This document shows positions 1 through 40,581 of a stretch of DNA of 40,581 nt, piece by piece (position 1 is the stretch's first letter; the number at the start of each line of letters is the position of its first letter). Source of the DNA: Endomicrobiia bacterium (GTDB lineage Bacteria > Elusimicrobiota > Endomicrobiia > Endomicrobiales > Endomicrobiaceae). A program made the translations under genes and the position numbers. The stretch lies in assembly GCA_009776745.1 (NCBI GenBank), contig WRNH01000009.1, positions 1-40,581 on the forward strand. Reading direction: 5' to 3'. The notes under the pieces were generated by a model. The model had not been told where the DNA came from and did not search any database. It saw only the letters and a program-made list of their open reading frames with translations.

Positions 1-294
1 TTCTCTTCTCCTTTGTTCGGCGCAAATCCGTTCACCATCATACATCCAAATATAAAAAACACACAAAGCCTCTTTTTAAATAAAGAAGCTTTATTCCGGT
101 TAATGCTTAACGAGAAAATCGCTTTGTAAAACATTGACACCTCATTACAGCATACAAAGTCGTTATATAGACTATGTCTTATTTTATTACATGATTTGGT
201 AATAAATCAGTATATTTTGTGAAAAAGATGTGAATTTAAATACAATAAAAACTAATCTATATTATTGCTCTCATATTAAAACACTGTGGGCAGA

Positions 295-1290
295 CTATAA
301 TTTATATTGTTTCGAATAGTATTCTTTATATTTTTTATCTTTCAATTTGCGCCAGATTTTTTCATTTTCCATGTACCATTTTATCGTTTCAGCCAAAGCT
401 TTTTCAAACGTGTACGCCGGTTTATATCCGAGCTTTTTCAGTTTTGAACAATCTATAGAATATCTTCTGTCATGTCCCGGCCTGTCAGCCGCTTTTTTTA
501 TCAGCGATAAAGGCTTGCCCATTATTTTTAAAACTTTTTTAGTCAATTCAATATTTGTAAGTTCCACCCCGCCGCCGATATTATACACTTCGCCGTTTTT
601 TCCTTTATGAAGAATTATGTCTATGCCTCTGCAATGGTCCAAAACGTAAAGCCAGTCTCTCACATTTTTTCCGTCGCCGTATAAAGGAAGAGAAATATTA
701 TCCATAGCATTTGTCACAAAAAGAGGTATTACTTTTTCCGGATATTGGTACGGCCCGTAATTGTTTGAACATCTTGTAATTATTGACGGAAATCCGTAAG
801 TGGCAAAATATGAACGCGCCAATAAATCCGACGAAGCCTTTGCCGCGGAATAAGGGCTGTTCGGCGATAAAGGAGATTCTTCGGTAAAAGATCCTTTCAA
901 AATGCTTCCGTATACTTCGTCCGTGGAAATATGAACAAACTTTTTTATATTGTTTGCTCTTGCGGATTCTAAAAGAGCGAATGTTCCGTTCACGGCGGTT
1001 TTGACAAAAGCGTCCGCATTCAAAATCGAGCGGTCAACATGCGTTTCCGCCGCAAAATTAATAACCGCGTCAATGCCTTTCATATGTTTATTTACAAGTT
1101 TAAAGTCGCAAATATCGCCTTTAACGAATTTATACCGCTTATTTTTTTCCACGTCTCTCAAATTATCAAGATTGCCGGCATAAGTTAGTTTGTCATAATT
1201 TATAATTTTATATTCCGGATATTTCTCCAAAATATACCTTACAAAATTTGAACCGATAAAACCCGCTCCGCCTGTGATAAACAGTTTCAT
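295..1290 (-). CDS. rfbB: dTDP-glucose 4,6-dehydratase (short-chain dehydrogenase/epimerase fold)
   Basis: 331 aa. N-terminal Rossmann motif ITGGAGFIGSN and catalytic YSAAKA region are typical of RmlB/RfbB. ATG at 1288-1290 verified. Confidence 0.88.
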   Translation of the reverse strand: MKLFITGGAGFIGSNFVRYILEKYPEYKIINYDKLTYAGNLDNLRDVEKNKRYKFVKGDICDFKLVNKHMKGIDAVINFAAETHVDRSILNADAFVKTAVNGTFALLESARANNIKKFVHISTDEVYGSILKGSFTEESPLSPNSPYSAAKASSDLLARSYFATYGFPSIITRCSNNYGPYQYPEKVIPLFVTNAMDNISLPLYGDGKNVRDWLYVLDHCRGIDIILHKGKNGEVYNIGGGVELTNIELTKKVLKIMGKPLSLIKKAADRPGHDRRYSIDCSKLKKLGYKPAYTFEKALAETIKWYMENEKIWRKLKDKKYKEYYSKQYKL

Positions 1291-1343
1291 TTTAAAACAT
1301 CTCCTTTTAACTTCACACTATATAAAATACAAAAAACACTTTT

Positions 1344-1436
1344 GCCGTTGATTCGTTTCTGTCGTTATTCTAATCGGCCGTGTCAGTGGGACGGAGCAAT
1401 TTACCACAAACAACGCGGTCAATTCCTCCGTCCCCC
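1344..1436 (+). repeat. Copy A of a conserved ~85-bp structured intergenic element (outer stem GGGACGGAG ... CTCCGTCCC enclosing an inner ACCRC/GCGGT hairpin)
   Basis: About 95% identical to 7591-7674 and in the same orientation. It lies about 54 nt upstream of the rfbB ATG on the minus-strand transcript. Confidence 0.75.
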
Positions 1437-1437
1437 A

Positions 1438-1483
1438 GACACTTGTCGTTGATTTGTAATTTGTAATTCGGAATTGCCGTTCA
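1438..1483. repeat. AATTAC-type short tandem repeat (gatttgtaatttgtaattcggaattgccgtt), related in reverse orientation to 12877-12947
   Basis: Direct reading. About 90% identity over roughly 30 nt to the reverse complement of the 12877-12920 repeat. Confidence 0.6.
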
Positions 1484-3526
1484 TCTCCACGGATAAAATA
1501 TCGCCTCATCCTCATAATTCGGAATCTGTCCGTCGACATCGGCAGTTCTTGAGAAAGGCATATTTGTTTTCAAATCAAACTTGGCAAAAACTTCGTGGTA
1601 TATGTCTCTTATTCTCCACGAAACGCCAAAATTATAACAATGCAGATCTCTGTATATTTTAAATTCGTGTTCGTTCATTCTGGAATATATTTTATCAAGT
1701 TTTGAAGTGGTTCTTATATTGTAATCAAGGCGCCATTTGGGAGTAATCCAAATCCCCAGCCCTATAGTATTATCCATTTCCTGATTTCTGTAAGACATTG
1801 AAGGCGTGTCGTAATATTGGTAAAAAGCTCCGAAATTGAAATAAATTTTTTCAAGTTCCCCCAAAGTAGCGTCAAGCTGCGCGGATCTGAACATGAAAGG
1901 ATCCAGCGACTGGGTTTGTTTAAAGTATACCGTCATATAATGTTTCGGCGTGTAAATAATTTCAGTCGACAGCGGAGTCCATCTGTTTGCCGAGCCCGTT
2001 CTGTAATCCATAAAATTGTACGCTGTAAAATTCCTGACGGTCGTCCTGTTGCCTACATACATATAATTCGTAAAAGAAAGCATATTGGACTCTATTCCGT
2101 AATCATTAGCGCTGCCGTCTATGTTTAAAGAATTTTTTTCGCTCCTCACGCGCGTATTATACGCCATGTTCCAATCCATCCACCGCGTAACCCTCAAACG
2201 TGAGTTTAAAGTCGCAAAATACCTCGTCAGGAAAGTATGATCTTCGTTATCATAATTGTCTTTGTCATCCCAGCTTCCGGTCATTCCGAGAGAAGGTTTC
2301 AAAGTGAACTTTCTTCCGAATCTGAAATCTCTCGACACCGTATATGTCGCGTCAGCCGTATTTTTATAAAAATAATTACCGAAACTGTATTGCCTGTACG
2401 TATTGGCATAGTTAAAAGTAAAATTATTGACCAAATCCCAGATTATTTTCTTAGGATAAATATTGAAGCTGACTTTCGGAAGAGTCATCGACGTAGTTTC
2501 ATAATCTCCGCTAAGGCTGTCATAAGTATCAACTCTGTCCAGCGCTATAAGCAAATTCGTATTTCTTCCCTGCCTCGTCGCTGAAAAATAAGAATTCAAA
2601 GTGTTCATCACCCTGTTCCAGTCGTCGCTGTAATAATTATTGAAACTTTGGTCGCTTATAAGTTCCGCCTGCGACTGTATAGTCCATTCCCTGCTGACTC
2701 TCTGCCAATAATACGGACGCACCGTCCATCTGTTATATCCAGCCGAGAAATCTTCTATATAATACGCGTAAATGCTGCCCCTGCTGTTATTGGTAAAATA
2801 ATCGAATTCACCGCCGTATCCCCATCCTCTTGAACCGTAAAAATCAAGCATGGCTTTGCCTTTGGCCTGATCGGTAAACTGATACTGGAGAAAATTCTTA
2901 ACTGAGAAAGAGCCGTCGCTTGTGTACCCCGGTTCAATGCCGTATGTCAATCTTGAAGAAATGCCTTTTCCGCCTTTTAAAGATTTTGTTACCACGGGAA
3001 GATAGAAAACCGGAACTTTTCCTACATAAAACACCGCGTTATATATCGTTACTCTTTCATTTAAAGTTATTTTGCCTTTTCTGGATTTAAAGTAAGTATG
3101 AGGTTCATCCAAATCGCAGTTTGCTATTTTTATATTGTGCACGGCAAAAACATTTTTTCCCTGCCTGTCCATGCGCTCGGAACGCATGAAAATCATGGAG
3201 GAATAAGCCAAAGATTCTCTTATTTCGCCCGTTTCATCGTCATATTTATATGTTATGCTTTCGGCAAAAAAAGAGTTTCCGTCTTCTTCAATGCGGACAT
3301 TGCCGCTGGCGTGCATAAGCTTTTCTTCAATAAAAAAATCGACAAAATTTGCTTTTACCTCTTTACCCTGCCAAACCAAAACGACATTGCCGGACGCGGT
3401 GATTTTGCCGCAATTCTGGTCGTACTCAAGGTCGTCCGCGGAGATATCCACCTGATAAGAATAAGCGCAAGCGGCTGAAAATAAAATAATTGCAAAAGGA
3501 ATGATTTTTTTTAAGAGAGTCATCAT
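1481..3526 (-). CDS. lptD: LPS-assembly outer membrane protein LptD (OstA family)
   Basis: Signal-peptide-like N-terminus MMTLLKKIIPFAIILFSAACAYS. OstA-N-like region (KITASGNVVLVWQGKEVKANFVDF ... ASGNVRIEEDGNSF) followed by a long Y/F/W-rich beta-barrel-type C-terminal region. Start taken at the ATG ATG at 3521-3526 rather than the ORF-track start at 3604, which would overlap glcK. Confidence 0.72.
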   Translation of the reverse strand: MMTLLKKIIPFAIILFSAACAYSYQVDISADDLEYDQNCGKITASGNVVLVWQGKEVKANFVDFFIEEKLMHASGNVRIEEDGNSFFAESITYKYDDETGEIRESLAYSSMIFMRSERMDRQGKNVFAVHNIKIANCDLDEPHTYFKSRKGKITLNERVTIYNAVFYVGKVPVFYLPVVTKSLKGGKGISSRLTYGIEPGYTSDGSFSVKNFLQYQFTDQAKGKAMLDFYGSRGWGYGGEFDYFTNNSRGSIYAYYIEDFSAGYNRWTVRPYYWQRVSREWTIQSQAELISDQSFNNYYSDDWNRVMNTLNSYFSATRQGRNTNLLIALDRVDTYDSLSGDYETTSMTLPKVSFNIYPKKIIWDLVNNFTFNYANTYRQYSFGNYFYKNTADATYTVSRDFRFGRKFTLKPSLGMTGSWDDKDNYDNEDHTFLTRYFATLNSRLRVTRWMDWNMAYNTRVRSEKNSLNIDGSANDYGIESNMLSFTNYMYVGNRTTVRNFTAYNFMDYRTGSANRWTPLSTEIIYTPKHYMTVYFKQTQSLDPFMFRSAQLDATLGELEKIYFNFGAFYQYYDTPSMSYRNQEMDNTIGLGIWITPKWRLDYNIRTTSKLDKIYSRMNEHEFKIYRDLHCYNFGVSWRIRDIYHEVFAKFDLKTNMPFSRTADVDGQIPNYEDEAIFYPWR

Positions 3527-3531
3527 TAAAG

Positions 3532-4476
3532 CTATTGATTTGCAAGCATGGCCGCTCCTACTACGCCAAGTTTGCTTGTATAATGAGAGACCTTTATTTT
3601 GCATGCCTTTACGGCGGATTTAAAAGCTCTTTCTTCAATTTCTCTATTTGCCGGAGCAGTTAAATATCTGCCGGCAAGGCTGACGCCTCCGCACAAAATA
3701 ACAGTATCGGGATTGGCAAAATTCAGCAGGCCGGCAAGCAAGATCCCGAGTTTTTCCCCGACATAACGCCATATTTCAACAGCCGCTTTGTCGCCTTTTA
3801 CCGCGGCGTCATAAAGAACTTTAGGAGTTATCAAAGAGTAGTCTTTGCCGGTCACTTCATCTATCATTTTCGAATTGTGTTTATTTAAATAAATTTTCGC
3901 GTATTCGGAAACATATTTTGCGCCTATATAAGTTTCTGCGCATCCGGAATTGCCGCATTTGCATTTGCAGCCGTTAGGGTCGATCGTTATATGCCCGATT
4001 TCTCCTGCGGTGCATGTTGTTCCCCTGTAAAGTTTTTTGCCGAATATAAGGCCGCCTCCGACTCCGGTTCCCAAAGTAACGCATACGAGATTGTCGGATT
4101 TGCCCTTTGCGTCAAGCCAAAAAGCGCCTATCGCAGCTGTGTTTGCGTCATTATCCACTTTAACTTTTTTATTCGTAAGATTTTCCATGATCTCTTTGAG
4201 TTTTACGTTTTTCCATTTCGGAAGATTCGGAGAAAAGCGCACAATGCCTTTTGTGAAATCTATGTCGCCGGCAATGCCTATTCCTATATTTTTTGTTTTT
4301 GAATAATTTTTTAAAGCCGAAGCCTGGCTTATGATCGATTGTATGACATTTTCGGGAGTTTGTTTCAGCTCGGTCTTTAAGGAAGTCTCTTCTATTATTT
4401 TGCCTTTGCAGTTTACTATGGCAATTTTGATATTTGTTCCGCCCATATCTACGCCCAGATAAAGTTGTGTTGACAT
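3532..4476 (-). CDS. glcK: ROK-family glucokinase
   Basis: N-terminal LGVDMGGTNIK ATP-binding motif and the ROK zinc motif CKCKCGNSGCAETY. ATG at 4474-4476 verified. Confidence 0.8.
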   Translation of the reverse strand: MSTQLYLGVDMGGTNIKIAIVNCKGKIIEETSLKTELKQTPENVIQSIISQASALKNYSKTKNIGIGIAGDIDFTKGIVRFSPNLPKWKNVKLKEIMENLTNKKVKVDNDANTAAIGAFWLDAKGKSDNLVCVTLGTGVGGGLIFGKKLYRGTTCTAGEIGHITIDPNGCKCKCGNSGCAETYIGAKYVSEYAKIYLNKHNSKMIDEVTGKDYSLITPKVLYDAAVKGDKAAVEIWRYVGEKLGILLAGLLNFANPDTVILCGGVSLAGRYLTAPANREIEERAFKSAVKACKIKVSHYTSKLGVVGAAMLANQ

Positions 4477-4487
4477 TTTAATAGTCC

Positions 4488-5738
4488 TTAATTGATATTT
4501 TTTAAAACTTCTCCGGCTAAATAAAGAGATCCGGCAACAGCGGCCGTTTCTCCGTTTGAAATCATGCCAAATGCCTCGGCAACGGAATCAGCTTTAAAAA
4601 CTTTTTCTTTTAGCTTGTACTTGGCAAATTCTCTTTCGATCTTACCGGCTTCAACGGCCCTGCCGTTTTGAAGCCGCACTAAAATCACTTTTGAAACGTG
4701 CGGATTAATTTTTTTTATGATCTTTTTATAATCTTTTTCTTTCATTACGGCAAATAAAAGAGCAATTTTTTGCTTATGACAGCTCTTCAAAGTTTCTATA
4801 AAAGAATCCATGCCCTGCGCATTATGAGCGCCGTCTATTATAAGGTCAAAAGATTTATCTTTCAACACGACTTTTCTAAAATCAAATCTGCCCGGCCATT
4901 TAGTTTTAAAAAAACTTTGTTTTAAAACCTTACCGCTTACATCAAAACCTTTTCTGTTTAAAACTTCAATACAGCAAGCTGCAGCGGCGGCGTTTTGGGC
5001 CTGATGTTTTCCTAAAAGAGAAAGCTTAATATTCTTAATCTTCTTTCCGGAAGATATATAATCAAAACTTTGGCTTCTCTTCGCGCAATCGGATCTTATA
5101 TTTTCAATTATGAAATCTCTGCCGAACACCAACGGTTTTGATTTCTTTTTTATGATATTCAAAGCGGCCGCAGGAAGACTTCCGCAAATTACATCTGCGC
5201 CGTTTTTAATGATACCTGCTTTTTCAAAAGCTATTCCGGCAACGGTACTGCCAAGGATCTCCTGATGATCCAAAGCAATTGAAGTTATAATACATACCGC
5301 CGGATTTTTAATTATGTTTGTAGCGTCAAACCTTCCGCCAAGCCCCGTCTCTATTACCGCAATATCAACTTTCCTGCATGAAAAATACATAAAAGCGATG
5401 GCCGTCAAATATTCAAAATAAGACAATTTACATTTTTGCGCCAAAGGCAAATACTTTTCCGATATTTTTTTAAAAGTTCTTTTAGAGATGCTTTTACCGC
5501 CGATCTTTATTCTTTCGGTAATATCAACAAGATGCGGCGAAGTATATAAAGCCGTCTTATAGCCGCTTTCTTTAAGGGCATTCGCAATTAAAACGGCTGC
5601 CGAACCTTTGCCGTTCGTTCCGGCAATATGAATACTTTTAAAATTATTCTGCGGATCACCAACCGCTTCCAGAAACTTTTTTATTCCTGCAAGTCCGGGT
5701 TTCATCCCCTCATATTCTTTTAAAGAGCTGAAAAACAT
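4488..5738 (-). CDS. folC: Bifunctional folylpolyglutamate synthase / dihydrofolate synthase (Mur ligase family)
   Basis: P-loop AGTNGKGS with the Mur-ligase central and C-terminal domains. Sits immediately downstream of accD, as in the classical accD-folC operon. Confidence 0.85.
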   Translation of the reverse strand: MFFSSLKEYEGMKPGLAGIKKFLEAVGDPQNNFKSIHIAGTNGKGSAAVLIANALKESGYKTALYTSPHLVDITERIKIGGKSISKRTFKKISEKYLPLAQKCKLSYFEYLTAIAFMYFSCRKVDIAVIETGLGGRFDATNIIKNPAVCIITSIALDHQEILGSTVAGIAFEKAGIIKNGADVICGSLPAAALNIIKKKSKPLVFGRDFIIENIRSDCAKRSQSFDYISSGKKIKNIKLSLLGKHQAQNAAAAACCIEVLNRKGFDVSGKVLKQSFFKTKWPGRFDFRKVVLKDKSFDLIIDGAHNAQGMDSFIETLKSCHKQKIALLFAVMKEKDYKKIIKKINPHVSKVILVRLQNGRAVEAGKIEREFAKYKLKEKVFKADSVAEAFGMISNGETAAVAGSLYLAGEVLKNIN

Positions 5739-6548
5739 TTATTTCTGCACAAAGAAATTCAAAGATTTTATTAAAGTGTCTCTGAGGTCTTTTCTTTCGA
5801 CGACAATATCAATCATTCCGTGCTTTTCCAAAAATTCCGACAGCTGAAAACCTTCCGGAAGCTGCTGCCTTATCGTCTGCTCTATCACTCTCGGTCCTGC
5901 AAAACCAATCAAAGCTTTCGGCTCCGCGATATTTATATCTCCCAGCATTGCAAAACTCGCCGCCACTCCGCCCGTCGTAGGATCCGTCAAAACAGAAATA
6001 TAAGCGATACCTTCGTCAGAAAGCCTGGCAAGGGCTGCGCTTGTTTTGCCCATCTGCATAAGCGACAAAATTCCTTCCTGCATTCTGGCTCCGCCGGATG
6101 CGGAGAAAATTATCATAGGATATTTTTTTTCTATCGCAGCTTCAACGGCTCTGACTATTTTTTCACCGACGACTGACCCCATGCTGCCGCCCATAAATTC
6201 AAAATCCATAACGGCAAGCATAACGGAATATCCGCCTATTTTAGCCTCGCCCGTCACAACTGCGTCATTGCTTGAAGATTTGCTTATTTTTTCGCCGTAT
6301 CCGGGAAATCCCAAAAAATCTACAGGCTTCATATCCTTGTCCATTTCAATAAAGCTTCCCTTGTCAACGGTAAATTCAATCCTGTTGCGCGCATTCAATC
6401 TCGCGTAATATCCGCATTTCGGACAAACCATCAGATTTTCTTCATAGTCTTTTTGCAAAAATATTTCTTCGCATTTTTTGCATTTAGTCCAAATACCCGC
6501 GGGAAGTCCTTTTTTTTCAGTTGATGATTTTTCTGTTGTTGTGGCCAT
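5739..6548 (-). CDS. accD: Acetyl-CoA carboxylase carboxyltransferase beta subunit
   Basis: N-terminal Zn-ribbon CxxC...CxxC (CKKCEE ... CPKCGYY) plus the carboxyltransferase domain ([12 protein letters not shown]). The ORF-track start at 6569 is TTG. The ATG at 6546-6548 has a GGAGG SD. Confidence 0.88.
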
Positions 6549-6578
6549 TTTTTCCTCCAAAAACCGCAATTACGGCAA

Positions 6579-7541
6579 TTAAGATATTCCTTCCGCCAGC
6601 AAATCGCCTAAATCCAAAATCCCGACGGGTTTTCCGTTTTTATCAACAACCGGTATATTGTCGATGCTGTGCTGCTGCAAAATTTTAGCGGCTTCCGCTG
6701 CCATCATCTCCGGAGTAACGGTTCTTGGAGACTTTGTCATAACTTCAGATATTTTTTTATTCAGTATTTTTTGGTTTTTTTGAAGATGTCTTCTCAAATC
6801 TCCGTCTGTAAAAAAGCCGGAAAGCAATCCCTTTGAATCAACTATGCTTGCGGCGCCCATCCTTGTCCCCGTCATCACAAAAAGCGCTTCTTTAACCGTC
6901 GCGCTTTCTTTAATTACGGGATTTTGTTTACCTTTGCGCATTATGTCATTAACTTTCATGGTAAGTTTTTTCCCTATCGCGCCCAAAGGATGAAGCATAG
7001 CAAGATTTTCTCTTTTAAAACCTTTTAAATTCGACACGGTAAGCGCCAATGCGTCGCCCATGGCAAGCATCGCCGTAGTAGACGAAGTAGGCGCCAGATT
7101 ATAAGGGCATGCTTCTTTTTCCACGCTGCAATTGATTATGCAATCGCAGCTGCGCCAGACCAAAGCGTTTATTTTTCCGGTCATTACAATGACTTTTATT
7201 TTCATCCTCTGAAGAACGGGAAGAACTTTCTTTACTTCTTCTGTCTCGCCTGAATAAGAAAGTATTATGACGGCGTCATTTTTCATTACCATACCGATAT
7301 CGCCGTGCAGCCCTTCGGACGGATGCAAAAATGCCGAAGGAATGCCTACTGAAGACATCGTCGCCGAAATTTTTCTGCCTATAAGTCCGGATTTCCCAAG
7401 CCCCATAACGACAACTCTGCCTTTACAGTTTTTTATCATTGCGGCGGCATTATCAAAATTGGAATCCAAATGTTTAATTTGTTCCCGAACGGATCTCGCC
7501 TCAATATCAAGCGTTTCTTTCGCTATTTTAAAATTATCCAT
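6579..7541 (-). CDS. kdsD: Arabinose-5-phosphate isomerase (SIS domain plus tandem CBS domains), KDO precursor synthesis
   Basis: SIS motif VVVMGLGKSGLIGRKI and the C-terminal CBS pair. The ORF-track start at 7583 is TTG. The ATG at 7539-7541 (MDNFKIAKE) has a GAGGT SD. Confidence 0.85.
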   Translation of the reverse strand: MDNFKIAKETLDIEARSVREQIKHLDSNFDNAAAMIKNCKGRVVVMGLGKSGLIGRKISATMSSVGIPSAFLHPSEGLHGDIGMVMKNDAVIILSYSGETEEVKKVLPVLQRMKIKVIVMTGKINALVWRSCDCIINCSVEKEACPYNLAPTSSTTAMLAMGDALALTVSNLKGFKRENLAMLHPLGAIGKKLTMKVNDIMRKGKQNPVIKESATVKEALFVMTGTRMGAASIVDSKGLLSGFFTDGDLRRHLQKNQKILNKKISEVMTKSPRTVTPEMMAAEAAKILQQHSIDNIPVVDKNGKPVGILDLGDLLAEGIS

Positions 7542-7590
7542 TAATACCTCATTAGAAACCTTTAACGGTCTCTGCAAAGACAAACAATAT

Positions 7591-7674
7591 GCCGTTCTGT
7601 CTTTATTCTAATCGGTCGTGTCAGTGGGACGGAGCAATTTACCGCAAACAGCGCGGTCAATTCCTCCGTCCCCC
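7591..7674 (+). repeat. Copy B of the conserved ~85-bp structured element (GGGACGGAG ... CTCCGTCCC)
   Basis: Near-identical to 1344-1436. It lies about 50 nt upstream of the kdsD/kpsF ATG on the minus-strand transcript. Confidence 0.75.
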
Positions 7675-7715
7675 TTACACTCAGTCGTTGTCGAGCTGCT
7701 GAGCTGCCGCCTTTT

Positions 7716-7750
7716 CCGTATCTTCACTCTTCACTTTTCACTCTTCACTC
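7716..7750. repeat. Low-complexity direct repeat ccgtatcttcactcttcacttttcactcttcactc
   Basis: CTTCACT(C/T)TTCAC units. The GTGAAGATACGG core recurs at 10417-10432 in opposite orientation, and CTTTTCACTTT recurs at 10485-10495 and 29161-29175. Confidence 0.6.
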
Positions 7751-7756
7751 TGCCTT

Positions 7757-8386
7757 TCATCTCAGTCCGTGAGTATATCTTATAAATGCGTTCATTTTAT
7801 CATAATCTTTTCTTTTTGGAAGCCGCTCAATGCCTGTGTCGGCGTCCAAACCGAAAGGCGCGGCCGTTTCTAAAGCGCTTTCAACATCTTCCGGAGTAAT
7901 GCTTCCCGTAATAAAAACAGGAATTTTAAGGCCGGCCGCTTTTGAAGCAAGTTCAAAATTATATTTTGCGGTTTCACCGTCAAGATAAGAAACGTCGATC
8001 ACAAAATAATCGGCATTTCCGGTATAAGGCTGCATTTTCAGCAAAGCCGATTCATCGCCTTCAAGCTTAAAAAATTTAAACACTTTTACGCCAAGCCCCT
8101 CCTGAACCGCTTTGCAGAATTCAGGCGTTTCATCGCCGTTAAACTGAACGTTTTTCAGTCCGCACTTTTTTACGATTTTGGATATTATTTTCTGATCTTC
8201 ATTGACAAAAACTCCCACCGGAGTCACAAACGGAGGAAGCTTTGAAACTATGTCTATAACAAGTTTTTCCGACACTTTTTTCGGCGACTCTTTTATAAAA
8301 TGAAACCCCAAAAAATCAGCCCCCAAATTCGTAGCGTCAAGAGCGTCATTATAATTCGCCAGCCCGCATATTTTAACTTTTGCCAC
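7757..8386 (-). CDS. trpF: N-(5'-phosphoribosyl)anthranilate isomerase
   Basis: KICGL start motif, then GADFLGFHF, VGVFVNE, a GG..FDW-like region and ITGSITPEDV, all collinear with PRAI. The ORF-track start at 8398 is TTG with no SD. A GTG at 8384-8386 is preceded by GGAG. The start is uncertain. Confidence 0.72.
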   Translation of the reverse strand: MAKVKICGLANYNDALDATNLGADFLGFHFIKESPKKVSEKLVIDIVSKLPPFVTPVGVFVNEDQKIISKIVKKCGLKNVQFNGDETPEFCKAVQEGLGVKVFKFFKLEGDESALLKMQPYTGNADYFVIDVSYLDGETAKYNFELASKAAGLKIPVFITGSITPEDVESALETAAPFGLDADTGIERLPKRKDYDKMNAFIRYTHGLR

Positions 8387-8398
8387 AATAAACTCCAA

Positions 8399-8510
8399 TT
8401 AATAGGTAAAAGGTAAAAGGTTTTGGTGTTTTCGCTTTGCGAAAACCTATAATAGGTTTCGGCTTTGCCGAAACACAATACCTATTACCTTTTACCTGTT
8501 ACCTTTTACT
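8399..8510. promoter_or_regulatory. Nested palindromic intergenic structure: two tandem near-identical hairpins (GTTTTCGC-TTT-GCGAAAAC at 8428-8446 and GTTTCGGC-TTT-GCCGAAAC at 8456-8474) with a competing central hairpin AAACCTAT-A-ATAGGTTT (8443-8459), flanked by inverted GGTAAAAGGTAAAAGG / CCTTTTACCTGTTACCTTTTAC arms
   Basis: Read directly from the sequence between the hisI stop and the trpF start. The alternative, mutually exclusive pairings have the layout of an attenuator or processing site. No U-tract follows either hairpin. Confidence 0.5.
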
Positions 8511-8898
8511 TGCCTTTATAAACTTTCTCAGGGTCAAACAATTTCTTCCCGACGATTTTCGTGTTTCCTGCGGACGTTACTTTAGTAAAAAAGCAGCTCC
8601 TGTGTCCGGTATGACACGCTGCTCCGCCTATTTGCTGAACTTTTATCACGATACAGTCGCCGTCGCAGTCATAATAAAATTCTTTAACTTTTTGTATATT
8701 TCCCGAACTTTCGCCTTTGACCCAAAAAGACTGTCTGGAACGGCTCCAGAACGTCGCTTTTTTCGTCTTTAAAGTTCTTTTGACCGCTTCTTTGTTCATA
8801 TAAGCAACCATCAAAACCGCATTATCTTTCCAGTCCTGAACCACAGCAGGAATCAACCCTTTTTCGTCAAACTTTAAAGCCTTTATTACCTTTTCCAC
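8506..8898 (-). CDS. hisI: Phosphoribosyl-AMP cyclohydrolase
   Basis: Conserved core GLIPAVVQD ... MVAYMN ... FWSRSRQ..W.KGE.SG ... CDGD ... C.TG.RSCF. The start is a GTG at 8896-8898 preceded by a strong SD (AAGGAGAG). Confidence 0.85.
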
Positions 8899-8932
8899 TT
8901 AAACGCTCTCCTTTAAATTCACATCGTATTCT

Positions 8933-10381
8933 CTATTCTCTATTATCTATTATCTGCCGTTTAGTATCTTTATCTTCGCTATGATTTTTTCCCGTTATTT
9001 TTTCCAAAACAGCTTTACCGGTAGCGGTATTTTTAAAAGCTTCCAGCATTCCGCCTACCGCAGTCCCGCCTTTGGAAGAAAACAAATCCATCGCCGATCT
9101 AACGCCTGTATTCACGTCGCCGGCATTCGCGATAACTTTAATATCCGCCCTTCCCAAATTCTGCGCCTGCTCCACGCCGATTTTTTCCTGCGCTTCGACG
9201 GCTCTTATGTTGATAAGGTATTCCTGATATCCTTTATTTTCGCCGATTTTTGCCGCCAAAGTTATCTGGGCTTCTACCGAAGCAAGCTGCATTTTCTTTT
9301 CCGCGTCCGCTCTTGCCGCGCCTTCAAGCTGTATACCTTCGGATTCTTTTGTTTTAGAATAAAGTTTACCTTCCGCCTCAAGTTCAAGCTGTTTTTTAAC
9401 GCCCGCCGCATTGATCGCCAAAGATTCCCTGTGCGCCTCGGATGAAATAATAGTGACGCTCTTATCTTCTTCCGCCTTAACGATATTTGCTTCTTTCTTG
9501 ATCTCGGCAAGTTTGACCTGATTGACTTTTTCAACGGCCATCATCTTTTCGGCAGTAGTCTTAGCCTGTTCCTGAACTTCCTGTTTTGCTTTTTCGTCGG
9601 CAATACCTACTTCTCTCACGACCTGCGCTTTTCTCTGCCCGACTTCCTGAGTGGCCTGCTCTTGTTTGAGCGCGACTTCTTTATTCGCCTCGATTTCGGC
9701 TTCCTGGGCTTTTCTCATATTTTCGGCGACTTCGGTCCTGGATTCCATCTCAATTTTAGATTTTTTCTTATTCATAATATCCGAAATAACTTTTCCGTCT
9801 CTGGTATCGCGGATATCCATCAGTTCGATATTTTTTACCGGAGTTACGCCCCAGGCTTTGAGCTGTTCCTGAACTTCACCCGTAAAAAGAGCGCCGTAAG
9901 TGCTTCTTTCCGACATTATATTTTCAAGATTCGATTTCGCAAGCAAACTTCTTACAACGCCTCTGGTAATGTCGGTAAGCTGTATGAGAAGCTCCGGAAA
10001 CGTTGAAATCCTGTTTGCTGCGATATTTGAATCTTCAATTCTGTAAAAAGCTTTAACGTCCACGACAAAAGGAAGCCTTTCCATATCGTACGCTTCATAG
10101 TTGTTCAAATCTATGTCAAAAACCGAAGTAGGAAGGCTTATTGTCGTAACGCCTATAAAAGGGATCCATGACGGAAATCTGTAAAATGTGTTGCCGTTTC
10201 CGGAATTTTTTCCGTATGAGATCGTATAAGAACGCCTCTGCACGATATCAACCATATTAGTAGGCACGACTCTTCTTAAACTCAGTATCCACTTTATAAT
10301 TACAATTAAGAATATAAAAGCGAATATACCGCCTACTACCAAAACAAACATCACCATATCGGACATTTCTACGCCTTGCAT
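8933..10381 (-). CDS. SPFH/band-7 (flotillin-like, YqiK-type) membrane protein with a long E/A/K-rich coiled coil
   Basis: N-terminal TM helix, an SPFH domain and about 200 aa of EA-repeat coiled coil. ATG at 10379-10381 verified, with a GGGGG SD. Confidence 0.72.
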   Translation of the reverse strand: MQGVEMSDMVMFVLVVGGIFAFIFLIVIIKWILSLRRVVPTNMVDIVQRRSYTISYGKNSGNGNTFYRFPSWIPFIGVTTISLPTSVFDIDLNNYEAYDMERLPFVVDVKAFYRIEDSNIAANRISTFPELLIQLTDITRGVVRSLLAKSNLENIMSERSTYGALFTGEVQEQLKAWGVTPVKNIELMDIRDTRDGKVISDIMNKKKSKIEMESRTEVAENMRKAQEAEIEANKEVALKQEQATQEVGQRKAQVVREVGIADEKAKQEVQEQAKTTAEKMMAVEKVNQVKLAEIKKEANIVKAEEDKSVTIISSEAHRESLAINAAGVKKQLELEAEGKLYSKTKESEGIQLEGAARADAEKKMQLASVEAQITLAAKIGENKGYQEYLINIRAVEAQEKIGVEQAQNLGRADIKVIANAGDVNTGVRSAMDLFSSKGGTAVGGMLEAFKNTATGKAVLEKITGKNHSEDKDTKRQIIDNRE

Positions 10382-10432
10382 TTTGCCCCCTTTTTTTAAT
10401 TACAAAATGAAGATTTGAGAGTGAAGATACGG

Positions 10433-10454
10433 ATTGCGGCTCAGAGGCCGCAAT
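10433..10454. other. Perfect 8-bp stem hairpin ATTGCGGC-tcagag-GCCGCAAT between hisF and the flotillin gene
   Basis: Direct reading. No U-tract follows it, so it is not a canonical intrinsic terminator. Confidence 0.4.
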
Positions 10455-10487
10455 GACGACTTCGCGAAAACGCTCTATCTCTGCTTT

Positions 10488-11252
10488 TCACTTTGCTTTT
10501 ATTTTTAACTTTAAATGTTCTTTTACGTCTTTTATCGTCAATTCGCGGTAATGAAACAATGAGGCCGCCAAAACAGCCGAAGCTCCGTATGCGCAGGCAT
10601 CGGAAAAATGTTCTATTTTCCCCGCGCCGCCGGAAGCTATTACGGGCACATTTACGGCGTCCGATACTGCCTTAATAAGTTCCAAATCATATCCGTCTTT
10701 TGTGCCGTCTTTATCCATGCTTGTAAGAAGAATTTCTCCTGCCCCAAGCTCCGCCGCTTTTTTTGACCATTCTGCAGCATCAAGCCCCGTATCGACTCTT
10801 CCGCCGTTAACATAAACATTCCATTTATTACCGCCGGTCTTTTTCGCGTCAACGGCTATAACTATGCGCTTAGCGCCGAATTTAGCGCTTGCTTCCCTGA
10901 TAATATCCGGATTTTTTACGGCCGACGTATTAAGCGAAACTTTATCGGCTCCGGCACTAAGGAGATTTTTTATATCTTCTATTGTTCTTATTCCGCCGCC
11001 GACTGTAAGAGGTATGGAAATTTTTTCAGCCGTTCTTTTGACCAAATCCACGGTAGTGTTTCTTTCCTCATAAGTGGCCGTAATATCCAAAAATACAAGC
11101 TCATCGGCGCCTTCCGCATTATATCTCTCGGCGATTTCAACCGGATCGCCGGCGTCTTTGAGATCAACAAAATTCGTGCCTTTAACAACGCGCCCTTTAT
11201 TTACGTCGAGACAAGGTATAACTTTTATTCCGTTCATTTTATTTTTCCTCAT
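10488..11252 (-). CDS. hisF: Imidazole glycerol phosphate synthase cyclase subunit
   Basis: IPCLDV..GRVVKG..F....DAGDPVE N-terminus and (beta/alpha)8 HisF signatures. ATG at 11252 lies 4 nt after the hisA stop. An alternative ATG at 11237 (MNGIKVI) has an AGGAAA SD. Confidence 0.9.
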
Positions 11253-11255
11253 TAT

Positions 11256-11984
11256 CTAAAAAGATTCCATGGTTTTTATGGCATCTTCAAGTTTAAAATC
11301 GTCCGTGTATAACGCGCTTCCCACTATTGCCGCAAAAACGCCGTCTTTCTCGTATTCTTTAAGTTTTATAAGATTGTCTATACTTTTTATGCCTCCGGAA
11401 GCAATTATGCGCATGCCGCTGCCGGAAAGTTTTTTTAGCCCGTTAAAATCAGGTCCGGTAAGCATTCCGTCTCTTGAAATATCGGTGTAAAGAATTTCTT
11501 CAACTCCGTATTCTTTAAGTTTTTTGACAAGCTCAAAAACATCAATATGAGTTATCTCTTTCCAGCCGCCTATCGCGACTTTGCCGTCTTTAGCGTCTAC
11601 TGCGGCTATTATTTTTTTTGGACCGTATTTTTCTACCGCTTTTCTCACTATTTCCGGATTATAAACCGCCACTGTGCCTAAAATCACGTAAGAAGCGCCC
11701 CATTTGAAAACTTCGTCTACTCTTTTCATATCCCTTATTCCGCCGCCGACTTCAATAGGAACTTCGACGGAACCGCATATTTCTTTTATTATTGCGGCAT
11801 TCATGCTTATGCCGTTAAAAGCGCCGTCCAAGTCGACAATGTGTATTCTTTGCGCGCCTTTTGCTTTCCAGAGTTTTGCCATAAAAACAGGATCCGTAGA
11901 ATGTATCGTTTCAGCGTCAATTTTTCCCTGTTTAAGCCTTACGGAATTCCCTTGCCTGATATCAACCGCGGGGATTACAATCAT
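11256..11984 (-). CDS. hisA: ProFAR isomerase (1-(5-phosphoribosyl)-5-[(5-phosphoribosylamino)methylideneamino]imidazole-4-carboxamide isomerase)
   Basis: [15 protein letters not shown] and HIVDLDGA motifs. ATG verified. Confidence 0.9.
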
Positions 11985-12055
11985 TTTTTTACCTCGTCTT
12001 TACCTAATATAAACGGCAAAAAACACATTTTTTATTTTTTATATTTTAATTGCCG

Positions 12056-12640
12056 TTAAAGAACGCCCTTCGTAGAAGGAACGCATTTGTTTTTAGAGTA
12101 GGCTGTTGCCTGCCCCAAAGCTCTGCCGAATCCTTTAAAAATTGACTCGGCTATATGATGGTTATTTCTGCCTTTTATCATTCTGATATGTAAAGTTATA
12201 CCTGCGCTGCAAGCCAAAGCATAAAAGAATTCCTGAATCAAATCATAATTAAAACCGGTTTTCTGGAATTTTATTTCAGCTTCGTAACTGAGAAAAAACC
12301 TTCCGGACAAATCCAAAGCCACATAAGCCAAAGCTTCGTCCATCGGCAAAAGAAAATGCCCGTAACGAACTATGCCTTTTTTATCCCCGAGAGCTTCTTT
12401 AAGCGCTTTTCCTATCACGATCCCTGCATCCTCTGCAAGATGATGATCGTCGATATGAGTGTCGCCGGAAGCTTTAATTTTCAAAGAAATGCCCGAATGC
12501 ATGGCAAACAGCTCCAGCATATGATCCAAAAAACCTATTGTCGTAGAAATTTTAGGTTTCTCAGCCTTATCCAAATTTATTTCGACCGATATATCAGTCT
12601 CATTTGTTTTTCTTGTTATTTTTGATTTTCTTTGTTTCAT
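12056..12640 (-). CDS. hisB: Imidazoleglycerol-phosphate dehydratase
   Basis: R.T.ETDI.V.I.LD and IDDHHLAED motifs. ATG at 12638-12640 with a GGAGAT SD. Confidence 0.9.
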   Translation of the reverse strand: MKQRKSKITRKTNETDISVEINLDKAEKPKISTTIGFLDHMLELFAMHSGISLKIKASGDTHIDDHHLAEDAGIVIGKALKEALGDKKGIVRYGHFLLPMDEALAYVALDLSGRFFLSYEAEIKFQKTGFNYDLIQEFFYALACSAGITLHIRMIKGRNNHHIAESIFKGFGRALGQATAYSKNKCVPSTKGVL

Positions 12641-12650
12641 ATCTCCGGCC

Positions 12651-12857
12651 TCAGTTTAAATGTTTATTTTTCATTGCCGTACTCAAGCCAAACTCTTTTA
12701 TTTCCAAAAATCTGAGAGCGTTTTCAAGTTTATCCATAAGTTTAAGTTCGTCGATCGTATATTCTCCGGACTTTTTCCCGTCGCTCAATTCATAAGCCGA
12801 TTCGTTTATTAAAAATAGTATATATTCCATTTCTTTTTGCGTCAGATCTACTTTCAT
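12651..12857 (-). CDS. Small hypothetical protein (68 aa) embedded between hisD and hisB
   Basis: ATG at 12855-12857 preceded by a good SD (GGGAG). Co-directional and tightly spaced within the his operon. No recognisable family. Confidence 0.45.
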   Translation of the reverse strand: MKVDLTQKEMEYILFLINESAYELSDGKKSGEYTIDELKLMDKLENALRFLEIKEFGLSTAMKNKHLN

Positions 12858-12876
12858 TGTTTACTCCCAATATTAA

Positions 12877-12947
12877 CGACAATTACAAATTACGAATTAC
12901 GAATTACAAATCAACGGCAAAGGCAAAAACGGCAATTACGGATATAC
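12877..12947. repeat. Tandem AATTAC(R)AATTACG repeats (cgacaattacaaattacgaattacgaattacaaatcaacggcaa ... aacggcaattacgg)
   Basis: Direct reading. Related to the reverse complement of 1438-1483. It sits upstream of the small ORF and hisB on the minus-strand transcript. Confidence 0.6.
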
Positions 12948-12975
12948 TGCAAAGGCAATATTTTTGTTTTGTCTT

Positions 12976-14196
12976 TTATTTATAATTTGCCTTTACTCTC
13001 GTTTCCGCTGACTTTTTATGGAACTCCAAGCCTTCGGCTCCGGCAAAATCTGCTATTTCTTTATAAGCTTGCTTATTGTTTTTTTTCATCTCGACATAAC
13101 TTGTTCTTTTCAAAAACGACATCACCGACAATCCGCTTGAAAATCTTGCGGAACCCGCAGTCGGCAGCACGTGCGACGGGCCTGCCCAATAATCTCCCGA
13201 TGCCGTAGGCGTTTGGTATCCGGCAAATACCGCGCCGGCATTTTTAACTTTTTTAATAAGCGCCGCCGGATTTTTAACAAGGAGCTCCAAATGTTCCGGA
13301 GCAATATCGTTAGCTTTATCCATAGCTTTTGCCAAAGCGCAAACTTCAATTTTAAGCTGCTTAAAAGCTTCTTTAGGCAAAGCTTTTTTTATTTTTTCGG
13401 TTTTTTCTTTACTTTCACAGAACAAATAAGCCTTTGCCATAGGATCATGCTCGATCTGAGCCATTATATCGTTTACAGCATAATCGACCGGAACATTTTT
13501 ATCGGCAATTATCGCGACTTCGCTCGGACCTGCAAGCGAATCTATGCCGACCTGCCCGAAAACCTGTCTTTTTGCCTCATTCACATAAGCATTTCCCGGA
13601 CCGACGATCATATCCACTTTTTTAAGTTTTTCAGTACCGTATGCCATTGCCGCTATAGCCGCGGCCCCGCCTATGCGGTATATTTCTTTAACTCCGCAAA
13701 GTTTTGCGGCAAAAAGAACTTCGCTGCTCATTTTTTTCGGCGGCGTGGCTATAATTATTCTCTTTACTCCGGCAGCCGCTGCAGGCAAAACCGACATCAA
13801 TACGCTGGAAGGATAAGAAAAACGTCCGCCCGGCACATAAACGCCTACGGATCCGACGGGATTATAAAACTGTCCCGCGACCGATCCTTTTTTACTTATC
13901 TTCCAACTTTTCTTAATTCTAAGATTTTCCTGCTTATGAAAAGCCAAAACATTGGCATAAGAAGCTTTTATCGCTTTTTTCAAATCCGGCGAAACGCTTT
14001 TTACAGCCGCGCCTATTGCCTTTTGAGAAACCCTATACCCTTCCTTTGACAAATCAATGCCGTCAAACTTTTTAAGGCATTTAAAAACCGCCTTATCCCC
14101 GTTTTCCTTTATATCCTGAATTATATTTGAAACTGACGTTGTAGTGTCTTTACCGTTCATCGCATAATTATACAAAAAATGGAGGCTTTTTAACAA
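12976..14196 (-). CDS. hisD: Histidinol dehydrogenase
   Basis: HisD length and motifs (GDKAV...KFDG N-terminus, GPGNAYV, the IEHD... region, and H..E.L... near the C-terminus). The ORF-track start at 14196 is TTG. An alternative ATG lies at 14158-14160. Neither has a clear SD. Confidence 0.88.
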   Translation of the reverse strand: MLKSLHFLYNYAMNGKDTTTSVSNIIQDIKENGDKAVFKCLKKFDGIDLSKEGYRVSQKAIGAAVKSVSPDLKKAIKASYANVLAFHKQENLRIKKSWKISKKGSVAGQFYNPVGSVGVYVPGGRFSYPSSVLMSVLPAAAAGVKRIIIATPPKKMSSEVLFAAKLCGVKEIYRIGGAAAIAAMAYGTEKLKKVDMIVGPGNAYVNEAKRQVFGQVGIDSLAGPSEVAIIADKNVPVDYAVNDIMAQIEHDPMAKAYLFCESKEKTEKIKKALPKEAFKQLKIEVCALAKAMDKANDIAPEHLELLVKNPAALIKKVKNAGAVFAGYQTPTASGDYWAGPSHVLPTAGSARFSSGLSVMSFLKRTSYVEMKKNNKQAYKEIADFAGAEGLEFHKKSAETRVKANYK

Positions 14197-14260
14197 TGAT
14201 ATGGATATGGCGGAAAAAATTTATTTGATTGTGGTCAATTGCCCCGTCCCCTTGACCACC

Positions 14261-17200
14261 TTATCTCTCAATTACAAGTTTGCCTTTTTTGGTTTTGCCG
14301 CCGGATTTTATGTGATAAATGTAAACTCCGGAAGCAGCTCTGTAGCCGGCATTGTTTTCTGCATACCATGTAAACGTTTCGTCCGTTATTTTTTTATCGA
14401 AAACAAGTTCTCCGGCTATATTGTAAATTTTTATTTCCGCGCCCTGTTTAAGTCCCGTAAATGTTATGCCCGTATTGCCGTGTCTTGAAGGTTTGTAAGG
14501 ATTCGGATATGCCACAAATCTTCCGGCAGCTATCTGCGCGTAAAAATCGGCGTTAAGCGCGGAAGCGACGACGGAATTGAAAGCAAGCGAAGGCTGGAAA
14601 AAATCGTATTCTGAAGAAACCGGCGCCGCGACATAACTTCTTGAGTAATACATATCGGCGGTATATCTGCCGTCTCCTGCCGTAATCACTGTTTGAGTGC
14701 TCCCTGAAACCGCGTCATATACGCTGACTTTTATATTGCCCATTCCTTTGGCATTAAACAAAACTCTGCCGCTAAGCATATATTTCTCAAAAGCCGTAAA
14801 ATTCTGAGTTATATCCGAATCCGAAGCCGTTAATAAAAAGTTTGCGGGTTCAAAAGCAAAATTTTCCGACACCGGAGTGATCATATAGCTTACTCCCTGC
14901 ATTACTCCGATTTCATATAAACCGTTAACGGTTTTCGTCGCAGTAGACTTATCCGCAGAGTTGTATATCTGCATTACAGCGGACGCGTTTGAACCGTCTT
15001 TGGCATTGAGCAGCGTCCCGCTGACAACGCTTGAGCCGGTATGGATCAGCAAAACGTAAACGCCCGTTTTTGTGAGAATTGCTTCTATCGTTACGTCAGC
15101 AATGCCGCCGCTTTCCGATTCAACTGTAATGCTTTGTTCGGGATACGCTTTGTCCGGGAGTCCGGTTTCGGAATTATAAAAGGCTGCTTTTATATTGCCG
15201 GCGCCGTAAGGCGAAATGTCCGCTCCGGCAAGATGAATGTAACTTTTCACGCCGTTTAATGTTGACGACGGGTAATTTACCTCAAAAGAAAACGGAAGAA
15301 TTTTATATTGAGTGACGTCGATCGCCGGAGGCGAAGAAGGGACGATCGTAAAGCCGTCGGAATAAACGTCCATAATAAGCGCATAATTGTTTCCGTCGCA
15401 ATACATTGTCCTTAACGAGTCATATTTAAAATTCGTAAAATCCTGCGTAACGGCGGTCGTCATCGGAGGAACTTTCATGCTGCCTACGGGCGCGCCGCCG
15501 GAAACGGTTTTAAAATTGACCGTTTTATACGAATCGGTCGAAGGGTTAAACGCCATATAGCTTTTTTGTCCGCCTTTATTCATGACGCAGAAAGATTCAT
15601 TGTCGGCGCGGACGCCGGTGTCTACCGTGCCGTATTTATTAAAAAAGTTGATAAACTGATAAGAAAAAGTCAGAGAACTGCCCTCCTCGGCGGCAAAACC
15701 TCCGGCTATAAAATCGCTTACGGCGCCGGCGCCGTCAAATAAAGATTTATATCTCAGCCAAATATCTTTCCAAAGATTCGCGTTAGCTCCTAAGTCTGCA
15801 CCGGCAAGCATCTCGCTGTAATAACTTTGGGCATAAGGCGCGTCGTATCCCAGATAAAGCATCGAAGGAGTAAGCGGCAAAATCTGTATGCCTTTTATAG
15901 TTTGCGATATTACAGGCGTAAAATAAATATTATATTCAACCCAATTATCCCAAAGTATGCCTACGCCTTTATGCGCGTACGGCGTTCCTCCGTAAATATC
16001 TCCGGAAGTATCGAAGTAATATTCTTTTACGGCCTCATACTCCGTGGTATATCCGTATGCCCCGAGATCCGTCATCGCCTGATTGTTTGACGCCAAACCC
16101 CACAGATATATTCCCGCCCACGCGTTCATGGCTTCGGAAGAAGACTCTTGGTCTATTCCTCTGTCGTTAGTGCCGCCGGCTCCGTTAGCCCATGAATGCC
16201 CTTCATAAACGTCAAAGTTTCTTAAAAACGGAAAATCCAGATCATTGTGCGCGGGGTTATAAATATTTTTCACTATCATGTCAACCATGCCTTTATACTC
16301 GCCGGCGTCCGCAAAGTTCTTATCAAACAATGCCAGGATCGCCGACGCGTATATAAAGTATCCGTAATGAAAATGATGGTCAGCGTAATTTTCGGAACCG
16401 TAAGACGGATTCCGGCCTATAAGTCCGCCCCAGTTTGAATCATAACCGAAATATTTGCTGCTTTGCCCGTTATACGTATACCAAATCCGCAATATCTTTC
16501 TTAATTGTTCGATCATCCTGTTTCTGGCGGCAATATCGCCGAACTGATGAAAAACAGGAATCAGATTTGCGGCTTTTGCAAAAGCCTTACCTGCCCAGTA
16601 TGTATCACTCTGCGCGCCTTCCGGGTCAAAATTTTTGTCGGTATTGATATAATTCTGCATTATGTTTTTTGAAGTATCGGGAACTTCATAAGTGAGATTA
16701 GGCATAATGCCGTAAAATTTATTTTCCGTAACGAACGAAGAGCCGGCGCCGACTTTCATCGTCCCTCTTATAGTTTTGAAATTATACGTATCCGGCTTTA
16801 ACGGCGCGGAAGTATTTTTCCATTGATGAGGAAAAAGAGCAAAAACTGTCCCGCCCGGAAATCCGGCGCGTTTTGCCGTTGTTGTAAAATTAAAAGTCGT
16901 GGAAACTTTGGAGTTCTGCCTGTCAAAAACATATGAAACTTTTGTATCTGTAATAAAATTATACGCATACTGTCTGTAATCATTGAAAATCGTTACCGCA
17001 TTATTTTTCGTCGCAGTATCGTCAGGTCCCGCGGTTATAAGCGCCAGCGAGATATACCTGTCCGAAGAATCAAAAGAAATATCGATATTCAATCCGCCGA
17101 CTACAAAAGAAGTGTTTTCCGGAGCATAAACCGCGTAATAAACTACTCTTCCGTTAATGTCGGGCGAAGTTTTTACCAGTATGCAATCGCCCTGCGCCGT

Positions 17201-17836
17201 AGTGCCGGAAAGAGCATTTCCGTTTAAGTCGTACGCGTAACTTGGCGTATTATTAAATGAAGATATCGTCGGATCTAAATTCTCCGAAAATTCATTATAC
17301 GTAAAAACAAAACCTTTTCCGATCGTAGTTTTGATCCATTTTGTATTGTCATCGCTGTCAACGCACAGGAAAGTCGCAGACCAGTCGGAATAACCGTCTA
17401 AAAGACTTTCGGAAGTCTGAAGCTGCACGGAAGCGGGACGCTTTATACCCCTTATTCTGGCGATAAATTGCGGATTATAATCATTTACCACCCTATCCGC
17501 CATTGATGCTGACGTCGACGCAGGCAGCGGATAGCCTAATACGTAACCGTTTCCGGCCGCCGCCCCCGTACTATTTGTATTAAGGTTTACTAACCACGGT
17601 GAGGCTGACATCCTGAGGGAATAATTATGATAAGGATTTTTGATATAAATTGAGCCGAACCATCTGTTTGTCGGATATGGAAAACTTACGTTTGAGGTCG
17701 TTCTCGTATTCTGCATCGGAGAATTGTATGAACCTATGCTTCCCTTACCGCCGGGAACAGGGGCCGCAAAAATCTCTGCCGCAAAAAACAATACCGCCGC
17801 AAACGCTGAAAAAATCTTCACCGCTTTCGATGTCAT
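14261..17836 (-). CDS. Secreted glycoside hydrolase family 81 endo-beta-1,3-glucanase with a C-terminal T9SS/Por-type (FlgD-Ig-like) sorting domain
   Basis: Signal peptide MTSKAVKIFSAFAAVLFFAAEIFA. GH81 signature motifs ADHHFHYGYF and the catalytic E-S-S-S-E (IDQESSSEAMNAWAG). C-terminal about 80 aa (AYPNPYKPS ... KIYNIAGELV ... ASGVYIYHIKSGGKTKKGKLVIER) match the T9SS type A C-terminal domain. ATG at 17834-17836 with an AAGGTG SD. The ORF-track start at 17857 is upstream of it. Confidence 0.7.
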   Translation of the reverse strand: MTSKAVKIFSAFAAVLFFAAEIFAAPVPGGKGSIGSYNSPMQNTRTTSNVSFPYPTNRWFGSIYIKNPYHNYSLRMSASPWLVNLNTNSTGAAAGNGYVLGYPLPASTSASMADRVVNDYNPQFIARIRGIKRPASVQLQTSESLLDGYSDWSATFLCVDSDDNTKWIKTTIGKGFVFTYNEFSENLDPTISSFNNTPSYAYDLNGNALSGTTAQGDCILVKTSPDINGRVVYYAVYAPENTSFVVGGLNIDISFDSSDRYISLALITAGPDDTATKNNAVTIFNDYRQYAYNFITDTKVSYVFDRQNSKVSTTFNFTTTAKRAGFPGGTVFALFPHQWKNTSAPLKPDTYNFKTIRGTMKVGAGSSFVTENKFYGIMPNLTYEVPDTSKNIMQNYINTDKNFDPEGAQSDTYWAGKAFAKAANLIPVFHQFGDIAARNRMIEQLRKILRIWYTYNGQSSKYFGYDSNWGGLIGRNPSYGSENYADHHFHYGYFIYASAILALFDKNFADAGEYKGMVDMIVKNIYNPAHNDLDFPFLRNFDVYEGHSWANGAGGTNDRGIDQESSSEAMNAWAGIYLWGLASNNQAMTDLGAYGYTTEYEAVKEYYFDTSGDIYGGTPYAHKGVGILWDNWVEYNIYFTPVISQTIKGIQILPLTPSMLYLGYDAPYAQSYYSEMLAGADLGANANLWKDIWLRYKSLFDGAGAVSDFIAGGFAAEEGSSLTFSYQFINFFNKYGTVDTGVRADNESFCVMNKGGQKSYMAFNPSTDSYKTVNFKTVSGGAPVGSMKVPPMTTAVTQDFTNFKYDSLRTMYCDGNNYALIMDVYSDGFTIVPSSPPAIDVTQYKILPFSFEVNYPSSTLNGVKSYIHLAGADISPYGAGNIKAAFYNSETGLPDKAYPEQSITVESESGGIADVTIEAILTKTGVYVLLIHTGSSVVSGTLLNAKDGSNASAVMQIYNSADKSTATKTVNGLYEIGVMQGVSYMITPVSENFAFEPANFLLTASDSDITQNFTAFEKYMLSGRVLFNAKGMGNIKVSVYDAVSGSTQTVITAGDGRYTADMYYSRSYVAAPVSSEYDFFQPSLAFNSVVASALNADFYAQIAAGRFVAYPNPYKPSRHGNTGITFTGLKQGAEIKIYNIAGELVFDKKITDETFTWYAENNAGYRAASGVYIYHIKSGGKTKKGKLVIER

Positions 17837-17885
17837 CTTTGCACCTTCTTTTTCCAAAAAATTTACTCCGAAATTGTCAATTGCG

Positions 17886-18010
17886 TCTCTCTAAAAACCT
17901 ATCTAAAGCGGTGTCATTCCCGTGAAAACGGGAATCTATTTTTATCGTTATCGTCGGACACATTTAAATACCCGTTTTCACGGGTATGACAAAATTGGGT
18001 TTTTAGAGAA
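17886..18010. mobile_element. MITE-like element (~125 bp) with terminal inverted repeats TCTCTCTAAAAACC / GGTTTTTAGAGAA and internal mirror hairpins (TTCCCGTGAAAACGGGAA ... ACCCGTTTTCACGGGT)
   Basis: The termini are reverse complements (13 of 14). The same termini bound a second element at 25717-25858, and a solo copy lies at 33815-33828. No ORF inside, and the whole element is palindromic. It sits between the lexA stop and the GH81 promoter region. Confidence 0.65.
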
Positions 18011-18090
18011 ACCCAATTGCATGTCTCTGATAACCCTGTTTTGTCAATGACATACGGCTGATTCAGCCGCAGCATATGCGTCGGCAGACT

Positions 18091-18684
18091 CTAGTTCTTG
18101 TACTCCCTTAAAAGGTATATTAATTTCCCCAGTATTTTATAATTTTTAGGATAGACCGGAGGGTATGCCATATTTGTAGACATCAGGCATACTTTGCCGT
18201 CGGTTTTACTGTAAATTTTTATTGCCGCTTCGCCGTCGATCAAAGCAACGGTGATATCGCCGTTTGCTATTTGACTGCTTTTGGATATCACGACGGTATC
18301 GCCTTCAACGATCCCCGAAGGTTCCATACTGTCTCCCCGGACTTTAAGCGCGAAACACTCCCTGCTCCTTGTTATATCGGTATTTATGTAAACATAATCC
18401 TGTACGTCTTCAACCGGTTCAAGAAATGTTCCGGCGTGAACATTGCCCAAAACGGGCACCGGCGTAAATTTCTGACGGCCGGAAATCTCTATGCCGCGGG
18501 CTACGGATCCTTTTTTACTCAAATATCCTTTTCTCTCTAAAATTTTTAAATACTTTTGCACGGGCGCTATCGTGATACTGAATTTTGCCGCGATCTCTCT
18601 TATCGTCGGCATTGTGCCGTTTTCAAGATAAAATTCTTCAATAAAATCCATGACTGTCTGCTGTTTTTCCGTAAGTTTTTCCAT
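18091..18684 (-). CDS. lexA: LexA repressor (S24 peptidase)
   Basis: N-terminal wHTH (LTEKQQTVMDFI..FY.ENG.MPTIREIA). The Ala-Gly cleavage site region (VHAGTF), catalytic Ser (RGDSMEP) and Lys (AAIKIY) are present. ATG at 18682-18684 with a GGAGG SD. The ORF-track start at 18759 adds 25 unlikely N-terminal residues. Confidence 0.85.
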   Translation of the reverse strand: MEKLTEKQQTVMDFIEEFYLENGTMPTIREIAAKFSITIAPVQKYLKILERKGYLSKKGSVARGIEISGRQKFTPVPVLGNVHAGTFLEPVEDVQDYVYINTDITRSRECFALKVRGDSMEPSGIVEGDTVVISKSSQIANGDITVALIDGEAAIKIYSKTDGKVCLMSTNMAYPPVYPKNYKILGKLIYLLREYKN

Positions 18685-18703
18685 TTTGCCTCCATAATAA
18701 AAG

Positions 18704-18731
18704 CTGAGAAGCTCAGGGTGTGTTGACACAC
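18704..18731. promoter_or_regulatory. Two adjacent palindromes in the lexA 5' UTR: CTGAG-AAG-CTCAG (18704-18716) and GTGTGT-TG-ACACAC (18718-18731). Candidate LexA operator(s).
   Basis: Located 20-50 nt upstream of the lexA ATG, downstream of the predicted lexA promoter. The CTGAG/CTCAG dyad also recurs at 33526-33539. Confidence 0.4.
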
Positions 18732-18786
18732 TCCGGCAACAGCAAAAAAGTCTTTTCATTTGCTCAGCTTCCCGACTTTAATTTTT

Positions 18787-18816
18787 ATTATAGCATACGC
18801 TTGTATTCCTTGTCAA
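18787..18816 (-). promoter_or_regulatory. Predicted sigma70-type promoter for lexA (-35 TTGACA, 18-nt spacer, -10 TATAAT on the minus strand)
   Basis: On the plus strand, tgtcaa is at 18811-18816 and attata at 18787-18792. The same TTGTCAA heptamer reads as a -35-like TTGTCA on the plus strand towards ogg. Confidence 0.45.
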
Positions 18817-18871
18817 CTGTTATTTTTTCTCATCTTCTCAGCTTCCTATACAAATATGCTATAATACTTTC

Positions 18872-19570
18872 ATGAAAAAAAATCCTCTGATCAAAATTGA
18901 TTTTTTAAAAACTCCGACTGACAACTCAAAAGATCTCGCGGGATTAAAGCGCTTTTGGAAAAATGCCGAACATCTCATAAACAAAAGAGAAAAACATTTT
19001 GACGACGTTTGGAAAAACGGAACCGAAGAAGAGATCTTCGCTGAACTTGTTTTCTGCCTTTTCACGCCTCAAAGCAAAGCGCTTTCATGCTGGGCTGCGG
19101 TAAATGAGCTTGCCGAAAAAAACATGATTTTTGACTCGACGGACAAACAGATAGCAAATGTGATATCCAAAGTAAGATTTAGAAACAACAAAGCAAAGTA
19201 CGTCGTGGAAGCAAGAAAATTTTTTACGATCAGCGGAAAAATGAAAATCAAAGAAAAACTTTCCTCTTTCGGCAGCATTTACGAACTCAGAGAATGGATC
19301 ATCAAAAATATAAAAGGAATAGGCTATAAAGAAGCCGGACATTTTTTGAGAAACATCGGCATAGGAAAAGATTTGGCGATTTTAGACAGACACATACTGA
19401 AAAATCTTAAAATGCTTGGCGCCATTAACGGCATCCCTAAAACGCTTTCAAAGAAAACTTATATTGAAACGGAAAAAAAGATGCAGGATTTCTGCAAGAA
19501 ATCAAAAATCCCAATGGGGCATATGGATATGCTTTTATGGTGCAAAGAATCCGGCGGAATATTTAAGTAA
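18872..19570 (+). CDS. ogg: 8-oxoguanine DNA glycosylase/AP lyase of the archaeal-type Ogg (HhH-GPD) family
   Basis: Helix-hairpin-helix GIGYKEAGHFLRNIGIG with the catalytic Lys and the downstream Asp (AILDRH). Length about 230 aa. A TATAAT at 18860-18865 ends only 6 nt before the ATG and there is no SD, so the transcript may be leaderless. Confidence 0.72.
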   Translation: MKKNPLIKIDFLKTPTDNSKDLAGLKRFWKNAEHLINKREKHFDDVWKNGTEEEIFAELVFCLFTPQSKALSCWAAVNELAEKNMIFDSTDKQIANVISKVRFRNNKAKYVVEARKFFTISGKMKIKEKLSSFGSIYELREWIIKNIKGIGYKEAGHFLRNIGIGKDLAILDRHILKNLKMLGAINGIPKTLSKKTYIETEKKMQDFCKKSKIPMGHMDMLLWCKESGGIFK

Positions 19571-19618
19571 CCGGCAAAAAAAGGACAACTTTTTGCCTCT
19601 GCAAAAACGGAGAAAAAA

Positions 19619-20137
19619 ATGGATATAAACGCATTAAAAAAAATACAGTACGGGATGTACATAATTTCATCGGCAGCCGAAGGAAAAATGAGCGCGCAGC
19701 TTTCCAATACCGTTTTTCAGATAACGGCAGACCCCGTGCAATTTGCAATAAGCATTTCAAAACAAAATTTTACTTATGAGCTTATAGAAAAATCTGGAAA
19801 GTTTGCCATTACGGCATTATCCGAAGACGCTCCCTTTGAGTTTATGGGCAAATTCGGATTTAAAAGCGGAAGAAGCATAAATAAATTTGAAAAGGTCAGC
19901 CATGAAATTTCAGCAGCGGGAATCCCTGCGGTATTAGATTTTGCGGCTGCCGTTTATGAAGCGGAAACGGTAAAAAAAATTGATATGGATACGCACGTTG
20001 TTTTTATAGGCAAAATTACCGATATGAAAATTATCGACGATTCAAAAAACGCCATGACATATGATTACTACCGCAAAGTCAAAGGCGGCCTTACAGCCAA
20101 AAACGCCCCGACTTATACAAAGACAAATAAAATATAA
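19619..20137 (+). CDS. Flavin reductase-like (FMN-binding split-barrel) domain protein
   Basis: 172 aa. Pattern YGMYIISS....AQLSNTV.QIT.DP..FAISI typical of the PF01613-type flavin reductase domain. Confidence 0.65.
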   Translation: MDINALKKIQYGMYIISSAAEGKMSAQLSNTVFQITADPVQFAISISKQNFTYELIEKSGKFAITALSEDAPFEFMGKFGFKSGRSINKFEKVSHEISAAGIPAVLDFAAAVYEAETVKKIDMDTHVVFIGKITDMKIIDDSKNAMTYDYYRKVKGGLTAKNAPTYTKTNKI

Positions 20138-20213
20138 AATATAAAAAGTAAAAAAAACGAAGCGTTTTTTGCAGTTGATATTTTATATTTTACTTTTTTA
20201 TATTTTATATTTT
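20126..20213. terminator. Bidirectional intrinsic terminator (AAAAAACG-AAG-CGTTTTTT at 20151-20170) embedded in an ~85-bp AT-rich palindrome (aaatataaaatataaaaagtaaaa ... ttttacttttttatattttatattt)
   Basis: Lies between the convergent flavin reductase gene (+) and ybaB (-). The arms are reverse complements of each other. Confidence 0.7.
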
Positions 20214-20226
20214 TTAATCCGCCGTA

Positions 20227-20523
20227 CTACATTCCGGGAATTTTCATATTTCCCATTAATTTTTTTGATTCTTCGGCCATCACATCCTGGGCTTTATCGG
20301 AAGCGGATTTAAAAGCTTCCAAGACCAGCTTTTCTATTTTTTCTTTTTTCTCTTTCAGTAAATCTTCCGGCATTTCAAAAGACTGGAATTCATTTTTCGC
20401 GTTTACCTTAATCTTTATTCCCTTGTACTCAATGTCAAGCACAATGGATTTAAGTTTTTTATCCATCTCGCTGATTTTGCTTCTCATAGACATCGCTTCT
20501 TTTGCCGCTTTAAACAGTTCCAT
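20227..20523 (-). CDS. ybaB: Nucleoid-associated protein YbaB/EbfC
   Basis: About 100 aa, with the characteristic C-terminal MGNMKIPGM and a coiled-coil core. ATG verified. Confidence 0.85.
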   Translation of the reverse strand: MELFKAAKEAMSMRSKISEMDKKLKSIVLDIEYKGIKIKVNAKNEFQSFEMPEDLLKEKKEKIEKLVLEAFKSASDKAQDVMAEESKKLMGNMKIPGM

Positions 20524-20537
20524 TTTCAGACTCTCCT

Positions 20538-20741
20538 TTAAACTTTATTATTTTTAAAATATTTTTTGTCTCTCATTATCAAAATACGCACTAAAACTGC
20601 AAGAACAAACCATATTCCGCAAAGAATATATCCTATAAGATGGCTGCTGTACTTAAAAAGCACATAAACCCCCGCAAGGCCGCAAAATGTGGAAATCAAA
20701 AACATGTTTTTATATATTTTCGCTTTTTTCCGTATGTCCAT
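20538..20741 (-). CDS. Small two-TM membrane protein (67 aa) with a basic C-terminal tail
   Basis: Hydrophobic helices FLISTFCGLAGVYVLF and IGYILCGIWFVLAVLVRILI. ATG verified. A paralog-like neighbour is at 20751-20966. Confidence 0.45.
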   Translation of the reverse strand: MDIRKKAKIYKNMFLISTFCGLAGVYVLFKYSSHLIGYILCGIWFVLAVLVRILIMRDKKYFKNNKV

Positions 20742-20750
20742 AAAACTCCT

Positions 20751-20966
20751 TTATTTTTTGTATTTTTGATTATAGCTATTCCGTTTTTTCATGTTTTTAT
20801 CAACCAATTTGTAAATAACGACATTTAAAACCAGCAAAGCTAAAGTTATCAGCATCATCTTTATATTATTGCCGCTTTTATCGGCAAGATAACTGAAAAT
20901 AAGGATCTCTGCAAAAGAAACGGCATATAAAATAAGTTTTAAAATTCTTAAAAAATCCATTTTCAT
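20751..20966 (-). CDS. Small two-TM membrane protein (71 aa) with a basic C-terminal tail
   Basis: Helices ILKLILYAVSFAEILIFSYL and MMLITLALLVLNVVIY, with a KKRNSYNQKYKK tail. ATG verified. Confidence 0.45.
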   Translation of the reverse strand: MKMDFLRILKLILYAVSFAEILIFSYLADKSGNNIKMMLITLALLVLNVVIYKLVDKNMKKRNSYNQKYKK

Positions 20967-20993
20967 TTTATTAAATCATCCGTGACATTACTG

Positions 20994-22403
20994 TTATTTC
21001 ACTATCTTCATAAGAGTTGTTCTCTGAAGCAGTGAACCTTTCTTAGACGATTCGCCTATCCTCATTGACGTGATGGCAACTCTGTTGATAAGGTATGTTT
21101 TGGATTCTTTTTCCGTTTCCTCGCCGTAGCCCCAAATCGAATGGATTATGTACGGACTGGGTCCTTCACTGCCTACATAGAGCATAATATGCCCCGGAAA
21201 ATATAAAATAGTCAATCCCGGCATGCCGTTTTTTATAATCCTCTGGGATCTGAGATACTCCGGCTCGCCTTTTTCAAAACTTCCTGCGAAAATACCCGCA
21301 GATTCTATCTGTCCGGTTGAATTTCTCGGAAGCTTTATGCCGAAACACGCAAATATCTGCCTTATAAAACTTGAACAATCCTGTTCGCCGTTCATCCCCC
21401 CCCAGCCGTAAGGAGAATTGAGATGTTTAAAAGCCTGCTGTATTACATTTCTCTGCGTATATTGCATATAACCGACGGATATATCCGAAAGATTGATATA
21501 CGCTTTCTGAAAACCCAATGTTTTATCACTCTTAGCTTTCGGGATCCTTATTTCGGCAATTTCACCCTTTATCCCCGCGATAGGCAAAGCGGTGCCCATA
21601 CTGACATAATCAAAAAACTCGGTCATGTCTTCATTTTTATAAATATCGGCTTTCGGTGAAAGTATGACGGCAAACCTGTCCCATTTTTTATAATCTTTGA
21701 TAACATCCTGCTTGCAAAAAGCTATAGTGTCCGCGTGAAGCCAGCCCTCTGCTATTTCGGATACGACATAAAACCATTCGCCGTCCAGAGAAGCATAAAG
21801 CACGGCAACAGGCGACGCCAAATCCAGCTGGGTTATCTGCATTCTGTCCAAATCCAGAGTGCCAAGGGATGAAAAAAGAGGTTCATACGAAGGCAAAGCC
21901 CTGAGCTCAGCATAACTCACCGTCATTGCAAAACGCACGTTTACGGTGGAAGCGAAAGCATTATAGCTTATATTTTTATCTAATTCGGTAAAATGATCCC
22001 TGCCTACCGGCTTATCCGAGTTTCCGTCATAATATTTTGAAAACATATTTAACATTTTTGTATGATTTGCCGCGGCGGTTCTGCGGTAAAAAATACTCTG
22101 AAAATACTGGATATCCGTCAAATATATGCTTTGTCCGCCGGTTTTCGCGTTGACGGCTTCAATTTCTTTTAAGGTAAGAATTACTTTATCGGGATCTTTG
22201 AGTTTTGAAATCCAATAGCCCGGGCTTTTCATCATTCTGTTGACATCCTGAAAAGCCGTCGGCGCCGGACAAATAGCTGTTTCTTTCGCGTCAATATTCA
22301 CATTGTTATTATGCTTTTTTTTTGACGAAGGCGGTTTTTTGGCATAAGCGAAACATGAAAAAAAACATAATGCCGCCAACGCGATAACTGCTGTCTTTTT
22401 CAT
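20994..22403 (-). CDS. Secreted NlpC/P60 (C40) family peptidase with N-terminal SH3-like domains
   Basis: Signal peptide. C-terminal catalytic region DCSSFIRQIFACFGIKLPRNSTGQ ... GHIMLYVG (Cys-His). ATG verified. Confidence 0.7.
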   Translation of the reverse strand: MKKTAVIALAALCFFSCFAYAKKPPSSKKKHNNNVNIDAKETAICPAPTAFQDVNRMMKSPGYWISKLKDPDKVILTLKEIEAVNAKTGGQSIYLTDIQYFQSIFYRRTAAANHTKMLNMFSKYYDGNSDKPVGRDHFTELDKNISYNAFASTVNVRFAMTVSYAELRALPSYEPLFSSLGTLDLDRMQITQLDLASPVAVLYASLDGEWFYVVSEIAEGWLHADTIAFCKQDVIKDYKKWDRFAVILSPKADIYKNEDMTEFFDYVSMGTALPIAGIKGEIAEIRIPKAKSDKTLGFQKAYINLSDISVGYMQYTQRNVIQQAFKHLNSPYGWGGMNGEQDCSSFIRQIFACFGIKLPRNSTGQIESAGIFAGSFEKGEPEYLRSQRIIKNGMPGLTILYFPGHIMLYVGSEGPSPYIIHSIWGYGEETEKESKTYLINRVAITSMRIGESSKKGSLLQRTTLMKIVK

Positions 22404-22429
22404 TTATACTTTATCTCCCGTTAGGATTT

Positions 22430-22810
22430 TTATCTGGCTGATGAATCAGCAGCCTTTTTAATAATCTCATTAAATTCTGCAATATCTTCATCGGACTCAA
22501 GCCATTTTACATTGCCGCTACTTTTACCGCTTGCTTCGTTAACGCCGTCTTCTTTTGCCTGCGGGATAAAAACTTTAAATTCCGTTTCAAGAATTTCAGT
22601 TTTCTTTCCGTTTTTTGTATCGCCGACTAAAGCCGTTTCCAAATCGTTTGAAGAATTTTTTGAGCCATCATCGTTCAATATTTTTTGAAATTTCTCTATA
22701 TCTTCCGAAGAATCAAGTTTTATAACGGCTTCATGACTCTGTGAATAAGCCAAGCAAAATATACCTGCGGCAAACACCGCCGCGGCAGAGACGAATATTT
22801 TTTTTATCAT
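22430..22810 (-). CDS. Small secreted hypothetical protein (126 aa) with an internal duplication
   Basis: Signal peptide MIKKIFVSAAAVFAAGIFCLAYS. Two copies of a SxEDIxxFxxIL-type module. ATG verified. Confidence 0.4.
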   Translation of the reverse strand: MIKKIFVSAAAVFAAGIFCLAYSQSHEAVIKLDSSEDIEKFQKILNDDGSKNSSNDLETALVGDTKNGKKTEILETEFKVFIPQAKEDGVNEASGKSSGNVKWLESDEDIAEFNEIIKKAADSSAR

Positions 22811-22854
22811 ATATTATTTACATCCTTTATGCATAAATACGCGCTTTAGCGTGC

Positions 22855-23796
22855 CTATATGCGCCTAAGAGTTCCCGACAATATTTCTTCAAAACCGTTT
22901 TTCGTCTTAATTATAAGATTTCCTTCTTCATTTATTCCTTTATTTACGCCTTTTATTATATCAAATCCGTTGTCAATTATTACATTTTCTTTCATAAAGG
23001 CGGTATTTTTATTATATTCTCCGGCAAATTTTTTGAAGCCGGCATTTTGAAATTCCTTATAAATTATGTCAAATTCCGTCAAGAACAGAGCCAAAAATTT
23101 TGCTCTGTCAGTACTTTTTCCCAAAATTGAATTCAAGGAAACAGCGTCGTTTAAATCTTCCGGAAGAAAATTATCCATATTTATACCGATCCCCGCGGCT
23201 GCCCAGTTTATACCGTTTTGCCCTGCGCACATTTCGATTATTATACCCGCAAGTTTCTTATATCCAAAAAGAATATCATTAGGCCACTTTACTTTTGTTT
23301 TTACGCCGTATCCGCGCCTTAAAATCCGGTTGAGCGCTATACCTGTAAGCAAAGCAAGCAAAGGGGCTTTTTCCGGAAGAATTTTAGGTTTAAGAAGCAT
23401 CGAAAACCATAAACCGCCCGCGGCGGAACTCCACGGACGCCGCATTCTGCCGTAAGCGGCTCTTTGCTCGTCCGCAATGACAATAATGCCTTCGGGTTTT
23501 CCGTTTTCGGCAAGATTTTTTAGCTTAATTTGCGTGGAATCAATTTTTTTGAAATGAAATATTTTTTTACATACGGACAGATCGCGCGGGAGACTGCTAA
23601 AAACATCTTCTTTATTGAAAACGGGCGCGTTCTTTGCAAGTCTGTAACCTTTAGACGAAGAATCAATAATAAAACCGTTATTTATCAGACTCTTTATCAT
23701 CTTATGTACCGCGTCTGCGGATATGCCTAAAATTCCGCCTATTTCGTTTCCTGAAATATATTTTTTGCCTAAAAGAAGCTTAACAATATGATGCAT
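22855..23796 (-). CDS. birA: Bifunctional biotin-protein ligase / biotin operon repressor
   Basis: N-terminal HTH (ISGNEIGGILGISADAVHKMIKSL), the BPL catalytic domain (GRMRRPWSS..GGLWFS) and a C-terminal SH3-like domain. ATG verified. Confidence 0.85.
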   Translation of the reverse strand: MHHIVKLLLGKKYISGNEIGGILGISADAVHKMIKSLINNGFIIDSSSKGYRLAKNAPVFNKEDVFSSLPRDLSVCKKIFHFKKIDSTQIKLKNLAENGKPEGIIVIADEQRAAYGRMRRPWSSAAGGLWFSMLLKPKILPEKAPLLALLTGIALNRILRRGYGVKTKVKWPNDILFGYKKLAGIIIEMCAGQNGINWAAAGIGINMDNFLPEDLNDAVSLNSILGKSTDRAKFLALFLTEFDIIYKEFQNAGFKKFAGEYNKNTAFMKENVIIDNGFDIIKGVNKGINEEGNLIIKTKNGFEEILSGTLRRI

Positions 23797-23867
23797 TTAT
23801 TACCTTTTAACGGCACAGTGTAACGGGTAATTGCGTGTTTTCTAAAAGCGAAACGCTATCCGTCTTT

Positions 23868-24713
23868 TTAACTTATCGTAGTTTCAAGCGTAATGTCCAA
23901 GGCGGGAGCAGAGTGGGTCATCATACCTACGGAAATTCTTTCTATGCCGAGTTTTGCAAATTGTTTTACCGTTTTCAAATTTATGCCTCCTGAAATTTCA
24001 ATTTCAGGCTTATAATTTCCAATTGAACTTTTTCTTATAAGGTTTATCATCTTTTTTGTATTGGCAAGACCGGTATTATCAAGCATTATTATGTCAGCTT
24101 TTGCTTCAAGAGCGTGTTTGACCTGGTCGATATTTTCGCATTCGACTTCTATAAGCATTTTTTTGTATTTTTTTCTAAGCTGGTTTACTTTTGAAGTTAA
24201 ATCTTTAGTAAGAAACAAATGATTATCTTTAATAAGAACCATATCGGAAAGCCCCATTCTGTGGTTAACTCCGCCTCCGCATCTTACGGCATACTTTGCC
24301 AAATCTCTGTATCCCGGGATTGTTTTTCTGGTATCGTAAATTTTTGTTTTGCCGTTCTTTGCGGCGGCGACAAATTCACCGGTTAAAGTAGCAATGCCCG
24401 ACAAATGCTGTAAAAAATTTAAAGCAGTCCTTTCTCCGGTCAAAATCGCGTATGCGGGACCTTCAATTTCAAGCACGTGCTCGCCTTTTTTTATTTTTGA
24501 GCCGTCATTCTTTTTTGTTTTTACTTTACACTTTTTATCTATAGATTTAAAAACTTCGGCAGAAATATCAACGCCGCACAATATGCCCGGCTTATTTGCG
24601 ATCAAAACGGCCTTAGCTTTTTTGGCGGCGGGAATTAATGACTTTGTCGTTATGTCATTAAATACTCCGTCTTCTTTTAACGCAAGCGTTATTAAATTTT
24701 TAGTATTTTTCAT
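23868..24713 (-). CDS. nadC: Nicotinate-nucleotide pyrophosphorylase (quinolinate phosphoribosyltransferase)
   Basis: 281 aa. QAPRTase motifs (DNHL ... DIIMLDN ... EISGGI). ATG verified. Confidence 0.85.
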   Translation of the reverse strand: MKNTKNLITLALKEDGVFNDITTKSLIPAAKKAKAVLIANKPGILCGVDISAEVFKSIDKKCKVKTKKNDGSKIKKGEHVLEIEGPAYAILTGERTALNFLQHLSGIATLTGEFVAAAKNGKTKIYDTRKTIPGYRDLAKYAVRCGGGVNHRMGLSDMVLIKDNHLFLTKDLTSKVNQLRKKYKKMLIEVECENIDQVKHALEAKADIIMLDNTGLANTKKMINLIRKSSIGNYKPEIEISGGINLKTVKQFAKLGIERISVGMMTHSAPALDITLETTIS

Positions 24714-24800
24714 GTTGGTTGATTGTATAAAAAAAACAAATATTTTTCAATGAGTGAGTTTGTCGGTAAATCCGCGCAGGGCAATGGCCGCGGCATGCCT

Positions 24801-25679
24801 CTATCGGGGATGATATTTTTTATGCTGCTGTTTAAGTCTGCTGTTCTCAAGATGCGTATATACCTGCGTTGTTGAAATAGAGCTGTGTCCGAGCATCTCC
24901 TGAACAAAGCGTATGTCCGCTCCGCCGGCAAGCAAATGGCTTGCGAATGAATGCCTTAAAGTGTGAGGAGTAATATTTTTATTGATGCCGGCATTTCTTG
25001 CTATATTTTTAAGCTGCCGCCAAAATTCTATACGGGATAATTTTTTTCCGAGCCTTGAAATAAAGACATTTTCTTCAACTCCGGCCGCAGGCTTTCTTTT
25101 TCTTAAATAAACGTTCAAAAAATCTTTTGCTTTTGACCCGAACGGAATCAATCTTTCTTTTGAGCCTTTCCCCAAAACCTTAAGAAAAGCGTCGTCAATA
25201 TTAATGTCGCAGAATTTCAAGTTAATTAATTCCGAGACCCTCAAGCCTGTCGCGTAAAGCAGTTCAAGCATTGCCCTGTTTCTTATATTCATTTCATCCG
25301 AGGCGGCGACAGACGTTAACAGACGTTCAACTTCGTCAAAAGAAAGCATCCCCGGCAAATCTTCCGGTATCTTGGGCGCCGCGATATAAGCCGTCGGATT
25401 ATTTTTTGCCAAATCTTCAATATTTAAAAACTTATAAAACTGTCTCAAAGATTCCATCATTCTATAAATTGAACGCGGTTTTAATCCTTCGGTTTTGATC
25501 TCCCACAAAAAATCGGTTATATCATTATGGCGCATCTTTTCAATATCAAAATTTTTCTTTTTACAGAACTCAAAAAACTTATTCAAATCCGACTTATACG
25601 CCAAAACCGTATTTTTAGACAAGCCTTTTTCGACGGTTATATAGCTGATAAAGTCATTGAATGTTTTGTTTATATCCAT
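24801..25679 (-). CDS. xerD: Tyrosine site-specific recombinase XerD/XerC
   Basis: Core-binding N-domain. The catalytic R...HTLRHSFASHLL...LGHSSISTTQVYTH tetrad region is present. The ORF-track start at 25691 is TTG. The ATG at 25677-25679 (MDINKTF) is used. Confidence 0.85.
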   Translation of the reverse strand: MDINKTFNDFISYITVEKGLSKNTVLAYKSDLNKFFEFCKKKNFDIEKMRHNDITDFLWEIKTEGLKPRSIYRMMESLRQFYKFLNIEDLAKNNPTAYIAAPKIPEDLPGMLSFDEVERLLTSVAASDEMNIRNRAMLELLYATGLRVSELINLKFCDINIDDAFLKVLGKGSKERLIPFGSKAKDFLNVYLRKRKPAAGVEENVFISRLGKKLSRIEFWRQLKNIARNAGINKNITPHTLRHSFASHLLAGGADIRFVQEMLGHSSISTTQVYTHLENSRLKQQHKKYHPR

Positions 25680-25716
25680 AGTTGGTACCAAAAAAAACGA
25701 AACAATAGCGCCGGGG

Positions 25717-25858
25717 TCTCTCTAAAAACCCATGTATGTCATTCCGGAAGGCCGTTATTGCTTTTTCCAACGATAACGGCAAACGCAGATTCCCGTTGGA
25801 ATTTACCCTCGAGTGCCTAGGGTGTGGACGGCGCGGCGCGGATGATGTTTTTAGAGAG
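25717..25858. mobile_element. MITE-like element (~142 bp) with termini TCTCTCTAAAAACC / GTTTTTAGAGAG and a different internal module (nested hairpins GCCGTTAT ... ATAACGGC and TCCAACG ... CGTTGGA)
   Basis: Same terminal inverted repeat as 17886-18010. The right terminus overlaps the last two codons and the TAA stop of the MBL-fold hydrolase gene (stop at 25851-25853). Confidence 0.65.
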
Positions 25859-26489
25859 TCCCTGTTCGCTGTTTCATATACGGATTATGCCGCAATTCGT
25901 TTGCCAGCGTAGTACGGCTTCCGTGCCCGGGATAAATAACGGTTGAAGGATCCAGGCGTTTTATTTTTTCAAGAGAATTCATAAGCTCGTCAAAGCTGCC
26001 TCCGGGAAAATCCGTGCGGCCTATTGTTCCGGCAAACAAAGTATCTCCGGTAATAAGAAACCCGTCAAACAAAAGGCAAATCCCGCCTTTTGTATGCCCT
26101 GGAGTATGAATAACTTTAAACTTTGCAAAAGAAAGCTCTACTTCCTGATTATCTTCAAGCTGTATTTCCGGAGTTCTTACGGATTCGGGATTACCGAAAA
26201 TTGCGGAGGCATTGCCGTAAGGGTCTGCAAGCATCTGAATTTCATATTTGTGCGCCGCCAAAGGAATTTTATATTTTTCCCGTATTTGCTCGTCGGAAAA
26301 AATGTGGTCGTAATGTCCGTGCGTATTTACAAGCATCTCGGGCTTTAAGCCTTTTTTTTCTATTTCGCTTATAACTTTATCGCCGTCCTCGCCGGGATCT
26401 ACAATAAGCGCTTTCAATGTGCCGATGTCGTAAACGATATAACAGTTCGCTTCTATTTGCCCTGAAATTATTTTATCCGTTTTTATCAT
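25851..26489 (-). CDS. MBL-fold metallo-hydrolase (glyoxalase II-like)
   Basis: HxHxDH motif (NTHGHYDHI) and downstream His/Asp ligands. The ATG overlaps the pgpA stop in an ATGA arrangement. Confidence 0.75.
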   Translation of the reverse strand: MIKTDKIISGQIEANCYIVYDIGTLKALIVDPGEDGDKVISEIEKKGLKPEMLVNTHGHYDHIFSDEQIREKYKIPLAAHKYEIQMLADPYGNASAIFGNPESVRTPEIQLEDNQEVELSFAKFKVIHTPGHTKGGICLLFDGFLITGDTLFAGTIGRTDFPGGSFDELMNSLEKIKRLDPSTVIYPGHGSRTTLANELRHNPYMKQRTGTL

Positions 26490-26935
26490 CTTAGAATCAC
26501 GTTAACAGCCTGTAAAATTATATTCGCAATAAATCCGGCGGCCATATCGTCAACGGTTATGCCGAGGCCGCCTTTGATTTTTTGAAGTTTTTTAATAAAA
26601 AACGGTTTTGAAATATCAAAAACCCTGAACAAAATAAATCCCAAAGACAGGAAAAAAACGGTTTTAGGCAAAAACAGCACGGAAAGCCATACTCCGGCAA
26701 CTTCGTCAATAACTATGCGCTGATCGTCTTTTTTATTGTAGATTTTTTCGGCAAGCGACGAAAACAAAACGGACGCAAAAAACATAAATACTGCAGCAGC
26801 AGCCTGAAAATAATAATCCTGCGGAATAAATAAATACCAAAGCAAAATTCCGGCAAGGCTGCCGAAAGTTCCCGGGGCATATTTTATGTATCCCGCTCCA
26901 AAGACCGATGAAACAAATAAAATCAATTTACGCAT
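26486..26935 (-). CDS. pgpA: Phosphatidylglycerophosphatase A
   Basis: About 150 aa membrane protein with GAGYIKYAPGTFGSL and DE.AG PgpA signatures. Overlaps pgsA by 8 nt. Confidence 0.75.
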   Translation of the reverse strand: MRKLILFVSSVFGAGYIKYAPGTFGSLAGILLWYLFIPQDYYFQAAAAVFMFFASVLFSSLAEKIYNKKDDQRIVIDEVAGVWLSVLFLPKTVFFLSLGFILFRVFDISKPFFIKKLQKIKGGLGITVDDMAAGFIANIILQAVNVILR

Positions 26936-27551
26936 TGTCTTTTAAAAGCTCTCTGTGTTTCCATATATAATGCACGCCGGAATAAATCGTCATTATTGTC
27001 GCGGCAAGAGTTGCCCAGTAAGGAGTGTTTTGGAGTACCAACGCAAGCGTACGGTAAGAGCCTCCGTCAAAAGTAATTATCAATTTCGGCGTAATTCCGT
27101 AAAATTTCAGAAAATATTGCTGAATTATAAGTATAAGCAAAACAAGAATAATTACGAATATTTGGGATGTGGTTTTAAATTTTCCTGCTTTGTCGGCCGG
27201 TATGATCACATTCTTTACGGCCGCTATTGAACGTAATCCCGTTATAATAAACTCTCTTGATATAATGGCAATCACCATCCATGCCGGAATACCCAGAATA
27301 TCGATATCCACAAAGCATATAAAAACCGCCGATATTAAAAGCTTATCCGCCAGCGGATCAAGAAAAATGCCCAGCGGCGTAACCGTATTGCTTCTTCTGG
27401 CAATCTGCCCGTCGATGAGATCGGTTATTGACGCAAGGCAGAAAATAATCAAAGCTAAAATACTGCACCAAAAAGTATGCAGTTCAATAAAAACAATAAG
27501 CAGCGGCACCAGACAGATTCTTGTCAGAGTAAGTTTATTCGGCAAATTCAT
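26928..27551 (-). CDS. pgsA: CDP-diacylglycerol--glycerol-3-phosphate 3-phosphatidyltransferase
   Basis: CDP-alcohol phosphatidyltransferase motif DLIDGQIAR ... G.FLDPLADK. Confidence 0.85.
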   Translation of the reverse strand: MNLPNKLTLTRICLVPLLIVFIELHTFWCSILALIIFCLASITDLIDGQIARRSNTVTPLGIFLDPLADKLLISAVFICFVDIDILGIPAWMVIAIISREFIITGLRSIAAVKNVIIPADKAGKFKTTSQIFVIILVLLILIIQQYFLKFYGITPKLIITFDGGSYRTLALVLQNTPYWATLAATIMTIYSGVHYIWKHRELLKDNA

Positions 27552-27651
27552 TTATATACCTTTATTGCTGTTTTTATAAATCCAGCGGCAGGCTGACCCG
27601 CCTTACTTCGCAATCGCCGCAAACAATCCGGACTAAGCGCTCCGCAATGCC

Positions 27652-29163
27652 TCACGCATCAATTTCAGCTTTTATTTTATATCCGTCATTATTTTTTATT
27701 ATTATTTTATAGAACTTTCCGCATTCTAAAGTTTTATCATATAATATTTCCGTGCTTCCGTCTATTTCCGGAGCCTGAAAAACGCTTCTGCCGGAAATCA
27801 AATACTTTTTCCCATGCTTTACGCATTTTTCTGCAAGAAATTCCGTCCTGCCGTTTTGTCTTTTTCGGGCTGCCGAGCCGCCGGACTGATTAACTTCCGC
27901 AGTTAAAGCGTCAATCTTTGCTTTAAAAACATCATATTGCGCTTTTTCAACTTCAACTCTTCTGCGCGCTGCAAGCTCACGGCCGATATGCCTTTTTAAT
28001 TTTGAAGAAGCGGCTTCTTTCTGATCGGAATATTCAAATACTCCCGCATACTGGAAATATCCCGTTTTAATAAAATCTGTCAGCTCTTTTACGTCTTTAT
28101 TTGTTTCGCCCGGAAAACCCGTTATAATTGACGTTCTTAAAACGATGTCCGGAATTTTATTTTTTATCTTTTCAATTACCCGTCTTGTGTTCAACGGTCT
28201 TTTCATCGCGGAAAGCACCTTTCTGCTTATGTGCTGCACCGGAATGTCAATATACTTACATATATTTTTGTACTCCTTAAAAACATCCAGAAACGGATCC
28301 GTTATGCTTGACGGATAAGCGTACATTAACCTTATCCACTTAAAATCAATTTTTGCAAGCTTTGCAAGCAGTTTATCTAAAGCAAATGCGTCGTATATAT
28401 CCAAACCGTAAGAAGTCGTATCCTGAGCTACCAGTATAAGCTCTTTCACGCCGGCCTGAGCCAAAGATTTTGCTTCCGCGTACAGAGAATCTATTGTACG
28501 GCTTGTAAATTTTCCCCTCAAATCCGGAATTATACAAAAACTGCATCTATGATCACACCCTTCGGCAATTTTTAAATAAGCTGAAGGCAAATGAGAAGAC
28601 AGGATCCTTTGTTTTGAATCGTTTAATCCGCCGGGCAAAAGCAAATCATTTGCCAAAAGCGGATTATCCGCTTTTTTATTTAAAATCAAAGCGGGAAGCT
28701 TATCCAAAGCTCCCGTTCCCGTATAACCGTCTATCAAAGGAAATTTTTCAGTTATTTTTTCTTTAAGAAGCTGCGGCAGACAGCCGGTAACATAAACCTT
28801 AATGTTTTTCTTCTTCTTTAAAAGCAGAACATTTTTTATGCATTCTTCGGACTCAACCCTTGCGTCGTGAATAAAAGAACAAGTATGTATAACTACAGCG
28901 TCGGCATCGCTTAAACCGGCGCTTGGCAGATAACCGTTATTTTTTAAAATCCCGAGCAGATACTCGGCTTCTACCGTATTTTTCGGGCAGCCTAAAGTTA
29001 TTACCGCAACCTTTACAGGCGAAGCTGAAAGAGGAGAACGGAAACCGGAATTAACAGCGCCGTATTGCTTTGCGGATTTTTCGCTTCCGCCCATAATGAC
29101 AAGGCTTATCCTTGCTTTTTCCGCTGATTCGTAATTTTTCCTGTCTTTATTTCCATTTTCCAC
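27652..29163 (-). CDS. rimO: Ribosomal protein S12 methylthiotransferase (radical SAM, MTTase N-domain plus TRAM)
   Basis: KVAVITLGCPKN MTTase N-domain and the radical-SAM CxxxCxxC (CDHRCSFC). C-terminal TRAM-like region. The ORF-track start is GTG at 29161-29163 with no SD. The first ATG is at 29092-29094. The true N-terminus is uncertain. Confidence 0.78.
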   Translation of the reverse strand: MENGNKDRKNYESAEKARISLVIMGGSEKSAKQYGAVNSGFRSPLSASPVKVAVITLGCPKNTVEAEYLLGILKNNGYLPSAGLSDADAVVIHTCSFIHDARVESEECIKNVLLLKKKKNIKVYVTGCLPQLLKEKITEKFPLIDGYTGTGALDKLPALILNKKADNPLLANDLLLPGGLNDSKQRILSSHLPSAYLKIAEGCDHRCSFCIIPDLRGKFTSRTIDSLYAEAKSLAQAGVKELILVAQDTTSYGLDIYDAFALDKLLAKLAKIDFKWIRLMYAYPSSITDPFLDVFKEYKNICKYIDIPVQHISRKVLSAMKRPLNTRRVIEKIKNKIPDIVLRTSIITGFPGETNKDVKELTDFIKTGYFQYAGVFEYSDQKEAASSKLKRHIGRELAARRRVEVEKAQYDVFKAKIDALTAEVNQSGGSAARKRQNGRTEFLAEKCVKHGKKYLISGRSVFQAPEIDGSTEILYDKTLECGKFYKIIIKNNDGYKIKAEIDA

Positions 29164-29172
29164 TTTTCACTT

Positions 29173-30141
29173 TCAACTTTGTCTTTTTAAGACTACGGTA
29201 TTAACATCCTGCACTGCGCCTGCGTCAACATCAATTTTAATGCCGTTAAAAAAAACGTCAACTCCGGGAGTATATCCTATTTTGACATTAAATTCGTCAT
29301 TTGCTTTCCAGGTCTTCTTCGTTCCTTTGACTATAGTTCCCTGAAAAAATTCCCTGCCGTCGCCCTCAACTCTTATCCATACGTTTTCAATAGCAATGAT
29401 TTCAAGTTCCTGCTTGTCATTTTGCTGTTTTACGGCAGGAACTGCCGCTGTCTGAATCTCGTTTACATTCCGTATAGCGGCGGATTCGGATTTTGGAGCC
29501 GGCTGCGCGACGATCTGTTCATGCTTTTGAGGAAAAGGCTTCAGCGCTTCATTCGCGCCGTTTTCCGTATCCTTTTTATTACTTTCAGCTGATATTTCCA
29601 CGGGCATGTTCCGCTCTTTAAGTTCCCGTTCTCTTTGCTCGCGAAGTTCCTGCATCTTTTGAATTTGCATTTTTTTTTGTTCTATGGCAGGAATTCTGTC
29701 GGGATTTTCTTCGGTGAATGCCGAAATATTTTTATTCATATATAAAAAAGCCGCGCATAAAACCAAAGCTATAAAAACCGTAATAAATAACTTTTTTAAA
29801 TCGCCGCCGCTTTCTTTGGCAGATTTTGCTTTAGGCTTTTTTGATATAAAACCGTTCTTGTTTTTTTCATTTTTTGCGGAACCGCCGCCGTCCTCGTTTC
29901 CTTCGCTCTCATTTTTTCTTTTTTCATATTGGGCGAGCAAATCATCTCCGTTAAGCCCCAAATATCTGGCATAAGACTTAACAAAACTTTTATAATAAAT
30001 TTCCGCGGAAAACACCGTCTCATCGCCGTCTTCGATAGCCGAAATATATTTTTCCTGAATTTTTGTCGCTCTGTGGACTTTGTCTAAATCCAAGCCCTGT
30101 TCTTCACGTTTATCTTTTAAAATTTTCCCGAGTTCTTTCAT
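29173..30141 (-). CDS. rodZ: Cytoskeleton protein RodZ (N-terminal XRE-type HTH, single TM, C-terminal DUF4115-like domain)
   Basis: N-terminal HTH (LGKILKDKREEQGLDLDKVHRATKI), a basic/acidic linker, the TM helix LFITVFIALVLCAAFLYM and a beta-rich C-terminus. ATG verified. Confidence 0.7.
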   Translation of the reverse strand: MKELGKILKDKREEQGLDLDKVHRATKIQEKYISAIEDGDETVFSAEIYYKSFVKSYARYLGLNGDDLLAQYEKRKNESEGNEDGGGSAKNEKNKNGFISKKPKAKSAKESGGDLKKLFITVFIALVLCAAFLYMNKNISAFTEENPDRIPAIEQKKMQIQKMQELREQRERELKERNMPVEISAESNKKDTENGANEALKPFPQKHEQIVAQPAPKSESAAIRNVNEIQTAAVPAVKQQNDKQELEIIAIENVWIRVEGDGREFFQGTIVKGTKKTWKANDEFNVKIGYTPGVDVFFNGIKIDVDAGAVQDVNTVVLKRQS

Positions 30142-30151
30142 TAATAATATC

Positions 30152-30808
30152 CTAGTTAAGTTCTATAATTTCTACGCCTTCCGGAGCTGTAAATTTAAAA
30201 ACGTCTTTTTTAATATTCCGGTTTACTTTATATTCGCCGATATTCACGTTTACGACAAGTCCCGCGGCCGTAACGACCGCTTTTGCGGGGAGCATAGTTG
30301 TTTTGTCCACGTGAAGCTGCATGTTCCACTCATTTTTTTGCGCCGGAACTATTTCGATGATATGATTTTTTTCATCTTCTCCGATATAATTTATTGAATT
30401 GTCTTTCCGTATAGTCTTCCAATTGCTTCCGAAGTTTACCATTGATGTCGGCGTAAAATCTCCGTTGATAACGTCTTTCCAGTTATCTACCACGGCCTGC
30501 GAATTTTCGGGAGTGTATATCGTAATCTTTTTGCCGTCGATATAAATCCTTTGTTCCTGGGGAGTTTTCTGGACTATAAAAATACTGTTCGGTTTCTTAT
30601 ATTTCAGATTACCGGTAATATTCTGCGTCTCTTTTGTCGCAGAATAAAATATTTCCTGGGTATAAGTAATTTCAGCGGCGTCCATTTTTTTATCGACCGC
30701 TTCCATCTTGGCCAGCACATCGTTCAATTTTATCTCATTTGTCTGCGCAAAAGCATTCATAGAAAAAACCGTTAAAACGGCAAATGCAAAAATATTTATC
30801 TTTTTCAT
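30152..30808 (-). CDS. lolA: LolA-like periplasmic lipoprotein carrier
   Basis: Signal peptide, about 200 aa mature protein, LolA-like pattern (G.L.YKKPN..FIVQ.TP.EQ.IY.DGK...YTP). Its position immediately downstream of ftsK mirrors the ftsK-lolA linkage seen in many diderms. Confidence 0.55.
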   Translation of the reverse strand: MKKINIFAFAVLTVFSMNAFAQTNEIKLNDVLAKMEAVDKKMDAAEITYTQEIFYSATKETQNITGNLKYKKPNSIFIVQKTPQEQRIYIDGKKITIYTPENSQAVVDNWKDVINGDFTPTSMVNFGSNWKTIRKDNSINYIGEDEKNHIIEIVPAQKNEWNMQLHVDKTTMLPAKAVVTAAGLVVNVNIGEYKVNRNIKKDVFKFTAPEGVEIIELN

Positions 30809-30809
30809 T

Positions 30810-31307
30810 TTAATACCCCCTTAACTGTTCGTTAATTTTTTCATTATTTATAAGCCAATCCGAAGCCCCGCTCCGCTTGACTATATAACCGTTATCCTGC
30901 AAATACTGCAGCAGTTCTTTTGCCTTAGAGTAAGAACCGAAGTTTATTTCTAAAAGATCAAGCGATACCCTCTGGCGGTCTTTTATAAGTTTAAGGACTG
31001 GCATAAGATCTTTCATTGCATTTCTGGAACCGGCTGTCGCAGCAGACGTATCGATAGGGTTTCCTCTTTGCTCATGCATTCTGAGTATCTTATTCTGCGC
31101 TACAAGAGCTTTTTTAGGCAGCCCCAGATATTCGCAATAGTAAGATAAAATATCGTCATAATTTTCCAAATTGATAAAAAGCGCGGTATCTCCGTCTTCC
31201 AATCCTTCCAGCAGCATCGCTATTATTCCGGTTTCTTTTGAAACATCATCGATAGAAAGCCCTTTTGCTTCACGTTTTTCTTTTAAGTATTCTCCGATTT
31301 CTTTCAT
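30810..31307 (-). CDS. Small soluble protein (165 aa) combining a RodZ-like N-terminal HTH domain with an FtsK-gamma-like winged-helix C-terminal domain
   Basis: The N-terminal roughly 75 aa are paralogous to the RodZ N-terminus in this window (MKEIGEYLKEKREAKGLSIDDV.. vs MKELGKILKDKREEQGLDLDKV..; ..YCEYLGL vs ..YARYLGL). The C-terminal roughly 60 aa are paralogous to the FtsK C-terminus in this window (LMPVLKLIKDRQRVSLDLLEINFGSYSKAKELLQYLQDNGYIVKRSGASDWLIN.EKINE vs LIPALTLINERKRVSQDLLKANFGSSARATNILSVLEMKGFITKPEGTNKWQINYDKINE). There is no TM segment. ATG with an AAGAGGTG SD. The stop is 1 nt from the lolA ATG. Confidence 0.6.
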   Translation of the reverse strand: MKEIGEYLKEKREAKGLSIDDVSKETGIIAMLLEGLEDGDTALFINLENYDDILSYYCEYLGLPKKALVAQNKILRMHEQRGNPIDTSAATAGSRNAMKDLMPVLKLIKDRQRVSLDLLEINFGSYSKAKELLQYLQDNGYIVKRSGASDWLINNEKINEQLRGY

Positions 31308-31320
31308 TTTGGCACCTCTT

Positions 31321-33495
31321 TTAGGAATTCATGTCCAGATACTCATTTATTTTATCATAATTTATCTGCCATTTGTTAGTGCCTTCGGGTTTTGTTATAA
31401 AACCTTTCATTTCAAGAACGCTCAATATATTAGTCGCGCGGGCAGAACTTCCGAAATTCGCTTTAAGCAGATCCTGCGAAACTCTTTTGCGTTCGTTAAT
31501 AAGAGTAAGCGCCGGAATCAAATCTTTCAAGCTTTTTTCCTCTATAAGGTCAAGTTTTTCGCCCGACACTTCAACGGCTATAGGCTCGTATATCCTCGGA
31601 AAATTTTGACCGTTTATAAACTCGATTATCTTTTCCGCCTCTTTTAACGATACGTACGCCCCCTGCAAACGCGCCGGTCTTGCTTCTCCCGGAGGCAAAA
31701 ACAGCATATCTCCTTTTCCGATCAGATCTTCGGCTCCAAGCGCGTCCAATATAACGCGGGAATCTATTTTTGACGTTGTCTGAAACGACAGCCGCGCCGG
31801 AAAATTAGCTTTGATTACTCCGGTAATAACATTTACCGACGGCCTTTGCGTCGCAAGTATCAAATGGATCCCTACTGCTCTTGCCATTTGGGCAAGCCTT
31901 TGCACGGAATCTTCGATCTCCTTTTGCGCGACAAGCATCAAATCCGCGAGTTCGTCTATTATTACCACAATATAGAATTCTTTTTCCCTTCCTTCCTCGA
32001 TCATTTTATTATTGTAATCTTCAATATTTCTGACCATTTCTCCGGCAAACTTCATATATCTTTCTTCCATGACGGTTACAAGTTTCTTTAACGCCGACGC
32101 GGCTTCTCTGGGGTTTGTAATAATATCAGCGTCTGCGGCGCAAGAGCACGGATTATAAAGATGCGGAATATCTTTGTAAATAGGCATTTCAACGCGTTTC
32201 GGGTCTATCAGCATAAATTTAACTTCATCAGGGCGCGCTTTATATAAAATTGAAAGTATTATGGTATGGATGCCGACGCTTTTTCCCGAGCCGGTAGCTC
32301 CGGCAATAAGCAAATGAGGCATTGCCGCCAGATTTGCGACATAGCCTTCTCCGTCGGTCGTTTTTCCGAGCGCCAGAGAAAGAAGCGATTTCGAATTCTC
32401 AAAAGCGCGGCTTTCCAAAATCCCGCGAAGCCCCACTATAACGCTTTCGGGATTTGGCGCTTCTATGCCCACGGCGGCTTTTTCGGGTATAGGCACGACT
32501 CTTATTGACGATGTCCTCATCGTAAGAGATATATTGTCAATAATATTTGAAACCGCCTGTATTTTTACGCCCGGAGCCAAAACTAAATCATAACGCGTAA
32601 CTACGGGGCCCGGTATAATATCTTTTACTTCAGCGGCAATATCGAAATCCGCAAGCGTTTTTCTTAAAAGCTCGGCTCTTTCAAGAAGCTTGTCTTTATT
32701 TGTTTCAAAACTTACAGCCGGATCATTTTTCAATATATTCGTCGAAGGCAGCTTGTAGTCAAAACTCTTGCTTTCGATTTTTTCCGGTTTATGTTTTTCT
32801 TTTTCCGCCTTTTCTTTGACGACCTTTTCATCTTTTTCTTTTTTGCCGACTATATTAGGCTTAACGGGTTCGGGTTTTGAAACAACCGTAGGCTCCTCCG
32901 TCCTGACAACGGGAGGTTCCGGCTTTCTTTCCAAAACATTAGGCTTAAGTTTTTCTTTAGCGTTTTTATCTTTTTGGGAATCTTCCGTAAACCCTTTGAT
33001 AAAATGATATATTGCCGAGCTTAACGAAATTCTGAAAAGTTTTGCCGCGGAATATATAAAAATTATCGCCGTGACCGAAAATCCCAGCGTTATGCCCAAA
33101 AGCTGCTCAAAAAAAGGAAATAACTTATCTCCTATCCAGCCGCCGTAGGTGTTGATTTCAAACAAAAGCCCCGAGAATGAAAACAAAACCGCTCCCGAGA
33201 TCATACAGAAAACCGACCATATAAAATCCATTCTCCCTCTCAATTCAAGGGATTTGCTTATCTGCACTATAAAAAACCAAAGAAATATGAAAGGAAGAAT
33301 ATAAGTAGCGGTGCCGAACATTTGAAACATTATATTTGTAAACCCTTTGCCTATCATGCCGGAACTGTCAGGCACTATCACGGCATACGCGCATACAAAC
33401 GCCGCCAAAACAAAAAACAGGGCGACAACTTCCCTGTTTCTGTTTGCATTATTCATTTTTTGTTTTTTATTTTTTGTTTTATTTTCTCTAGCCAC
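31321..33495 (-). CDS. ftsK: DNA translocase FtsK (N-terminal 4-TM domain, Pro/Lys/Glu-rich linker, RecA-like motor, C-terminal gamma domain)
   Basis: Walker A LIAGATGSGKSVGI and Walker B IVVIIDELADLM. The ORF-track start is GTG at 33493-33495 with an AGAGGA SD. An in-frame ATG lies at 33456. Confidence 0.9.
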   Translation of the reverse strand: MARENKTKNKKQKMNNANRNREVVALFFVLAAFVCAYAVIVPDSSGMIGKGFTNIMFQMFGTATYILPFIFLWFFIVQISKSLELRGRMDFIWSVFCMISGAVLFSFSGLLFEINTYGGWIGDKLFPFFEQLLGITLGFSVTAIIFIYSAAKLFRISLSSAIYHFIKGFTEDSQKDKNAKEKLKPNVLERKPEPPVVRTEEPTVVSKPEPVKPNIVGKKEKDEKVVKEKAEKEKHKPEKIESKSFDYKLPSTNILKNDPAVSFETNKDKLLERAELLRKTLADFDIAAEVKDIIPGPVVTRYDLVLAPGVKIQAVSNIIDNISLTMRTSSIRVVPIPEKAAVGIEAPNPESVIVGLRGILESRAFENSKSLLSLALGKTTDGEGYVANLAAMPHLLIAGATGSGKSVGIHTIILSILYKARPDEVKFMLIDPKRVEMPIYKDIPHLYNPCSCAADADIITNPREAASALKKLVTVMEERYMKFAGEMVRNIEDYNNKMIEEGREKEFYIVVIIDELADLMLVAQKEIEDSVQRLAQMARAVGIHLILATQRPSVNVITGVIKANFPARLSFQTTSKIDSRVILDALGAEDLIGKGDMLFLPPGEARPARLQGAYVSLKEAEKIIEFINGQNFPRIYEPIAVEVSGEKLDLIEEKSLKDLIPALTLINERKRVSQDLLKANFGSSARATNILSVLEMKGFITKPEGTNKWQINYDKINEYLDMNS

Positions 33496-33569
33496 TTTTT
33501 CTGTCCTCTGGAATTGTAATGCATACCAAAAACTGAACTGAGAGGCCTCAGAAAATCATTTGCCTTATG

Positions 33570-33776
33570 TTATTTAAGAGATATTCTGTAGCTGTAATCC
33601 TGCTGCACAATATTGACTTTATTTTCTCTTGCAAGCCAGCCCAAAGCAAGATACAGCATTGTGTTCGACAAGCCTAAATTCGCCTTAATCTTTATAGGAG
33701 ACGACTCTCCGTTTTCAAGCAAATAATTCCAAACCTCTCCCGCCGCAAATCCTACTCTGTCAATCATATCAGCCAT
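33570..33776 (-). CDS. Small winged-helix (DUF2582-like) protein
   Basis: 68 aa. The ATG at 33774-33776 (MADMIDRV) has an AAGGGG SD. The ORF-track start at 33806 is GTG. A single wHTH-sized fold is predicted. Confidence 0.4.
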   Translation of the reverse strand: MADMIDRVGFAAGEVWNYLLENGESSPIKIKANLGLSNTMLYLALGWLARENKVNIVQQDYSYRISLK

Positions 33777-33814
33777 TATTTTACCCCTTAAAAATACAAT
33801 TTTCACTTTAGATA

Positions 33815-33828
33815 GGTTTTTAGAGAGA
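33815..33828. repeat. Solo MITE terminus GGTTTTTAGAGAGA, the exact reverse complement of the TCTCTCTAAAAACC terminus
   Basis: Perfect 14-mer. I found no partner terminus within about 300 bp. It lies between the accB stop and the small wHTH gene. Confidence 0.5.
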
Positions 33829-33848
33829 TCCGATTATTATTTGCCGTT

Positions 33849-34310
33849 TTAGACTTTTTCAACTTCAAACAAATCCTGCCCCGAATTTACGGGTTTTCCG
33901 TTTTCCGCCAAAATTTTCACGATCTTAACTTTGAACGTGGCTTTTATTTCATTCATAACTTTCATAGCTTCGACAATACATAATGTTTTGCCGGTCTCAA
34001 CAATATCTCCCTCTTTTGCAAACGCGGGAGACGACGGAGACGGAGATTTATAAAATACTCCCGTTATCGGAGATTTTATAGTTTCCCCCGAAACTGCCGC
34101 TTCATGTTTAGGCTGCTGTTCAGTCTGAACTTCAGCCGCAGCCGCCTGCGTTTTTACAGGCGCTGCCGCAGCAAATTGTTTTACTTCATCAGGGTTTTTT
34201 CTCTTAATGCAAAGTTTATAATCTTTGGAATTGACTTCCAATTCTTCGATTTTTTCATCTTTCATTATCTCATAAAGAGATTTCACTTTGTCTTTAATGT
34301 CATTTGCCAT
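33849..34310 (-). CDS. accB: Acetyl-CoA carboxylase biotin carboxyl carrier protein
   Basis: Ala/Gln-rich linker and a C-terminal biotinyl domain with EAMKVMNEI (biotinyl-Lys motif). The ATG at 34308-34310 (MANDIKDKV) is used rather than the upstream alternative start. Confidence 0.82.
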   Translation of the reverse strand: MANDIKDKVKSLYEIMKDEKIEELEVNSKDYKLCIKRKNPDEVKQFAAAAPVKTQAAAAEVQTEQQPKHEAAVSGETIKSPITGVFYKSPSPSSPAFAKEGDIVETGKTLCIVEAMKVMNEIKATFKVKIVKILAENGKPVNSGQDLFEVEKV

Positions 34311-34388
34311 GATAAACCCTTTTAACGGCAGTAGCGAATAATTGTTATGCGCGGCTTTGCCCCGCCAGAGGCTGCACAACTGCCTTTA

Positions 34389-36473
34389 TTATTGTCTTGC
34401 AGCTTTCATGCTGAGATTTACTCTGCCCTGCTTGTCAATTTCAACAACTTTGACCGTAACTTCGTCGCCTTCTTTAACGACATCTTCGACTTTTTTGGTA
34501 TGTCCGTCGGAAAGCTGGGATATGTGTATCAATCCCTCTTTTCCCGGAAGAACTTCTGCAAACGCGCCGAAAGCCATTATTTTGACTATTCTTCCTTTGT
34601 ATATTTTTCCGACTTCAACTTCTGCGGTTATCGCCTCAACCATCTCTTTCGCTCTTTGAACGCCTTCGGCATCCGTTCCGGAAATAGCCACTTTTCCTGT
34701 ATCTTCTATGTCAATTTTAACGTTCGTATCTTCCTGGATTTTCTTTATATTTTTTCCTCCGGGACCGATAAGTTCGCCTATTTTCTTGACTGGTATCATT
34801 AAACTTACCATCTGAGGCGCAAAACTTGATATATCCGGATTAGGAGCCGATACGGCGGCATCCATTTTATCCAATATAAACATTCTTCCGCGTTTTGCCT
34901 GGTCTAATGCCTGCGCCAGGATTTCGGTCGTAAGTCCTGTAACCTTTATATCCATCTGAAGCGCGGTAATTCCTTTTCTGGTACCCGCAACTTTAAAATC
35001 CATATCTCCCAGATGATCTTCCATTCCCATAATATCAGTCAAAACAACATAATTGTCGCCTTCTTTCATAAGCCCCATAGCCACGCCCGCGCAGCTTGAT
35101 TTTACGGGAACGCCGGCATTAAACAATGCAAGCGAACCGCCGCAAACCGAAGCCATTGAAGAAGAACCGTTTGATTCCAAAATATCGGATACTATTCTTA
35201 TTGTATATCCGAACTCTTCTTCGCTTGGAAGAATAGGCCTTAACGCCCTTTTTGCCAAAGCGCCGTGACCGATCTCTCTTCTGCTTGTAGATCTTTCGCC
35301 CTTCGGTTCTCCGGTCGCAAAACCCGGAAAATTATAATGAAGCATAAAACGCTCTTTATATTCGCCGGCAAGTTCGTCCATGATCTGCATATCGCCGGGA
35401 GTTCCGAGCGTTACGGTAGCCAAAGCCTGCGTCTGGCCTCTTGTAAACAAACTTGACCCGTGAACTCTTGGAAGAATATCCGTTTCACACGTTATCGGTC
35501 TTATATCTTCAACGCCTCTTCCGTCGCTGCGTACTTTTTTGTTTAAAACAAGCTCTCTTGCTTTTCTGTAAAAAATATCTTCAAGAATCATATCAGCCGC
35601 CGCGGCCGTTTCTTCGGGATATTTTTCAAGCATTCTTGCTGTTATGTCTTTTTTAAATGCCGCCCAGAACATATCTCTTTCGCTTTTTTCTTTTATGGTG
35701 ACGCCTTCTTCGGCTTTTGCAATCGCTTCGGCTTCAATATCTGATTTTAAAGACGGATTGGTCTGAGGTTCCTCAACCTGCATTTTTTCTTTCCGAGGCA
35801 ATTCTTTTTGGAAGGCGCAAATAGATTTAATAGTTTCTCTGGCGAGATTTAAAGCGTCAAGCATTTCCGGCTCTGAAAGTTCCAAAGCGCCGGCTTCAAC
35901 CATAGTCAAAGCGTCTTCGGTTCCGCTCACGACCAAATCCAAATCGCTTTCTTTTTGTTCCGTTCTTGTCGGATTTATTACAAACTGCCCGTTTACTCTT
36001 CCAATTCTTACCGAAGCAATGGGATGGTAAAAAGGCAAGTCGGATATAGTCAAAGCGACCGACGCTCCCAATATAGCCGCTATGTCGGCGTCATTTTCTC
36101 CGTCGTGTGAAAGCACAATTGACGCAATCTGCGTATCATTTCTCCAATGTTCCGGAAAAAGCGGCCTTATGCTTCTGTCTATAAGCCTGCTTACAAGGAT
36201 TTCGCTGTCTCTTGGTTTTGCTTCTCTTTTGAAAAAACCGCCTGGAATTCTTCCGGCGGCAAAAGTCCTCTCCCTGTAATCAACTGTCAACGGCATAAAA
36301 TCAATGCCGGGCTTCGGTTCTCTTGAGCCTACGGCATTAACCAAAACCGTAGTATCGCCTGACCTTACCAAACAGGAACCGTTCGCCTGCTTTGCCATTT
36401 TACCAGACTCAATAATAAACTTCTTTCCTGCAACTTCTACTTCTTTTTTAAAATACTCCACTTTACGCTCCAT
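34389..36473 (-). CDS. pnp: Polyribonucleotide nucleotidyltransferase (PNPase: two RNase PH domains, KH and S1)
   Basis: Full collinear PNPase architecture including the KH (GPGGKNIKKI) and C-terminal S1 domains. The ATG at 36471-36473 (MERKVEYF) is used. The ORF-track start at 36503 is ATT. Confidence 0.95.
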   Translation of the reverse strand: MERKVEYFKKEVEVAGKKFIIESGKMAKQANGSCLVRSGDTTVLVNAVGSREPKPGIDFMPLTVDYRERTFAAGRIPGGFFKREAKPRDSEILVSRLIDRSIRPLFPEHWRNDTQIASIVLSHDGENDADIAAILGASVALTISDLPFYHPIASVRIGRVNGQFVINPTRTEQKESDLDLVVSGTEDALTMVEAGALELSEPEMLDALNLARETIKSICAFQKELPRKEKMQVEEPQTNPSLKSDIEAEAIAKAEEGVTIKEKSERDMFWAAFKKDITARMLEKYPEETAAAADMILEDIFYRKARELVLNKKVRSDGRGVEDIRPITCETDILPRVHGSSLFTRGQTQALATVTLGTPGDMQIMDELAGEYKERFMLHYNFPGFATGEPKGERSTSRREIGHGALAKRALRPILPSEEEFGYTIRIVSDILESNGSSSMASVCGGSLALFNAGVPVKSSCAGVAMGLMKEGDNYVVLTDIMGMEDHLGDMDFKVAGTRKGITALQMDIKVTGLTTEILAQALDQAKRGRMFILDKMDAAVSAPNPDISSFAPQMVSLMIPVKKIGELIGPGGKNIKKIQEDTNVKIDIEDTGKVAISGTDAEGVQRAKEMVEAITAEVEVGKIYKGRIVKIMAFGAFAEVLPGKEGLIHISQLSDGHTKKVEDVVKEGDEVTVKVVEIDKQGRVNLSMKAARQ

Positions 36474-36503
36474 TGCCCGGTATATTCCGCGCAAAAGATC
36501 CAA

Positions 36504-36631
36504 GAAAACGCTAAAACGGCAATTGACAATTGGCAGTCAACAATGAATAATTGAAATTTTTCATTCTTAATTCTGCCGTTATCGGCGTTTTTTTGCATCC
36601 TTTGAGCTGCCGGGACTTTTTTTATTTTGTC
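36504..36631 (-). promoter_or_regulatory. rpsO-pnp intergenic leader with long imperfect stem-loops (GGCAG ... CTGCC enclosing AATGAA ... TTCATT), a candidate RNase III/PNPase autoregulatory structure
   Basis: Read directly. By analogy to the conserved rpsO-pnp arrangement, where the pnp leader hairpin is cleaved by RNase III. Confidence 0.4.
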
Positions 36632-36892
36632 TTATTTTCTAAGATCAAGTTTTTTAATTAAAGATAAATATCCTTCTTTGTTATGCTTTTTGATATAATC
36701 CAAAAGCCTTCTTCTCTGCCCGATCATTTTCAAAAATCCGACTCTTGACGCAAAATCTTTCGGATATTTTTGGAAATGGTCGGAAAGATACTTAATTCGT
36801 GACGTAAGAAGCGCAACCTGAACCTCGGGCGAACCCGTATCCGTTGCATGAGTTTTGTACTGTTCCACAACCGCTTTCTTTTCAAATGCCAT
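36632..36892 (-). CDS. rpsO: 30S ribosomal protein S15
   Basis: 87 aa from the ATG at 36890-36892 (MAFEKKAVVEQYKTHATDTGSPEVQVALLT..RI..L..H...KDF.SR.GLL..IG.RRRLL.Y) with an AGGAG SD. The ORF-track upstream extension is spurious. Confidence 0.9.
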   Translation of the reverse strand: MAFEKKAVVEQYKTHATDTGSPEVQVALLTSRIKYLSDHFQKYPKDFASRVGFLKMIGQRRRLLDYIKKHNKEGYLSLIKKLDLRK

Positions 36893-37037
36893 CTTTGCCG
36901 CTCCTTGCTCTATCTTATAAATTTTTATACCGCAATATTTTAATTTTATCAAATTTTCTTTCAAATGTAAACAAACATGTCTGTGGAAATTAACCGACAT
37001 ATAAGAAAGTTTGTTGCTGTTTTTAAGGCAGGTAAAT

Positions 37038-37082
37038 AAAAACCGGATACTTTAAATTATATTTTTAAAATATCCGGTTTTT
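37038..37082. terminator. Bidirectional rho-independent terminator AAAAACCGGATA-(21 nt loop)-TATCCGGTTTTT
   Basis: Perfect 11-bp stem flanked by an A-run and a T-run. It lies about 75 nt downstream of the stop of the large membrane-protein gene, upstream of rpsO. Confidence 0.75.
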
Positions 37083-37154
37083 ATTATGGGACTTTCAATC
37101 CAGAGCGTGTTCGGCATCTTATACATTTTCCAAAAGCTTTTTGCGTACCGCTTA

Positions 37155-40100
37155 TTATGCCGCCTGCAGCATGCTTCTCACTGTGGAAGCCGATATTTTT
37201 GTTCCGTTTTTAACATTATTGATCATTTTGGCAACCGCAAAACCGGACATTGAATCATTCACAAGAGTAAACGCTCTCTTGGCTTCGTCCATCTTTTCCG
37301 GCGAGACGCTTAACGGATCTGAAAGTATTTCATTTATCAGGCTTCCTGCTTCCGCCAATAATTCCGAGATTTTTCTTTCTTCGCCGCTCATCGCCAGCTT
37401 CTGCACGGAAAGAAGTTCGCTTATTGTTGCGGAGTCCAGCTTTTGTCCGTTAACGGCCATGTAAAGCATCAGCGATCTTATGGTTTTTCTGTCGCTTACG
37501 TTTACATTGTCAAGGTAATAACCTATATCTACTCCTTTCATGCCCGCATACTCTTTCTCAAGATATTTTTCAACGGCCGCCCTTATATAAGCTTTCGCGG
37601 AAGCGTAACTCTCCTCCGTGCCGGTTTCCTCCATATCCGCCGCATATTTATACGCAACGCTGTCTTCCCTTATCCCTGCAGCTTTCAAAGCTTCCGTCAT
37701 TCCTTTAAAATTTATGCCTTTATCGGGCTTTTGAGTCATAAAATCTCTAAGCAGTCCGATATTATTTAAGTCGAGGCCATTAAGGATATATTCAGACTCA
37801 TACTTATATTTATACACATCGTCGGCGCCTGCGGCAACCGTCTTAAACGCTCTGTCATATGTGGTTTTATATCTGCCGGCGGAACTCTTCACTCTTGATT
37901 TGTCTTTTGAAACTCCCGTCGTATCTCTCATAAACGCCGTAACAACTCTGCCTTGCACCGAAACCAGCTCGTCTCCGTTGTCCATTCCCGCCATTTCAAC
38001 GGCAATATTGCTGAACCTTCCAACGGCTCTTTCAACGTCGACCGCAGTGCTTTCGCCTTCGACCGTTACGACTGCCGTTATCGAACTGCCGGCAATAGAA
38101 GCTTCAAATTCAGATATCATGGAAGCGTTTTTTGCGGAATTATTTCTGTCAAAAATTATATAATTCTGAGCGTCTATCCCATACCTGTCGGAAATTTGTT
38201 TTACCGCGTCTATTACCTTGGCCGCGTTCTCCGAAGAGAGTCCCGTAACGTCCGCGTAAATCCCTTTGAACCCGATGAGATACGCTTTACGTATTAAATC
38301 CGCATTCACACTTCCGTCGTTATTAATGAGATCGGACAGTTTTAAATCGGCAATTTTTTTCACATTGTTTCCGGTATTGAGAATATTCCTTATTCTGACG
38401 ACGCTGCTTAATTCTTTTCCGGAAGATTCCGCGCTTCTTTCTATTATTTGGCTGTACAAAACTTCTATCGCGGTTTTTATATCGGCATTTACTACTCTCA
38501 ACAGAGAAATATTCTTTGATTGTTCATTATCCGTATATTTAGCCGTCGAACTTGCATCCGTAAATCTCGGAGAGCGCTCGGTATCTACGATACCTCCGTA
38601 TTCATTGCCCGGCATCTGCCAGTTTTTGCCTCTTTCCTTTCTGGCAGAGATCTCGGCCAAAAGCTCTCCCGTTTTCTCTCTTATCAAACCGTCTTTATCA
38701 AAATACTGCGCTATTTTACCGTCTCTGAGTTCAAAAATTCCGGAATCGCTTATATCTTCGACCGTAATTCCGTTATCCTGAAGAAGCTTATTATCTAAAG
38801 AAACACCCTTGTAAACTATCATTCCGGCTCCGCTTACGCCTAAATTCCTTTGCAGCTTCTGCACGTTTCCGTTAATATCCGCCGCAAAATGTTTGGCCGA
38901 CAAGATATAGGCCTGATTGTACATTTCCTCTCTCATCGACTCAGGCACTTCGGAATCAAGCTGCGCATTGTTTAATACAACGCATTTTATCACGGGATTT
39001 AATCTGAAAACCTCCACATTTCCTTCCATGCTTCTAGGAACATAATGCTCAACCGTCACATAATACACAGTTCCGTTGTATATTACTGGAACGGATGTGT
39101 TCGGCTTGATTCTGTCATAATCATTAGGAAGAGAATCTCTCTCGGATCTTTGCATTATCACCGATTTTATTCCGATATCTTCTTTCATCATAGACAAAAC
39201 CTGCGTTCTTGTCTCAAGGGAAATACTATAATTTTCTACAAAAAACTGTATGCCGGAAGCTATTGAGTTCTGTTTGCTGCCGGATATAATATTGTCATTG
39301 ATCCATTTCTCTATAGCTTTTCCTAGAGTTATAGTTGACAAAACAAGCTCTACAAACTGTTTAAAATCTACGGAAGACTCTTCCGCAGATTCAGTGCCTG
39401 TTTCTATGACTGACGGCAATACTTCTGCTTCTAAGCCGCCTTCATAGGCAGCGGCGGCAACGGCCTCATAAGCCTCAATATCGGCTCTTAATCCGGCAAC
39501 GATATCGTTTCCGAACGCCTGCTGAAGCGCGGCATATGTCTCGTTTAATTCAGATCCTTCGCTTATTTTGTCAAATTTCGATACGTTAAGATTAGCAAGC
39601 GCAAGCTTATCATTGACAGCCTGTATTGCGGCCGCCTGCTGAAAGTAAAGGCTTGCAAATTCGTTTAATTTTTCTTTTTTAGTACCGGTGGCTTCCGTAT
39701 CGGCAGCCAATATTTTTTCCAGAATATTAAAAAGCTGATCGGCTTTCGGTTTTGTATAAGAAGCAAGCAGCAATTCCATGTATTCATTTTTCTTGTCTCC
39801 GGTCTGCTTTACGGCTTTATTGAGCGCTATTATTTCGTTTCTCATATCAGATATCTTCTTTTTGTTGTCTTTAATTATATTTTTCTGTTCATTGTAGCCT
39901 CTGAATATAAAATATCCAAAAAAAACCAACGGCAAGGCAAAAGCAGTAATAGCGACGAACATAATAGGATTAACACCGAATATAACATTCCCCATCCCGT
40001 TTTGGACTTTCGCGATATAAGCTCCCAGCATTTTGCCGTATTTGCTGGCATAAGGATAAGCAATACCAAACGTTACAAGAACAATCAGCGTCGGAATAGG

Positions 40101-40581
40101 AGCAATAAAAGCAAGTACGGCGGCACCTATTCCAACTGCCATTAACCCGAGAGATTTCAAGAAATCTTTATTATTTTTAGCAGTCTGTTTCTGCACTTTT
40201 TCTACAAATCTGTTCAATTCGTCTTCGCCGATTTTATTTACAAGCTCGCTCATTTTGATTTTTCTATCTTCTTTCTCTGCGGCTTTTTTCAAGTCCAGAA
40301 CCATTTGCGCCAAACCTTTTGCCGGATTTTTATAATCGTTCAATGCAACTTTAAACAATCCTTCGTTGAACGGCACGTCCATTTCAAAATTTTCAAGATT
40401 TAAAACGGAAGCATATTGCTCAATATCTATAGTGGCAAGCGTCTTCGTAAAACTGGTTACCGGGAAACCATGCTTTTTGAGAACAGCGGCATTCCCTTTG
40501 TAAGGGTCTGTCATTCCAAGCCTTGTTCCGAAAAAAAGTATCATAGCGCCTACCGCAAATAACAGAACGGCGGCTGAAGTT
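37155..40581 (-). CDS. Large (>1140 aa) multi-pass membrane protein of unknown family. The 5' end is truncated by the window edge.
   Basis: The reading frame stays open to the window edge (the rc of 40545-40580 reads TSAAVLLFAVGA, continuing a TM helix). At least 4 TM helices lie in the N-terminal roughly 230 aa. A roughly 900-aa C-terminal region follows, with a coiled-coil-like A/E-rich stretch and no motifs I can assign. The terminator lies downstream. Confidence 0.5.
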   Translation of the reverse strand, partial: TSAAVLLFAVGAMILFFGTRLGMTDPYKGNAAVLKKHGFPVTSFTKTLATIDIEQYASVLNLENFEMDVPFNEGLFKVALNDYKNPAKGLAQMVLDLKKAAEKEDRKIKMSELVNKIGEDELNRFVEKVQKQTAKNNKDFLKSLGLMAVGIGAAVLAFIAPIPTLIVLVTFGIAYPYASKYGKMLGAYIAKVQNGMGNVIFGVNPIMFVAITAFALPLVFFGYFIFRGYNEQKNIIKDNKKKISDMRNEIIALNKAVKQTGDKKNEYMELLLASYTKPKADQLFNILEKILAADTEATGTKKEKLNEFASLYFQQAAAIQAVNDKLALANLNVSKFDKISEGSELNETYAALQQAFGNDIVAGLRADIEAYEAVAAAAYEGGLEAEVLPSVIETGTESAEESSVDFKQFVELVLSTITLGKAIEKWINDNIISGSKQNSIASGIQFFVENYSISLETRTQVLSMMKEDIGIKSVIMQRSERDSLPNDYDRIKPNTSVPVIYNGTVYYVTVEHYVPRSMEGNVEVFRLNPVIKCVVLNNAQLDSEVPESMREEMYNQAYILSAKHFAADINGNVQKLQRNLGVSGAGMIVYKGVSLDNKLLQDNGITVEDISDSGIFELRDGKIAQYFDKDGLIREKTGELLAEISARKERGKNWQMPGNEYGGIVDTERSPRFTDASSTAKYTDNEQSKNISLLRVVNADIKTAIEVLYSQIIERSAESSGKELSSVVRIRNILNTGNNVKKIADLKLSDLINNDGSVNADLIRKAYLIGFKGIYADVTGLSSENAAKVIDAVKQISDRYGIDAQNYIIFDRNNSAKNASMISEFEASIAGSSITAVVTVEGESTAVDVERAVGRFSNIAVEMAGMDNGDELVSVQGRVVTAFMRDTTGVSKDKSRVKSSAGRYKTTYDRAFKTVAAGADDVYKYKYESEYILNGLDLNNIGLLRDFMTQKPDKGINFKGMTEALKAAGIREDSVAYKYAADMEETGTEESYASAKAYIRAAVEKYLEKEYAGMKGVDIGYYLDNVNVSDRKTIRSLMLYMAVNGQKLDSATISELLSVQKLAMSGEERKISELLAEAGSLINEILSDPLSVSPEKMDEAKRAFTLVNDSMSGFAVAKMINNVKNGTKISASTVRSMLQAA

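Follow-up and report, generated by a model that had tools for sequence, protein, structure and literature searches.

The MITEs described as Correia (CREE, NEMIS), ERIC and RUP elements are ~100-260 bp long, lack coding capacity, and are bounded by terminal inverted repeats (TIRs) and a short target-site duplication (TSD). They are present in many intergenic copies that often abut genes, would fold into a long hairpin if transcribed, and occur as size variants produced by internal deletion or insertion. In the case of Correia elements the duplication is TA. REPINs consist of two short imperfect inverted palindromes, each placed after a fixed motif (GTAG in the REPs of E. coli), which together form a larger hairpin in strictly intergenic positions; they are not known to have separate terminal inverted repeats or a target-site duplication. 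Some groups of the IS5 family make 2-4-bp duplications and have ends in which GG or GA is followed by a pyrimidine-rich stretch and an A-run. The inverted repeat of Correia elements measures 51 bp, and in Neisseria the 20-bp inverted repeats dRS3 (ATTCCC-N8-GGGAAT) flank RS spacers, the unit dRS3-RS-dRS3 being known as NIME (PMC1797815).

Here I describe a repeat family found in a 40,581-nt stretch of Endomicrobiia DNA (the window, meaning the whole stretch that was analysed), where an earlier note made from the letters alone had marked a palindromic, MITE-like element between lexA and a GH81 gene. This element, hereafter copy 1, very likely belongs to a family of non-autonomous DNA transposons (MITEs) carried by termite-gut Endomicrobia. 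The family is real, ordinary in kind and previously undescribed, and no description of MITEs in Endomicrobia was found in the literature searched. It combines small size, absence of coding, conserved TIRs, a TSD, and dispersed copies that include near-identical ones; it is like the Correia, ERIC and RUP elements in every respect listed above, but shows no sequence similarity to them. Membership of the Correia class was rejected: the family has 17-nt termini starting with GGG, a 4-bp AATT TSD, a mirror-symmetric interior of the dRS3 type and an uncultured Elusimicrobiota host, and a BLAST search of copy 1 against gonococcal chromosomes returned a 26-nt dRS3 module as the sole match. The family shares the arrangement of REPINs, with GTCAT as the fixed motif, but was not assigned to the REPIN/RAYT class because it has TIRs and a TSD. 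The IS5-type pattern, as given in ISfinder summaries, resembles the family's GGGTCTCTCTAAAAACC and is a lead only. Of the family's features, only the dRS3-like mirror interior might open up something new.

Copies and termini in the window

The number of matches to the 14-mer TCTCTCTAAAAACC is far above chance: allowing up to two mismatches, the 40.6-kb window holds six matches against 0.45 expected, a number reached in 0/100 shuffles. Three matches are exact (17886 (+), 25717 (+) and 33815 (-)), and two are the right ends of copies 1 and 2, with one mismatch (17998-18011 (-)) and two mismatches (25846-25859 (-)), respectively, which contradicts the idea that both copies have identical termini. 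The sixth, at 7009, is intragenic and looks like chance. A profile of termini taken from other genomes only recovered exactly these five termini in the window and no more. The inverted repeats themselves are real, but they are 17 nt long and not 14, extending outward by GGG/CCC, which sets copy 1 at 17883-18014 (about 130 bp, palindromic) and copy 2 at 25714-25862 (Table 1). Copy 1 reads AATT, GCGTCTCTCTAAAAACC...GGTTTTTAGAGAAACCC, AATT, and its right end together with the flanks does fold into a small hairpin, AATTGGGTTT-ttagag-AAACCCAATT, as proposed. Its lack of coding capacity was likewise borne out: the only open reading frames that cross it encode 42-53 aa.

Table 1. Positions of the element features in the window.
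Feature	Positions	Strand	Basis
Left copy of putative 4-bp TSD (AATT), copy 1	17879-17882		Read from the sequence; direct flank 4-mers across the family
Left TIR of copy 1 ('A-end'), GCG+TCTCTCTAAAAACC	17883-17899	+	Column conservation 0.82-1.0 over 17 nt; profile match
GTGTCAT followed by hairpin H1, ATTCCCGT-GAAA-ACGGGAAT (dRS3-type module)	17911-17935	+	Fits ATTCCC-N8-GGGAAT
Central spacer with conserved ATCGTCGG at 17950-17957	17936-17967		Alignment with six subfamily copies from termite metagenomes
Hairpin H2, GTCATACCCGT-GAAA-ACGGGTAT	17968-17991	-	Mirrors H1, apart from a compensated swap of T/A for A/T
Right TIR of copy 1 ('B-end'), GGG+TTTCTCTAAAAACC	17998-18014	-	One mismatch; conservation; profile match
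Right copy of putative 4-bp TSD (AATT), copy 1	18015-18018		Sequence; family flank repeats; register test
Copy 2, degenerate element of 149 bp	25714-25862		Right TIR with two mismatches; no recognisable TSD
Truncated left end, AATC then GGA TCTCTCTAAAAACC TATCTAAAGTG	33804-33835	-	Profile match; 11-nt interior matches A-end of copy-1 subfamily

Copy 1 belongs, in a slightly deleted form, to a 137-bp subfamily. A few substitutions set it apart from six subfamily copies found on other contigs, as does an 11-bp deletion in the central spacer relative to the canonical 137-bp form, the identity being 88-92% with 20 nt of unrelated flanks counted in. The two ends can be told apart in this subfamily, the A-end reading ...AACCTATCTAAAGYGGTGTCATTCCCG and the B-end ...AACCCAATTTTGTCATACCCG.

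The genes of the window are nearly all on the minus strand and of a housekeeping kind, and the genome has a G+C content of ~40%. Copy 1 lies between lexA, whose stop codon is at 18091, and the start of the GH81 gene, which encodes a protein of 1198 aa carrying a type IX secretion tail. The LexA protein is 100% identical to that of a MAG labelled 'Endomicrobia bacterium', with Endomicrobium as the source of the next matches. In relatives, lexA is followed by a radical-SAM gene (with or without HNH or DinB genes) and hisD, while the order in the window is lexA, element, GH81, hisD. The lexA-hisD interval (14261-18090) is thus variable in comparison with relatives L001, L138 and L139, and the GH81 gene is present in the window only; the glucanase may have been acquired horizontally, and copy 1 marks the edge of the variable interval that carries it. 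The regions downstream of lexA in four relatives hold other genes and no motif, and have diverged too far for an empty site to be placed to the base.

Copy 2 is an old, degenerate element and folds more weakly (-56.2 kcal/mol, z = -2.6) than the 181-nt region round copy 1 (-69.6 kcal/mol, z = -9.0). Its interior had been thought to differ from that of copy 1; it is in fact partly homologous to the reverse complement of copy 1, with two 32-nt stretches that are 81-84% complementary, and is related to the variants of loci L124 and L135 in reverse orientation. It sits between a gene for an MBL-fold hydrolase (25851-26489 (-)) and one for a XerC-like recombinase, and the MBL-fold gene takes its last three codons and its TAA stop from the right TIR of copy 2: the protein ends in ...NPYMKQRTGTL in the window as opposed to ...NPYLNGNYDRY in relatives, and the codons for GTL and the stop fall within the right terminus. 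Two relatives have the MBL-xerC junction without the element, in one case with a 110-nt spacer that carries a different hairpin and CTCCACT heptamers (L142) and in the other with the two genes overlapping (L144), although both are too diverged to set the insertion point to the base. Copy 2 has thereby been shown to have separated the MBL-fold gene from xerC and to have rewritten the C-terminus of the MBL protein.

An integron attC site and a Xer site next to the recombinase gene were considered as candidates, and both were rejected. The termini TCTAAAAAC/GTTTTTAGA do not fit the R''/R' boxes RYYYAAC...GTTRRRY, and the flanking genes are housekeeping genes and not cassettes; moreover, the adjacent 296-aa tyrosine recombinase is conserved beside the MBL gene in a relative that has no element.

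A solo terminus had been reported at 33815-33828. The terminus is there, but it is not a bare motif, since 11 further nt of interior (TATCTAAAGTG, 33804-33814) are attached to it, giving an element part of 28 nt (33804-33831). This third copy is a 5' remnant, and lies between the BCCP gene, whose stop codon is at 33849, and a small wHTH gene upstream of ftsK that starts at 33776.

Family termini, flanking duplications and mobility

Inverted pairs of TCTCTCTAAAAACC delimit 24 distinct full elements with measurable flanks, all of them non-coding and between 116 and 263 bp long. Alignment of 78 distinct ends showed conservation from -3 to +13 round the 14-mer with a sharp drop outside, so the family terminus is 17 nt long, GGGT(C/T)TCTCTAAAAACC, and inverted at both ends (per-column conservation 0.82-1.0, C or T at position +1, profile GGGTYTCTCTAAAAACC). 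Across genomes, no other part of the family is as well conserved.

The four nucleotides outside the termini are AATT in most copies. As AATT is palindromic, a duplication is not demonstrable from copy 1 alone, and flank pairs other than AATT are the informative cases. The pairs comprised 13 cases of AATT/AATT, one of TTAA/TTAA, ATTT/ATTT at two independent loci, and also TTAC/TTAT and AATA/AATT; the exceptions to AATT are direct and not inverted repeats. Many copies are furthermore located inside period-7 tandem arrays such as (AATTYGT)n, for which the family shows a preference. This permitted a register test in which the element was removed in silico: lag-7 identity was 71/119 after removal of exactly four further nucleotides, as compared with 19-44/119 at all other offsets between 0 and 8. 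That the heptamer register is restored at offset 4 indicates that insertion duplicated 4 bp. The target-site duplications that the earlier note had asked to be looked for are consequently present, both as direct 4-bp flank repeats and in the register test.

All 24 elements are intergenic, none overlapping an ORF of at least 120 aa by more than 15 nt, and several lie within 5 nt of two convergent gene ends. Elements are also found in tandem with one AATT common to both. Copies of one 137-bp variant that lie in three different flank settings are 100% identical to each other, and a fourth copy differs only by one replaced hairpin module; such identical copies point to recent proliferation. Decay is equally apparent, in a solo 18-mer AATT-GGGTCTCTCTAAAAACCC-AATT (L112), in a partly deleted right terminus (L121) and in the 28-nt fragment of the window. 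Across 50 kb of the closest accessible relative genome there was one decayed copy only, with a damaged right terminus and no left one. Among the fetched loci no exact pair of filled and empty sites was found, and apparent 'spans' turned out to be tandem elements.

An alternative reading takes the 14-mer to be a conserved protein-binding or promoter motif, the palindromes around it being incidental. In its favour, the motif stands 3 nt before a pilin-like gene in three genomes of MS-series Endomicrobiia, its position being orthologous in all of them, and three termini of the window lie 37-50 nt upstream of start codons. The motif is, however, present in both orientations relative to the downstream gene and also between convergent genes, is absent from the orthologous junctions in relatives, and forms inverted pairs that are spaced by 116-263 bp and accompanied by 4-bp duplications; no sigma-70-like promoter was detected round copy 1. 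These observations also led to rejection of a promoter or Shine-Dalgarno function for the 14-mer, and a mini-ORF, ATGGGTTTTTAG, was discarded as an artefact of the YAT in the search pattern. The pairing and the TSD data have already largely refuted a motif without mobility, which I regard as extremely improbable. The earlier note had named confinement to its three loci and conservation at orthologous loci as signs of such a motif. It occurs beyond these three loci and relatives lack it at orthologous positions, and on both counts mobility is the supported reading.

For the MITE family, the proposed route is that a transposase acting in trans would recognise the termini and make a 4-bp staggered cut at AATT-like targets, and that insertion would then duplicate the 4 bp. 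Such targets would be abundant in the period-7 arrays (AATTACG, AATTYGT and others) that fill the intergenic spacers of Endomicrobia, and these arrays do supply AATT targets. The proposal of a MITE-like family mobilised in trans thus gained its TIRs, its TSD, its dispersed and identical copies and the relatives with empty junctions, but not its transposase: neither the window nor ~240 kb of element-bearing loci contained an autonomous element in which such termini bound a transposase gene, and mobilisation in trans is thus an inference. Candidates for an autonomous partner were rejected in each case, namely a 3-kb pair of termini in L087 and a 6.6-kb pair in L121 as chance or degenerate matches, and a non-MITE interior at the end of contig L080 for want of any other copy.

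Hairpins of the interior

Inside the TIR, the order is a spacer, GTGTCAT, a short GC-rich hairpin, a central A/T-rich segment carrying CGTCGTC/GACGAC, and the first hairpin again in inverted form. Read inward from each end, GTCAT is followed directly by a perfect hairpin of 6-9 bp, mostly with a GAAA loop; the stem begins with the AT of this motif. The stems are of 16 different kinds and pair perfectly in every case (e.g. ATTCCCGT/ACGGGAAT, ATACCGGC/GCCGGTAT and ATTGCGGG/CCCGCAAT), which implies that pairing has been kept by compensatory change. Two of the subfamilies show the same difference between their ends, with ATT... at one and ATA... at the other, a swap that keeps each local hairpin and breaks the long-range pairing between the two. 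This mirror-symmetric arrangement argues for a role as DNA at both ends and not as one RNA strand. The maintenance of pairing through compensatory changes, together with the Neisseria dRS3 type of the modules, suggests that the internal hairpins may be bound or used as DNA, e.g. as subterminal sites for a transposase or a host factor, instead of being passive filler.

H1 fits the dRS3 pattern, and positions 17913-17938 of the window are identical (26/26, BLAST) to a dRS3 copy of Neisseria gonorrhoeae from a cluster of five GTCATTCCC-N8-GGGAAT repeats. Among the 148 loci fetched, GTCATTCCC-N8-GGGAAT was confined to the element-bearing loci and the Neisseria locus. The likeness to NIMEs goes further, as modules of the family fit GTC-ATTCCC-N8-GGGAAT-C, stand in inverted pairs round a 30-45-nt spacer richer in A/T, and are variable and swapped. 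There are differences, too: many Endomicrobia stems are not ATTCCC/GGGAAT (e.g. ATACCGGC, ATTGCGGG and ATCCTGAAG, and H2 also deviates), and a conserved 17-nt TIR with TSD surrounds the units, which were not seen in long arrays and belong to another phylum. As judged from these sequences, the likeness appears to be one of parts and not of membership.

Hairpin modules of this kind also exist outside the elements. A solo GTCAT-hairpin, GTCATTGCGGC-CTCTGA-GCCGCAATCC, is located at 10430-10457 (-) between a stop codon and a short heptamer run and has no MITE termini, and similar solo modules are found downstream of lexA in relative L001.

The interior gives some weight to a rival view, namely that of an intergenic mosaic resembling NIMEs or REPINs, in which a site-specific or HUH/DEDD recombinase would act on the GTCAT-hairpins and the 17-mers would be yet another palindromic module. 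The succession of GTCAT-hairpin, spacer and hairpin-ATGAC is the same as in Neisseria dRS3-RS-dRS3, and the 26/26 match, the confinement of the GTCATTCCC pattern to element-bearing and Neisseria loci and the unbroken pairing of all 16 stems fit this view, as do modules swapped or inserted between otherwise identical copies, tandem elements with one common AATT, and the solo GTCAT-hairpins without termini in the window and in relatives. However, the direct 4-bp flank duplications and the restored heptamer register are a signature of staggered-cut transposition which, to my knowledge, has not been reported for REPINs or NIMEs. Within the family, conservation across genomes is highest in the outer 17-nt termini, long dRS3 arrays were not encountered, and no RAYT or IS110-type gene was noticed, in a survey that was not systematic, near any copy. 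I therefore consider a mosaic of this kind quite unlikely.

On the other hand, simple IS-derived MITEs do not usually have a mirror-symmetric interior of dRS3-type hairpins. An explanation that joins the two, a hitherto undescribed hybrid in which a miniature transposon of the TIR/TSD type has as its entire cargo a dRS3-RS-dRS3 unit, otherwise known only from the NIMEs of Neisseria, and prefers dedicated period-7 AATT arrays for insertion, is unlikely but would have the wider consequences. If it held, GTCAT-hairpins of the dRS3 type would be functional DNA palindromes across phyla (e.g. sites of a conserved recombinase) that can spread by transposition; the family would then make the long-unexplained origin and function of NIME-like repeats tractable, and might also point to a new IS family working with subterminal hairpins. 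The presence of dRS3-type hairpins inside a TIR/TSD element so far from Neisseria would, if it goes beyond convergence, bear on what such palindromes do.

The hairpins and the stable fold of copy 1 also bear on whether the element is a functional structured RNA, which the earlier note had kept as an option, or a terminator or attenuator cassette, retained for the control that its hairpin would exert on 3' end formation, stability or read-through of its neighbouring genes, here lexA and GH81. GAAA loops and compensatory stem changes would suit an RNA, but the symmetry of the element, with the GAAA loop reading inward from each end, favours neither strand. H1 with its T-run scores as terminator-like and is the sole such hairpin at copy 1, yet it does so on the + strand, opposite to both lexA and GH81. 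All copies are intergenic and often only a few nt from stop codons, including those between convergent genes; the same junctions in relatives are, however, free of the element, and decayed and truncated copies are common. A search of Rfam 15 gave no match at the gathering threshold in the window, with only generic miRNA-precursor hairpins below threshold. An RNA or terminator function of the family is thus very improbable, although single copies could have been exapted for it. Copy 1 would in any case contribute a very stable hairpin to any transcript that reads through from lexA to GH81.

Distribution and neighbouring repeats

The earlier note had asked for a count of the motif elsewhere, and it was recovered at unrelated intergenic loci of several Endomicrobia genomes and of termite metagenomes. 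A genome scan with the pattern TCTCTCTAAAAACCYAT, using one genome per species, listed 97 matches, of which 16 were from Endomicrobia/Endomicrobiia assemblies (Endomicrobium spp., Ca. Parendomicrobium reticulitermitis, the MS499/MS502 genomes and Cu122P5bin43); the remaining listed matches were single ones in unrelated taxa, as chance predicts. In metagenomes, GGGTCTCTCTAAAAACCYA was found in 26 stretches, 24 of them from four related sample sets (Ga0099364, Ga0209628, Ga0209629 and JGI20166J26741), and two of the contigs were identical to contigs of the termite-gut Endomicrobia MAG Cu122P5bin43. Viral contigs gave 10 single matches at chance level only, and in phage and plasmid collections nothing matched but the 26-nt dRS3 module, in two gonococcal chromosomes that are listed there among the plasmids. 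The latter are the PLSDB entries NZ_CP119140.1 and NZ_CP119142.1, which are chromosomes of Neisseria gonorrhoeae of 2.17 Mb.

Many matches lie within about 150 nt of a contig end, as is explained by multicopy repeats breaking assemblies. For annotators of Endomicrobia MAGs the family is useful to know, since it breaks assemblies, creates spurious small ORFs, rewrites gene ends (such as the tail of the MBL-fold protein) and may have misled binning. As a marker specific to this lineage, it also shows recent activity of mobile DNA in a group that is studied for genome reduction and horizontal transfer.

Contig L041 of a MAG labelled Oscillospiraceae, a further match of the genome scan, is the same as metagenome contig L115 (Ga0099364_10065499) and carries a copy-1-type element. 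The FIST protein of this contig is 89% identical to proteins of Endomicrobia MAGs, so that the 'Oscillospiraceae' contig is probably mis-binned, perhaps with the help of the repeat.

In MS-series Endomicrobiia, the family termini bound non-coding stretches of 500-800 bp (L025 2853-3652, L022 ~484-977 and L035 ~478-981). These stretches end just before the start of the pilin-like gene (MIKNVGQTLTEF...) in all three genomes and, being non-coding, were rejected as the autonomous partner.

Period-7 arrays are present in the window at 1452-1468, 7721-7751, 8400-8421, 8479-8509, 8927-8955, 12881-12911, 20127-20146, 20178-20213, 29150-29180 and 33456-33480. Their units vary (ATTTGTA, TCTTCAC, TAAAAGG, AATTACA, TTTCCAC and others), and they fill many intergenic spacers. 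They flank MITE copies in termite metagenome contigs and are also present in relatives without the MITE.

A second repeat family in the window consists of two 87-nt copies (1357-1443 and 7595-7681) with 93% identity, which contain an internal palindrome, GTGTCAGTGGGACGGAG...CTCCGTCCCCCAGACAC. They are intergenic, sit beside heptamer arrays and do not have the 17-nt termini. Lastly, the motif (AATTACR)n followed by AATCAACGGCAAAGGCAA is present at 12873-12925 and 1443-1475 of the window; it recurs in several unrelated spacers and is common to relatives, where it is found at 1548-1590 and 13305-13351 of L001/L002 and at 17333-17375 of L147.

Follow-up and report, generated by a model that had tools for sequence, protein, structure and literature searches.

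The closest described systems to the protein reported here are RodZ, the γ domain of the FtsK/SpoIIIE translocases and a few proteins in which a γ module or another XerD-addressing module is found away from the FtsK motor. In the RodZ N-terminal HTH domain two aromatic residues lie at the interface with MreB subdomain IIA, and their exchange (Y53A/Y57A in T. maritima, F60A/Y64A in E. coli) weakens binding, as summarized in a review (PMC6946637) in which this type of HTH is also reported not to bind DNA. In E. coli FtsK, the γ residues R1300, E1303 and E1306 read KOPS (PMC2680272), and on the same KOPS-reading surface Q1288, R1289, R1292–G1294 and N1296 contact XerD, with R1289–E184 as the critical salt bridge (PMC5052618). 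The γ domain also works off the motor, as isolated γ activates XerCD-dif recombination (PMC3130261). Control of XerD that is independent of FtsK has a precedent in XafT of TLC-phi, a small soluble protein made of an HTH and a DUF3653 domain and encoded on a mobile element beside dif (PMC6744903), and the small terminase of the phages Sam46/Sam112 carries an N-terminal FtsK_gamma domain (PMC8190038).

The window, which is the whole stretch of 40,581 nucleotides that we analysed and belongs to an Endomicrobia MAG, shows the gene order ftsK-X-lolA-rodZ-rimO-pgsA-pgpA, where X denotes a gene whose source annotation at NCBI is just 'helix-turn-helix domain-containing protein'. A previous sequence-only reading of this DNA had described its product as a soluble chimera of domains of the two neighbours FtsK and RodZ. 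The genes and signals are:

31321..33495, minus strand: ftsK, 724 aa, with Pfam FtsK_4TM, FtsK_alpha and FtsK_SpoIIIE
31313..31319, minus strand: ribosome-binding site of X (AGAGGTG, from the sequence), within the 13-nt ftsK-X spacer
30810..31307, minus strand: gene X, an ORF for a soluble 165-aa chimera of RodZ-type HTH, linker and FtsK-γ-type winged helix
30816..30822, minus strand: ribosome-binding site of lolA (AAGGGGG), inside the last X codons (L-R-G-Y)
30152..30808, minus strand: lolA, 218 aa, Pfam LolA with E = 1.4e-15
29173..30141, minus strand: rodZ, 322 aa, with HTH_25, TM helix and RodZ_C
24801..25691, minus strand: xerD, 296 aa, TIGR02225 with 366.9 bits (cutoff 329.6), given as context only

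X starts with an ATG that follows a GAGGTG Shine-Dalgarno sequence 7 nt upstream, in the gap after the ftsK stop codon, and GGAG/GAGG equivalents are present in the sequences of the 13–20-nt ftsK-X spacers of the related loci L001–L010. Exactly 1 nt separates the stop codon of X from the ATG of lolA, and in L002 and L008 both genes even overlap by 8 nt. A scan for promoters and terminators inside ftsK-X-lolA gave nothing convincing, inspection by eye of the printed upstream sequences of ftsK and X revealed no motif specific to the genomes with X, and PHROG and PADLOC scans of X returned generic HTH matches only and hence no phage or defence signal. X is a selected, co-oriented gene in the ftsK-lolA-rodZ string that has its own ribosome-binding site, and the tight coupling into the operon, as proposed earlier, was supported. 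The proposed solubility was borne out as well, and no long hydrophobic segment is found in the 165 aa. In the AF2 model of full-length X a disordered stretch (aa 82–99, pLDDT below 50) connects two folded domains, and the prediction thus shows two independently folded modules on a free linker.

The domains of X and their counterparts in the two neighbouring proteins are:

31068..31307, minus strand: N-domain of X, aa 1–80, XRE/HTH_25 fold of five helices, paralogous to the N-domain of RodZ, acidic (pI 4.66), with N49 and I53 in place of the MreB-contact aromatics
31020..31067, minus strand: linker of X, aa 81–96, disordered and fast-evolving, probable duplication-junction region
30813..31019, minus strand: C-domain of X, aa 97–165, winged helix (H1-H2-H3-beta-beta) followed by an additional helix at the C-terminus, paralogous to FtsK γ, basic (pI 9.0), H2-H3 surface diverged
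31324..31533, minus strand: γ domain of the resident FtsK, aa 655–724, donor paralogue 1, Elusimicrobiota variant, Pfam FtsK_gamma with E = 0.016 and hhalign P = 4e-4
29902..30141, minus strand: N-terminal HTH domain (aa 1–80) of the resident RodZ, donor paralogue 2, Pfam HTH_25 with E = 1.9e-18, MreB-contact aromatics Y49/F53 intact in the alignment

The first half of X is of RodZ type. Using BLASTP, aa 1–83 align with aa 1–82 of the adjacent RodZ (40% identity, E = 7e-14), Pfam HTH_25 (RodZ-type HTH) is found at aa 7–67 (E = 1.5e-9), with HTH_19/31/3 remaining sub-threshold, and the NCBIfam rodZ model aligns with aa 2–70 (score 33.5, cutoff 375). Sequence searches of the PDB placed three RodZ N-domains on top for this half, namely 4GQM (Chlamydia CT009), 3FYM (S. 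aureus YmfM) and 2WUS (T. maritima RodZ with MreB; chain 2wus_R), and Foldseek also placed 3fym on top, with a TM of 0.77 for 2wus_S. The likeness to RodZ consists of the five-helix HTH_25 fold and sequence of the first ~80 aa. The juxtamembrane region, the TM helix and RodZ_C (no Pfam match in X, E = 6.4e-14 in the resident RodZ) are missing, a winged helix being fused instead, and the MreB-contact aromatics are lost. The latter was seen in a gapless alignment of 12 X and 14 RodZ sequences, the RodZ set comprising ten from Endomicrobia loci and four references, three of them taken from PDB entries and one being the E. coli sequence. Both contact positions (Y53/Y57 in T. maritima, F60/Y64 in E. 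coli) are aromatic in 14/14 RodZ, but are Asn and Ile/Val/Leu/Met in 12/12 X, which speaks against the idea of the sequence-only reading that X bridges to MreB. In helix 4, X keeps Y50 and the YxxYLGL motif, and Y50, which is invariant and located beside the lost aromatic, could still support MreB binding.

The second half is related to the C-terminus of FtsK. In a BLASTP comparison X aa 97–162 share 50% identity with aa 655–720 of the adjacent FtsK (E = 1e-18), and ten further FtsKs are matched with E from 1e-14 to 7e-19. Neither the match to the adjacent FtsK nor that to the adjacent RodZ can be put down to chance. The Pfam model FtsK_gamma (PF09397) gave no match to the X C-domain at E ≤ 10, and none of the Pfam, NCBIfam and PDB sequence searches labelled this half as γ directly, so that we derived the homology to γ transitively and from structure. 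In the resident FtsK the final 70 aa match PF09397 with 15.4 bits (gathering cutoff 30.6; E = 0.016) over model positions 10–60 of 63. FtsK_gamma is annotated in 0 of the 120 closest FtsK relatives, and at a permissive threshold it is found at the extreme C-terminus of 6/8 related FtsKs (E 9e-4 to 0.03). When the C-domains of Elusimicrobiota FtsKs were compared by hhalign with γ of E. coli and P. aeruginosa (both sequences checked against PDB 2J5P and 2VE8) we obtained P = 4e-4, with X included P = 1.1e-4 and with X alone P = 0.011, the colinear register being identical in all three comparisons; searching the PDB with a sequence profile of the Elusimicrobiota γ domains retrieved no γ structures. 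Furthermore, the Elusimicrobiota domain occupies the position of γ within FtsK, and the X C-domain has the three-helix winged-helix fold. On the basis of the sub-threshold Pfam, profile–profile and position evidence the C-half of X is a paralogue of a divergent Elusimicrobiota-type γ domain, yet not a member at the Pfam level. The chimera described earlier could thus be verified for both halves, with the reservation that the name γ does not come from a Pfam threshold, and an unrelated wHTH, which would have spoken against it, is not what BLASTP, hhalign and the sub-threshold Pfam match indicate.

Compared to the γ domain of FtsK/SpoIIIE (PF09397; 2J5P, 2VE8/9, 5DCF), X shares the winged-helix fold, the colinear register, the identity to the C-terminus of the resident FtsK and a basic pI (9.02 for the X C-domain, 9.1 for the resident γ and, for comparison, 4.66 for the X N-domain). 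It differs in staying below any Pfam threshold and in lacking FtsK_SpoIIIE and FtsK_alpha, and hence is not joined to the alpha-beta translocase motor. The extra C-terminal helix is common to X and the Elusimicrobiota FtsKs, unlike the γ of PF09397. A further difference concerns the positions that read KOPS and contact XerD, at which X departs from E. coli γ as well as from the resident γ. The equivalents, mapped via the hhalign register, which crosses a 1-residue gap and is accurate to about one position only, are:

E. coli Q1288: K in the resident FtsK γ, E in X
E. coli R1289: A in the resident FtsK γ, I in X
E. coli Y1295: S in the resident FtsK γ, Y in X
E. coli N1296: A in the resident FtsK γ, S in X
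E. coli R1300: N in the resident FtsK γ, E in X (E131)
E. coli E1303: S in the resident FtsK γ, Q in X (Q134)
E. coli E1306: E in the resident FtsK γ, Q in X (Q137)

At the position of R1292 both X and the resident γ have G, and the wing loop is changed from PEGTNKW in FtsK γ to RSGSSDW in X, so that neither the KOPS-reading nor the XerD-contact residues of E. coli γ are found in X. Within the X family the mapped surface and wing-loop residues show little or no variation. As these H2-H3 and wing residues differ from those of the resident γ and still are conserved in X, the sequences argue that the surface of X is new and conserved and that the binding surfaces of the parents have not simply been kept. 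Competition of X with FtsK γ for KOPS or XerD, as suggested earlier, would need the same surface and is not supported, as all seven equivalents listed above differ between X and the resident γ.

Other proteins with a γ module outside FtsK have to be considered for comparison. X resembles isolated γ or γ fused to XerC/D (PMC3130261) in having the module away from the FtsK motor. The isolated γ constructs are laboratory-made and have an unchanged surface, whereas X is natural, carries a RodZ-type HTH as its fusion partner and shows a remodelled surface. With XafT (PMC6744903) it has in common that a small soluble HTH protein carries a module that could address XerD, but the activating domain of XafT is unrelated (DUF3653 has no Pfam match in X at E ≤ 0.1), and X is chromosomal and part of a housekeeping operon instead of a mobile element. 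Stand-alone γ domains, which had been called rare, are not so within the Elusimicrobiota, where we also found Zn-ribbon-γ, γ-TM and TPR-γ proteins. Like the phage terminase these proteins reuse the γ module outside FtsK, but they keep the DNA-reading residues of the host FtsK type (PMC8190038 for the terminase), which X lacks, and X is the only fusion to a RodZ-type HTH among them. A fusion of a RodZ-type HTH and γ was not described in the literature covered by our limited searches, and a HMM search found it nowhere else, in agreement with the earlier proposal that this architecture is undescribed. X is a new architecture made of known kinds of domains, homologous to both parents although it would be assigned to neither family. 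It probably also does something new, as the residues used by the parents for MreB, the DNA motif and XerD are replaced.

To describe the distribution of X we used a word-indexed search, which resulted in nine full-length homologues (56–100% identity) with 52 invariant columns, and an exhaustive HMM search against 1.84 billion cluster representatives. In the latter two representatives were found at E < 1e-30, both showing the same fusion, and the remaining matches were RodZ-type HTHs or the Elusimicrobiota γ module. Among short HTH_25 proteins γ was present in 0/10 checked, several of them being tandem HTH_25 proteins. The related loci are arranged as follows:

Window, L001–L003 and L008–L010: ftsK-X-lolA-rodZ
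E. proavitum, L012, L006 and L007: ftsK directly followed by lolA, no X
L011: X absent, with a rearrangement downstream of ftsK
Endomicrobiellum trichonymphae: X absent, lolA and rodZ present as decayed fragments

In the NJ tree of FtsK the genomes with X plus L006/L007 are monophyletic (bootstrap 100/100), L006/L007 are nested inside this clade (96/100) and the genomes with X alone are monophyletic in 0/100 bootstraps. Because L006/L007 nest within the clade, this single-gene tree implies one gain of X and one later loss, and having been lost there, X is dispensable at least in L006/L007. X and FtsK show matching subclades, which fits a vertical inheritance in one Endomicrobia clade. For X we determined a dN/dS of 0.10–0.14 with saturated dS, its dN being similar to that of lolA and lower than that of rodZ. 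The linker evolves with a dN of 0.37–1.17 versus 0.10–0.36 for the domains, and in one homologue (P0011) it carries an insertion of ~50 aa. Across the clade 54–86% protein identity is kept, and the ORF, the ribosome-binding site and the coupling are intact in every locus with X. As dN/dS is low with saturated dS and both domains are constrained, X is a functional gene under purifying selection. The earlier reading had named absence or missing conservation in close relatives as an argument against it, and the outcome is mixed: E. proavitum, Endomicrobiellum and two nested lineages lack X, yet at least 12 lineages have conserved it under purifying selection. The same reading had pointed to xerD about 5 kb away. 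This position is correct, as xerD follows 5.1 kb downstream of X on the same strand, but it loses its value as a functional hint, since genomes without X show the same ftsK…xerD synteny and the linkage predates X.

The origin of X can be approached from its similarity to the resident genes. Among FtsK γ domains those of the same clade come closest to the X C-domain (50.7%), followed by those of other Endomicrobia (48.4%) and other Elusimicrobiota (43.6%), and the clade-specific motifs NFGS, MKDLxPAL and KINEYL are common to the X C-domain and own-clade FtsK. X resembles RodZ up to about aa 83 and FtsK from aa 79–97 onwards. From the closest γ being that of its own clade, the shared motifs and these breakpoints we infer that X arose in place by tandem duplication, which the observed domain order and orientation fit. 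The duplicated unit would have been the γ-coding 3' end of ftsK, lolA and the HTH-coding 5' end of rodZ. Its junction would automatically join the 5' part of rodZ to the 3' part of ftsK, giving ftsK-lolA-X-lolA-rodZ, and loss of the upstream lolA copy would then lead to the present ftsK-X-lolA-rodZ. Neither this intermediate nor a lolA remnant in the 13–20-nt ftsK-X spacers was seen by eye in the printed sequences, so that the duplication remains a model.

Our best explanation is that X is a functional, lineage-specific chimera that was neofunctionalised, putatively as a soluble protein which regulates the division or segregation machinery or serves it as an adaptor. As a whole we favour it only tentatively; its identity and origin parts are well supported and very likely correct, and its mechanistic part is weak and rather doubtful. 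According to this mechanism the basic γ-type wHTH would still bind DNA or an Xer-type partner via the remodelled, family-invariant H2-H3 surface (E120, F123-G124-S125, Y126, K128-A129-K130-E131), and owing to this remodelling its specificity would be unlike that of the resident FtsK γ. The acidic RodZ-type HTH would be a protein–protein module, and since the canonical MreB-binding aromatics are lost its partner would more likely be X itself, the RodZ HTH or a non-canonical MreB surface.

A soluble regulator of Xer or FtsK, in which the γ-like domain contacts XerD or the FtsK motor and acts as a FtsK-independent activator or as a decoy, is unlikely in comparison. The motor is not needed for the activation of dif recombination by isolated γ or by γ fused to XerC/D (PMC3130261), XafT shows that a soluble HTH-plus-activator protein can bind XerD (PMC6744903), and xerD belongs to the same gene string as X, even if this linkage predates X. 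The invariant Glu120 of X, equivalent to Q1288 and beside the R1289 position (Lys in FtsK γ), might form a charge swap with XerD, in which the residue at the E. coli E184 position is Lys in 6/6 Endomicrobia sequences. This Lys is present with and without X alike and none of the six XerD shows a change tracking the presence or absence of X, and the charge complementarity of Glu120 could be taken as a lead only. The residue mapping across the 1-residue gap is good to about one position. In addition, neither X nor the resident γ has kept the XerD-contact residues of E. coli γ. That X is a natural, motor-independent γ factor acting on Xer, with Glu120–Lys as a charge-swapped version of R1289–E184 and with the RodZ-derived domain tethering or timing it via the elongasome or divisome, is quite improbable.

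A plain transcription factor or nucleoid-associated protein that combines an XRE HTH and a wHTH for DNA binding, and that might for example autoregulate the ftsK-lolA-rodZ operon, has a lower probability than the Xer or FtsK regulator. Both folds are classic DNA-binding folds, the C-domain is basic, the Pfam (HTH_19/31/3), PHROG and PADLOC matches are of a generic HTH or regulator type, and the NCBI label names merely a helix-turn-helix protein. On the other hand, the N-domain is acidic and of the RodZ subtype reported as non-DNA-binding (PMC6946637), the printed upstream sequences showed by eye no motif specific to genomes with X, and both parents are cell-cycle proteins and not regulators.

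Slightly less probable again is the model of the sequence-only reading, in which X links MreB via its HTH to KOPS-like or terminus DNA via γ, or competes with FtsK γ for KOPS. The parentage of the domains, the overall retention of the RodZ HTH fold (TM 0.77 to 2wus_S) and the retained Y50 and YxxYLGL of helix 4 are in line with it, and the resident RodZ keeps its MreB-contact aromatics, suggesting that MreB is present. However, both experimentally defined MreB-contact aromatics (PMC6946637) are replaced in all X, the equivalents of R1300/E1303/E1306 are E/Q/Q in X versus N/S/E in the resident γ, and the wing loop is changed.

A functionless junction ORF or annotation artefact might be suspected from the narrow distribution, the secondary loss and the absence from the cultured relative E. 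proavitum, but is hardly credible and was rejected because of the selection data (dN/dS ~0.1 with saturated dS), the protein identity kept across the clade, the intact ORF, ribosome-binding site and coupling, and the congruence of the X and FtsK trees.

In summary, X is a natural example of a new gene, very probably from a tandem-duplication junction between two neighbouring cell-cycle genes, that selection has maintained and whose remodelling concerns precisely those surfaces which the parent domains use for partner binding. Furthermore, the Elusimicrobiota carry a divergent FtsK γ subfamily that is missed by standard Pfam annotation and whose module several other small proteins have acquired. 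The clade with X is uncultured and the distribution of X is narrow. Should X indeed turn out to be a γ factor acting on Xer, one duplication junction would have given rise to a chromosomal link of cell-wall growth to chromosome-dimer resolution. With its ligands identified, X could reveal a hitherto unrecognized soluble regulator of segregation or dimer resolution, or show the RodZ HTH fold in a new role.

The C-terminal domain of the Elusimicrobiota FtsK is a divergent gamma subfamily, whose members include the FtsK of the window and, among others, P0015, P0043, P0048, P0086, P0109 and P0129, all matches from our protein searches. Its consensus reads ALKLIxERRRVSQDLLKA[NH]FGSSARATNILSxLExxGFIxKPEGTN[KR]W..DKIxxYL, and an additional C-terminal helix is present. 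With Pfam FtsK_gamma these domains score 14–19 bits, below the cutoff of 30.6, and all 120 of the closest FtsK relatives lack a gamma annotation. Two regions of the window are concerned here and in the following comparison with XerD:

31324-31533, minus strand: gamma domain of the resident FtsK, of the divergent Elusimicrobiota type
24801-25691, minus strand: XerD, with the E184-equivalent region at aa 186-190

In E. coli, a salt bridge between XerD E184 and FtsK R1289 is critical (PMC5052618). The residues of this gamma–XerD interface are not conserved in the Endomicrobia lineage, because each of the six Endomicrobia XerD compared (window, L001, L002, L003, L013 and L014) has Lys at the E184-equivalent and because the FtsK gamma carries Lys-Ala at the positions equivalent to Q1288-R1289.

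In X, the 165-aa chimera of a RodZ-type HTH and an FtsK-gamma-type domain, the last codons (30810-30824, minus strand) encode the lolA Shine-Dalgarno sequence AAGGGGG, an arrangement that may be the reason for the conserved R-G-(G)-Y C-terminus, and in two related loci the end of X runs 8 nt into lolA (L002, 6718-6725; L008, 6674-6681). The linker between the two domains is free to vary in length, as shown by the divergent 212-aa homologue P0011 with its Pro/Gln-rich insertion of about 50 aa at this place. Among the matches to the N-domain of X, we also found soluble proteins of 185-261 aa with a tandem pair of RodZ-type HTH_25 domains (P0022, P0026, P0030, P0069, P0131 and P0149), a further architecture in which the RodZ HTH lacks a membrane anchor.

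Other ORFs of the window are these:

33570-33806, minus strand: DUF2582 winged-helix ORF of 78 aa, directly upstream of ftsK
27652-29163, minus strand: rimO as listed, 503 aa, GTG start
1481-3604, minus strand: 707-aa ORF, no Pfam or NCBIfam match
22430-22810, minus strand: 126-aa ORF, no Pfam or NCBIfam match
37155-40544, minus strand: 1129-aa ORF adjoining rpsO, no Pfam or NCBIfam match

The DUF2582 protein, a second small winged HTH linked to ftsK, occurs in genomes with and without X, and its ORF lies directly upstream of ftsK in the window and in nine of the ten related loci with called genes listed, the sole exception being Endomicrobiellum trichonymphae (L005), an endosymbiont of a flagellate. 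In L005 the lolA and rodZ positions (7191-7910, AP017459.1) are occupied only by ORF fragments of 59, 83 and 57 aa, one of them with an HTH_25 remnant, consistent with gene decay following genome reduction. Compared with its counterparts in related loci (435-450 aa), the listed RimO of the window has some 55-65 additional residues at the N-terminus; the real start is probably further downstream than the listed GTG, and the rodZ-rimO spacer would therefore be longer. The three unmatched ORFs gave zero hits at E<=1e-6 (Pfam) and E<=1e-5 (NCBIfam), and the one beside rpsO holds the position of carB in E. trichonymphae.

The Elusimicrobiota gamma module is also contained in non-FtsK proteins of several architectures, of which P0038 alone is labelled with a taxon (Elusimicrobia):

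Zn-ribbon and gamma: P0038, P0065, P0081
gamma and C-terminal TM: P0059, P0068, P0070, P0107
TPR and gamma: P0013, P0017
two gammas and TM: P0012

These proteins, unlike X, retain the FtsK-type recognition helix 'GSSARATN', and one possible role would be to read the same DNA motif as FtsK while tethered to the membrane.
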